Part shown: positions 1 to 64,000 of the stretch, piece after piece
Position numbering within the stretch: position 1 is the first letter of the stretch
Layout of the letters: each line of letters begins with the position of its first letter
From: Narcine bancroftii
Lineage: Eukaryota
Assembly (NCBI RefSeq): GCF_036971445.1
Contig: NC_091473.1
Span: 215,574,001-215,638,000 of the forward strand
Direction: 5' to 3'
DNA: 64,000 bases
Notes under the pieces: generated by a model
Seen by the model: only the letters and a program-made list of their open reading frames with translations
The model's database searches: none
Told to the model about the DNA's origin: nothing
Made by a program: the position numbers and the translations under genes

Positions 1-1185
1 CAAAACCCACTAATCCCTTTTGCAATAGATAACCTTTCCTTTAGAGAATGGGAGAGAAAAGGAATCAAAAGAATAGAAAATTGTTTTTTGAGAAATAATT
101 TATTAACATTTGAACAGTTGAAGTACAAATGTGGAATAACTCAATGTCTGCATATCATCAACTGAAAGCTTATTGAAAGGGTAAACTGGGAAACAGACTG
201 AGATTACTGGAAGGAAGCAGCTTTGAATATATGATTACAGACATAATGATAATTAAAAGATTTATAACAAACATGTACATTAAGCTGCAAGATAAGGAAA
301 AGGATGAAATAAGCTATAAACCTAAACAAAAGTGGGGAAAAGGATTTAAACATAAAGATAAAAAAATGAAACATGGGAAAAATTATGTTCTGGAAGTATG
401 AAGAATATAATAAACACAAGGTTATGCATGATACAGTATAATTTGTTACACAGGTTATATATCACGCCTCAAAAGTTAAAAGAATGGGATCCAACATTAT
501 CAGATAGATGTTTTCACTGTAAGAAGGAAATGGGAACAACAGTACATGCAATTTGGGCATGTAAGAAAGTGAAAATGTTTTGGGAAGATCTAAATCGGAT
601 AATAAATAAAATCACAAAAATAACATACCAAAAAATCCAGAGATCTGGATTTTAATATAAGACGTAAGGAATTAGGCCTCAAATTGGATAAAGCGCAAAA
701 AAGATTTATTATGACAGCCTTAGCAGTAACCAAAAAATGTATAATGTCAACTTGGAAAATGGAAGAGAGCCTGAGAATACAGCAAAGGTACATGGAAATG
801 AATAATGTATTCCTTTGGAAAAAAATAACATTTAAAAAATAAAGTCACATTATTTGAACAAATTTGGGAACCATACATGGAACATAACAGAGAGTGCTTG
901 CCTCGGACCTCCACCCCATAAATGATAAAAAGACAAAACGACTTGATCCAGTAGGTAAAAGTAGATGACACATTTTTCATGTTTATTTTTCATTGTGTGA
1001 TGACATTGTTTAATGGTATATGTTGAATATTTATTGGTTTTGGAGGGGGTGGGAAAGGGGGAGGTAGGGTAGGGGGGGAAAAGGGAGAAAATGCCACTGT
1101 GTATATTTAATGAGAAACGTTTGTTTTTATTTTGATTGACACGGTTCACAGAGTGAAAAATAAAAAATTATAATAAAATAAAAAG
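1..1185 (+). mobile_element. L1-clade LINE, 3' end (decayed ORF2 C-terminus + 3' UTR + A-rich tail)
   Basis: ORF 398..655 contains the L1 ORF2 C-terminal motif YNLLHRLYITP...CFHC...HAIWAC, paralogous to the L1 ORF at 11186..12034. It is followed by a G-rich 3' UTR (~1040-1085) and an AATAAA/A-rich tail (~1158-1185). Confidence 0.85.
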
Positions 1186-2099
1186 TTAAAAAATATGAAC
1201 CTGTTGCTGCACTAACATAACAGAAATTTCATTTTGTTTTGCTATGAGTTTGTCTTGTCCACCATAACTTGCGAATGGTTGTCTTGTGAATGGACCAAAC
1301 AGAACTTGAACTGGTGCCATAGGTGTAGGAGCTTGATTTGTAAGTGATGGCATCCTTGACTTGTTGCTAGTTCTTCTGCAACATGAAGAGACATAAATGG
1401 TTGAGTATGATCAACTCGCTTGGTTTTGTGGTGGCCTGCAATTGCAGAGATCGGGCCAGCACATTGCGCGGTGGGCAGACGTGGACAGAGATCGCTAAAG
1501 CGACTCCCAGGATAACCGAAGGGCCTACTCCAGCTCCTATTGTCTATTGTCTAAACCAGCAGGGGTCGAAGCTGGGGGAGCATCAGACTAACAGCCATAA
1601 TATGGAGTTGGTCAAGCTGCCCAGTTAACTCAGCAGAAACAGGCTTTGTACGAAGGGCCTTCATATGCATGGATGTTCCCACCTGCTATTGTTATTCATA
1701 TGGATGAACTCAGTCAATCAGCAAAAGTGGCCTTTCCATCCCGAATAATGGAGTGAGCTTAACCTACCACACAGTGTGTGTCTTTCTTTAGGCACTTTCA
1801 AATGGCCACAATACCCGACTGGAAAGCCGCACATTGTGCTCCTGTGGCCATCTGAAACAGGAGTATCCGGCCAGGAGGTCTACTCACCCAACTCTTCTGT
1901 AGTAGGTCTAAAATCTTGCTTGGAGTATCCACCGTGGCAGCTGAAAGAAGCTGGGCTGCCAGAGGGTGGGCTGATGATGTCGCGGTGATGTCATCAGCCA
2001 TCAACTCTGTCCTGTATACTGCAGTGATATCGTACTTTATAATATCAGATTAATCAATTTGAAATTGTTATTTGGAAGTAAAGACACCAAGGTGAGGAA

Positions 2100-2356
2100 G
2101 CTCAGCTGTTCGAACGGTGTCCTTTGCGTGGCGGGGGCGGGAATGCATGATCAACTGCGGGCTTGAGCCCTTCATCAAGGTATCAATTCCAGGCCTTGCA
2201 GTTTGGCCCCTGTAGGGATTTCAGGTACTACACAGCACTGACTGCTGCTCTCTCCACTTCTCCCTCAAGCATGCCTTGATGAAGGGCTCAAGCCCGAAAT
2301 GTCGGTTGTGTATTTTTGCCCTTTGCTACATGGAGGACACTCTTGACCTGCTGAGT
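2100..2356. repeat. Inverted pair of Penelope-like terminal-repeat fragments
   Basis: gggcttgagcccttcatcaagg (~2159-2180) is the exact reverse complement of ccttgatgaagggctcaagccc (2274-2295). Weaker complementarity extends outward (ctcagc...gtgtcct vs aggacac...gctgag). Confidence 0.6.
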
Positions 2357-3416
2357 GAACTGGTAACCATTCACCAAAACAAACTTGCCTGGACTATCCA
2401 TCTCAATGGCAGGAGGTGGAGTTAAACTGAGCAAAGTTGACTTCTAATTGGTTTAGCTAGTGTATCTCCATCTATCATAGATAGCCCTGTAGGATTGGAC
2501 ATATACCCCCCCCCCCACCAACAGACACCCTCAACAGGCACCCCCCCCAACGTCTCAAAGGTTGCCATGGATATTGTCTATGCGTGGACGTATGTAAACC
2601 CCACTTCATGGGGCAAGCAAACACACTGTACAGTTGCACTGGTTGCAGTAAGAGTGAGTGTCTCATCAGCTCCGGGGAAAGGGGCCAAGGAATCCTGCAG
2701 AGGGCAAATAAGAGCCACTGATACTGGAACAGCTTCCAGCCCAAAGTCACATAAATCAGAAGTCAGAAGGAAAGGAATCTCATACAAAGCATGTCGCAAC
2801 AACAGAACTGTGCCTTGGTCTTAAACTGTGGAGAACTCAAAGTGGTAACCAAGTGACCTCTTTTCAACTGTTTAGTGACAACTTTGTATCTTTCTAGATT
2901 GATGTGAATGCATGGAGTAACTTGGGGAGGAGGGTGTGGAGAATGGCTGGTGCATTCAGCCCGCTGCTTCCTTGATGTATGTGCACACCTTTCGTCCGAC
3001 ATGACTGGTTGAAAGTCCGGCCGTGGAGACACTCGTCGTAGCCAGTGGGGACATTCCCCCCATGGTTGCCAGTCCCATCCCAGGTTTGTCACCACGGCAT
3101 TTGTGCTACCCTTATCTCCACTGCAGTGCCGTCAGTCCAACCTAACCTTGCACCACTTTCCCTTCTGTCCTCCATGCTCCTGATTCTGTTGTGTTCCACA
3201 TCAGCCTGATGCGCTGCAATGATGTCAAGGCAGTGTGGGTGGGACTAGACCACTGTCCCGAGGAGCCGGCTTTCATGGGTAGATGTGACCAAGTCCCTCA
3301 GCTGGTACGTTCAAGTGCCAAAAAGGCATCCACTCTGTGGCCACCAAAACGTGCCAGCTGAACTCCCCTAGCCGCAACTGCCGACGCATGATCTTCGTGG
3401 GAAACCCTAAAAGCAG

Positions 3417-3444
3417 GTGTGTGTGTGTGTGTGTGTGTGTGTGT
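3417..3444. repeat. (GT)14 microsatellite
   Basis: Read directly from the sequence. Confidence 0.95.
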
Positions 3445-3559
3445 TTCTTCGTAGTGGTCAGCTACAGTTTAACCTTTTTGAAATGTTCTCCTTTCGGGAA
3501 CATTCAAATATTGTGCGCTCGGAAAAGATTGAATGTCACGAGCTCTTTCCACTTAGTTG

Positions 3560-4620
3560 GTCATTGACATTCGAGTACTATCAGCGCCACCCGTGGTTCC
3601 TTGCTCGAGTATACTTGTTTCTTGTGGCTGCAGTACCCAATGCTATGCAGGAATGTTAGGTGCTAGCTCTTTGGGTGTTTCACTTTGAGTGATAGATCTT
3701 GCAGAAGCCTGAGCTAATGCTTTGACTTTGGCCAAATTCATAGCATATTGTTCCTCAAGATGTAGTCTTTTCTTTTCTCTCTTCAATAATCTTTTTTGTT
3801 CTTCTTGCTGATTCTTCATTTCAGCTTCCATATCTTCTAAAGCACATCTTTTCTCCAACCACTCGCGTTGTGTACAGATAGTAGCCAAGTCTGCTTGCGC
3901 CTTAGCAGGCATAGCTGACATGCTTGAAGCATATAAAGCTGTACTTCTTCTAGATGCCTTTGAAGACTTTGAAGATCTTCCTACGCTCATAACCTTGGAA
4001 ATACTATCAGATATCACTGATTGAGCCTCTGTCTTCAGCATTTTGCTTGGTACAGCACCAGTAGGGCTTTGCAACATTGATTCACCAGTTTCAGTGCCAC
4101 TAACTTTTAAGTCAGCTCATGAGGCATGAAGTGCCTTCTTGCTTGGTAGTTGAAGCAGCTTCTTCAATAGTGGCTGGTTCCAATCTCCTGCCAATCGTTG
4201 TTGGTTTGCCTTGCTGGCTCAACTCACAACCAAACGGTTCTGAGAGGAGCTGTTTGCTTGAGGTCTTTAGACCGATGAGACCGCTTCTCAATCTTGGATT
4301 CTTCACACTGCAGCCTGTCTTCTCCTGGTTCCTGAGAATTGTAAACAAATTTGTATCTCACGTGGTCCCTTTGAGAAGATTTCGCTGGCTGAATTGTCTC
4401 TGTGTTCTGCACACAAACTTTTGTTTCAGTTCTTTTTAGAACACATACTTCTGGTCTACCTGCCACATTCTGTGGTCCATCAGCTATTATCTCTTCAAGG
4501 TTACAGGTGTCTGCAGTCAGACAGATATGTTCTAAACGAGGCTTCGGGAATATTCTCACAAACTTCTCATTAAAGCTTAAATTCTTCTTGCATACAAATT
4601 TTATGCGCCTTTCTTCCAAT
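3560..4620 (-). mobile_element. Probable BEL/Pao LTR-retrotransposon fragment (gag N-terminal region)
   Basis: ORF 3643..4077 has a Ser-rich stretch followed by a charged coiled-coil (SVGRSSKSSKASRRS...AKAQADLA...EEQKRLLKREKKRLHLEEQYAMNLAKVKAL), resembling fish BEL/Pao gag N-termini. Boundaries are approximate. Confidence 0.45.
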
Positions 4621-5052
4621 CAAAGTTCACATACATAACTTTTCTTTGAATAAAATATAGACGATACTTCCCAATTTCTAATATTTCCCACTTTCAAAAC
4701 TTGTCATCTTCAAGAAAATGTGAGCGATGATATTCCAAATTACTCTTTTATTAATCCAATAAATCAAACTTTGTAGATGAAGCTTTAAGTTGTTGATAAA
4801 ATGAATAAATATTTTGCATAACTTTACATTGAGATTTTCATAACAACGAGTAAACAAGGCATATATTGTAATAATGATATGGCAAAATTCAACTTTAAAC
4901 ATTAAAAGAAGAAATAGACAAAATAGATGAATTAAGATTTAATTCAAGGACAAGTATCTTGAGCTTATGTGTCTGTCGGGATTCTTCAAAGAATGAAATA
5001 TGAGTTCTCTGTCCCCCTGAATATTATGACATATGACATCATTAGCCACTAT

Positions 5053-6630
5053 TTTTTTTCTCTTTGGCTTGGCTTCGCGGACGAAGATTTATGGAGGGGG
5101 TAAAAAGTCCACGTCAGCTGCAGGCTCGTTTGTGGCTGACAAGTCCGATGCGGGACAGGCAGACACGGTTGCAGCGGTTGCAGGGGAAAATTGGTTGGTT
5201 GGGGTTGGGTGTTGGGTTTTTCCTCCTTTGCCTTTTGTCAGTGAGGTGGGCTCTGCGGTCTTCTTCAAAGGAGGTTGCTGCCCGCCAAACTGTGAGGCGC
5301 CAAGATGCACGGTTTGAGGCGTTATCAGCCCACTGGCGGTGGTCAATGTGGCAGGCACCAAGAGATTTCTTTAGGCAGTCCTTGTACCTTTTCTTTGGTG
5401 CACCTCTGTCACGGTGGCCAGTGGAGAGCTCGCCATATAACACGATCTTGGGATGGCGATGGTCCTCCATTCTGGAGACATGACCCATCCAGCGCAGCTG
5501 GATCTTCAGCAGCGTGGACTCGATGCTGTCGACCTCTGCCATCTCGAGTACTTCGACGTTAGGGATGAAAGCGCTCCAATGGATGTTGAGGATGGAGCGG
5601 AGACAACGCTGGTGGAAGTGTTCTAAGAGCCGTAGGTGGTGCCGGTAGAGGACCCATGATTCGGAGCCGAACAGGAGTGTGGGTATGACAACGGCTCTGT
5701 ATACGCTTATCTTTGTGAGGTTTTTCAGTTGGTTGTTTTTCCAGACTCTTTTGTGTAGTCTTCCAAAGGCGCTATTTGCCTTGGCGAGTCTGTTGTCTCT
5801 CTCATTGTCGATCCTTGCATCTGATGAAATGGTGCAGCCGAGATAGGTAAACTGGTTGACCGTTTTGAGTTTTGTGTGCCCGATGGAGATGTCAGCCTTG
5901 TCTAGCATGGTTCTGATGTTCCAGCATGCTAGCTTGAGTTTGTGAGCATCTTTTGAGGGGGAGGACGTGGAGGGGGAGGACGTGGAGGGGGAGGACGTGG
6001 AGGGGGAGGACGTGGAGGGGGAGGACGTGGACTTGTCCTCGGGCCTGCGCAAAGGAGCTTTTAGGTGGAGTGCAGTGCGCGCAGTACTGGCCCCACCCTT
6101 TACACCCATGGTTCGTGTGCCGTGGCCGAGCAAGCTGGGACGTGGCAGCGAGGTCCTTGGGTCGTAGGTTTTATATCGGAGTGGCCTTCTCCTATGCAGG
6201 TTTCTTACCCGGGCTGGAGGGGCCTGCCTCCCCTCCTAGGTCGGTCCATACTGCCCGGACCGGGGCCGAGGCCGCCGCAGCTCACGCTGTGCCTGGACTG
6301 GGGCCGCCACCTCCCACTCTCTGCCCGGATCGGGGCCTCCGCCTGCCCCACTCGACCGAGGCCGGGGCCGCTGTTTCCCCCTTGCTCCTGCCCGGATCGG
6401 GCAGGAGCGGCCCCGGCCTCGGTCCGGGCGAAGGGTAGACGGCGGCGGCCCCGATACGGGCAGGAGCAAGGGGGAGACGGCGGCCCCGGCCTCGGTCCAG
6501 TGAGGCAGGTGGAGGCCCCGATACGGGCAGAGAGTTGGAGGCGGCGGCCCCAGTCCGGGCACAGGGAGAGCAGCAGTGGCCCCGGCCCCGGCGAAGGGTA
6601 GGCGGCGGCGGCGGCCCCGATCCGGGCAGG
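5053..6630 (-). mobile_element. RTE-clade LINE, internally deleted copy with both ends and TSD
   Basis: Near-identical to the RTE at 46907-50462. 12-bp TSD attagccactat at 5041-5052 and 6631-6642. ORF 5114..6133 joins ...MLDKAD directly to ISIGHTK..., so the endonuclease and RT are missing. Confidence 0.93.
5955..6031. repeat. 15-bp minisatellite (gagggggaggacgtg)x5 inside RTE, encoding (STSSP)n
   Basis: Five units here versus three in the sister copy at ~47158-47203. Confidence 0.9.
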
Positions 6631-8079
6631 ATTAGCCACTATAGTAATACTACAAACAATAATATCTTCAAGGGATAGGCACAAAATTAACTACAAATCA
6701 AAAACACAAGGTTTCAACCTTTGCACTTAGTTCCCAAAAATGATCCAGTGTTTGCTGATCTGCTTACCCACAAAACTACTGATAGGCTGGTGGTTTTCTC
6801 ACTGGAATATTGGAGGCTGAAAGGGGAATAGGTTTGTCAAATCACAAGGAGCTGGAAAAGGTAAATAGTCACAGTCGTCTCACTGGGGGAGGGAAGTCTA
6901 AAACTTGAGGACATCATTTTCAGGAAGAGGAGAAAGAGTTTAAAGTTACCTGAAGGACAAATTTCTTGCTGTGTATTTGGAACATGTTGCCTGTGGAAGT
7001 GGTAGATGTGTGTACCATTCTACAATTTAAAAGATACCATGGATGTCGGTATATATTTAAATCTTATAAATGTCACAGCAAAACATTTTATAAAATAAAA
7101 TCTGAACTATTAAGCTCCTACAGTCCTACCACTAAATATTTTCCTACTGAAAATGATGTTTCAGAAATTGAATTTATAGTGATGGTGTAGCGGGCCGAGT
7201 GACCGCGCGAGTAAACAGGCTGAATTGGTGGTCCAAGATGGCAGGGAACCCCCTTCATTACTGAGAAGAAGCCTGCACCTAGCTCCACATGTGGGATAAG
7301 GAGTGGGGAAGTGTGTAAAATACAGCAGAGGACTAGCAGCTCCAATGCTCAGAGGGAAAGATGTTCAGAGCTGGCACTTCTAAAGAGGAGCAGAGGCCAG
7401 TGGCCTGGCGAGGTCCTTCTTTGTTCCATATCCTGGGTTCATAGATGGTTGAATTATGAGGGGGGGGGGGGGGAAGGAAGTCTGGTTGCTCAGTGACAAA
7501 TGTTGTTTGTTGGTTGCTGTGAAAAATGGAAGGGAGTTGTCAAAGTGTCGTAGGCACACAATGGTGGCGGGGGGAGAGAGAGAAAGAGAGAAAGAGAGAG
7601 GGATATATAGGGACAAGGCTAAAAGCAAACAGAATGGGAAAATGTATAATTGGGAAGGGAAAATGTGATATGGCAGGAAGTCGGGAGAGTAAACTGGTAA
7701 AAGATGTTCATAGGAGAAAGCACAGAAGCTACATGGAGAAGGTTTCAGGACCACTTGCCCAGGGTTCTGGATAGATTTGTGGCACTGAGACAGGGAAAAG
7801 ATGGTAGAAAAAAGGACCTGTGCTTGACAACACTGGCAAAGCAACTCGGTAAGAGGAAGAAGGAAACCTATATGGGTGTAACCTGCTTTATGAAACTAGA
7901 GCAATCTTATGAATCTTTCATTAACCAAAATGGCATAAAACAAAGACCCATTCCACTACCATTGATGGCTATTTTTGCAAAAGCCCATTCAAAATCCATT
8001 CGTCCTTTCATAAAAGTGAACACAGGTTTCTTCATACAAGTGAATTTTCGTTAAGCAGGTATTTGTAAAAGGGGGTATT

Positions 8080-8760
8080 GTGAGTGGTGCAGTGAATAAA
8101 GCACAACAGAAGTTGTCTGTGAGCCGAACCAACAGAACTGTTTAATGGAATTTTGGCAGGAGTCTAAATAATTACCATTGGCGTGCTATTACAATCACAC
8201 ATCGCCCAGAGTTCTTTGTGCCCCCCAGCCACTGGATATTCCTGATCCTGCGGGGACCCGCAACTACGAATTCCAGTTTGATAATGTAATAGTGTGGTTT
8301 GCCACATAATCCTCCCCCCGCCCCATTGTTTGGAGGTGACACCATAGTCTCACCTGTATGGTTAGAATCAATTGGCGAACGCCCCTTGCACCAGCGGCAT
8401 GTCACCTGTACTGGCTGATGTAGGTCCACATGTGCCGGCTTAAGGTGATCTCCCAAAACAATTTATTGCCTGCGCCAATGTCTATTACAAACGTTGAGTC
8501 TTCATTCTGTTTCACCTGGAATGGACCTTCATATGGACGTTACAACAGTGACCTGTGTACATCCTGGCACAAGAATACAGAAAGGCAGTCCTTGAGTTCA
8601 GGTGGAATGTATGAAGTCATAAACCCATGCTGGGTGGCTGGGACAGGCACCAATGTACCGACCTTCTCCCTTCAGTGTGTGAGTTCTGGTGGGATATTCC
8701 TGCTGCTCCTGTGCAGCTGGAATGAAATCCACTGGGACCATTAGGAGGGGGTTCCCTAAA
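8080..8760 (-). mobile_element. Gypsy LTR-retrotransposon 3' fragment (integrase C-terminus, PPT, LTR remnant)
   Basis: The minus strand encodes RPYEGPFQV (GPY/F motif) and DHLKPAHVD. A purine run (ggggcggggggagg) at ~8311-8324 precedes an LTR-like segment. Confidence 0.6.
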
Positions 8761-8769
8761 CCAATTCTG

Positions 8770-9420
8770 CAGAGGGCCTAGCTAGATCTTCCCTTCTCTG
8801 CATTCTATAGGGATTGCTCCCTCCGTGACTCCATCCTCCACTTACTCCTCCCTACCAATCGCCCCCTCGTCATCTTCCCCTGTGGCTGCAGGAGATGCCA
8901 CAGGTGTCCACACCTCCTCCCTCACCACAGTTTGGAGCCTAAAGTGGGCCTTACAATTAAAACAACACTACTTCTGTATTCGCAGGAGAGATTTACTCCA
9001 TTCGATGCTCTCTTTGTGGCCTTCTCTACAGGGAGACTGCTTCGCTGACAACCTTTGCTCTGTCTGCATCAATGACAGGGACCGCCCTGTGGCCAACCAT
9101 TTCAGTTCTGCAAGTTCCCATATTTGCATGTCTGTCCATGGTCTCATGTATTATCCCATCATATTAACTGTAAATTGGAGGAACAACACCTCATTTTCCA
9201 CCTGGCCACTCTCCATGCGGATAGCATTAACATCGACTTTCTGGTTCTGCAAGGCTTCTGCTAACCTACTCTCCTCTCTCTCTCCCTCCCCTTCCCTCTG
9301 TCTTCCTTCCCTTAGCTCTCCACCTCCTTTCCTCTCTATTCACCTGGGCAGTCCTCCAGCCCTGCTTGCTGCTGTGCCCTCTCTGCCTTCTCCACCAATT
9401 TTCCTGCCTTTGGGACCATG
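8770..9420 (+). mobile_element. Penelope-like element remnant (GIY-YIG endonuclease 3' end)
   Basis: PVANHF...H motif and, in another frame, KLEEQHLIFHLATLHADSINIDF (~9172-9240), typical of vertebrate PLE C-termini. A pyrimidine-rich tail follows. Confidence 0.7.
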
Positions 9421-10127
9421 AGGAGTAGAGGTCAGTGGACTGGTATGGACCTTCCTTGTTTTCACTTCCTGGGTTTGTAGATGGCTGAATTGTGAGGGTG
9501 GTTGCTCAGTGACAGATGTTAATTATTGACTGCTGACACCGTGCTGCTTTGAAAGATGGAAGTTGTCAAGTGTCGCAGGTGGAAGAGAGAGAGACCGAGA
9601 GGGGGAGGACATTTGGATGAGGTCTATTTTCAACCAGGAAAGAAGAAATGGAATCATGTCCAAAAAGGAGGTGTGTTATGAAGTGGAAAGCAGACTGTAT
9701 GGAAGAGGAGAAAGAAAGAGGGAACACAAGGAAGTGGGTTGAATGAAGGAGAGTGTGTGCAGGGTGGGTCCACAGTACAGTATGTGAACACGTGACTGTA
9801 TTGTTGCTGTTCTCTGTGTGGTGTTGTTCAGCTAGGGATACACCGACATAATTTTGAATTTACTGGATGTCATTCAGAAGCCAGCTTGATGATCTGGACA
9901 TGCAAGTTGAAATCAAACTTGCTGGGAGGTCAAAAGTAATTTCATTAAATGTGTGGAATGAACTGCCTGCGTCAGTGGTTTTGACTTTGAGAAATAGGTT
10001 GGATTTTAAATCTGACACTGACATGCTTTGGTGAAGATTACCTGCTGACTATACCTGGTCTGGTCTGTACATGACTCCAGGCTGTGAAATGGCCCAGTGA
10101 GTCACCCAGTTCAAGAGCAGTTCGGGA

Positions 10128-10312
10128 TGCGATTGGACTGACAATAACCACAACAGCAGTGTGAGTATAAGACAGCTTTAATAAACTAATATGTACACTA
10201 AGAGGTCTTGTCTCTGCAAGACAAACCTGGAAGGCGAGAATGTAGCTCTGGACTGCTTTATATACAAAGGATGACCCCTTGTGACCTAGTGGTGCAATTA
10301 CATATCACCACA
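10128..10312 (-). mobile_element. Short solo LTR (185 bp)
   Basis: TG...CA ends with a 4-bp TSD ggga (10124-10127, 10313-10316). TATA-like and ATTAAA motifs lie on the minus strand. It is absent from the paralogous site at ~31550. Confidence 0.75.
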
Positions 10313-10644
10313 GGGAGCAAATACTGGACTTCTCCACATCTCATGAATTAAAAAAAACTTTATTTATTCATTCAAAAAACAAATAATATATGACATATAC
10401 AACAATTAACCATAAACATGAACGTTATTTTTTATATATATATAAAAAAAGAAAAAATAAAAAATATTAAAGAAAAATTAAATATACATAAAGATCCAAT
10501 CAACGTAAATTGAAATGTAAAAATTCTGAATATAACAACCACTTATTAATTAAAAATTATAATTATCACGCGAAACATACGTAATTTTTTCCATCATTAA
10601 ACAATATTTCATCTCATTATGCCATCTATTAATATCAACCATAT

Positions 10645-11178
10645 TAGTTCTGGTCTCCAAACTTGAGGAAGGACATACTAGGTATAGAGGGTGTGCAGCG
10701 CAGATTTACAAGGTTAGTTCCAGGGATGGCAGGGTTGTCATATGCAGCAAGGCTAGAAAAACTGGACTTGTATCCATTGGAGTTTAGAAGGATGAGGGGG
10801 GACATGATTGAGGTATACAAAATCATCAGGGGGATAGACAAGGTGAAGTCTGATTACTTGTTCCCAATGATGGGGGAGACGAGGACTAGAGGGCATAGTT
10901 TAAGAATACAGGGTAGGCCCTTTAGGACGGAGATGAGAAAGCATTTTTTTACCCAGAGAAGTGTGAATCTGTGGAATGCTCTGCCACAGAGGGTGGTAGA
11001 GGCGGATTCGCTGACTATGTTCAAAAGAGAGTTAGATAAGACTCTTGTGGGTAACGGAGTTAAGGGTTATGGGGATAAGGCTGGAAAGGGGTACTGATGG
11101 TAATGATCAGCCATGATCTAAAATGGCGGTGCTGGCCTGACAGGCCAAATGGCCTACTCCAGCTCCTATTGTCTATTG
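10645..11178 (+). mobile_element. CR1 LINE 3' fragment nested in L1
   Basis: ORF 10663..11097 (VQRRFTRLVPG...RMRGDMIEVYKI...TRGHSL...FFTQR...WNALP) is the CR1 ORF2 C-terminus, with a ctattgtctattgt tail. Confidence 0.9.
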
Positions 11179-13835
11179 TACCTTTCTACGTACTAGCAAT
11201 ACATTTTTTCGCTACAGATAAAGCTAAATATACAAAAGCAAGCTGAAACTTATCTAATCCCAAGCCTTTCAGAGGTTGCAAACTACCCAATAAAAATACT
11301 GTTGGATCTAAAACTATTTTAATCTTATACAGATATTCTAAAAATGATTGAATTTTCTTCCAAACAGATTGTCTATGTATACATGACCAAACAGCATGAA
11401 AAAAAGTTCCAACCGTATCACCACATCTAAAACACAAATCTGATTCATGAAAACCATACTTTTTAAATTTTTCAGGTGTTAAGTATAATTGATGTAAAAA
11501 ATTATAGTTAATCATTGCATAACGTGCATTTATCAATCTAGTTACACTATCATACCAGATATCTAACCAATCATCTTCGGAAAAAATAAAACCAGTATCC
11601 GCATCCCATTTACTTTTAGATCTATCCCGACCCTTTTTATCTATACCATCCTGTAATATTTGATAGCTAGATGAAATATAACCCTTCTCTGGTTTCTTCA
11701 TAAAAGTCTCAAATTTAGTCATTTCAGGTAAAATCATATCTCTACCAAACATACATTTTACCAAAGATTGAATTTGATAATAGAGAAACAAAGAGTTCTT
11801 ATCAATACCAAAACTTTCCCTCATCTGATTAAAAGATAAAAATTTACCCTCTTTAAAACAATCTCCCAAATTTTTCACACCTTTAAATCTCCAATGCAAT
11901 AAACTTTGATTATGTATTGAAAAAGAAATAAGTTGATTATTATACAACAGAGTCAAAGCCGATAATTTACCCCTGGAGCCTGTCATTTTATTTTTCTTTA
12001 TCCATAACTTCATTAAATGTTTTAGTATAGGCACATTATATTATTGGAACAAATTTATATTCCATCTAAACAAAAATTGATGTATTTCAAATTCAGAAAT
12101 ATTTGCCATCTCAATTTTGGCCCATCTAGGAGGCCATACCAAATCCATCAATGAACTAATAAATTTAAGTTGGGCTGCTTCATAATAATTTTGAAAATGT
12201 GGTAAATGTAATCCCCCTAACTCATATTTCCAAGATAATTTATTCAAAACAACTCTCGAAAATTTACCTCTCCATAAAAACTCCCTCACCATTTTATTCA
12301 AGTCTCGAAAAAAAATATTATCAAGTAAATACGGAATAGATTGAAACAAATATTGTATACGCGGAAAAATATTCATCTTAATTGTATTTATCCTACCCAT
12401 TAAATTAATAGGTAAATCTTTCCATTTAATCAAATCAGGTTTAATTTTTTTCATTAACGGAACATAATTTAATTTATATAAAGATTGATAATTAACATTC
12501 AAGATTATACCCAAATATTTAATTTGATCAGTCCATTTCAAATTAATAATATTCTTATAAACTGAATAATCTCCTTCACTTACTGGTAATATTTCACTTT
12601 TTTCCCAATTAACTTTATATCCAGAAAGACATCCATATTGTATTAAACACTCCTTCAAGTGCAAAAGTGACTGAGCTGGGTTTATTAAATACACCAACAC
12701 ATCATCAGCAAATAAATTAATTTTATACTCCTCGTCTAAAACTTTCATACCTTGTATCTGTGTATTTTATCTTATCAGCTGTGCCAAAGCTTCAATCACT
12801 AATCCAAACAAAGTTGGTGATAAAGGACAACCTTGACGAATTGATCGAGTTAACTTAAAGGGTTCCAAAATCAAACCATTCGTCAATACTCTAGCTACCA
12901 GTTTACTATATAGACCCCTGAACCAACCAATAAAGAAAGGACCAAACTTAAATTTCTCCAAAACTCTAAACAAAAAATTCCATTCAACTCTATCAAATGC
13001 TTTTTCTGCATCTAGAGATATCACCATCGGGTGATCTGAAGATTGTCAAAATCTATTAATCAAACTAATCACGCGCAAAATATTATCTGAAGCATATCTA
13101 TTCTTTATAAAACCTGTTTGATCCATATGAATCAACTTAGGTAAAAATTTAGCCAATCTATTCGCTAATATTTTAGCTATTATTTTATAATCTACATTTC
13201 ACAACAAAATTTGTCTAATTTGTCTACTTTCAAAGGTTCTCTATCTTTTTTTGGGATTACTGTAATTAAAGCACTAGAACAAGACTCAGGTAGTTCATAA
13301 TGTTCTCCAACTTGACGTAATACACCCCCAAACACTGTAGATAAATCATCATAAAAAATTTTATAAAATTCAACCGAAAACCCATCATCACCAGGCGATT
13401 TACCATTCAGCATTTCCAGCATAGACATTTTAATTTCCGAATCAGTAAATGGTTCTTCTAACTCCTGTATATCTGCATCCTCTAATATCGGTAAATTCAA
13501 CTGAGATAAAAAAAAAGATCAATCGATCCAGTTTCTTGTTATCCTTCAGATGTATATAACTTTTTATGAAATGAACAAAATTCATCATTAATCTCACAAA
13601 GTTTATGTAATAAGAGAATTCCGTCTAACAGCATTAATAGTCCTCGAAATCTGTTCTTTCTTTAATTGCCACGCCAATACCTTATGTGCTTTCTCTCCCC
13701 ATTCATAATACCGTTGTTTAGTCTATTCAAATTGATAAGATTGCAAAGTATTATATTCCAATTTCAATCAAGATAATTCTATTTTCTCATCTTCTGTAGC
13801 ATCTTTCTGGAATTCCTTTTCTAACTCATCAATCT

Positions 13836-16800
13836 ATATAACATAACATAACAATTACAGCACGGAAACAGGTCATTAGGCCCTTCTAGTCCGCACCGAA
13901 ACAAACACTCCTCTCTAGTCCCACCTACCTGCACAATGACCATAATCCTCCACCTTCTTCTCATCCATATACCTGTCCAGCTTTTTCTTAAATAATAAAA
14001 TTGACTCTGCCGCCACTATTTCTCCCGGAAGCTCATTCCACACTGCCACCACTCTCTGAGTAAAGAAGTTCCCCCTCATGTTACCTCTAAACCTCTGCCC
14101 CTTAACTCTTAACTCATGTCCTCATTTCAATCTCTCCTACTCTTAACGGAAATAGCCTATCCACATCCACATCCACTTTCAGATCCCTTTCATAATCTTA
14201 AATACCTCTATCAAATCCCCTCTCAACCTTCTACGCTCCAAAGAATAAAGACCTAATCTGCCCAATCTCTCCCTGTACTCTAGATGCTTAAACCCAGGTA
14301 ACATTCTGGTAAATCTTCTCTGCACTCTCTCCACTCTGTTTATATCCTTCCTATAATTAGGCGACCAGAACTGCACACAGAACTCTAAATTAGGCCGCAC
14401 CAACGCCTTATACAATCTCAACATCACTTCCCAACTCCTATATTCCATGCAATGATTGATAAAGGCCAGCATACTAAAAGCCTTCTTCACCTCCCTATTC
14501 ACATGAGTTTCTACCTTCAGGGAACGATGTACCGTTACTCCTAAATCCTTCTGCTCTTCTGTATTCATCAATGCTCTCCCATTTACTACGTATGTCCTGT
14601 TCTGATTCTTCTTACCAAAATGAAGCACCTCACACTTATCAGCATTAAATTCCATCTCCCATTTTTCAGCCCACTTTTCTAAGCAGCCCAAATCCCTCTG
14701 CAATCCTTGAAAACCTTCTTCATTATCCACTCTTCCACCTATCTTAGTATTGTCTGCATATTTACCAATCCAATTCACCACCCCATCATCTAGATCATTA
14801 ATGTATATAACGAACAACAATGGGCCCAATACAGATCCCTGAGGCAAACCACTGGTCACCGGCCTCCAACCTGACAGACAATTTTCCACTACCACTCTCT
14901 GGCCTCTCCCTTTCAGCCAATGTTCAATTCATTTGACTATCTCAAAATTTATACCTAAAGACTGCACCTTCCTAACTAACCTTCCATGTGGTACCTTATC
15001 GAAGGCCTTACTGAAGTCCATATAGACAACATCCACCGTGCTACCCTCATCCACATTCCTAGTCACCTCTTGAAAAAATTCAATCAGATTGGTCAAACAG
15101 GACCTTCCGCTCACAAATCCGTGTTGAGTGCTATCTCTAAGAACTTTCTCCATTAATTTACCTACCACAGACGTCAAAGTTACAGGCCGATAATTGCCAG
15201 GTTTCCTCCTTGAACCCTTTTTAAATAACGGAACCACATGCGCAATACGCCAATCCTCCGGCGCTATCCCCATCTCTAATGACATTTGGAAAATTACCGT
15301 CAGAGCCTCTGCTATTTCCTCCTTTACTTCTCTCAATGTCCTGGGGAAGATCCCGTCTGGTCCCGGAGACTTATCCACCTTTATATTCCTCAAAAGCCCT
15401 AACACTACATCTTCCGTAATCTCTATATTCTCCATATTTACCCAATTTGCTTTTTTTTTATCTCACATATCCCAATATCCTTCTCCTTGGTGAATACCGA
15501 AGAAAAGAAACTGTTCAATATCTCCCCCATTTCTCTGGTCTCCACACACAGTTTTCCCCTCTAATTCTCTAAGGGACCAATTTTGTCTCTCGCTTTCCTT
15601 TTACCAGAATCCTTTTGGATTAATTTTCACCCTGCTTGCTTTAGTCTCCTCGTACCTTCTTTTAGCTTTCCTAATTCCTCTCTTAAGATTCCTCTTACAT
15701 TCAATGTATTTTTCAAACATCTCCTTAATTCCATGCTTCTAATACCTAATGTACGCCTCCCTTTTTCTTCGAACCAAGTTTCCAATATTCCTTGAAAACC
15801 ACGGCTCTCTCAAACCTTTTGCCCCTCCTTTTAACCTAACAGGAACATAAAGCTTTTGCACTCTCAAAGTCTGATCTTTAAAAGACTTCCATCTCTCTAC
15901 TACATCCTGCCTATAAAACAAATTGTCCCAATGCACACCCTGCAAGTCCTTTCGCATCTCCTCAAATCTAGCTTTTCCCCAATCAAAAACCTCAACCCTT
16001 GGCCCTGACTTATCTCTTTCCATAATGACATTGAAGCTGATGGCATTATAATCACTGGACCCGAAGTGCTCGCCAACACTAACCTCCGTCACTTGACCCA
16101 TCCCATTTGCCAACAGTAGATCTAACACTGCTCCTACAACATATTGTTGTAAAAAACTATCTTGCACACATTTCACAAACTCTAACCCATCCAGCCCTTT
16201 CACAGAATGTGTTTCCCAATCTATATGTGGAAAATTAAAATCTCCCATAATTACAACCCTGTGCTTATCACAAATATCCACTATCTCCCTACAGATTTGC
16301 TCCTCTAGGTCTTGGTCCCCTCCGGGTGGTCTATAATACACCCCTACAAGTGTAACCTCTCCTTTCCCACTCCTCAGTTCCACCCAAATAGCCGCCGTGG
16401 ACGAGCCCTCTAATCTATCCTGCCTAAGCACCGCTGTAATATTCTCCCTGACAAGTAATGCAACACCATCTCCTCTTGTCCCTCCGACTCTATCACACCT
16501 AAAGCAACGAAACCCAGGGATATTCATCTGCCAATCGCATCCCTCCTGCAACCATGTCTCACTAATCGCTTCCACATTATACTTCCAAGTATCAATCCAC
16601 ACCTTCAGCTCATCCACCTTTTTTACAATACTCCTGGCATTAAAATATATGAATTTCAGAGATTTCCCAATTCTTAATCCCTGTTTTCCCTCATCTTTAA
16701 TAACATTATTTCCTTTTCCTGCCAATTGCCCTTCATCTTCTTCCAGAGCATTTCCTTTCTCTATCACCTGCCCATCCATATTCAAATACTTACTACAAAC

Positions 16801-17345
16801 TTTCTTTGTTTGCATTCTAACCTTCTCCTTACTGCTCTGTACTATTTTGCTCCCTCCCCTCAACCATTCTAGTTTAAAGGATCCTGAGTAGCCTTAGCAA
16901 ATACCCCTGCCAGGATTCTGGTCCCCCTGGGATTTAAGTGTAACCCGTCCTTACTGTACAGGTCACATCTTCCCCAAAAAAGGTCCCAGTGATCCAGAAA
17001 CTTGAAACCCTGCCCCTTACTCCACCCCTTCAGCCACGTGTTAATCCTCCACCTCATTCTATTTCTATTCTCACTGTCACGTGGCAAAGGGAGTAATCCA
17101 GAGATTACCCCCTTTGCGGTCCTTCTTTTTAACTCCCTACCTAACTGCCTGTACTCACTTTTTAGGACCTCTTCTCAATTCCTCCCTATGTCATTGGTGC
17201 CTACATGTACCACGACCTCTGGCTCCTGTCCCTCCCACTTTAGGATATCCGGGACACGAGCAGCAACATCCCGGACCCTGGCACGAGGGAGGCAAACCAC
17301 CATCCGGTTCTCCTTGCTGCGTCCACAGAATCCCCTATCTGTCCT
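13836..17345 (-). mobile_element. CR1 LINE, 5'-truncated (ORF1 esterase end + ORF2 APE-RT), nested in L1
   Basis: ORF1 SGNH-esterase end (FLDHWDLFWGR...DGLHLN), APE (15739..16863: YFNARS, ISETWL, YRPP, MGDFN) and RT (14929..15435, 14179..14895: PQGSVLGPLLF, YADN). It ends in a (ttatg)n tail at ~13840-13853. Confidence 0.92.
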
Positions 17346-18726
17346 GTTTCTCTAATTCAAAACTCTGATTTAATCGATTCTTTTTTATTTTAGAAGTATA
17401 ACTAATTATTTGTCCTCTCAAATAGGCTTTCATAGCATCCCATAATACAAACTTGCTTTGAACAGAATTAAATTTTCTTTCAAAAAAAATTAATTTGATT
17501 TTTTTTAAAAATCAATAAATTCCATATTTTTACCATCGTATTAAACCTCCAACGATAGGCCACTTGAATTTTCTCAGAAGTTGCATATGTAAAATATAAC
17601 AAAGAATGATCTGAAATCACCCTACTTTTATATTCCGCTTGTTGTATTTTCTCTTGTAAGTGTGCCGATACTAAAAAGAAGTCAATCCTTGAAAACGATT
17701 CATGTCTCGATGAATAAAAGGAGAAATATTTCTCCGTCGGATTAAGACGTCTCCAAATATCTACTAAATTAAGATCTTTCATCAACGCTTGGACCTGAAT
17801 TGTCATCTTGGATTTCTTAACTTTCTTCGGAGATTTATCTAATAAAGGTTCCAAAACACAATCAAAATCACCACCAACTAAAATATTATCGTTAGCCTGA
17901 CCCAAAAATAAAAATGCATCTGAAATAAATATTTCATCATCTGCAATTGGGGTATATATATTAAGTCCAAAATTCACTAAAAATCTTACAATTCAATTTA
18001 AGAGAACATCCTGCCTTTTCCTCCATTGATTGTAATTCAAAAGATAAATTTTTATGTATCAAAATTGCTACACCTTTAGCCCTAGAATTAAATGAAGAAG
18101 AATATACATGCCCAACCCAGTCCCTCTTTAATTTCATACTTTCCTTCAGATTCAAATGTGTTTCTTGTAAAAAAGCAATATCAATTTTCATTTTAATATA
18201 CGCCAAGACTCACTTACGCTTAATCGTACTGTTTAATCCTCGAACATTAAAAGTAGCAAACCTCAACTTTGACATATCTACTATTATTACTAAATACCAA
18301 TAATATCTTTATATAAAAACTCAAATCAACGCATATAGGCCCTCAAATAGAAAAATAATCACAAATTAATAATTAACTGAAATGAGAATAAAAAAATAAA
18401 GAAAAAAAAGAACCCCCCCTCACAAAAAAAAGGTAGTAATCCCCTAAACAAAAATTGGGTGTGGGTTACCCACCAGTGGCTGATGACTAGTAAAGAACTT
18501 AGAGCAAATCTCTCCCTCCCCAGCCAAACAATGTATAACATCAAAATATCATAATAACAAAAAAATAGAGTAAGAAAAAGAAAATTCTTCTTTTCATCCA
18601 AGAAATTCCAATTTTGAAGATCCCATTTCAGAAGAAGCTGGACTCTTTACATTCCTGTTTTTCCCATTTCTGCCATTTCTTCCATTTCCAGAACAACCAG
18701 ATTTTTCTTTAGGAGATCATAGTGCA

Positions 18727-20045
18727 CTACGTCTTTGTCCTTTTATATCTGGCAAATGAATCAGCAAAAATCATTGCTTCACGATCATTCTCAAAAAACC
18801 GAAATTGATAGTCTCCATAAAACACCTTCAACACTGCAGGGTAGCAAAAAGTAGACTTATAACTATTACGCCACAAAACTTCTTTAACTGGATTAAATCG
18901 ACGTCGACGTTGAATGGCCTCTTGACTCAAATCAGGAAAGAAAAAAACTCTGCTATTCTGAATCAATAACGGAGTTTGTTGTTGTCTCACATTTTGCACT
19001 GCTAGTCGAAGTATTGCTTCTCTGTCCAAATAATTCAAACATCGAATTATTACCGGTCTCGGTGGTTGACCAGCTGAGGGTGTTCTTCTTGGAGCTCTAT
19101 GGGCTCTTTCCAGTGCCAATCCTCCAGAAAAAAATTCTTGCCCTAATACTTGCGGGATCCAGTCTTTAAAGAAACGAAGAGGATCTTGTCCTTCTATACC
19201 TTCTGGCAAACCAACAATTTTCACATTATTCCTTCTGCTTTGATTCTCCAAGTAGTCTATTTTCCTCTCTAATTCCTTCTCGTGTTCTCCCAATTCTATG
19301 ACTGATTTTTCAATCTTCAATACTTTTTCTGTGTTAGAAGCCACTTGTTGTTTACAGTCTGAAATAGCAGTCTGAATTTTTTTTATTTCTTCATAAGATG
19401 CATCCACATGTGCTTTAACTGTATTCAATTCTAAACTTATACTAGCATTCATTTGAACCATCTCATTCATTTAAGGCTGAATAACTGCATTTCGGTACAT
19501 ACACTATAGATCAGAAAAGCTCAGCCCTGCTCTCTCTGACATAGTGGCAGAACAGGGTAACTGCAGCTCCTGCTGCAACTCAACAGAAGGCATTTTAAAA
19601 GTTTTACTGTGGGTCTGGACTCCCAGTGATGGCACCCCGACTTCCTCAGGGGGTCGCCGCTGGTCTCCCCCCACATCTCGTTGTTTTTACATGAAATCAC
19701 GAAGGTAAGTGATTTCTTCAGGTTGAAATGCTTCCTGATGCATTTCCAACAATGGAGTCGTCTTCCTGTGTGCTCCCTCTGTTGAAATCGAAAGGCTTTC
19801 AAAATCGGGATCCACTTCTTGGGAACACACACCTTCTTCCAGAGAACAGGTAATTCCAGCACCATCCTTCACTTGGTGAATAATAGACATTTTTTTTCAG
19901 CTCCCACAGGCAGTCTTTGAGGTTTAGACACTGAAGAGATTAAACCTGGGGCTGTATCAAGTCGTCTTGGCCCCAAATCTTCAGCACTTCGAAAATGTAA
20001 TTTCTTCTGGACTTGAGGTTTAATCTTTTTACCATTAGTGGCCAT
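18727..20045 (-). pseudogene. L1 ORF1p (coiled-coil/RRM/CTD), disrupted
   Basis: ORF 18727..19470 has LENQSRRNNVKIVGLPEG, ERAHR and FPDLS. The probable start ATG is at 20045 (MATNGKKIKP...), with frameshifts in between. Confidence 0.8.
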
Positions 20046-20269
20046 AATAGTTCCCTGATACTTTAAACTAAAATTTTAAAAGTTTAAACTTGAAAACAAA
20101 GGGTTAAAAAACGGGAACTTAAAAGTCTGGCCAGAGAGGTCGAGATTACACATCTAGACTCTACGCCATCTTGCCACGCCCCCCCCTCCACATCTCATGA
20201 ATGAAGAAATAAGTGGCATACATTTTTATACCATTGTGACTGATCCATCACTATGTTGACTCCTGTGTT

Positions 20270-20500
20270 GGGTTGGCACAGTCAGTGTAGCATTAAGTCC
20301 AACTCTGTTATGGCACCAGCAGCCCAGGTTCAAATCCAGTACTGTCTGTAAGGAGCCTGTACATTCTCCCTATGTCTGCAAGGGTTTCCTCTGGGTGCTC
20401 TGGTGACCTGTCTCCCTTCTAAAGGGTTGATGGGATGCAAATGGAGTGTATGGGCTCATGCGCTGGAAGGGCCTGTAACCGTGCTGTGTGTATATTTAAA
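20270..20500 (+). mobile_element. tRNA-derived SINE
   Basis: A/B-box-like ggcacagtcagtgtagc...ggttcaaatcc followed by the core ctgtaaggag...ttctccc...gggtttcctctgggtgctc. Related copies are at ~31660, 37680, 46100 and 46668. Confidence 0.7.
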
Positions 20501-21099
20501 TTTATTAGGTAAATCTCACTATATTGGGATTGATTTCTGATCAAAATTGCAATGTAATTAATTCATTGTTATGTAATTTAATGACTGTTTCACCTTCTAT
20601 TACCTTCGATTGTTGCATGGTGGTGTTGACTTGTTTCCATGGAAAGTGGATGGAGAATTTGTTTTCATTTGTATAAATGGCTGTGGATCAATTCCCTGAG
20701 GCTTGGGGCAGGTCTTCTCCACCAAGACCTGGTCCAAGGTCATGTTCACCCATCGTTTGTTCCTGTGATTTATTGCCCCATAATCTGAATTGGGGCCAGA
20801 TGGAAAGGATGATGAAATGTACTGTGGGTTTGTGAGGAAGGACAGGCAGGGGAGGAGCAGAAATGTCGTCAGTTGGAGTGTTTCAAATGTGTCCAGGGAG
20901 TTGTAGCGCTATCGTTAGGATTAATATGCCTTAATTACCTTAAGACATCAACACACCTCACATGTTTCTAGCCCGGTTCCAAGGCAGGTTCTGAGGGAGG
21001 AGTTTGGGCAGATCAGCCTTTATAGAGATTTCCAGGAGGGAGGAATCACAGGTTCAGAGGTGGGCCATAAAATATAAACAATACAGTGGTCGCACCACA

Positions 21100-21470
21100 G
21101 GAATATTAGGAATAAAGGAAACCAATTTATTTAGAGCATGGATTAGAGCATGTGATGTTTTGGCTGTTACAGAGATTTAGATGACGCAAGGGATAGGATG
21201 GAAGGTAAGAGTAGGGGTGGGTGGTAGATATGAAAACAGGTCAGGGATAGCATCACGGCTATGGAAAGGGAGGGCTCTGGAGAAGGAGTGTCTCCTGAGT
21301 CAGTGTGAGTGGAAGTCAGAAAGAGAAAGGGAGGAATCAGTGTTCTGGGAGTAGTCTATAGGTTCTCAAATGGTCCCCAAGATCCTGCGGAACAGAGAAG
21401 CAGGGAGAACTTGGAATGTTGCAGAAATTACAGGGTTGTTTTTATGGGAGACTTCCATTTCCCAAATATT
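21100..21470 (+). mobile_element. CR1 endonuclease fragment
   Basis: ORF 21309..21506 (VLGVVYR...VVFMGDFHFPNI) matches the APE of the CR1 at 15739..16863. Confidence 0.65.
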
Positions 21471-21916
21471 TACTCAGTATTGGCCGTCTGCACCTGCGCT
21501 AGTTAAAAAAGGTTGGTGGCGGATGCCATTTCCAGGGGCTTGTTATCCATTGTATTGTTGAATTTAACTGTAAAACATTCATCAGAGGTTGCCACTTTTG
21601 CAGTATGGTTATTCGATGCATCAACAAACATGGTGTCAGAGTCTGAACCTGAAGCCTCCAAGTAAGAATTGAGTAACCAACGCCACGTTTATGACTGCAC
21701 CATAATGGCAGACTGATTCAGAAGGCCTGACCCGTTGCAGATCTACAAGAAGCTAAACATAACTAATCATTTGTGCTCAGTCCTTCGTCAAGCTCCAAGC
21801 TTTCCTTTGCCCATAACTGCTTTGAACGTTAAGAAGACTGATCACGCTTCCCAAAATGTTATCCCATTGGAACTCTGATCACCTGGCCGAGCTCATTTGC
21901 CAATACAAGGTTGAGT

Positions 21917-24900
21917 TGTGGTGATACGACCACTAGCCTACTGCAGGGGGTGATCTCTGTACCTGCAGGAAGACCACCTAAGGGGGTTGACTCCACCTGG
22001 CTGGCTGTCAATTAGCCAACCCGAATATAGACCAGAGCTGGACCCTCCTAAGCCAGTCACACGGGGCGCCACCAAGGCATGATGTTCAGACTTTTGCTGG
22101 AATAAAACCTGTTGTCCAGTCTTTAGAGTTTTGTACTTTCTTGCCGCTGCCTCAGTGCTCCACAATGTATTCCAATAAAACTTTTAAAGAGTGACCATGG
22201 AGAAGTTGACGATCGGGAGCCAAGAGATCGACCCTCAACACCAGGCACGCTTCGAGATCTGGAGGCATGCGAATGAGGCGATCTTCCTAACTCACCCACA
22301 AACCAGAAATGGCTCATGATGCTCCACACCAAGCAGGGCCTACGAACTTTCCAGGCCATCAAGGACTGTGCAGACAACGAACCTGCGATGGCTGTCCTGG
22401 AGATAGTGTACAAGCCCCAGACAAATGTGTCTACGGCCGGTATCTGCTCAGCATCAGGTCTTAGCAGCCAGGTGAGAAGGCCGATGCCTAACTGGGGGCC
22501 CTGTGGGTGATAGCTCACACGTACCTGGCCGAGACGGGGTGACAGAAGGGGAAGGGGAACGACTGATCCAGGACACCTGTGTGCGAGGGCTGCGCTCGAG
22601 GAGCGCCCAACAGAAGCTGTTGGATGAAAACATCGCCTCACTTGCCAGGACAATTGGGGTAGTCCGCTCCCTGGAGGCTGCAGCTCATCATGCTTAGGCC
22701 TTCTATGCCCAACTCCCCCAACCTCCGGTCTGGCAGATGCAGACGACCGCTGTCGCTGAAGGGCTTTACCTGGAGGAGACTATCGCTGCTGCCGGGTTCT
22801 AGTGTGGGTCAGACAGGTGATTCCACAAAGGCTGCCCAGCAAGGAACTCGTACTGCTCTCCATGCGGGAAGAAACGTCACTTCGCCCAAGTGTGCCTTTC
22901 CAGGCCCGTCGGGAGCGCAGCGGCCCTCCCGAACATCGCCACGTGTGAGGACCGGGCAACGCCATCACTCACCCTGCCACTTCCGCCCACACCGCTGACG
23001 TCACTTCTGGCCCACCCACCGACTGGCACTGCTGCCGTGCGCTCACCCCCGGCGCCGCCATCTTCTTCTGCACGACTTGAGCCTCATCGAAGATGTCACT
23101 TCCGCTCGTTCAGGTGACGTCACCTCCAACTTCACAGCTGGTCCTATCGCCTTTCCACGTTGACGCCACGTGTGTCGGGACGATGTGGTCAACATGGGCG
23201 CACACCCGATTGAGCAGCATCCGCACCCCATGCCCAGAAAGAAGCCGCTGGCCGCTACTCACCTTATCCATCGAGGAGCAATGATGGAGATCGCTGTCAA
23301 TGGGAAGATAACAAAATGCCTATCCGATAGCGGAAGGACTGAGAGCATCGTGCACCCGAATGTGGCCCGGACACTAAAGCTCCAAATCTAGCCCACCAAC
23401 TTTTCTATCGCAGTCCAGGACCACTCTCTCACAGCCTTCAGGCACTGCTCAGTGGATTTGACAGTTGGGTTGCAGGGGGGGGGGGGAGGGGAACTTACCA
23501 AGATTTCAGGCTCCCACCCCACCCCACCCCAGCTCTGTGCCCCAGTCCTCTTTGGGCTGGACTTCGAATGCCCCCCCCCCCCGGCTCACAGTCAACAGCA
23601 TGCACCCCGTGCGACTGCCCCCAATCCACCTACGGCCTCTCCAAGTTACAAGTAACCCCTCCCATTCTGTTCAACTACCTTATGTCAGATTGCAAGCACC
23701 AGCCCATGGAGAGCCCAAGTCCTAGTTGTAAAAGAGGATAGCAAACTGAGGATGGTCATCGATTATAGCCAGACCATAAACCGGTACACCCAACTAGACG
23801 CCTACCCCCTACCCTGAATAGCCGACATGGTCATCGAGATAGCCCGCTCTTTGGTTTATTGACAATTGACCTAAAGTCAGCCTACCACCAGCTCCCTATC
23901 CATACATGGGATAAGCCATACACTGCCATTGAGGCAGATGGGGGCCTTGAGCTGTTCTGTTGGGTGCCGTTTGGGGTCTCTGTTTTCCAGCAGGAGATGG
24001 ACCTCACGGTAGACCGGCACAACCTCAGAGAGACCATCCCGTACTTGGACTATGTCGCCATCTGCAGCCACGACCACCAGGACCACGTTGACAATCTGGA
24101 GAGATTTCTCCGGACGGCCGAGGAGCTTAACTTCATTTACAACAAAGAGAAGTGCGTGTTCAGCACCACCCGCCTCGTCATCCTAGGATACATCATGGAA
24201 CATGGTGTCGTCAGTCCTGATCCAGAATGCATGTGCCCACTAATGGAAGTGCCCCTTCCCCACACACTCAAGGCCCTCCACAGGTGCTTTGGACTTTTCT
24301 TCTATTACTCCTAGTGGATCCCCACTGACCCAAGCCATCACTTTTCCTCACCGCACCCCCCGAGTCACAAGAAGCATTTGTCCAAATCAGGCAGGACATC
24401 GCTGATGCCACAATGCATGTTGTGGATGAGGACACCCCATTCCAGGTGGAATGCGACGCCTCTGATGTTGCCCTCACGCAGCTACCCTTAACCAAGTCGG
24501 GGGCGACTAGCTTTTTTCGGCAGGACCCTCCGTGGTTCTGAGCTCAGACACTCCGCCATTGAAAAGAAGTGGAAGCAGTCCGCCACTGGTGCTACTACCT
24601 GGCAGGCAGGAGGTTCACCTTTCCTCACCGACCAGCGCGCAGTAACTTTCATGTTCAGTACCACCCATAAGGGCAAGATCAAAAATTATAAGATATTGCG
24701 CTGGAGAGTCGAGCTGGCCACGCTCAGCTACGACATCCAATACAGATCAGTAAAGTTCACCGACTCCCCAACGCTCTGCCCCGGACCTCCACCGTGGTAC
24801 AATCTGACCAACTGTAGGCGCTGCACGATACCCTTTGTCACCCGGGTGTCACGTGCCTGTACCATTTCATCGTCCCAGAACCTCCCCTTCACCACACAAG

Positions 24901-26151
24901 AGGTCTAGACCATGACTGAGTCATGCGGGGTCTGTGCAAAGTGCAAACGGCACTGATTCTGCCTGCCACAGGCCCACGTCATCAAGGCCACTCAGCCCTT
25001 CGAACGGCTGAGCCTCGACTTCAAGGGCCCCCTTCCACGAACAACAGTGTCTACTTCTTTGCGGTCGTAGACGAATACTCCTGTTTTCCCTTTGCCATCC
25101 CTTGCCCTGACACCTCTACAGCCACCATTATCAGGGCTCTGACGTAGCTAATCACAATGTTCTGACACCCGACATTCATCTACGCTAATCAGGGGTCTGG
25201 CTTCATGAGTGAGGAGCTACGCCAGCATCTAGTATCGTGAGAAATTGTGACTCGTCATACAACTAGTTATAACCCGAGGGTGAAGCGTCACAACGGGGTG
25301 ATCTGTAAGGCAGTCCTCCTGGCCCTGTGGTCCAAAGGCTGCTCTATTGATTACTGGCAAGAGGCCCTCCATGGCATTAGGTCGCTCTTGTGCACAGACC
25401 CCTCACGAGCTCCTTTTCTCATTCCCCAGGAAATCAGTGACTGGAATCTCATTCCCAGCTAGGCTCACATCTCTGTGACCGGTGCTCGAGCAGGTGCTCC
25501 TCATCCACATCAACTACACTTACGCCTATATCAGGTACCCCATTGGCCATGAGGACACCATCTTGACCAGGGATCTGGCACCAGCGGGGGCCCCAAACCC
25601 CCCCCCCCCCCAGCATCATGACATCATGATTACCTGACCCAAGCACACCACTCTGGGTAGTCTTGGCCTATCTAGGAGCCAAACCACTCCCTCCCCCCCT
25701 CCAGCGAACCCCACTCCAGTTGGACCACACCTACCTCGCCACCCCCTGTTGACAGACGTGCAAATAGACACCACGCTGCCCACACAGACGCCTGCCACGG
25801 TTACGCTCAACCCAGCCAGCCTCCGGCAACATCCACATGCTCGCCGACTTTTGACCAGGAACCACGGTTCCAGAGACTCCGATGTCTAAATTTGTAAATA
25901 TCACCCGGCATCGTTCCACATGCATACCCCCAGGCCACCTGGCTGGCTGTCAATCAGCTGGCTGACCTGAATAGACCTCCTGGGGGCTGACTCCACCTGG
26001 CCAGCTGTCAATCAGCTTACTTGACTATAAACTGAGCTGGTCCCTCCCTGAGCCAGAAGCCTTGAACTGTGTTCAGACTTTTACTGGAATAATGCCTTTC
26101 CTCCAATCTTTCGAGTTTTGTGCTTGCTTGCTGCTACCTCAGTGCACCACA
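21917..26151 (+). mobile_element. Decayed Gypsy LTR retrotransposon (LTR-gag-PR-RT-RH-IN-LTR)
   Basis: 5' LTR 21917-22164 (tgtggtg...ctccaca) and a partial 3' LTR ending caccaca at 26151. Protease-like CLSDSG, RT (IDLKSAYHQ, PFG, YLDYV), RNase H (ECDASD) and integrase (VVDEYS) remnants, with many stops and frameshifts. Confidence 0.88.
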
Positions 26152-26789
26152 CCAGTATGACCCTCTTTCTGGTTGGGCTATCCACACACTTGTTAATGAA
26201 ACTCTCCCACAGTCACGTAACAAATTCTGCCCCACCTAGACCTCTGGTGCTAAGCACGTCCCAGTCAATAATGGTGAGATTAATGTCTCCCACTGTGACA
26301 ATCCCATTACTTCTGCAGCTACCTATAAATTTAATCCCTACCTGTTCCCCCTTCCTCCTACTGATTACGAAGAGGCCCACGGTGATTCAGATTTCAGATT
26401 TATTGTCAGAGAGTACACACATGACATCACATACAACCCTGAGATTTCTTTTTCCTGCAGGCATGGTAGAATTATCAATAACTGGAAGTGCATAAATAAG
26501 GTGTGCACAGTATAAAACAAAGATCTGTATCTAGATAACGAATGTCAACAAAGTTACTGTGCAATACAGAGAGAATAAAAAGAAAATCAACAAAGTGTAC
26601 AATCCTTAAATGAGTCTCTGATTGAGTTTGTCATTGGGGAGTCTGATGGTGGAGCGGTAGCGGCTGTTCCTGAACCTGGTGGTGCGAGTCTTGTGGCACC
26701 TGTACGTCTTTCCTGATGGCAACAGCAGGAACAGATCGTGTGCTGGATTAAAGCCTGTAGTGAAGCCTTTTCTGTGTTTTGTTTCTGCT

Positions 26790-28645
26790 TGCTGCACCAC
26801 AGGGCACCACATGCTGCAACAGTGGGTGGATCACCAATGGTGGCTACTCGCTTTCTTCAGCAAACACATCCGACCACCCGAGTTGAAGTACAGTGCTTTT
26901 GATCACGAACTGCTGGCAATGTACCTGGCCATACGCCATTTCTGGTGCATCCTCAAAGACCGAGTGTTGACGGCCTACAGGGACCACAAGCTGCTGGGTA
27001 AAGTCTGGAACCCCTGGTCAGTAAGGCCTTTCATACATCTTTCATACTTTTCATACATCTCCGAATCTACAATGGACATCCGCCACGTAGCGGGGAAGTC
27101 CGACTTGGTACCTGATGCACTGTCCAGGCCAACAATTTTCAAGGTGACAGGTGCATCGACACAGCTCAGCTCGCCAGGGACCAGGCTGAAGATGCTGACG
27201 CATAGACATACCATACCGCCATCACCAGCCTACAAATTGAAGAGTTTGCACTGGACCCAGGAGGCCCAACATTCCTGTGTGATAAGTCTACAGGCTACCC
27301 TAGGTCAATCCTGCCCGCAACCTGGAGACAGCAAGTATTCAATCAAGTACATGGACTCTCTCATCCTTCCATCCAGTCAACAGTGTGCCTCATATCGGAC
27401 AGGTTTGTATGGCATGGGCATCGGCACGAAGTTTCCCTTTGGGCAAAAACCTGTGTACAATGCCAGTGAGCCAAAGTCCATCAGCACACTAAAGGCCCAA
27501 TGCAACGTTTCCTGCCTGAGGTGGACAGGTTTGACCACATGCACGTGGACATTGTAGGGCCCCTTCCCATCAGCCAGGTGATGAAGTACCTTTTCATCGT
27601 GGTTGACCGCTTTACACGCTGGCCAGAGACGGTGCCCTTGTCGGACTGTGACACGGAGACCTCTGTGAGGGCCATTACCTCACAGTGGGTTGCTCATTTT
27701 GGTGTCCCTTCCCACATAACTTTGGACCAGGGAGCCCAGTTTACCTCAGGGCGACAATGGCCAAATTCTGCGGCAGCGAGCTACACCACATAACTGCCTA
27801 TCAACCCCAATCCAATGGGCTGGTAGAGCTGTTTCACCGCCACCTAAAAGCAGCCATCAAATGACAGCTGCATGGGCCCAACTGGATGGATGAACTCCCA
27901 TGGGTCCTGCTGGGCATCCGCACAGTGCGGCGGAAATGGTCTACAGCGCACCGCTCTCAATCCCAGGCAACGCCCATTTCAGCTCCACGGTACCACCACC
28001 GAATACCCTGGACGTCCTACAGCGGCTGAGGAACCACAGCGCCTACCCATGTCTGCATCCTACCACCACCCACGGGACGCCAACCAGCCACGTCCCACAA
28101 GAACTCAAAGGCACGGATATTGTCTTTGTAAGACACGGCAAACCAGGTACCTCCCTGCAGTGCCCTTATAAAGGCCTTTCAAGATACTGAGAAGGGAGGG
28201 GGGTGTATATGCTCTAGAAATTGAAGGCAGGCACGACATGTTTACAAGAAAGCCCACTTGGACTGTTCAGAGCCTTTCCCTGCCTCTACACTATGGCTCT
28301 GGGTACACCTGCCAAAGACAATCTCCCAAACCTCACCCAAAGAGGTGTGGGGGTGGGGGGGGGGGGACAGTGTGTGTAGTGGGCTGGGTTGCTGTAGTGA
28401 ACAGCCAGAGCAGCAGGGCACAGGGCTTTCCCCCCACCCCCCACCGCGCAGAGGTTCCAGGCTGCAGCAGCGCATTGTCGGGGAACGGCCAAGCCTCACA
28501 GCAGTATGATGACATCACTCCTGTGAGCCTGTCTCCTCCCTGAAAAAGGAAGCTGCGTGGTTTGAATAAACGGCAGTTACTGGTTTACTTGCTTGGTGCA
28601 GACAGCATTTATTTCAGTAGCTCTGCCTTTGGCAGTGCGACACAC
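26790..28645 (+). mobile_element. Second Gypsy remnant (RNase H-integrase, PPT, 3' LTR)
   Basis: LAFFSK...YSAFDHELLAMYLAIRHF, HVAGKSDLVPDALSR and HVDIVGPLP...VDRFTRWPE...ITLDQGAQFTS. A G-run at ~28350-28367 is followed by an LTR-like segment with AATAAA at ~28565. Confidence 0.82.
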
Positions 28646-31600
28646 AGTCTTTTTTACATGGGGGAGGGACGACTTCTGAGGAAAGATTTTAAACGTACCT
28701 GAAGAACAACTTTCTTGCTGTGCATTTGGAACGTGTTGCCAGTGGAAGTGGTAGAGGTGCGTACCATTGTAAAATTTAAAATATCCATATATGTTGGCAT
28801 ATAAGATGGTAATTGAATCTTAAAAATGTCACGCCAAAACCAGGGGTCATCTTGTGCACCAAGAATAATATCTGAACCTTAAAACTCCTACCGTCCTACC
28901 AGTAAATAATTTTTTCCTGAACCTTGTGTTTGAGAAGCTGGATTAATAGTAAAGATATATTTAAACAATAAAAATATAATAAACCTGCCAAACAAACCTT
29001 ACAACAGCACAGAAAAATGAAGTGAACAGCATTAACCAGTGGCTGTTAGCAACAACTGACGATCCATTCGCCCAGTCTGACTACCATTGACTTAAAACAT
29101 CCTGTTAAAGGAGACAATGGTGGTTTCTTTTAAAATATGTTAATAAAATTTAAACCTTTGCTGGGTAATATGCTTTTAAAATATTGTTTCAGCATTACTC
29201 CTCTGGTCAGTGGTATGTTTGGTCAAGGACTATTGGGCAATAAGCCCTCAGTGGAAAGTGCCAGACTTGAAGTTGTCTTGTATGCTACCTCGACACCAAC
29301 ATTTTAGGTGGAAATACTGGGGGTTATCTGATACATGACTCGTCTTATATGCTGACATATATGGTTCTCAGAAAGTGTGTGGACAAGAAATTCTTTGATG
29401 GATATGGCTGAATATAGGAACATTGGAATAAATGGGGCAGACAATTGGGTCGGCAGGGCTAAATTGGGCATTGAAGTCTGTTTCAGTGCTTTAAAGCTCC
29501 ATGACTCTGTCTTGCTTGTGAAATTCTAGGGTGAACGATTTGATTTGCATATTTTGGAATAGAAAGGTATGTTTGGTACATCAATTCAATGTCATCCTTC
29601 GAATCATTTGGAACAGTCACGTTGCCCCTCTTAATTCATCTAAATTCCCTCTCAGTTGCCCATCATCCTTCACTGATTCTTCTTGGTTCAAGATATAATG
29701 TACAGAATCAAATTAGCTGGCAGCAGGTCTCTGGTTTATGTGGGAGGAAATCGGGGCAACTGGTTAACCCTCACACAGTCACATGCAGATTCCACCCAAT
29801 TCGCACTCAGGGTCATATCTGAATCCAGATGACTGCATCAGCCACTGCAACTCAATCCTGGGACGGTCCCTTCTTTGAGAATCTCCATCCTGGAAAATTC
29901 CAATCCTATGACACATCGTCTTGGGAATAATCTCACCCCCGTGAGACTCCATCCTGAGAATAATCCTCCCCTGTCCAACGCCATCTCAGTACACTCGCAT
30001 GCTGTGAAATTCCATGCTAGAAATATTTGATTTTGCAGAGGACTGGATGACTCGACCTGTCAAGTCGGTGGTGATTCACAGATCATTCCTTTCTGTTGCT
30101 TTCTCCCTTCTATTTCCCGTTCACTGTTCTCTCTCCCACTCTCCAACAACCCCTCACTGCTCTGGCATTTATCTGAATTGGCATCAATTTTCTATCACCA
30201 ATGAGCCCACCAGCATATCTTGGAGATCAATTCTGCACAGTTGGGGAATAAAGGGTCCTGGGGTAAGTTGGAAAGTGAAGTCCATGGCCTGATCAGCCAT
30301 GATATATGTAAATGGCAGAGCATTCTCGACGGGCTGGATGGCCTGATCCTGCTCCAGTTCTCATGTGTGAAGATCCTTCAGCATCCAGGAAAACAATAAC
30401 ATCACGTGGAGAATGTGTGGAGAAAAATTCAAAGTCTCTTGGTCACTGAAACTGTGCCACAGCAGCACTAACTGCTGCAGTGCTCTGCGCCTACTCTGTG
30501 AATTCTATCTGCCCTTTGAACCTCCAACTGGGAATATCCCCATCATGTGAAACACCCTGGTGACAATATCCCTGCTTTGTGAAATTCCACCTGCATGGAA
30601 AAACACCAATTCCTCCAATTTACTGCCTCCCTCCTCCCTCCCTCCCCACTGTGGACTGGGCAGAAGTTGATTTTCACAACTTGGCTCCACTTTGTACAAA
30701 CAGAGTGTCTGATTCATTGGCTGAGAGGAGCTGAAACACAAAAACAGGAAACAGAATTTGAGGCCATATTTGTGAGCAAGGATGTCTTTAAAATACACCG
30801 GAAGATTAGCCGTTCTTATTCACAGTGGGAGAGGAGATGGCAGGTCAATGTTCAGAGCTGATACTTGTGGAGAGGAGCAGAGGCCAGTAGCCTGGTAAGG
30901 TCCTTCTTTGTTCCACTTCCTGGGTTTGTCGATGGCTAAATTATGAGGGTGGGAGGGAGTCTGGTTGCTCAGTGACAGGTGTTGTTTGTTGGCTGCTGAC
31001 ACCACGCTGCTGTGAAAGATGGAAGGAAGTTGACAAAGTGTCATAGGTGCACAAGGTGGGGAGGGGTGGGGAGTGAGAGGGAGGACATTGGGGAGAAATC
31101 TATTATTAACCAGGAAAAAAACGGAGGAAACGTACAAAAAGGAGTGATTTGAAGTGGAAGGCAGAGGGGAGCTGAGTGCATGGATCAGGAGAGAGAAAGA
31201 GGGAGCACGAGGAAGTGGAGGGAATGAAGGCGTAGAATGGCAGATACACCAACATGATTTTTAATTTACTGGATGTCATAAAGAAACTGCATGATTTGGG
31301 CACAAGTTCCAGTCAAACAGCAGCTGGGAGGTCAAAGTTCATTCCATTAAATGTGTGGAATGAAGGGCCTGTGTCAGTGGTTTTGACATTTTAAAAGAAA
31401 TTGGATTTTAAATCTGACACTGACAGGCTTCAGTGACGATTATCTGCTGACTTTACCTGGCCTGATCTGTACATGACTCCAGACACCGCAGTGCAGTAGC
31501 TGATCGTTTGCTGTGAACTGGCACAGTGAGCCACCCAGTTCAAGAGCCATTAGGGATGGAAACAAATACTGGACCTCTCCACATCTTATGAATGAAGAAA

Positions 31601-31659
31601 TAAATGTCACGCATTTTTATACTGTGATATGACTGATTCACCTCGATGTTTTCTTCTAT

Positions 31660-31890
31660 GTTGGGGCGGAATGGTCGGCGGAGTGATTAGCTCAACTCTA
31701 TTGTGGCACCAGTGGCCTGGTTTGACTCCGGCACTGTCCGTCAGGAGTTTGTATGTTCACCCCACATCTTTGTGGGGTTCCTCCGGGTCCTCTGGTTTAC
31801 TCGCACCCTTCAAAACATGTGGATGTTTAGCAATAACATAAGGGGTACCGGAAGTGCCTGTTTCCGTGCTGTCCTTATGTTTAAATTTAA
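31660..31890 (+). mobile_element. tRNA-derived SINE (paralogous position to the 20270 copy)
   Basis: Same core as the other SINE copies, inside the duplicated block. Confidence 0.6.
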
Positions 31891-33459
31891 TAGATCTATC
31901 CCATTGGATTGGGATTGATTCCTGATCTAAATTGCAATGTAATTAATTCATTGTTATGTAATTTAATGACTGTTTCATTGTTTCCATGGAAACAGGATGG
32001 ACAAATTGTTTTCATCTGTATAACTGGCTGTGGATGGTTTACCCATGGGGCAGGTCATCTCCACCAAGTCCTGTTCCAAGGTCAGATTCACCCTTTGTTT
32101 GTTCCTGTGATTTATTCCCCCAGGATCTGAGTTCAGGCCATAATCCACACCCACCTGCTCTGCACTTTGGGTTTTGGGGACTGGGATTCTCTCCCAATAG
32201 GTTATTTTTGGTGCAGTCTCTCAAATCTTATCCAGGTATAAATTATGAACCATGGGCATTTGTCTGGGGTCACATTGTGAATTTGATCCTCTTCATTTTC
32301 TAAAATAACTGATATTCTTGTATGAATTGTTTCTCATACATGGGAATCAGACCATTCTCCAAGATAAAACATATGTCCCTCATGACGTTGGATGAGGAGA
32401 TTAATTATATTCACATCATTAAAATCATGTTGCCTTGCCCTGTGCTAACTGATCTCTATCTGTAACGTTGCTCTTATACTGTGTTTTACTTGCTGTACAA
32501 TCTACGAAATGACCAGCTGGACTGTTTGCAAAAAAAGCTTTCTCAGTGCACTTCAGGGCATGTGCCAATAAAGTAACTTGTGTCTTCATAATTAACTGTG
32601 CCATCTGGCCCTAGGCCGGGGTCTGCTGTTTCCTGTTATCTGCAATTTCAGAGGTGACCCCATGACTAGGTGTATTCTTCCCGTATCTCATCCTGGTGCA
32701 TTCATTTCCAAAATGCCTGCCCCTTGGACTTAGTTCACTTGCATCAGATGCTGGTGTTTATTACCCACATATGTGTGATGTCCTGCTCTATTCTTGGTTG
32801 CTATTAATCCTGACGCTGTCCATGCATTGTCGTGCTCTCCTCAGCGTCCTTCTTGGGATGCAATGCCCCGATGTTTCCACTGTGGGAAATCCCTTATGAA
32901 TGTGAGCAGTGAGAATGTGACGACATTCAAACATTACAAGCTGCAAATCTCTGTGATATTTGTTCTGGGGGGTGTCCACGTGCTAGCTGGAAATGGTGGT
33001 AGGTGAACTAACTCCCAGATGTGGTGAGGGAATTAAGATGGGACAGGTATTTTTTTTTCACTTTAATCATCCATTTTTTAATATATCTGATTTTAAATCA
33101 AAACATACACTCCAGCAAAAAACTGAAAAATAAGCCACAGGCAATGATTTCAACAACAACTTATTTACAAAAGTCGACATACCAAGACCCCAAGCACTGA
33201 CCCACCCTCCACCACGTTGCTTCAAACTCCTCTCCTGTCCCCAGATCACTTTCCTGCTCCACAATATCAATACACCCTCTCCCTCTGCCCTCTTCATTGT
33301 CACTGGCCCCACTTGCATTCCCAAAAATTAAACCTGCCTGCCTCTCCCCACCCATCCACTGTCACACACCCTGACATTTTCCCACTGCTATGACCCCTCC
33401 TGTCCCTCCCTCCCTCTCCCAACCCAATTCTTTTCCAGGATCCCCAGTGCATAGAAAGG

Positions 33460-33465
33460 TTTATT
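33460..33465 (-). terminator. Poly(A) signal for membrane-form Ig mRNA
   Basis: AATAAA on the minus strand, ~125 nt after the TM2 stop. Confidence 0.6.
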
Positions 33466-33590
33466 TCCTGAAATGAGCGTTGCAGTGCAGTAGCCTAGGA
33501 TTGCTGAGGGAATGAGAGGGAGAATCCATTTCAGAACATCAGCAGCTTCACCGGGATTTCCTGACGGAAGGTGGTGCGTGTATCCGTTGG

Positions 33591-33602
33591 TCATTGCTGT
33601 AC
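33591..33602 (-). CDS. IgW: IgW heavy chain TM2 exon (cytoplasmic tail V-Q-Q-stop)
   Basis: Strong acceptor tctcacttctctgtccacattccag|GTA CAG CAA TGA. It is phase 0, matching the TM1 donor after AAG, and analogous to the V-K-stop TM2 of IgM. Confidence 0.7.
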   Translation of the reverse strand, partial: VQQ

Positions 33603-34208
33603 CTGGAATGTGGACAGAGAAGTGAGATATTGTGTTTTGTAAGAGGCAGCACAGACCATGACCTGGAAGGATGGGTAAAATAAATAAAGGGGACTGTCCT
33701 TATTCGAGGAGACGGACCCTCCGAGACGGGTGGTTCCCCCCTTTTCTAGGACCCTCCTGGTTAAGGGGTCTGTCACACTTACAGATAATGGATCCCATGG
33801 GAAAATGGTCTATTTTTCTTCTAGGAGATGGTTCCTCACGGACAGGTGGTCTCTCAACATTCTCTGAGGAGGTCCCTAAAGGAGCAGCAGTCTGAAGCCC
33901 AGTTGGGGTCTGAAGTGAGATCTGCCCTCGGGCTCAGGTTTTCGGAGCAGAGATCTTCCTTGTTCACATGAACACAACTCTTGTTTGATTTCAATGCTGG
34001 AGCCCAGGATCATTGTCCCAAACACTCAGCAACGTTCTGTCACATTTGCTATGTCAAAGCCCAGTAATGTCCCAGGGTTGTGCAGGCCCCCCGACTGCAT
34101 CCGCTGTTGATTGTGCTATAGTTGGGATTCGAAAATCCGAGAACACAATGTAGTGAGAAATGGAAGCTGGGCTTCATGGGTTATCTCTGATATTGGTCAT
34201 TTGGTTAC

Positions 34209-34351
34209 CTTGACCACAGTGACAAAGGTGCTGTAGAGGAAACTGATAATGAACAGAATGGCGAAGGCAGCAACTGTAAGCACGTTGTCATCTCCATCCA
34301 ACTCTCCTGGTTCTTCCTTTCCTTCCTCTCCTATCAATTCAGTGCAGGCTT
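34209..34351 (-). CDS. IgW: IgW heavy chain TM1 exon (acidic spacer + transmembrane helix)
   Basis: Acceptor ctttcttgatcactgcag|AA (phase 1). Encodes EACTELIGEEGKEEPGELDGDDNVLTVAAFAILFIISFLYSTFVTVVK, which has the antigen-receptor CART pattern (F..LF..S..YST.VT..K). Donor AAG|gtaacc. Confidence 0.92.
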
Positions 34352-35692
34352 CTGCAGTGATCAAGAAAGCAGGAAAGTTAGTTTCCCACATATGTTTCAT
34401 GAAGACCAACAACGTCTCAATAAAATGAAGACAGCAAGAGGACATGAGCCATTTCATGAGGTTGTGGATGATCTGGAACCAATTGTGTTATCTGACTTTA
34501 CCATTAAAACCTTGGGTCAGCAAAAATTCCAGAATCTCAGTGTGAAAATAACCTTTGGATCTAGCATCGATTGCGTCCTTGTAAAACGGTGTGAACATAT
34601 CTGTAAAACTCTTCCCTCCAAAATGTCTGAGGGACAAATGTGAGACCTGAATTGCATTAAAGTGAGAAAAAAGTTGCAGGACTGACATTCACTTTTTTTG
34701 GAGGATGGAGTTCTCTGTTCAGACAAAGTTCTGAACCTTAGAGCGATGAAAAAACATGAGCAAGTTCAAGGTGGAACTTTGGCCCAGTCACTGTTCCCAC
34801 TCATTGCTGAATGAAGCACAATATCTTCTCCAAAAGCAGGGCAGGCATTCTCCACATGAAGAAGCAGCTATTTCAAAGGATATGGAGTTTGTTCTCTGTT
34901 ATTTCAACCTACAATTCATTGGCATATTCCAGGGGTCCCTGGAGGTACTTTCTGGAAGCAGGTTTGCATTCACGACAAGTGCAGCTTCTGAAGTACCATG
35001 GAAGCTTATGGAATTCTGAAGACACAGCCTGTTGAATGACTTGAATTACAAAATTACCTGGGAGGGTAACAGAGCCAGGACAGTAACTGTGGTTTTGGAA
35101 ACTGCGCTTACTCGGTCTATAACTGATAACACCGAGTGGCTGTTTGAATCACTTCCCATCCAGCAGCCGATGACGAGCCGGCTCCTAGAAAGGCAGGACG
35201 CTGCTGAACAAAATTTTGATTTGCCTGTATTGTTGAATGACAGAATCCCAGTGGACACTCATTATGATTACTCCATTAACTTTGTTTTTACCATATGGTT
35301 TTCAGCGAATTCCGGAACCATAAATGGAACGAGAGAGTGGCGACCTTTTGCTATGCCTGGATAGCATGCAAAACAGTTTTTAAACTGCATCTTGGTGCAC
35401 AGAACAATAAAAAATACACGAAATCAATGAAACAAAAAAAAATAATGTCTTCTAATTATCTCTGTCATTTTCCTTTAACATCCTGAAAACATTGAATGTG
35501 TCTTCCTTCAGCTTTCCAGATTTCAGAGAATACACCATCATTTAACTATCTCACCTTGTAATTTACCCGTGAGGGTCCAGGTCTGTCCAGCTGGAATTTC
35601 CTGTCCTGGTTGTGGTATCCAAACTGCTCAGTACTGTACACGTGTTCTAACCTACAGCATAACTCTCCCCCTTGCTGTCCTGTCCTCCTGAT

Positions 35693-37915
35693 ATAAAGAA
35701 ATTGAGCCTGTTCACTATTCAACAAGATTATGGGTGATCTGGACCTGGAATTAGTTCCAAATACCTGCCTGTTCCCCATAACCCCCTTGATTCCCCCACA
35801 ATGCAAAACTCTGTCTTGAATATATCTAATGAGCAGGTCTCTACAACTTCCTTGGGCAGAGAATTCCACCGATTTTCTGTGCTCTAGGAAAAGCAGATCC
35901 TCATTATCAATTACAACCTTGGATGGCATTGAGTTTGATTTTTTCTTTCCTTTTTTTCTCTTTCTTTACTTTTTATGCAACTCTTTGTACAAATACATAT
36001 TGGACTGGGAGTTAAGAGTAAGTATTATTGTCATAATATATGCTTTAACCTCAAATGTGTAATAGTCTCAAGCAATGGATTTATTATATATTTGTTTTTT
36101 CTGACAAAACAATAAAAATAAATTTAAAAAGACAATATATCTTATGAGTAGATCTTCACAACTTCCTTGGGCAGGGAATTCCACTCTCGACACTCTCTGA
36201 AAAGCAGATCCTCATCATCTCTCTCCTAAATATATTCCCCCAAGTCTTCATGAGATGTTCCTTGTTCTAATTTCACCTGCCAGAGCAGGAACTTATCTAT
36301 CTCTGTTATCTATCTCTTTTAGAATTTTGCACATTTCTATAAGATCCCCTCTCATTTTTCTTAATACCAGTGAATACAATCCTCTCTGTAAAAGGGAGTT
36401 AATCCTCAGTGGCTGGCACGACGTAACAAACACAGATAGATGTTTCATACCTTTGTTGTGAACATCTTGAATATTGTGTGTAACTGTGGTTGGTTAAGTA
36501 TTAAATGTGGAGGGGGTAAGGTGGCGATGGGGGGGGGAGAGTGTGAAAGGGATCGAGAAAGCTTGAACTCCTCAGAAATTCTTGTATTGAATTGATAATT
36601 TTTAACTGTAATCAATGTTGATATTGTCAACATTAACATCGATAAGATGGATAATTGTTTAAGTCTAGAAAATTATAAATAGAATATTAAAGAAAAGAGT
36701 TAATCAGCACTTCTATCTTTAAACCATTCTCCCGAATCTTGAGGTTAGGGCCCCCCCCAATCAGTGGAAATAAATTTCCTGCCACATCTGATCTATCCCT
36801 TTCATAATTTTACCTTTCTGTATGATCCCCTCTGTTAGGTCTGCTTTGTTCATGAATGAGTGAGTCAAACACCAGACTGAGTCAAAATCAAGGTTCTTTG
36901 TTCTTTATTGCCGGATTGTAACACTTGCAACTAACAGTGTTAGTTGGAGAAGGCGCATTCTGCCATTATCAGCAAGTGGTGTTTTTTATATACCTTAGGA
37001 TACGTACTTAGTAAATTATCATACCATGACATTGTCCAATGAATAAACTGTTGCTATCCTTCTCTGCTAGTTTCCTGCACATCAATTTGTCATCCCCACT
37101 CTTATCTTGAGAGTACAAGGTTACAACTGCATCTTGTTACGGCCCAGCACTGGGTGACTCCTTCTACATTCCCAGCTCATGATGTTTTTACCTAACACCT
37201 CTCATTCTTCTTAATTCCAGTGACTATATTCCCAGCGACTCAATCTCCCCTTACAGGATGAACCTTTCTTTGCTGGAATCAACCTGATGAACCACTGCTT
37301 CCTATCCAGTATATCCTTCCTTCTCACATATGGAGACTCAAACTCCAGGTGCAGCTTCACCTGAACCCTGTTCAGCTCCAGCAGATCCTACCTCTCTTCA
37401 ATTCAATCCCTCCGGAAGTGAAGGCCCACATCCCATTTCCCTTCTTCATTACCTCTTGCATCTGCAAATTAACCTTTGTGATTCATTCGCAATCATTGCC
37501 AACTCCCTCTGGATCAGAACATACGGTAAATATTCACCATTAAAAAAAATAACCTGATCTATTATTTTCTTCCACCGTGAATGATCTCAGATTTTACAAC
37601 TTGACAGACCCTTCTCCACTCATTAGTCTGTCTTTCTCTTCAGACTCTGCATTCTTTCCACAATTTTTCTCCTGTATATATGGATGACATGGTTAGCATA
37701 GCAATCAGCACAATGCCTTTACAGCGCCAGCGATTGTGACCGGAGTTAAAATCCCGGGCTGTCTGTATGGAGTTTTCATATTCTCCTCATGTCTGCGTGG
37801 ATTTTTCCTGGGGGATCCAGTTTCTTCCCACTGTTTGAAACCAGAGGTGAGGGTTCATTGGGTGTAAATTGTGTGCCAAGGGCTTGTGGCCGAAATGGCC
37901 TGTTTCTGCAATGTT
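35693..37915. repeat. Segmental duplication copy 1 (direct repeat of 42795-46335), built from CR1 3' fragments, unique DNA and a SINE
   Basis: Long colinear near-identity, e.g. attgagcctgtt...atgcaaaactctgtcttgaatatatctaatgagcaggtctctacaa and ccaggtgcagcttcacctgaaccctgttcagct..., in both copies. Confidence 0.9.
36833..37197 (-). mobile_element. Solo LTR (365 bp)
   Basis: 8-bp terminal inverted repeat tgttaggt/acctaaca and 4-bp TSD cctc. The empty site atcccctctcattc is present in the paralog at ~45601. TATA and AATAAA lie on the minus strand. Confidence 0.88.
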
Positions 37916-37959
37916 TTATTCTTACAGCAAGCTGGGGAACTTTTACATCACGAGTGCCC

Positions 37960-38990
37960 TCACCACATCTAAAAGTAAAGTTGTTCACCCCTTCTGTCAT
38001 GTACCTGAGTCTGTTCAGAAGGCTCTAACATGTTACTCTGTTTTTGCTTCCACCACTATCCCTGTTCCAGGCACCAACCACCGTCTGAGTGAAAGATCTT
38101 GCTAAAACTTGCTCTTGTTCGGGTTAAACACGTTCTCTTGTGTGTTACATGTTTAGCTTTGGGAAAAGACAATGACAGTCTACATTCTCAATGCCATTCA
38201 TGATTCTATTTGCATGCAGTTCTCCAAGTGACTCCAACCTGACTTATATAGCAGCCACATGTCTTGCTCACTTTGGTACTGAATGCTCCACCAGAAGAAG
38301 ACAAGCAGACCACACCCCTTCTTCAGCACCTTCGGTACTTTTCAAGGAGCTGTGGATCCCAGATCTCTTTGCACATCCATGCTTTGAAGAGTCCTGCCAT
38401 GAACTGACTTTCCAAAGTTCAAAAACTCACATTTGTCTGGATCAAACTCCATCTGCCATTTCTCTGCCCATATCTGTAACTGATTTACATCTGTTATATT
38501 CTTTGTCCACAACTCCACAGAATCATCTCCAAATGTACTGACCCACACACGTACATTTTGATCCAGGTCATTTATGTACACCACAAACAAAAGGATTCCC
38601 AAGACCTTTCCCTCTGGAACACCATGGGTGACGGGCTTCCACAACCACCTTCACTTTTCAAGGGGCCAGACACTTCTGAATCCATACTATCATTCACTGT
38701 CGATTTAATGCATCCTATCTTTCTGGATCAGTCTATTGTGAGGGACCTTCTCAAATGCCTCATTGAAATTCATGAGGTCAAGATCCAGTGCCCCACCCTC
38801 ATCGACCATCTCTGTTACTTCTTCAAAAAATATCATTCACATAATTAAGACATGATCTACACCACGTAAAGCCAAGTTGATCTGACCATGATGCTCAAAA
38901 TGTGCACATATACACTATCCTCAAGTCTCTTTTGGTGAGGTTCCCACCACAGATTGGATGTTACTGGAGTATAATTTCCTGGAATACCCT
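37960..38990 (-). mobile_element. Decayed CR1 RT fragment
   Basis: ORF 38342..38644 (VTHGVPEGKVLGILLFVVYINDLD...WAEKWQMEFDPDKCE). Confidence 0.75.
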
Positions 38991-39445
38991 TATTTCCCTT
39001 CTTGGCCACTCTCTACAGAAATAATTAGGGGAAAAAGTGTGGAGCGTATCACCAGTCCAGAAATAACATCTTATCTCCAAATGGACCATAACATTGCTTG
39101 TGTTTGTCCTTTTGCAAAGAACACAAAACTCTGTGAATTGGATCAGGACTGGTCTCTCAGCTGCAGTCACTTGAGAACAAATAGTGAATTAGGGCTTCTG
39201 CAGAATGTTACATTCACAACGCTGTTCAAATTGTGAACCATGTGATCAGATGCTGTTCTCCATACAAGGAAGAGTGACATTCTGGAGATACCCTCTCTTT
39301 CCTCAATGGAATTAATTGGTGGTGCAATCATGACCTGGATTTCCTGGACTCTAATACTAAAGGACAGCATGCCTGTGGATGGATGTACATCACGCCAATG
39401 CAAACCGACTCCAACTGAGTTTCATTGAAGCGTTGAAACTTCGTG

Positions 39446-39650
39446 ATGGACCTCTTCTCCAGTGTTGACAAAAACCTGAACAAATACAAGTACTCAGCCT
39501 GACTCCACCCATCTGCAGTGAGTCAGCCAAATAAACCTTTGACCCTGTTCCTCTTCGGCCCAAGTCTTCACGTCCCAGGTTACCCTGAACTGCTCAAAAT
39601 CAATGAGGGCCAGCTCACACAAAGTGGCCATCATCCTCTTCCTTCAGTTG
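39446..39650 (-). pseudogene. Decayed duplicate of IgW C5 exon (pseudo-C5')
   Basis: The minus strand reads ATLCELALIDFEQFRVTWDV versus C5 TILCEVVHGDLEGFRVTWQV. Shared DNA blocks are ccaggttaccctgaa, agtactcag and atggacctcttctccRgtgttgRcaaa. It is about 47 bp shorter between anchors, has an in-frame stop, and has no clear splice sites. Confidence 0.8.
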
Positions 39651-40422
39651 TGCTGACAGACAGACTTGCCCAAAGTTCCTGAGAAACTAGTGTCCAAACC
39701 TTGATCTTGCCACCATTATGTCATCTTTCTTTCATCGGGTGAGACTGTTGCTTATCGGACCAGCATTTATTGTTCTGCTCCAGTGACTGACTTGCCAGGC
39801 CTATCAGAGACACTGATGAATTTGGTGAGTGACTGAAGGCGAAAGAGTGCAAAAGGCAGGTGAACTTTACAAAAGGTCATCAGTGAACCTGTTAATCTTC
39901 TGTTCCTTTCCCAGTTTCACCCTCACTTCGACTGCCCACAGCAACTCATATCCTGCTATTGCTTTCTAGTTTAAAATCCTGCACTGTCCCTTCAAGTTGT
40001 GCGTCGAAGCCATTCTCCAGAGGCTGTTGAGCATAACCAAGCGTTGCCCTCCTCTGTGTTGGGCTATTGAGGTGTTCGACAAGATGTGGTGGAGGCAGAT
40101 ACAATTGGGTCTTTTAAGAGACTTTTGGAAAGGTACATGGAGCTTAGAAAAAAGACCTATGGGTAAGGCTGGTCATTTCTCAGGTAGGGACATTATTGGC
40201 ACAATTTAGTGGGCCGAAGGGCCTGTGTTTTAATGTAGGTTTTGTATGTTTTTCTGTGAAATTGTATCAATGAATATATTTGCTTCTGTTCTATGCATTC
40301 AGGTTATCAGCTCCCTCACATAAGCACAACAATGCCTCATCGATCTTTCAGTGAACTAACTTGGCCCCAGTTTGTGGCATAGAGAAAGGTGTTTAAGATT
40401 AGGGTGAATCCCAGAACCGTAC

Positions 40423-40740
40423 CTTGCATGTTTTTCACCTCCCGGCTGATACTGGTGTTGGAGGGGGGATGAGACACTATACAGCTGAAGACTGAGCCTT
40501 TCTTCCACTCATCTGTCCTCACTGTCAGGAAGTGGCTGGCACTGAAAGTGCCCACCTGCTCCAAAGCAGTCCGTGTAGTGGGGGTGTTGGAGGAGATCAG
40601 GGAGCTGTCTTTCTCCCAGGTGACATTTATGAGGTCCGGGTAGAATCCAGAGACCACACACTCGAGGGTGGCCGTGATCCTACTCTTGGTATCGTCATGT
40701 GTTGGCGGCAGCAGACGGACCTCAGGCCCTTTGATCTCGA
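40423..40740 (-). CDS. IgW: IgW heavy chain duplicated constant exon C4' (intact, 318 bp)
   Basis: Acceptor ctgttccag|TC, donor CAA G|gtacgg, phase 1/1. Encodes VEIKGPEVRLLPP...LECVVSGFYP...W...EWKKGSVFSCIVSHPPS, a C1-set Ig domain with Cys/Trp/Cys, ~69% identical to C4 by hand count. Confidence 0.9.
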
Positions 40741-40828
40741 CTGGAACAGACGAGCAAAGAAAGGAGACGTCAACATTTTTACTCAAGGTCACAGATGTTG
40801 TCCATCTAATCACTGATCTTTTGCCCAC

Positions 40829-41131
40829 CTTTGGTACTTTGTGTCTGTGCTGAGACTGGCGAGGACGAAGAAGATCCTTGGGTGGAACAAGTGTACACTG
40901 CCCCACTGTACCACTCCTCCACACTGGTCTGAAATTGGCTGATCACTGTGCTTTGTGTCCCTTCCTCTCTCGGTTGTTGGGTCACATTTCCTTTCATTTT
41001 CTCCCTTCCGCTCACCTGCCAGTATATTTGGACCTGGCTCAGATCAGCACCCACAACCAGGCACACCAGAGTAGCGCTCTTGTTGATCCAAATCTCTTCA
41101 GTGGATGGATTTTGTAAAAAGATGGATAATT
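40829..41131 (-). CDS. IgW: IgW heavy chain duplicated constant exon C3' (intact, 303 bp)
   Basis: Acceptor tttctcacctgcag|AA, donor AAA G|gtgggc. Encodes ELSIFLQNPSTEEIWINKSATLVCLV...YW...EEWYSGAVYTC...STK, ~59% identical to C3. The 88-bp intron to C4' mirrors the 85-bp C3-C4 intron. Confidence 0.9.
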
Positions 41132-41769
41132 CTGCAGGTGAGAAATAGAAAACTTACAAACTGGACTATGTCTGGTGTCAGCGGGCTTCTCCACTTCGGC
41201 CCAGACTTGAATGACAGCTGCATCTGCAGTGAACTGAACATTAGAATGAAACCATCTTTTCTGACTGCCTTGACTGAGTAAACGGAATTGAACACCAGGA
41301 ACTCATATCCTTGGGAACCTGTCGGCTTTTGACAGGGACAGTGAGATAGTTGTAAACTGAATGGCATTTAGTTGCTGCAGGGTCAACAAGTGCATTCACC
41401 TGGATGTGAGATGCAGTTTCTGACCAAAGGAAACATTGCACAAATTCATCTTGCCTTGGTGCCTCTGTGGGACTGTGGACCACTTATTGACATTGTGCCT
41501 ACTGAATCAGCGAGGCCTCTCCTCTCTGTTCAGACTGAACCTGGGATTCTTCTGGTATGAAAACATTGGTGCTGACATTCAGATCTTCCTTGACCATGCC
41601 TCTTGCCATCTCAGTATGTTTGACCAAATCAGTGCTTGGAATATTACAATTTTCTGCAGCGTGGGAGTGTGGCAACTTTTTGTGACCTGCTTCAAATATC
41701 TTTAACAATATTTCTGGGCACCAATTAATTCCTGGACATACCAGATGACAGGTGTGTACGTATGAAGCA

Positions 41770-42470
41770 GGAGCAAAGGTCGACTATTTGGCCTGTGATA
41801 CCTGCACCCTCAACCAATAAGATCATGTCGGATCAGTTCCACATACCTGCCTTTCACCCATTAGCCCTGATTCCCCAACAATGCAAAAATCTATTGAACT
41901 GTCTTAATTACATCGAATGAACAAGTCTCCAAAACTGCCCAGGGCAGAGAATTCCACGGATTCGCTACTTGATGTGAAAACCACTTCCTCATCATCTCAA
42001 TCCTAAATATATTCCTATCCCTTTCCGATTTCAAATTTCCTCATAATATTTCTGTAAGACTCCTTCTCATTCTTCTCTCTTCCAGCGTGTATAGTCCCAA
42101 GCAACTCAATCTCCACCCCTAGTTTTCCCTCCATTATCTACAGACTCAACCTGATGAGCCTCCTTTGCACCGCTTTCTGCCAGGATAACATTTCTCACGT
42201 AAGGAGACCAGAACCTTACCCAATACTCCAGCGGCGGCCTCACCAATAGCCTGTCCAGTTGCAGCAGAATCTCCCTGTTCTTCATTTCAATCCCTCCAGC
42301 AATGAACCCGCATCCCATTGACCTTCTTAATGACCTGTTGTACCTTAACACCAAGCTTCGGCGATTCACGCACAAGCACTTCCAAGTCCATCTGCACAGC
42401 AGTATGCTGCAAACGTTAACCATTTAAAGAATAATTTGATCAACTATATTTTTCTTCCACTGTGAATGAC
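41770..42470 (-). mobile_element. Decayed CR1 3' fragment
   Basis: ORF 42106..42423 (LLQLDRLLVRPPLEYWVRFWSPY) plus CR1-type 3' sequence. Confidence 0.7.
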
Positions 42471-43130
42471 CTTGGTCATAGCAGGGTCTGTGAGATAGTT
42501 GCAAGCTGAGTGACCTTTAGCTTCCCTAATGCAATAAGTGCAATCTCCAGCAGATGTAGTTTCTGGACTGGCTACCATGTGACTCTAGAACCATGTGACT
42601 GTCCTCAGAATGAACAACAGCAAGTGCTCACCTCAAGGATAGGTCAGGGTGGGCATGAAATGATGACCTTGCCACTGAGGTCCAAATGGTGTGAATGATT
42701 CAAATGGTTTTAATCACATTTTTGAGAAGCTGACCTCAGTCTTGGGATCAGGTTTTTACGTGAAATACTTGCTATGTTTGGTGCACCAAGGAACATAAGA
42801 ATTGAGCCTGTTCCACCATTCAACAAGATTATTGCTGATCTGGTCCTAGAATTAGTTCCAAATACCTACCTGTTCCCCATAACCCCCTTGATTCCCCCAC
42901 AATGCAAAACTCTGTCTTGAATATATCTAATGAGCAGGTCTCTACAATTTCCTTGGGCAGGGAATTCCACCGATTTTCTCCACTCTCAGAAAAGCAGATC
43001 CTCATTATCAATTACAACCTTGGATGTCATTAGGTTCGATTTTTTTTCTTTCCCTTTTTTCTCTTTCTTTATTCTTTATGCAACTCTTTGTACAAATTCA
43101 TATTGGATTGGGAGTTAAGAGCAAGTATTA

Positions 43131-44882
43131 AAAAGGGCACAAGGTGTAGGCCAAGCAACTATAGGCTAGTACATTTGATATCGGTGGTGGAGAAACTAAT
43201 GGAAGGAATTCTTAGGGATAATATGTATAAATATCTGGATGGGCAAGGATTGATCAGGGACTCTCAATATCAGTTTGTCAGGGGAAAGTCGTGTTTGACA
43301 AATCTTGTTGAATTTTTTGAAGAGGTGACCAGAAAGGTTGATGAAGGTAGAGCAGTTGATCTGGTGTATTTGGATTGTAGTAAGGCTTTTGATTAAGTTC
43401 CACGTGGAAGGTTAGTGAAGAAGGTTCAATCGCTAGGGACTAATATAGAGATAGACAGATGGGTTTAGCGGTGGCTAGAAGATAGGCACCAGAGATTAAT
43501 GGTGGACAACTGTCTGTCAGGATGGAGGCCAGTGACGAGCGGTGTGCCTCAGGAATCGGTGTTGGGTCCTTTGTTGTTCGTCATTTATATTAATGATTTG
43601 GATGACAGGGTGGTAAACTGGGTGAATAAATATGCAGACAATACAGAAATAGGGGGAGTTGTGGATAGTGAGGAGGATTTCCATGGACTACAGAATTATT
43701 TGGACTGTTTGGAATGGTGGGCTGAAAGGTAGCAGATGGAGTTTAATGTAGACAAGTTTGAGTTGCTTCATTTTGGGAAAAATAACCAAAATAGGACGAC
43801 GCATGCAGTGAAGGGGATTGAGGAATGCTGAGGAACAGAGAGATCTTGGAATAACGGTTCAGCATTCCTTAAAGGTGGATTCCCATGTAGATAGGGTAGT
43901 GAAGAAGGCTTTTGGTATGCTGGCCTTTATAAATCATAGCATATGGTAGCATAGCATAGCTCCATATAGGAGCTGGGAGGTGATGTTCAGACTGTTTAAG
44001 GCATTGGTGAGGCCAAGTGTGGAGTATTGTGTTCAGTTCTGGTTGCCAAATTCTAGGAATTTATAGAATTATTTATAGAAATATAAATAAGGTAGAAAGG
44101 GTGCAAAGAAGGTTTACAAAAATGTTGCCTGGATTGGAGTATCTTGAATACGGAGAAAGATTGAGTAGACTGGGACTTTATTCGTTGGAGCGTAGAAGGT
44201 TGAGAGGGGATTTGATCGAGTTTTTGAAAGTTATGAAGGGAATAGATAGAGTAGATGTGAATAGGCTCTTTCCCCTGAGGGTAGGGGAGATGGGAACAAG
44301 GGGTTATAAGTTAAGGGTTAGGGGGGAAATTTTTAGGAGTAATTGTGGTGGTACACCACCGGCCTACTGCAGGGGCAACCTCTGTACCTGCAGAAGTGTG
44401 AGGGGACAGGACAACACCTGGCTGGCTATCAATCTGTCGGCCTGAATGGATCAAGATCCACCCAGTCGGGTGTCAATCATCCTCCGGGATATAAGCCTGC
44501 GCCGGCCTCCCGAGGCCTCACTCAGAGTTGCTACAGCTAGAGCCAGCCTGGCTCTGTGGAAGTCTTTGTGGATTAAAGCCTGTTGTACAGTCTTTACCTT
44601 TGTGTGTGTCTGATTCTGGCTATCAGCGCACCACAGTAATATAAGAGGATGCTTCTTCACTCAGAGAGTGGTGGTTTAGTGGAATGATCTACTGGAAAAG
44701 TAGTTGCTGCAGGGTTAATTTTGTCATTTAAGAGGAGGCTAAATGAGTACATGGATGTGAGGGGATTGGAGGGTAATGGGCATGGTAGTAGATAGGTGGA
44801 ACTAGTGGAGTTTCACATAAATCGGTGCAGACTAGAAGGACCAATATGGCCTGTTTCCGTACTGTAAATTGTTATATGCTTA
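43131..44882 (+). mobile_element. CR1 LINE, 5'-truncated (RT + 3' end)
   Basis: ORFs 43088..43396, 43499..43732 and 44017..44445 are CR1 RT pieces. It is flanked by tatta (43126-43130, 44883-44887), and the empty site is at ~36023. Confidence 0.9.
44344..44635 (+). mobile_element. Solo LTR (292 bp) nested in CR1, related to the LTR at 21917
   Basis: tgtggtg...caccaca termini and 5-bp TSD gtaat (44339-44343, 44636-44640). Shares gcctactgcagggg...tctgtacctgcag...cacctggctggct with the 21917 LTR. Confidence 0.9.
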
Positions 44883-46667
44883 TATTATTGTCATAATATG
44901 TGCTATAATCTTTAATGTGTAATAGTCTCATGCGATCAATTTATTATACATTTGTTTTGTTTTTCTGATAAAACAATAAAAATAACATAAAAAGAATATA
45001 TCTAATGAGTAGGTCTCCACATCTTCCTTGGACAGGGAATTCCACAGATTTGCTACACTCTCTGAAAAGCAGATCCTCATCATCTCTCTCTCTTCAATTC
45101 CCCCAAGTCTTCATGATATGTTCCCTGTTCGAATTTCACCTCCCAGAAGAAAAACTTTCCTGCCACTGTTATCTATCCCTTTGACAATTTTGCACATTTC
45201 GAAAAGATCCCCTCTCATTTTTCTTAATTCCAGTGAACACAATTCTCTCTGCAAAAAGGAGTTAATCCTCAGTGGCTGCCACGACGTGACAAACACATAC
45301 CTTTGTTGTGAACATCTTGATTGTTGTGTGTAACTGTGGTTGGTTAAGTGTTAAATGTGGAGAGGGTATAGCAGGGTGGGGGGGGGGTGTGGGGGCGGTG
45401 TGAAAGGGATCGAGAAAACTTGAACTCAATAACTGTTCAATTCAGAAAATTATAAATAGAATATTAAAAGAAAAGGAGTTAATCCACACTTATATCTTAA
45501 TTGACTACCCCGAACGTTGAGGTTAGGCTCCCCCTACTAGAGGAAATAAATTTCCTGCCACATCTGATCAATCCCTTTCATAATTTTACCTTTCTGTAAG
45601 ATCCCCTCTCATTCTTCTTAATTCCAGTGAGTATAGTCCCAGCAACTCAATCTCCCCTTACAGGCTGAACCTTTCTTTGATGGAATCAACCTGATGAACC
45701 ACCGCTTCCAATCCAGTATAGTCTTTTTCATATACAGAGACTCAAACTCCAGGTGCAGCTTCACCTGAACCCTGTTCAGCTACAGCAGATCCTACCTCTC
45801 TTCAATTCAGTCCCTCCGGAAGTGAAGGCCCGCATCATCCCATTTCCCTTCTTCATTACCTCTTGCAGCTGCAAATTAACCTTTGTGATTCATTCACAAT
45901 CACTGCCAACTCCCTCTGGATCAGAGCATAAGGTAAATATTCACCATTAAAAAAAATAACCTGATCTATTATTTTCTTCCACTGTGAATGACCTCAGATT
46001 TTACAACTTTGTCCCACCTGACAGACCCTTCTCCACTCATTGACTAGTCTCTCTCTCTCTTCAGACTCTGCATCCTTTCCACAATTTTCTCCTGTACATA
46101 TGGGCGACATGGTTAGCGTAGCAGTTAGCGCATTGCCTTTAGAGTGCCAGCGATTGAGACCGGGGTTAAAATCCTGGGCTGTCTGTAAGGAGTTTGCAAG
46201 TTCTGCTCATGTCTGCATGGTTTTTTCCTGAGGCTCCAGTTTCTACCCACTCTTTGAAATGTACCAGGGATGTAGGTTCATTGGGGGTAAATTGGGTGCC
46301 AAGGGCTTGTGACCGAAATGGCCTGTTTCTGTGCTGTGTGCCTCTATATCTCAATTTTGTGTCATCAACAGGCTTTGATACAGAGCACTCGGTCCCTTAC
46401 TTAAATTATTCTTGCATATCATGGGCCCAGTATCAACCCCTGTTGCAAACTGCCAATAGATAACACCCATTTATCTGAATCTTCTGTTTTCTTTTGGGAA
46501 ACCAATCCTCTATGCATCCTAATATCTTATGCCCCAATTTCAAGCATCCTTATCCTCTGGGTGTCTTTTTTGTGGCACATTATTGAATGCCTTCTTGAAG
46601 CCCAAGTCCCCAACATCCACCTATTCTCTTTGATCCATTGCTTTCATTACATCCTCAAAGAACTTCA

Positions 46668-46906
46668 GGGTTGCACAGTTAGCGTAACGCTCTGACAGCT
46701 GCAGAGATTGGGACCAGGGTTCAAAACCCGCGTGGTCTAAAAGGAGTTTGTATGTTCTCCCTGTATCTGCGTGGGTTTCATCCCAGTGCTCTGGTTTCCT
46801 TCCACAGTTTAAAAAAGTACCAAAGATTGTAGGTCAATTGGGTGTAGTCAAGCAGCACAGGTCCAGGTGCTGAAAGGGCCTTTTATCGCGCTGTATCTCT
46901 AAATTT
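46668..46906 (+). mobile_element. tRNA-derived SINE whose tail was the RTE target
   Basis: gcacagttagcgtaac...ggttcaaaacccg...aaggagtttgtatgttctccctg. Its aaattt-type tail continues after the RTE at 50463. Confidence 0.7.
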
Positions 46907-49900
46907 GCAGGCGGCGGCCTCGGCCCCGGTCCGGGCAGTATGGACCGACCTAGGAGGGGAGGCAGGCCCCTCCAGCCCGGGTAAGAAACCTGCATAGGAG
47001 AAGGCCACTCCGATATAAAACCTACGACCCAAGGACCTCGCTGCCACGTCCCAGCTTGCTTGGCCACGGCACACGAACCATGGGTGTAAAGGGTGGGGCC
47101 AGTACTGCGCGCACTGCACTCCACCTAAAAGCTCCTTTGCGCAGGCCCGAGGACAGGTCCACGTCCTCCCCCTCCACGTCCTCCCCCTCCACGTCCTCCC
47201 CCTCAAAAGATGCTCACAAACTCAGGCTAGCATGCTGGAACATCAGAACCATGCTAGACAAGGCTGACAGCCACCGACCTGAACGTCGGTCTGCCCTCAT
47301 TGCACATGAACTCCTCAGACTTGACATCGACATAGCCGCTCTCAGTGAAGTCCGCCTGGCAGATGTAGGCAGCCTCCGAGAACGCGGCGCGGGCTACACA
47401 CTCTACTGGTCTGGCAAGCCTTTGGATGAACGACGCCTATCTGGTGTAGGCTTCATGGTCAAGAGCTTCATTGCCTCCAAACTCGAAAACCTTCCGACAG
47501 GCCTCTCGGACCGAATCATGTCCATGCGACTCCCACTTCAAAACAAGCGTCACATCACCCTCATCAGTGTCTATGCTCCAACCCTCCAGGCGGAACCAGC
47601 AGAAAAGAACAAGTTCTACACCGACCTGCGCAACCTCATCCAACGTACCCCTACAGCCGACAAGGTTGTCATCCTGGGCGACTTCAACGCTCGTGTCGGC
47701 AAAGACTCAGAAACCTGGCCAGGAATCCTGGGCAAGCATGGTGTCGGCAAGTGCAACGACAATGGGCGCCTCCTGTTGGAGCTCTGCGCAGAACAGCGAC
47801 TTGTCATTACAAACACCCTTTTTCAGCAGAGGGACAGCCTTAAGACCACCTGGATGCATCCCCGATCCAAACACTGGCACCTCCTGGACTACATCCTGGT
47901 GCGAGAAAGTGACAAACAAGATGTGCTCCACACCAGGGTCATGCCTAGCGCGGAATGCCACACTGACCACCGGCTGGTTCGCTGCAAGCTCAACCTTCAC
48001 TTCAAGCCAAAGCCCAGGAACAATAAAGCCCCCAGAAAGAGGTTCAATGTTGGAAACCTGCAGTCAGACGAAGCGAGAGGAAACTTCCAGGCAAACCTCA
48101 AAGCAAAGCTCGACGTTGCAACCCGCCTCACGGACCCGTCCCCTGAAACCCTCTGGGATCAGTTGAAGACTACCATACTGCAATCCACTGAAGAGGTACT
48201 GGGCTTCTCCTCCAGGAAAAACAAGGACTGGTTTGACGAAAACAGCCAGGAAATCCAGGAGCTGCTGGCAAAGAAGCGAGCTGCCCACCAGGCTCACCTT
48301 ACAAAGCCGTCCTGTCCAGAGAAGAAACAAGCCTTCCGTCGCGCATGCAGCCATCTTCAGCGCAAACTCCGGGAGATCCAAAATGAGTGGTGGACTAGCC
48401 TCGCCAAACGAACACAGCTCAGCGCGGACATTGGCGACTTCGGGTGTTTCTACGAGGCTCTAAAGGCTGTGTACGGCCCCTCACCCCAAGTCCAAAGCCC
48501 GCTGCGCAGCTCAGACGGCAAAGTCCTCCTCAGCGACAAGATCTCCATCCTCAACCGATGGTCAGAACACTTCCAATCTCTTTTCAGTGCCAACCGCTCA
48601 GTCCAAGATTCCGCCCTGCTCCAGCTCCCTCAACAGCCCCTAAGGCAAGAGCTGGATGAGGTTCCCACCCTGGATGAGACATATAAGGCAATCGAACAAC
48701 TGAAAAGTGGCAAAGCAGCAGGTATGGATGGAATCCCCCCAGAAGTCTGGAAGGCTGGCGGCAAAACTCTGCATGCCAAACTGCATGAGTTTTTCAAGCT
48801 TTGTTGGGACCAAGGTAAACTGCCTCAGGATCTTCGTGATGCCACCATCATCACCCTGTACAAAAACAAAGGCGAGAAATCAGACTGCTCAAACTACAGG
48901 GGAATCACGTTGCTCTCCATTGCAGGCAAAATCTTCGCTAGGATTCTACTAAATAGAATAATACCTAGTGTCGCCGAGAATATTCTCCCAGGATCACAGT
49001 GCGGCTTTCGCGCAAACAGAGGAACCACTGACATGGTCTTTGCCCTCAGACAGCTCCAAGAAAAGTGCAGAGAACAAAACAAAGGACTCTACATCACCTT
49101 TGTTGACCTCACCAAAGCCTTCGACACCGTGAGCAGGAAAGGGCTTTGGCAAATACTAGAGCGCATCGGTTGTCCCCCAAAGTTCCTCAACATGATTATC
49201 CAACTGCACGAAAACCAACAAGGTCGGGTCAGATACAGCAATGAGCTCTCTGAACCCTTCTCCATTAACAATGGCGTGAAGCAAGGCTGTGTTCTCGCAC
49301 CAACCCTCTTTTAAATCTTCTTCAGCATGATGCTGAACCAAGCCATGAAAGACCCCAACAATGAAGACGCTGTTTACATCCGGTACCGCACGGATGGCAG
49401 TCTCTTCAATCTGAGGCGCCTGCAAGCTCACACCAAGACACAAGAGAAACTTGTCCGTGAACTACTCTTTGCAGATGATGCCGCTTTAGTTGCCCATTCA
49501 GAGCCAGCTCTTCAGCGCTTGACGTCCTGCTTTGCGGAAACTGCCAAAATGTTTGGCCTGGAAGTCAGCCTGAAGAAAACTGAGGTCCTCCATCAGCCAG
49601 CTCCCCACCATGACTACCAGCCCCCCCACATCTCCATCGGGCACACAAAACTCAAAACGGTCAACCAGTTTACCTATCTCGGCTGCACCATTTCATCAGA
49701 TGCAAGGATCGACAATGAGATAGACAACAGACTCGCCAAGGCAAATAGCGCCTTTGGAAGACTACACAAAAGAGTCTGGAAAAACAACCAACTGAAAAAC
49801 CTCACAAAGATAAGCGTATACAGAGCCGTTGTCATACCCACACTCCTGTTCGGCTCCGAATCATGGGTCCTCTACCGGCACCACCTATGGCTCCTAGAAC

Positions 49901-50462
49901 GCTTTCACCAGCGTTGTCTCCGCTCCATCCTCAACATCCATTGGAGCGCTTACACCCCTAACGTCGAAGTACTCGAGATGGCAGAGGTCGACAGCATCGA
50001 GTCCACGCTGCTGAAGATCCAGCTGCGCTGGATGGGTCACGTCTCCAGAATGGAGGACCATCGCCTTCCCAAGATCGTGTTATATGGCGAGCTCTCCACT
50101 GGCCATCGTGACAGAGGTGCACCAAAGAAAAGGTACAAGGACTGCCTAAAGAAATCTCTTGGTGCCTGCCACATTGACCACCGCCAGTGGGCTGATAATG
50201 CCTCAAACCGTGCATCTTGGCGCCTCACAGTTTGGCGGGCAGCAACCTCCTTTGAAGAAGACCGCAGAGCCCACCTCACTGACAAAAGGCAAAGGAGGAA
50301 AAACCCAACACCCAACCCCAACCAACCAATTTTCCCTTGCAACCGCTGCAATCCTGTCTGCCTGTCCCGCATCGGACTTGTCAGCCACAAACGAGCCTGC
50401 AGCTGACGTGGACTTTTTACCCCCTCCATAAATCTTCGTCCGCGAAGCCAAGCCAAAGAAAA
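46907..50462 (+). mobile_element. Young RTE-clade LINE, near full length, antisense within the IgW intron
   Basis: 12-bp TSD atctctaaattt (46895-46906, 50463-50474). Single APE-RT ORF with a C-terminal CxxC...H motif and a short 3' UTR ending gccaagccaaagaa. Confidence 0.95.
47080..50406 (+). pseudogene. RTE ORF (APE endonuclease + reverse transcriptase) with one nonsense codon
   Basis: ORFs 47056..49314 and 49327..50406 are in the same frame, separated only by TAA at 49312-49314 in QGCVLAPTLF*IFF. Motifs WNIRT, GDFNA, TDH, FVDLTKAFD and LFADD are present. Confidence 0.92.
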
Positions 50463-51018
50463 ATCTCTAAATTTAAATTTGAAATTTAAATCAGCTACTT
50501 GATGGTTATTCATTGCCCCATCACAATAAGACTCATACTGGAGACTAAAGGCACTTTTAGGTTGCCAAAATCCCCCTATGTAAAGCCACATATTATGCCC
50601 ATATGTGTCTGTCAGGAGGCCACTTGAAAGCACAGGAGGTGGATGTGAGGCAAACTTTGTAACCCTCCTCCAGGAGGGATAGTCGCCGGAGTACTGAGGA
50701 CCCCCGGCACCTGAATGCAGCCGCCTGAAAGCGAATGCTGAGGGGATGACAATATGCTGGTGAGCGCTTGACAGCTCCCCTCGCTGCTGCCCTGCCCGCT
50801 GGCACAGGACGTCAGGGCAGGGGCAGTGGGCATGGGCTGTCAGTGCTGGGGCAGCCAGCACGGTCAGTCAGGGTTGAGGTGACCGGCGCGGTCAGTCAGG
50901 GTTGAGATGACCAACGCGGGCTGTAGGGGTTGTAGGGCTGTAGTGGTTGGGGAGGACGGCGCGGGCTTTAGTGGTTGGATTGGCCGGTGCGGGCTGTAGT
51001 GGTTGGGCCTGCCAGTAT

Positions 51019-51648
51019 GGGCTGTCCCTATACTGATCCCACTTATGTGGGACAGATTAATTTGTTGCTTTCCAATGCAGGCACCGAACACCAAATGTTT
51101 GTTGATAATCTGCCCACAGCCACGCCAAACCTTGAGTGCTCTCCCCACAGCCCTTAATCAGTCCCAACACTGTGGGGCGGCCGGTGTGGGCAGAGCAGTG
51201 GGATCAGTGTGGGGACCAACATGTGGCTATGGGGAGAGAGCAGAGCAGTGGGATCAGTCTGGGGACCGACATGGGGCTAGTTTAATTGGACGGTAATGTT
51301 TGGTGCACACATTGTGGCCAAATGGGCTATTTCTGTGCTGTCCTGTTCTTTGTTTTAGATATTCATTATATTTAGTGTTTGCATTTCTCTTTGATAAACT
51401 AGCTGGGTTTTTATTTGCCACCGTGATGTCTTTTGCTAACTGGTTCATGTGTAAATTCTTCTGTACCATATATTTTTCCTAATGCCTCTGCTAGTTCAAA
51501 CTCTCTGCCGGTCTGATTCCTCTCAGAGCACTGAAGGTTTGACTTGGCTGTCGGCAGATTCTCAACAAACATTTGGTGCTCGGTGTCTGCATTGGAAAGC
51601 AACAAGTTAATCTGTCCCTCATAAGTGGGATCAGTATGGCAACAGCCC
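51019..51648. repeat. ~125-bp inverted repeat pair (51019-51142 / 51525-51648) with ~380-bp spacer
   Basis: atactgatcccacttatgWgggacagattaaYttgttgctttccaatgcagRcaccgaRcaccaaatgtttgttga... is present in opposite orientations. Confidence 0.88.
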
Positions 51649-51736
51649 ACGCCGGCCACCCCAGCGCTGACAGTCTGCGCTGCCCACCCCAAACCCTGTA
51701 GACCACCCCACCTCTGACAGCCTGCCGCCCCAACCC

Positions 51737-54700
51737 TGACAGCCCGAAGGGACAGGAGCCAGAGTGTGCTCCGAGGCACCTCCCTTGCAGCTTTCCCTTT
51801 CAGATGGCCAGCGCTGCACTTTCAATCGCAATAGATATTCACCAAGAGAAATGGTTACTTAAACAAACCTTGCTTTTAATTATTTTGAAACATGAAAATA
51901 GAAGAAAACTTTAACTTATCGCTATTGACTTACTTAACCTAACTTAACCCCCTTCTAATTCTAAGCGCACGTGTATGTAATGTGTGTGTAAGTTCTCTGG
52001 TTCTCAGTCCAATCTCACTTCTCATTCCTCCAAGTTCACTGATTGCAGGCAATTCTTATACTGTGCACAGAATTTAACATTTATGAAGTTCACCAGGCTT
52101 TGGTGCTTGAAAGGTGAGGTTCTTGTCGGTTTTCAGAGAGACATTTGTTGTACGATGGACACCAGCCACCTCAGTGTCTCGCTGATGAAACTTATCCCCT
52201 GTGACAGTACAGGATACAATCACCAATGTATATTTTTCTATATTTTTACAGAAAGTGATTGGCTGAGAGCCGGAGCCACACCTACTGGCAGGTCATAAAG
52301 GGCTGCTCTGGACTGGTCGACCTCAATGTACTACGCTCCAGTCTTTTGTCAATAAAATCGTAGCGCGTCAAATGACTCGAAGACTTGTTGACTCAAATCA
52401 AGGCTCATGGACCTTCTACCTCCCCAAACCCAGAAGGTACTCAAATGCTGCCTGGGTTTTTTTTTCTTATTATGCTCAATGAGTCCCACAGTACCCTGAC
52501 AAGGCACGGCCTAATTAAGTCCACCTCCTTCCCCTTGTCAGCGGAAGCCAGACTGTCTTTTGACCGCATCAAGTCGGATATCACCGTGGTCACTCTGTTC
52601 GCAGTAGACATATCCTTCCAGGTGGAGACCAATGCGTCTGACTTTGCATTGGCAGCCACCTTAAACTAGGCCGATAAGCCTGTCACCTTCTTTTCTAGGA
52701 CCCTGCAGGCCCAGAAAGCCAACACTAATCTGTTGAGCAAGAGGCCCAGGCCAGCAGAGAGGTCGTATGTTGTTGGAGATACTACCTCGCTGGCAGGCGC
52801 TTTACACTCCTGACCGACCAACGCGCAGTCTCATTTATATTTAGTGGCAGCAGCGGAGTAAGATCAAACATGACAAGATTCCCAGATGGAGAATCAAACT
52901 CTCTATCTTCAACTACGACATTCAGCACAGGCCTGGCAAACTCAATGACCCGCTGACGTCCTTTCCCATGGGACATGTGCCAGTGTACAACTGGACAGGC
53001 TGAATAGATCCACGAGGAGCTCTGTCTCCCAGAGGTCACCAGGTCTGCCCACTTTGTAAAGGCCCACAACCTGCCTTATATGGTCGAGGAGATCTGCTCC
53101 ATGACCCGAGCCTGCCCAGTATGCACTGAGTGCAAGCCCAATTTCTTCTGGCCCGAGAAGACCCAGGTCATTCAAACCACCCAGATCTTCGAACATCTCA
53201 GAGTGGACTTCAAAGGGCCCCTACTGTCGATGAACCGTAACACCTACATTCTCACAGTGATACATGAGTTCTCCTGCTTCCTGTTCGCTATTCCCTGCCC
53301 AGACGTGATTGCCTCTTCAGTCATAAATGCATTCCACAGCATCTTCGCCATTTTCGGGTACTCCAGTTACATCCATAGTGACTGGGGGGTCCGCGTTTAT
53401 GAGTGCGGAGCTGAGGCAGTACCTCCTGGAGCATCGAGCAGGACCACGAGCTGCAACCCACATAGTAATGGACAGGTCGAATGGGAGAATGCCACCGTCT
53501 GGAAAGCAGTCACGCTTTCCCTCTGGTCCAAAGGCAGAATGTCCTCCCAAATGCCCTACACTCCATCAGGTCCCTGTTATGCACTACCACCAACGCTACT
53601 CCGCACGAATGTATATTCTCGTTCCCGCGGAAGTCGGAACCGGGAACAACTGCACCAGCATGGCTGACGGTCCCTGAACCTGTCCTGCTGAGAACTCATG
53701 TCCGCTACTCGAAAACAACCCTCTAGTCCACCAGGTAACGCTGTAACATGTGAACCCGCACTATGCCTATATCGAGTACCCGGAAGGGCGGGAGGACACG
53801 GTTTGGATAAGGGACCTGACCCAAGCCAGGTCTAACATTGTCACGTTCCAACCCCAACCTCCATTCAATCCTCCCCTAGGTTACATGCAGGGACAGTGGG
53901 ACCAGCAGCACCTCGCAGATGACAACGGCAGCAGATTGGACCAGTCCTCAGCCAACGACGTCTGTGTACTAGGCGAAACTGCACCCACACCCGGGGTCTC
54001 CAGCAATGATATTCTGCCAGCTACCCCGATCCCGGTGATCATGTGAACAATCAGGCCTCCCGACTGTTACAGCCCGTGAACACTGCATGATATACTTTCC
54101 ACTTTTTCTTTTATTCACTCCGAGGTCAGTTCCTCAAGAAGGGGTGAATATGATAATACAGGATACTATCACCAATGTATATATTTACATATAGTAATAG
54201 TGATTGGCTGAGAGCCGGAGCCACGTCTACTGGCAGGTCATAAAGGGCTGCTCCTAACCAGACCCAGGTCAGTCTGGACTGGTCGACCTCAATGTACTAC
54301 GCTCCAGTCTTTTGTTAATAAAAGCCTTGTTAATAAAGTCAACAAGTCTTTGAGTCATTCGATGGGCTACACCCCCTTCAGGTTTCTCCAGATGCCCAGC
54401 CACCTCACTGTCTCTCTGACAAAACTTGCCCCCTTCAGGGTTCTCCAAATGATAACGTCTTTCTTTCAGGTCACCACAGAGTGCCTTTTCCTTTCTCTTC
54501 TTGCAAGTGGAACATTAGAGAGCCAGTCCTCTCCTCTTGTATGAACCACAAGGGCTTTGACCAGGCTAAATCAAGCACTTACAACCCATCTTTCACATGG
54601 GGTTTTCCACAAGCTTGCAAGCTTGTCCTGTTCCAGTCCCAGCTGCTGTTGCTGGGTGTAATACTGGAGAAGTAATCTTTGTCTCTCTCTCTTTCTGAGA

Positions 54701-55006
54701 GAAAGTCTGTTTTACTCTCTCTGCTTGCAAAACCACATGACCCACTTAGACCAGTAAGTTCTCTTCCAGACAGAAGGCGACCGACAAGATCTTTCATTTG
54801 TTGCATTTTTGTAAACAACAATCCATTCGTCAAGTCTCTTGGGCACTCTCTGAATCTCTTGCAAAGACTGTTGGCCCTGACATGTCTAGCAAATGGCAGA
54901 GCTCCAGTATTTTAAATAAGATCTGTTTTAAAGTGTTTGTATGTGACCTACTCAAACAAACCTTTCCCAATTTATCTCCCAAAAACTATCTATATATTCT
55001 GTCACA
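51737..55006 (-). mobile_element. Probable long LTR-like element hosting a nested Gypsy remnant
   Basis: Ends tgacag.../...ctgtcaca. An internal tandem unit (ccagccacctcaStgtctc...aaactt...cccc ttcagg) is split by the nested insertion. ATTAAA lies on the minus strand near 51875. Confidence 0.45.
52200..54371 (+). mobile_element. Internally deleted Gypsy element (partial 5' LTR, RNase H-integrase, PPT, 3' LTR)
   Basis: TSD cccc (52196-52199, 54372-54375). LTR copies at 52200-~52385 and 54149-54371, PPT aagaaggggtgaa, and motifs ETNASDFALAATL, CPVC and VDFKGPL. Confidence 0.85.
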
Positions 55007-55916
55007 CAGGGAACAACATCTTTGACTCCAAGTGAGCCGATTTTCACTGCAGAGGAGCTGCTTCTCAGAACCCTTTTTTCAGCACGAAATAAGTACAGTT
55101 CTGTTTCTTTCCAAATTAACCTGAACAACTTCAAAGTCAATTTCTTTCAAAATTTATTGTAGAAATAGAGGACTGTTACCCACTGTAATTAGAGATTAGT
55201 CAGTTTGGCCAATGATTTGAGAATGTGGCTTCAATCAGCAGTGCCCTGATATGAAGAATTGCAAGGTGTTCAGCCCTGTCCTGCAGTCGTGACACCGAGA
55301 CACAGTCACAGTGTCCAGTGCCCCAGGTAAGGTCACCATCAGAAAGCCTGGCAGTGTTGGGACTATTCCCCTTATTGTTAGAGAATGCTGATCCTATTCC
55401 AATGGCTAATTATATTCACCTTTTGGCAGAATTTAAACAAACACTTTGCCAATTTCTGCACTTGACTGAATTCACTGATTGGAATGAAAATGACACAGTT
55501 GTTGCTTTTGCTGCCAAGTGTTTCAACCAAACGCACAGGAGGAGACAGAGAACCAGTTGGATCCCTGTGTTCAGTCTCACCAACCTGCCGCAGGTTCAGG
55601 TTTGTGAAAGGGTTCGCCACCCTCCCCCATCCACCCGCATTATCTCCTGCCCGTCAGGCTCTGGATGAGAAGGAGGGCTTCCAGTTCCCAACAGGAGTCT
55701 GACCAGAAAAATGATCTGGTCCTGCAGTGGGTCAGTGGGCTGAGTGACAGTGAGCCAACATTGTTCACAAATAAATGGGCAAGGAATAGGGGGAGTGTGA
55801 CTGGGGATTGCTCCTCCCTCTCTTTCAATCATTTTTATTGTTTTTTATAATAAATACACAACAATGAAGAGAAGGGAACAAAACTGAAAATACCTGTACA
55901 CGATCACCTATCGAAA

Positions 55917-55918
<2 letters not shown>

Positions 55919-55960
<42 letters not shown>
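55919..55960. repeat. (TG)21 microsatellite
   Basis: Read directly from the sequence. Confidence 0.95.
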
Positions 55961-55964
<4 letters not shown>

Positions 55965-56759
55965 GTCCACGTGGCTTACAATGCCATCACCTTCTGCTGC
56001 TGGTAACCCTTTATATCCTTTCAGCCATGTCATGAATATGTCCATGATTGGTTACGGAAGCAACTGAGGTCATTACAGGACACTGCACATCATCATCTCC
56101 TGCTGGGTTCAGTTCCCACCCATCGTGTCTTCAGTCTTTCTCCTGTCCTTCTGCCACTCAGACTTCAGGCTGCAACATGTGGCAAACAGTTTCTCATGAG
56201 AAACATTTGCAAACGCCTCAGAAAACTCCTCTCAATAAATTCCTGTCTCAGATACTTTAATTGCCTCTTTAATAAGTTCATTGATGTTCCTAAGTTATGA
56301 TGAGACCTACAAAAGATTAGTGCTGGATAACAATGAGGAGTGAGGTCTCATAGAGTGGGAATAAACCCAGTGAATCATGGGAAGGTTCCCCCTCTGTGAG
56401 CCTCATCCTGCTTTACTCTCACATTCTATTTTCCCTCTTTGATTCTTCCACACGCTATTTCTCTCTCAGTCAATTTTCTTCCCACTTCAATTTTTGCTTC
56501 TGTTTGCAATTTTCTCCGTCTCCATCTCCATTCTCCTGAGAAGAACAATGGAAAAAAGGAGCAAGAGTAAACTACCAAGCACTTCACGTCCACCCAGCCA
56601 GTCAACCTGAACATGGCTGATCCACTTTGACCTCAACTCCACTACTGTGCCAGTTACCCAAAGCCCTCAATTCCTTGCTGGGTTTCAGAGGTACTTTTCC
56701 TTTCAGTGAGTTTAACTGTGCCATTGGAATGGAACAGCTTTCTGGTTTGGAAAACAATT

Positions 56760-57200
56760 CTCTTGAGGCAAGGTTAGCAGAGCTGGGACTTTTGACTTTG
56801 GGGTGTAGAAGGATGAGAGGAGAATTGATAGAGGTCTACAAAATTATGAGAGGCAGAGATTGGGTGGAAAGCTAGCACCCATTTCCCAGGACAGGATCAG
56901 GAAACCCCAGAGGACATATGTACAAAATTAAGGGAGGGAAGTTTAGGGGAGACATAAAGGGCAAGTGTTTTTTACACAGAGAGTTGTGGATGTCTGGAAC
57001 ACCTTGCCAGGGATGGTGGTAGAGACTGAAACATTAGGGACATTTAAAAGACTCTCAAGGCAAGGACATGGATGAAAGGAAAATAGAAGGTTCTGGGGTA
57101 AGGAGGGTTTAGAACTTTTTTTTGGAAGGAATACATGAGTCGGCACAACATTGAGAGCTGAAGGACCTGTACTGTGTGGAATTGTTCGATGTTCTATGTT
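56760..57200 (+). mobile_element. CR1 3' fragment
   Basis: RLAELGLLTLGCRRMRGELIEVYKIMRG plus a CR1 3' UTR and gttctat-type tail. Confidence 0.8.
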
Positions 57201-57870
57201 AACAGGTCCTGACATTGAAGAGTCCCTTTATTTTATTTCACATTTATACACATGGTGAGCATCAGCCATGGATTCCTCAAACAATGAGGACCCCTGTTGG
57301 ACACAGTTGTCACGTGTGGCTCAGTGGTTAGCAATGGCACCTCTTGGACTGAAGGTGATGGATTCTAACCTCTATCTAGAATTAGGCTTTGAACAGAGGG
57401 GCTTTTTCAGATAAATCTCAATAATCTCATGACGAGCCCAAAAGAAGAAAATAAGAGCGTTCCCCAGGACCCTGAGCCAATATTTATCACTAAACTAACA
57501 ATTAAATACAGAAGATCCAACCGTATTCGATTGGTTATGTGAAGTCTTGCTTCAAGAACATTGTGACAATTGGACTGGGAAAGTCGATGATCTGTCAGCT
57601 CACATTCTGTCACCCTGACAGTCACATGACACAATGATAATGGAGTTATCGACTCATAATCACAATCCATCCCTGTCCATTAGTCTCCGGCGGGTCCAGG
57701 TATGGTGCAAGGCTACCCAATGATGGAAGGTTTTGCACATCATCGATCCAAAGACACCAATTTCTCCCAAAATGTGCATTTTCCACACAGCACATCCCAC
57801 ATCATTCATTTCCTGCCTCTCAAAGCCCATCAGCAAAGCACACGCAGAATCATGACATTTTCAAGTTACA

Positions 57871-57876
57871 TTTATT
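57871..57876 (-). terminator. Poly(A) signal for long secretory Ig mRNA
   Basis: First AATAAA found on the minus strand after the C6 stop, ~250 nt downstream. Confidence 0.7.
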
Positions 57877-58126
57877 GAACTTCCAAATGATACATGAACA
57901 CATCCATTGATTTGACACATCTTGAGATCCCAGATCATGTTTCAATCTGATCAATGTCTGTAAAGCCATACAGATGCTGAGAAATTTGTGGCTAATGTAA
58001 TCCTCGAGTCTCATTTTGTTCTCAATGGTTCAGAAATGTCCAGATCTTAATCATGATAGAAAGTAAAATGATCTTCTTGGACAGTTAATTTTCATCAAAC
58101 TAACAAAACCATTGAATCGTGAGGTA

Positions 58127-58512
58127 TTATGCACAAGAGGTAAAACTATCAGTGAGAACAAGTGAGACATTGACCGAGGTGGGTTTGCTGTGAGATTTAT
58201 TGATGCTTCTGAACAGATTAGTTGTGAGCGACTCATGTCCCACCACGCAGGAGAAAGTGGTGCCATGATCCCACTCCTCTGGAGAAACCTTCAACTGACT
58301 GGTCATCATGTTCCAGCCACTTCTGGGGTCCTCGGTCACTGGCTGGTTCACGTAGCCAGTCTTCAGAAGGATGTCGTTGGCCATCCAGGCCACGTAGATG
58401 TCTGCAGGAGAGAACTTCTTGACTAGGCACATCAGGGTTGCAGACTGATCGCCCTCTAACTCTTCTGATGAAGGGGGGAGGAGGAAGATGTGAGGAGAAG
58501 TCACAACTCCAC
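58127..58512 (-). CDS. IgW: IgW heavy chain terminal constant exon C6 + secretory tailpiece
   Basis: Acceptor ttctgttcccag|GT. Encodes GGVVTSPHIFLLPP...ATLMCLV...VAWMAND...EEW...FSCVVGHESL...SINKSHSKPTSVNVSLVLTDSFTSCA*. The tailpiece has an N-V-S sequon and penultimate Cys, as in IgM/IgW/IgNAR. Confidence 0.93.
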
Positions 58513-59059
58513 CTGGGAACAGAACGAACCTCAGTTAGGTTGCATCTTTCAATAATTCTGTGCTGAACCCACACATTGTGCTTTCAAACCAACATGGGCA
58601 ACTTCTACATCTTGAGGGATTTCACTTTACCTGACACTGGAGCCTTTTCCCTTTCTACTCATTGTTGGGATGTGCAGGGTGGAAGCCTTGACTCGGACAC
58701 ATTTTAAAGCTTCCAGAGAGGTTTGTCTGTTTCGTTTAATCAGTGGAAGCCACTGATCACAGAGACTCCACAGAAAGTGGGTCAGACCATGGACTTGACT
58801 CATCCTGTGCTGTTTGGTCCATCTCCCCCTCTGCTTCAATGATCTGCTGAACTTCAGTCTGTGCCTCAGCCTCCCTGCCCTTCCACCCACTGCCTTGACT
58901 CAGTCTCTCCCTCAGGGTTTGAAAGCTGCAGATCCTTCTCCCTCGACATCATCACAGGAACTCACCCCGCAGCTGAGTTTGGTTTTGGATGAGGCTGCTG
59001 TGGTGATTTGGGGTCTTACTGGTTTTCTCTGGAGGCTTCAGTCTTCCTTTGCTCCTTAA

Positions 59060-59460
59060 TATTCTCTGACCAACATGAGAAGACCTTCTCCAAGGCAAAG
59101 AAGAATGTGGGGAGTCTCATGGAAACTATAACATTCTGAACTGATTGGACAGAATCGATACTGGAAGAATGTTCCTGATGGCGGCAGAATCCAGGAACAA
59201 GGGTGACAAGCTGAAGATGGTGTGAGAGGAGGAATGATAGAAAGGAGAATGGTGAACCTAGGGAATTCTCTGCCACAAAGAGCAGTTGAAGCCCAGTGAG
59301 TAAATATATCCAAAGATGAGCTGGATATTGTTCCAAGGGTAAAAGTTCAAGGGGCATGGAGAGAAGTCAGGAATAGGGGGCGCAATTTGAATAATCTGCT
59401 TTGATCATATTGAATGGCTAAGCAGCAATGAAGGGTTGAATGGCCTACTTCTACTCTCTA
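59060..59460 (+). mobile_element. Old CR1 3' fragment in C5-C6 intron
   Basis: agaagaatgtggggagtctcatggaaactata...gaatggcctactt resembles the other CR1 3' ends in the window. Confidence 0.55.
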
Positions 59461-59606
59461 ATTTTCCCTGAGACAACCACACTGCTGAATGGTGACATAT
59501 GCTTTGCTTCTGTACATTACACAATGTAAATGACAAAACCTCAGTATTTATTATCATTCCTCTACTTGCTTAGATCAGAATCACACCAAGCTCTCTCTTC
59601 ACGTAC

Positions 59607-59927
59607 CTGTGGCCTTCTTAATGGACCTCTTCTCCGGTGTTGGCAAACTCTTGTCCTCCACCACGCACGAGTACTCAGTTCCTATCTCCCACTCCGCAGC
59701 GGGCACCGTCAGTCTGCTGATAATTATGTCTTCACCTCCGTTCCTATTTGGACCCTGAGTTCTCACCCCATCTTTTCTCTCACTTCCATCCACTTGCCAG
59801 GTTACCCTGAATCCCTCTAAATCACCATGGACCACCTCACATAGAATGGTCGCCGTCCTGTTCATCCAGATCTCTTCGAAGGAAGGTTTTCTTAAAGTGA
59901 CTGAGGGGCTGGTATCTGAACAGTCAG
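59607..59927 (-). CDS. IgW: IgW heavy chain constant exon C5 (321 bp)
   Basis: Acceptor atttctcccag|CT, donor ACA G|gtacgt. Encodes ADCSDTSPSVTLRKPSFEEIWMNRTATILCEV...VTWQV...EW..GTEYSCVVED..LPTP, homologous to IgNAR C4, with an N-terminal extra Cys. Confidence 0.93.
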
Positions 59928-60962
59928 CTGGGAGAAATGTCATAATTATTATTTTGTAGAGGCTCACTGGAGGCTTAATCGAACCAGCTCAAGAGGTTCC
60001 GAGTGATGTCATGATATTATTTGGAACGTACGGTGTTTTCAAAATCTGCGCGTGACTGTTTGAGTAAAAGACTTTTACTGAACTTCAACTGGACTATGTC
60101 TGATCATTTTCTCATTCTTCAATACACGCTGTAAACCAGTTGCTACAATTTCACCATTCCCCAAAGGATAGGGCATCACTGGTGAGACCAACATTTCATA
60201 TTCATCTCCAGCAAATCATTCGTTGGTCGCATCAGATCAGTCGAGACTTATCTACATTGATGGAGGAATGAGATTTCCCCAATTGAGCAGACAGGGTAAA
60301 CCCTTGTCAGGAATATCAATGAACAAATTTGTCTCTGATGTAAGTTGGACAGTTTCAAGGACACTTAAGCTGTTCCCAGCCACTTATTAAAACAAAAACA
60401 GAAAATTCCAAACAATTCAGGCTGCACCTGTGCAGAGGGAAGCAGAGCTAATATTTTAATTCAGAAATATTCCAGCAATTTTCCTTGACATTTTTAAAAT
60501 TCAAGCAGCATCAGAAATAGTTGATCTTTATTACAACTGTTAAAATGCATTTGGCCTCCATGAAGTGTAACTGAAATCTCTTGCTGCTTTCTCAGAACGT
60601 TTTGTGTTCAAGCCGTCCTGCAGAGGCTTCCACATTGCCCAGGCTAACTCTTCCCATGCTGGAGCAGAGTGCTGTCCTGATGCAGATTCAGTCACGGCTG
60701 AGGCCATGACCAGAGGCCCAGATTACATTCAAAGACAGAAGGAGAGACCATTTGGAAGAGGGATATCCGGGATCTCCAGGGCACCTGGCCAGTGAAATAG
60801 TTTGTATTGTGCTCAAGTTATGAAAGCAATTATTTCTCTGGCCAAGATTCTGGAGGATCCGTTCAGTCATCAAACCATAACAGGTCTGCACCATGTTTCT
60901 GTCTGGCACAGTTTATAGCAAAAAGCAAACAATGTCAACAATGGAGTGGGTCGGGACCTTAC

Positions 60963-61280
60963 CTTGGAGGTTCCTCGCTTCCTTTGTGATGCTGGTGTTG
61001 GAGGAGGGATGAGACACCGTGCAGCTGAAGATTGAGCCTGTCTTCCACTCCTGTGAACTCACCGTCAGGAAGTGGCTGGCACTGAAAGTCCCATCCTGCT
61101 CCAGAGCAGTCTGTGTCCTGCTGGTGTTGGAGGAGATCAGGGAGTGACCTTTCTTCCAGGTGACATCAATGTGGTCTGGGTAGAATCCCGAGACCACACA
61201 CTCGAGGGTAGCCACATTCCTATGCTTAGCCTCTTCGTATGGTGGAGGCAGCAGTCTGGCCACAGGAGGTTTTGTCTCAA
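60963..61280 (-). CDS. IgW: IgW heavy chain constant exon C4 (318 bp)
   Basis: Acceptor ttctgttccag|TT, donor CAA G|gtaagg. Encodes VETKPPVARLLPPP...LECVVSGFYP...TALEQDGTFS...EWKTGSIFSCTVSHPSS, homologous to IgNAR C3. Confidence 0.93.
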
Positions 61281-61365
61281 CTGGAACAGAAGAACAAAGA
61301 AAACATTGGACTCTTTCTCACATCATCACTGATGTTTGTTATTTAATCAGTGATTTCTTACCCAC

Positions 61366-61665
61366 CTTTGGTGCTTTTTGTCCATGCTGAGACTGGTGAG
61401 GATAAATGATCTTGGGCAGAACACATGTACTCCATCCCGCTGGACCACTCCTCCACGCTGGTCTGGAGTCGGCTGATTATTGTGTTTTGGAACCCTTTCC
61501 TTCTGGGCTGTTGGGTCACAGCTGCATCACTTTTATCCTCTCCGTTCACCTCCCAGGAGATGTGGACTTTCTTCGGATCAGCAGAGATGACTGTGCACAC
61601 CAGAGTAGCTGTTTTGTTGATCCATATCTCTTGAATGGAGGGATTTTGAATTGAGACAAACAATT
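61366..61665 (-). CDS. IgW: IgW heavy chain constant exon C3 (300 bp)
   Basis: Acceptor ctttctgatccacag|AA, donor AAA G|gtgggt. Encodes ELFVSIQNPSIQEIWINKTATLVC...SWEVNG...SVEEWSSGMEYMCSA, homologous to IgNAR C2. Confidence 0.93.
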
Positions 61666-64000
61666 CTGTGGATCAGAAAGAGGAGATGTCAGAATTGTAG
61701 TGGAAACTTTTCTCTTTGTGATGGAAAGTCAAAGCAGATCCAAGTGCATTGTGGCAGTGAACTGGAAACAAGGTAACAGAAACTCGCAAGGGTGGAAAGG
61801 TGTGCTGCAAATGTTGGCTGGGAAAATAAACTCAGTATAAAGGACCTGCCAAATGGGTTTAATCGCCTTCCCCACAACTGTGACCACAAGGTTCAGAGCA
61901 GGGACTCGATGGGAGGTGAGAGGCTGAACAACATTTTGATGCTGCAAAGCCAGTCACAGGTTTGTGGGAAGCCAGAAGAGAGGGAAGTGGGCATATTTCT
62001 CATCAGAGACAATTCAATATCTTCTTCACATGGAGCCCCTGTGGAATGAGTTACCTCCACTGAGCATTGTGAATCAATGAGAATCCTTTTCTCTGGACTG
62101 AGGCTGGGATTCCCTCAGTTTGTATTCAGTTAATAAATGCATCCTGGAATAAAACACTCTCTTTGGTGGTGGGGATTATAAAGTATTTGTGCTGTTATAA
62201 AACCCATCTGGTCCACTGTTGTTCATCACCAGAAGAAATCTGTCATCTATACCTGGTCTGGTTGCATGTGACTCCAGACCTGCAGTTACATGGCCAAGCC
62301 CTGGTCCAGCAAAACCCTCAGTTCAAGAGCGATCAATGAGGGACATGAAATTGTGAATGAATATGATTCCTCTGTGACGGAGCTTTGGGGGCACCTGACA
62401 TCTGGGTTTGAATCAGTTTTCTGTGAGTGTGCTCCAGTGAAGTGGTGCGGTGTTTTAATATTTGAAAATAACTATTTGAAAGAAAGATGTGGACAACTTG
62501 CTCTCCAGCAACAACAGAGCAAACCATAAATCTGGAGAATAACAGAAATCTCCCTCATGCTGCACTTTGGGAAATTTTTGGAACAGATGTAGTTTCCCCG
62601 TTTCATTTTAGAATCGTTTGTTTCCTGTTTTCTGCAAAGCCACTGGTCTCCTCAAGCACCATCGTCACATCAGTTAAACTGCAGTTCACCATTTACACAA
62701 TCAGTCACTTTGGTCCACGAGGGCTGTGTTTGCTTTCAAACACTTTTCAAGGAGGGTGATTATGTTTGTGTCAGGGTTGAAACCTTCACGACATTCAGCG
62801 TAAATTCCTCTATGGTATTTAGAGCAGATATAATGAACTCTGTGCCTGTCTGGCAGGACACATTTCATTTGATGACATATGATGTTATCTCTTGCTCAAC
62901 CCATCTTTCTTTTAACAAGTGTTGAGCAATTTAAAAACATATGACAGGTACCTGGTGTTAGTCCAGATAAGATTTCTCGCAGTGTGTGGTCTGAAGTTTG
63001 TAAAGTGAGGTGTGTGGTGTCAGGGTTATTTCTTTCAGAATATTGGTTTAATCAGTACAGTGATGTTGTTGAACGTTTGTTTGTTGTTCAGTGCCATCCC
63101 ATATCAATGACAAAATCCAATGCTCAGCCATCTCTGGTGAGAGGCAGTTCCCCCTCATAAGTCCTCACAGTGTCAAGATAGCTTTCCTTTTTGCAAAGTG
63201 CTGATATTATTCTATTAACCTTTGGGTGATTACACCCACACACTCCCCTCAGTGGCATTCCTTGTGATCACTGAGTTTCTCTCTTGGACTGAGTTCAGTG
63301 TCCAGGAAGTGAGTGAACAAAATGCTTCCAATGTTTGCTGTCCATCCCTTTCACACCAAGCGCGTGAGTTTGGTCAGGTCACTGGTGGGGTCCTGTGGTT
63401 TGTCTCACTGATTTGTCACAGGCCCCTTTTCTTACAGGTTGTCACATTCTGTAACTGAGCCAAGGTGACATTTCACCCCTGTATATCTTCAGCACCTCCT
63501 CCCCAAGCCACTGGCTGAGATGTAGTTTCTGGTTCTTGCTGACCTGGAAAGAAGGTGGTGAAGGGAAGTGGGGCTGGGATCTGAATCACACTGAACCAGC
63601 AATGTCCACAAATGAATGAGTGTACATGTGAGGTGTGGAGTGGGGATGGGGCAGCTTGAATTGATGCCTTGTTCTCTGCTGCACTTTGATCTCAGTGGAT
63701 ATGGTGGGATAGATTTGAATCCAGAAAATGGATTGTAATAAAATTCACTGACGAATTCCACATGCAGCCAATCACTTTATTTGACACTTTCCTTGTGAAC
63801 AATGATACGGTCGGGTGGTACCATCAGAGAATGTCACATTGACATTAGTCTGCTGGAAGAATATCGGCACACACGTCGAACAGCTGGGACAGTTTTTATC
63901 TGAAAATGGAAGATGCATAGATTTAACCATTAGATATTCTCTCCTCTACTGGCTGCACTGAGAAAGGAAGTAGCTCCACACAGTCCCGACCTCTATTCTC

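Follow-up and report, generated by a model that had tools for sequence, protein, structure and literature searches.

The stretch of DNA analyzed here, 64,000 nucleotides of the Narcine bancroftii genome (contig NC_091473.1, positions 215,574,001 to 215,638,000; hereafter the window), covers the 3' portion of a batoid IgW heavy-chain cluster, which lies on the minus strand. Exons with open frames continue the cluster upstream, beyond the window end (in extended coordinates V at ~72.3k, J at ~71.1k, C1 at ~66.1k and C2 at ~64.8k), so that V, J and C exons stand together in the order of an IgW minicluster. Signals resembling heptamer-23-nonamer elements can be read by eye behind V and before J (7971-7932 and 7210-7168 of the DNA beyond the window end, extension L021); both depart from the consensus, and regular expressions for recombination signals had no match at V or J, where the signals are degenerate. 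The six C domains and the C6 tailpiece are homologous to IgW, as a nurse shark IgNARC/IgW record matches C5 at 68% and C6 at 69% and has an equal domain order. IgNAR would have five C domains and no IgW-type C1, whereas six C exons and a short tail are found here. A search of the PDB matched only generic Ig C domains and UrIg2, and a comparison of domains within the cluster indicates that C2 resembles C4 and C3 resembles C5.

The secreted part of the cluster comes first on the minus strand. A short Cys-rich secretory exon (63772..63899), assigned from its sequence and resembling in kind the tails of two retrieved proteins, follows C2. Next stand C3 (61366..61665), common to the secreted and presumably also the membrane forms, and C4 (60963..61280), whose donor is the branch point of the gene: it would lead to C5 in the secreted form, and it leads to C3' in the membrane form, the 3' end of C4 adjoining the start of C3' in contigs of 4/4 runs. 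C5 (59607..59927) is intact and belongs to the secreted form, the letters of its junction to C6 being present in runs X3 and X5. C6 (58127..58512) includes the secretory tailpiece and stop and is followed by AATAAA at 57876; it has no GT donor at the border of domain and tail, which holds for 5/5 clusters examined. The interval from C6 to C3' is repeat-rich and measures 17.0 kb, compared to 5.6-12.5 kb in other clusters. It holds mobile-element DNA, including an inverted copy of 836 nt that is 98% identical, a 125-nt inverted repeat and an open frame labeled by eye as integrase-like; the stretches concerned are window 5057-6278 versus 50463-49628 and 47269-46911, as well as 51018-51649 and 53008-53664.

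Behind this interval, still on the minus strand, lies a second and shorter set of constant exons. A stretch of intron that matches the one preceding C3 (41352..41566; nhmmer E 6.6e-9) belongs to the copied block and precedes C3' (40829..41131), an intact exon under purifying selection, which is separated from C4' (40423..40740) by an 88-nt GT-AG intron (40741..40828) that is removed by splicing, the joint being present in 4/4 runs. Both exons are open and flanked by AG/GT sites, and contigs show the intact C4' spliced to TM1. A relic of the C4-C5 intron (39711..39949; nhmmer E 4.6e-7) and a pseudo-C5' of 274 nt (39432..39705), recognized by its alignment to C5, its lesions and its intron-like rate, follow C4'. 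The TM1 exon (34209..34351) encodes a spacer with a Cys and the transmembrane helix; its joint to TM2 is intact in 3/4 runs, while the remaining run shows it in separate contig pieces. The coding part of TM2 (33591..33602) reads VQQ-stop, with AATAAA at 33465.

The unannotated C5 relic that the earlier note had proposed behind C4' is real. The local alignment of its region to the C5 region scores 147.5, compared to 28.9 +/- 3.9 (maximum 43.5) for 200 shuffles, a C5 profile search recovers it at E 9e-23, and its minus-strand translation contains ATLCELALIDFEQFRVTWDV. The resemblance is specific, with a score of 138.5 against C5 and of 21.5-32.5, within the shuffle range, against C3, C4, C6, C3' and C4'. 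The deletion of ~47 bp read from the letters corresponds to a net loss of exactly 47 nt (274 nt versus 321 nt), distributed in the alignment as 27+1+1+3+9+6 nt, and the suspected stop codon is a TGA at projected codons 20 and 71. The location needs a small correction: the relic does lie past C4', although it begins ~0.72 kb rather than ~0.8 kb beyond it and extends to ~39432 rather than 39446. Its pyrimidine-rich acceptor is eroded and a GT donor is absent. Among the contig ends displayed there is no splice into the relic; unbroken single contigs run across it in X1 and X2, which is not counted as evidence, since contigs drop rare variants. The last 34 nt (window 39472-39439) are identical to C5 at 30/34 positions, well above the 62-66% elsewhere, and may be a small conversion patch; at this place the relics on chromosome C1 carry A/T-rich DNA.

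The evidence on splicing comes from contigs of four putative RNA runs of one study, the RNA nature of all eight runs having been guessed. The junctions C4>C3', C3'>C4' and C4'>TM1 are found in 4/4 of these runs with exon ends matched exactly and in frame, each in separate short contigs that span single junctions and not a whole transcript. These contigs identify C4 as the exon spliced into C3', a donor on which the earlier note was silent, and bear out its suggestion that C4' is the last usable exon before TM1. A run from another organism and another study contains a spliced C3'-C4' contig that is ~93% alike, along with a TM1-TM2 contig. Because four cassettes in the genome are 100% identical, expression is not assignable to the window copy. 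Pieced together from the separate junctions, the membrane chain is likely V-C1-C2-C3-C4-C3'-C4'-TM with a KVQQ tail, in which a dedicated C3'-C4' pair likely takes the place of C5-C6 of the secreted antibody. The junctions observed thus imply six C domains in the membrane form; shorter membrane forms, made by splicing C2 or C4 to TM1, may exist alongside it.

Automated gene models are compatible with this arrangement. Four NCBI models contain C3'-C4' after C4 or C6 (XP_069798624.1; XP_072126131.1 of Mobula birostris; XP_078251664.1 of Rhinoraja longicauda; XP_051882932.1 of Pristis pectinata), and three of them then have TM1. Their names read 'uncharacterized' or 'mu heavy chain-like', and the C5 relic is marked in none. 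XP_069798624.1, labeled Narcine bancroftii, is 100% identical to C3, C4, C3' and C4' of the window and joins C4' (40423) to TM2 (33602); TM1 is skipped, which yields an off-frame, soluble-looking end, and this junction is not among the contig ends displayed.

The wider protein comparison set, made up of 28 sequences matched by C4', 17 additional cluster members and 2 more that a C3' search contributed, places the cassette in a phylogenetic frame; the domain labels used in it are those of C3-C6, C3', C4' and TM1. Orthologous cassettes stand before TM in gene models of one skate, a sawfish and two mantas. Specifically, skate and sawfish models read C5, C6, C3', C4' and TM in order, and manta models attach either C5-C6 or C3'-C4'-TM to the same upstream domains. 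In the non-self models that place the cassette ahead of TM, C4' is never followed by a C5. In bamboo shark models, TM is joined to the C4 that otherwise precedes C5, with repeats upstream of C5. A tree of 29 chosen C3-C4 modules unites the modules that precede TM in skate, electric ray, sawfish and manta in one clade (99/97) and most pre-C5 modules in another (90/83), with sharks outside the batoids (100/99). A tree of C3 alone agrees on the pre-TM clade (99/96), a tree of C4 alone does not resolve it, and a 67-row C4 tree weakly joins the ray's own C4 and C4' (86/80). Since the orthologous cassette is present in skate, sawfish and both mantas, its sequence relationships make an origin on the batoid stem likely.

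The same gene models also provide the main ground for a more modest interpretation, according to which C3' and C4' are functional yet optional, the six-domain chain being one of several membrane isoforms with 2, 4 or 6 domains that arose by ordinary expansion of a C3-C4 repeat, with no special role at the membrane. C3-C4 modules recur 2 to 7 times in the models of shark, sawfish and manta, one manta model goes from C4 directly to TM1 without the cassette, and C3'-type modules also occur upstream of C5 in secreted-type models of sawfish and one skate, which as automated models may be chimeric. Moreover, the available parts of the reviews describe shark IgW (nurse shark and dogfish) as having 6-8 C exons per cluster, secreted forms with 2, 4, 6 or 8 C domains and membrane forms with 2 or 4 (PMC5192425, PMC4279169, PMC6795676). 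Against this, the cassette stands behind the C6 stop and polyA signal, TM1 is the only exit from C4' among the contig ends displayed, and the modules preceding TM in four batoid groups make up one clade, separate from most pre-C5 modules. The optional-isoform interpretation is compatible with a dedicated membrane pair in all respects except exclusivity and share, and it is tentatively kept as the less probable of the two. As an observation on the models themselves, four IgW models, two from sawfish, one from manta and one from bamboo shark, line up 4-7 C3-C4 modules in tandem, and several of these models are named 'titin-like'.

How the block arose can be read in part from its remains. The earlier claim that C3, C4 and C5 were copied together is substantiated by the introns: the piece preceding C3' and the one that separates C4' from the relic both match their original counterparts (E 7e-9 and 5e-7), and because the C4-C5 intron (39949-39711) is both homologous and collinear, the three exons were copied as a block. 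Two clusters on chromosome C1 retain a relic of the short secretory exon at a distance of 2.9 kb upstream of C3' (E 5e-9), with a weak match in a third (E 0.014), so that the copied block extended at least from the short tail through C3 and C4 to C5; among the six clusters searched, this relic was not found in the window or in two other C11 clusters. Given its place behind C6, the copy can have come from a simple tandem duplication only if C6 was duplicated too and lost later; a search of six clusters behind pseudo-C5' returned no relic of C6 (best E 0.024, on C3' itself), the C5-C6 intron (0.1) or the C6 3' UTR (none). The inferred sequence of events would thus be a tandem duplication of [short tail-C3-C4-C5-C6] on the batoid stem, followed by decay or deletion of the second short tail, of C5' and of C6', the last of which left no surviving relic.

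The assumption that the relic has the same age as C3' and C4' is consistent with the data, although it is neither tight nor proved, as the dS figures differ. Between C5 and the relic dS is 0.81-1.02 (intervals 0.45-2.07), compared to 0.39-0.53 between C3+C4 and C3'+C4'. The gap can be reconciled by the finding that between clusters C5 has about twice the dS of C3/C4 (0.36 versus 0.17-0.19), and conversion may have contributed to it. Frameshifting indels, splice-site loss and the stop at projected codon 71 are present in 5/5 relics examined (of 10 found), and because the small deletions and this stop are common to all five, C5' must have been dead before these clusters diverged. A later death would nevertheless be conceivable if C5' had long served in a longer membrane chain, comparable to the C3-C4-C5 repeats before TM of coelacanth IgW1 as laid out in the available text of PMC5192425, in which case the relic would not be a neutral clock running since the duplication. 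The dN/dS between C5 and relic of 0.45-0.55 and the remaining identity of 62-66% would fit such a history. Yet a constrained C5 branch (0.27) combined with a neutral one (~0.82) would by itself predict ~0.55, the lesions are common to all five relics, and no C5 follows C4' in any non-self model whose cassette precedes TM, which together make prolonged service of C5' unlikely.

The contrast between dead and preserved exons becomes quantitative when paralogous clusters are compared with each other, which is a better neutral control than original versus copy; the dN/dS between original and copy (0.43-0.67) was dropped as the main test as it mixes both lineages. The window was compared with two distant clusters on chromosome C1, and the two comparisons have the window lineage in common. 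Relic distances were computed on 39705-39485, as the 3' end of the relic is non-homologous in the C1 clusters and had inflated the raw value to 0.33-0.35. The relic diverges by 21-22%, the flanking introns by 20% and C3'+C4' by 7-9%. Specifically, relic and flanking introns differ at 47/220 versus 223/1112 and 47/217 versus 227/1136 positions (Fisher P 0.65 and 0.58), so the relic behaves like an intron, as expected of the internal neutral control for which the earlier note had taken it, while C3'+C4' differ at 45/621 and 57/618 positions (P 6e-8 and 7e-6 versus the relic). Indels number 0 and 1 in C3'+C4' (the one being 3 nt long and in frame), compared to 4 and 4 in the relic.

The differences within C3'+C4' are also biased toward synonymous sites. 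The dN/dS is 0.40 and 0.39 (bootstrap P 0.004 and 0.002), equivalent to the 0.39 of the secreted exons C3-C6, compared to ~0.82 in a neutral simulation with the substitution spectrum of introns and relic (P of the observed synonymous counts 0.014 and 0.008); in 85-91% of neutral simulations of C3'/C4' a stop codon arises. Among six relic-relic pairs, dN/dS is 0.76, 1.52, 0.83 and 1.31, with 0.39 and 0.41 in two pairs whose intervals are wide and overlapping. Across the genome 9/10 cassettes are open with AG/GT sites, the tenth being part of a cluster whose C4 and C6 contain stops. Purifying selection on C3' and C4' and the neutrality of the relic are thereby upheld by the tests that the note had set, the exons standing apart from relic and introns in substitutions and from the relic in indels. 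The 88-nt intron between C3' and C4' (40828-40741) is as conserved between clusters as the exons (6/88 and 5/88 differences): all C11 clusters compared have it without a single difference, and in C1 clusters its identity is 93-94%, whereas the matching 85-nt intron on the secretory side is 80% identical (p 0.20), which suggests either conversion or a constraint, for instance on splicing. That conversion between clusters or with C3/C4 homogenized the whole C3'/C4' tract with no selection of its own is largely refuted and very improbable, for although it would account for this intron, for the mosaic cluster at C11:207.52M (22% different upstream, 2-4% in exons) and for the greater likeness of C4 and C4' in their middle part, conversion shortens distances and yields no synonymous excess, C3' is just 74% identical to C3 and groups with the pre-TM C3 of other batoids, and C3' and C4' are spliced in frame.

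The genome search recovered at least 10 C3'/C4' cassettes, at least 10 relics and at least 10 TM1 exons, and some of the clusters merit a description of their own. Four IgW clusters on C11 (207.66M, 207.80M, 207.98M and 215.61M) are 100% identical over every searched stretch, with one of them 7.6 Mb from the rest, which reflects either very recent duplication or a duplication in the assembly. The cluster at C11:207.51-207.53M is a candidate whole-cluster pseudogene, with a stop and a lost donor in C4, a lost C5 acceptor, a TAG in C6, a 2-nt deletion in C3' and TM1 ~24 kb away; compared with the window, its DNA upstream of C3' is 22% different and its exons 2-4%, a mosaic that suggests exchange between clusters. 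At C1:240.65-240.68M, C3'-C4'-relic-TM1 may be an orphan cassette: the 21 kb upstream contain none of C1-C6, and the protein search lists no intact C5 at this place.

The available data are best explained by a model in which the block copied behind C6 kept C3' and C4' and lost C5', and in which splicing from C4 through C3' and C4' to TM1 produces a receptor that is likely V-C1-C2-C3-C4-C3'-C4'-TM alongside a long secreted antibody ending in C5-C6-tailpiece; the probability of this model is put at roughly 0.82. Observed are the relic, the homology of the block, the selection contrast, the three separate junctions and the cassette in batoid models. The choice of form would fall at the C4 donor, with splicing to C5 and polyadenylation after C6 (AATAAA at 57876) on one side and splicing to C3' on the other. 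In IgM, TM is reached from the last domain. Since C6 has no GT at the border of domain and tail, TM is unreachable from C6 in this manner. The membrane IgW forms listed in the reviews or seen in this analysis all have a C2/C4-type domain as their last. In IgNAR, according to the available parts of PMC4622739, C1 and C3 drive dimerization, and C2-C5 are homologous to the last four domains of IgW; a duplication behind the likeness of C2 to C4 and of C3 to C5 is noted in the accessible text of PMC12227049. By this homology, a C4-type domain probably pairs across two chains and would close them above the membrane, where C5' as the last domain would serve no use. With such a chain-pairing domain at the end of membrane IgW and no donor toward TM in C6, C5' would have been dispensable.

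Several known systems resemble this arrangement in part. In the accessible descriptions, IgW of nurse shark and dogfish likewise has a V-D-J-C minicluster, a short Cys-rich tail after C2 and a C6 tailpiece, skips C5-C6 in the membrane form, attaches TM to a C2/C4-type domain and uses C3-C4 as a repeat unit. In the ray, by contrast, the additional C3-C4 pair is found beyond the C6 tailpiece on the way to TM, which predicts a membrane chain of six domains; the retrieved shark proteins have their repeats ahead of C5, and their TM is attached to the very C4 that otherwise leads to C5. The coelacanth IgW1 locus, as described in the available parts of PMC5192425, also places the secreted-form exons first, then duplicated C3-C4-C5 units and then the TM exons; it has four tandem units in a translocon-like locus, in contrast to the single unit with a dead C5' in the ray. 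The two layouts are probably convergent, since the batoid cassette nests inside the batoids with sharks outside, in a tree from which the coelacanth is absent. IgNAR, whose membrane forms are given 3 or 5 C domains in the available portions of PMC4279169 and PMC4622739, has IgW-homologous last four domains, and its short membrane form ends on the dimerizing C3, the counterpart of IgW C4; according to the same portions, it reuses secreted-form exons for the membrane and has no dedicated copy, unlike ray IgW. No description of a batoid membrane cassette was found in the literature searched, where key primary papers lay outside the reach of the search and may already show the layout. Membrane IgW with a dedicated C3'-C4' pair is likely a new variant of IgW organization, whose isoforms already exist, unnamed, in automated models.

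These findings have implications beyond a single cluster. As a rule, the constant domains of an antibody gene are common to its receptor and secreted products, and only the ends of the two differ. Here, whole domains are apparently swapped, by means of exons kept since before skates, sawfishes, mantas and electric rays split. The further proposal that this is an undescribed innovation of stem batoids, in which each IgW cluster of skates and rays holds a membrane-dedicated C3'-C4' that is mutually exclusive with the secreted C5-C6, which lets the receptor stalk evolve separately from the antibody Fc within one gene, with pseudo-C5' as the scar of that subfunctionalization, stands at about even odds. 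The locus offers a case of exon subfunctionalization with a built-in neutral control and corrects mis-named gene models. Finally, the function of IgW is called unknown or poorly understood in the accessible text of reviews, and C3'/C4' would constitute an epitope present solely on IgW-bearing B cells, by which the makers of IgW could be told from cells that bind it.
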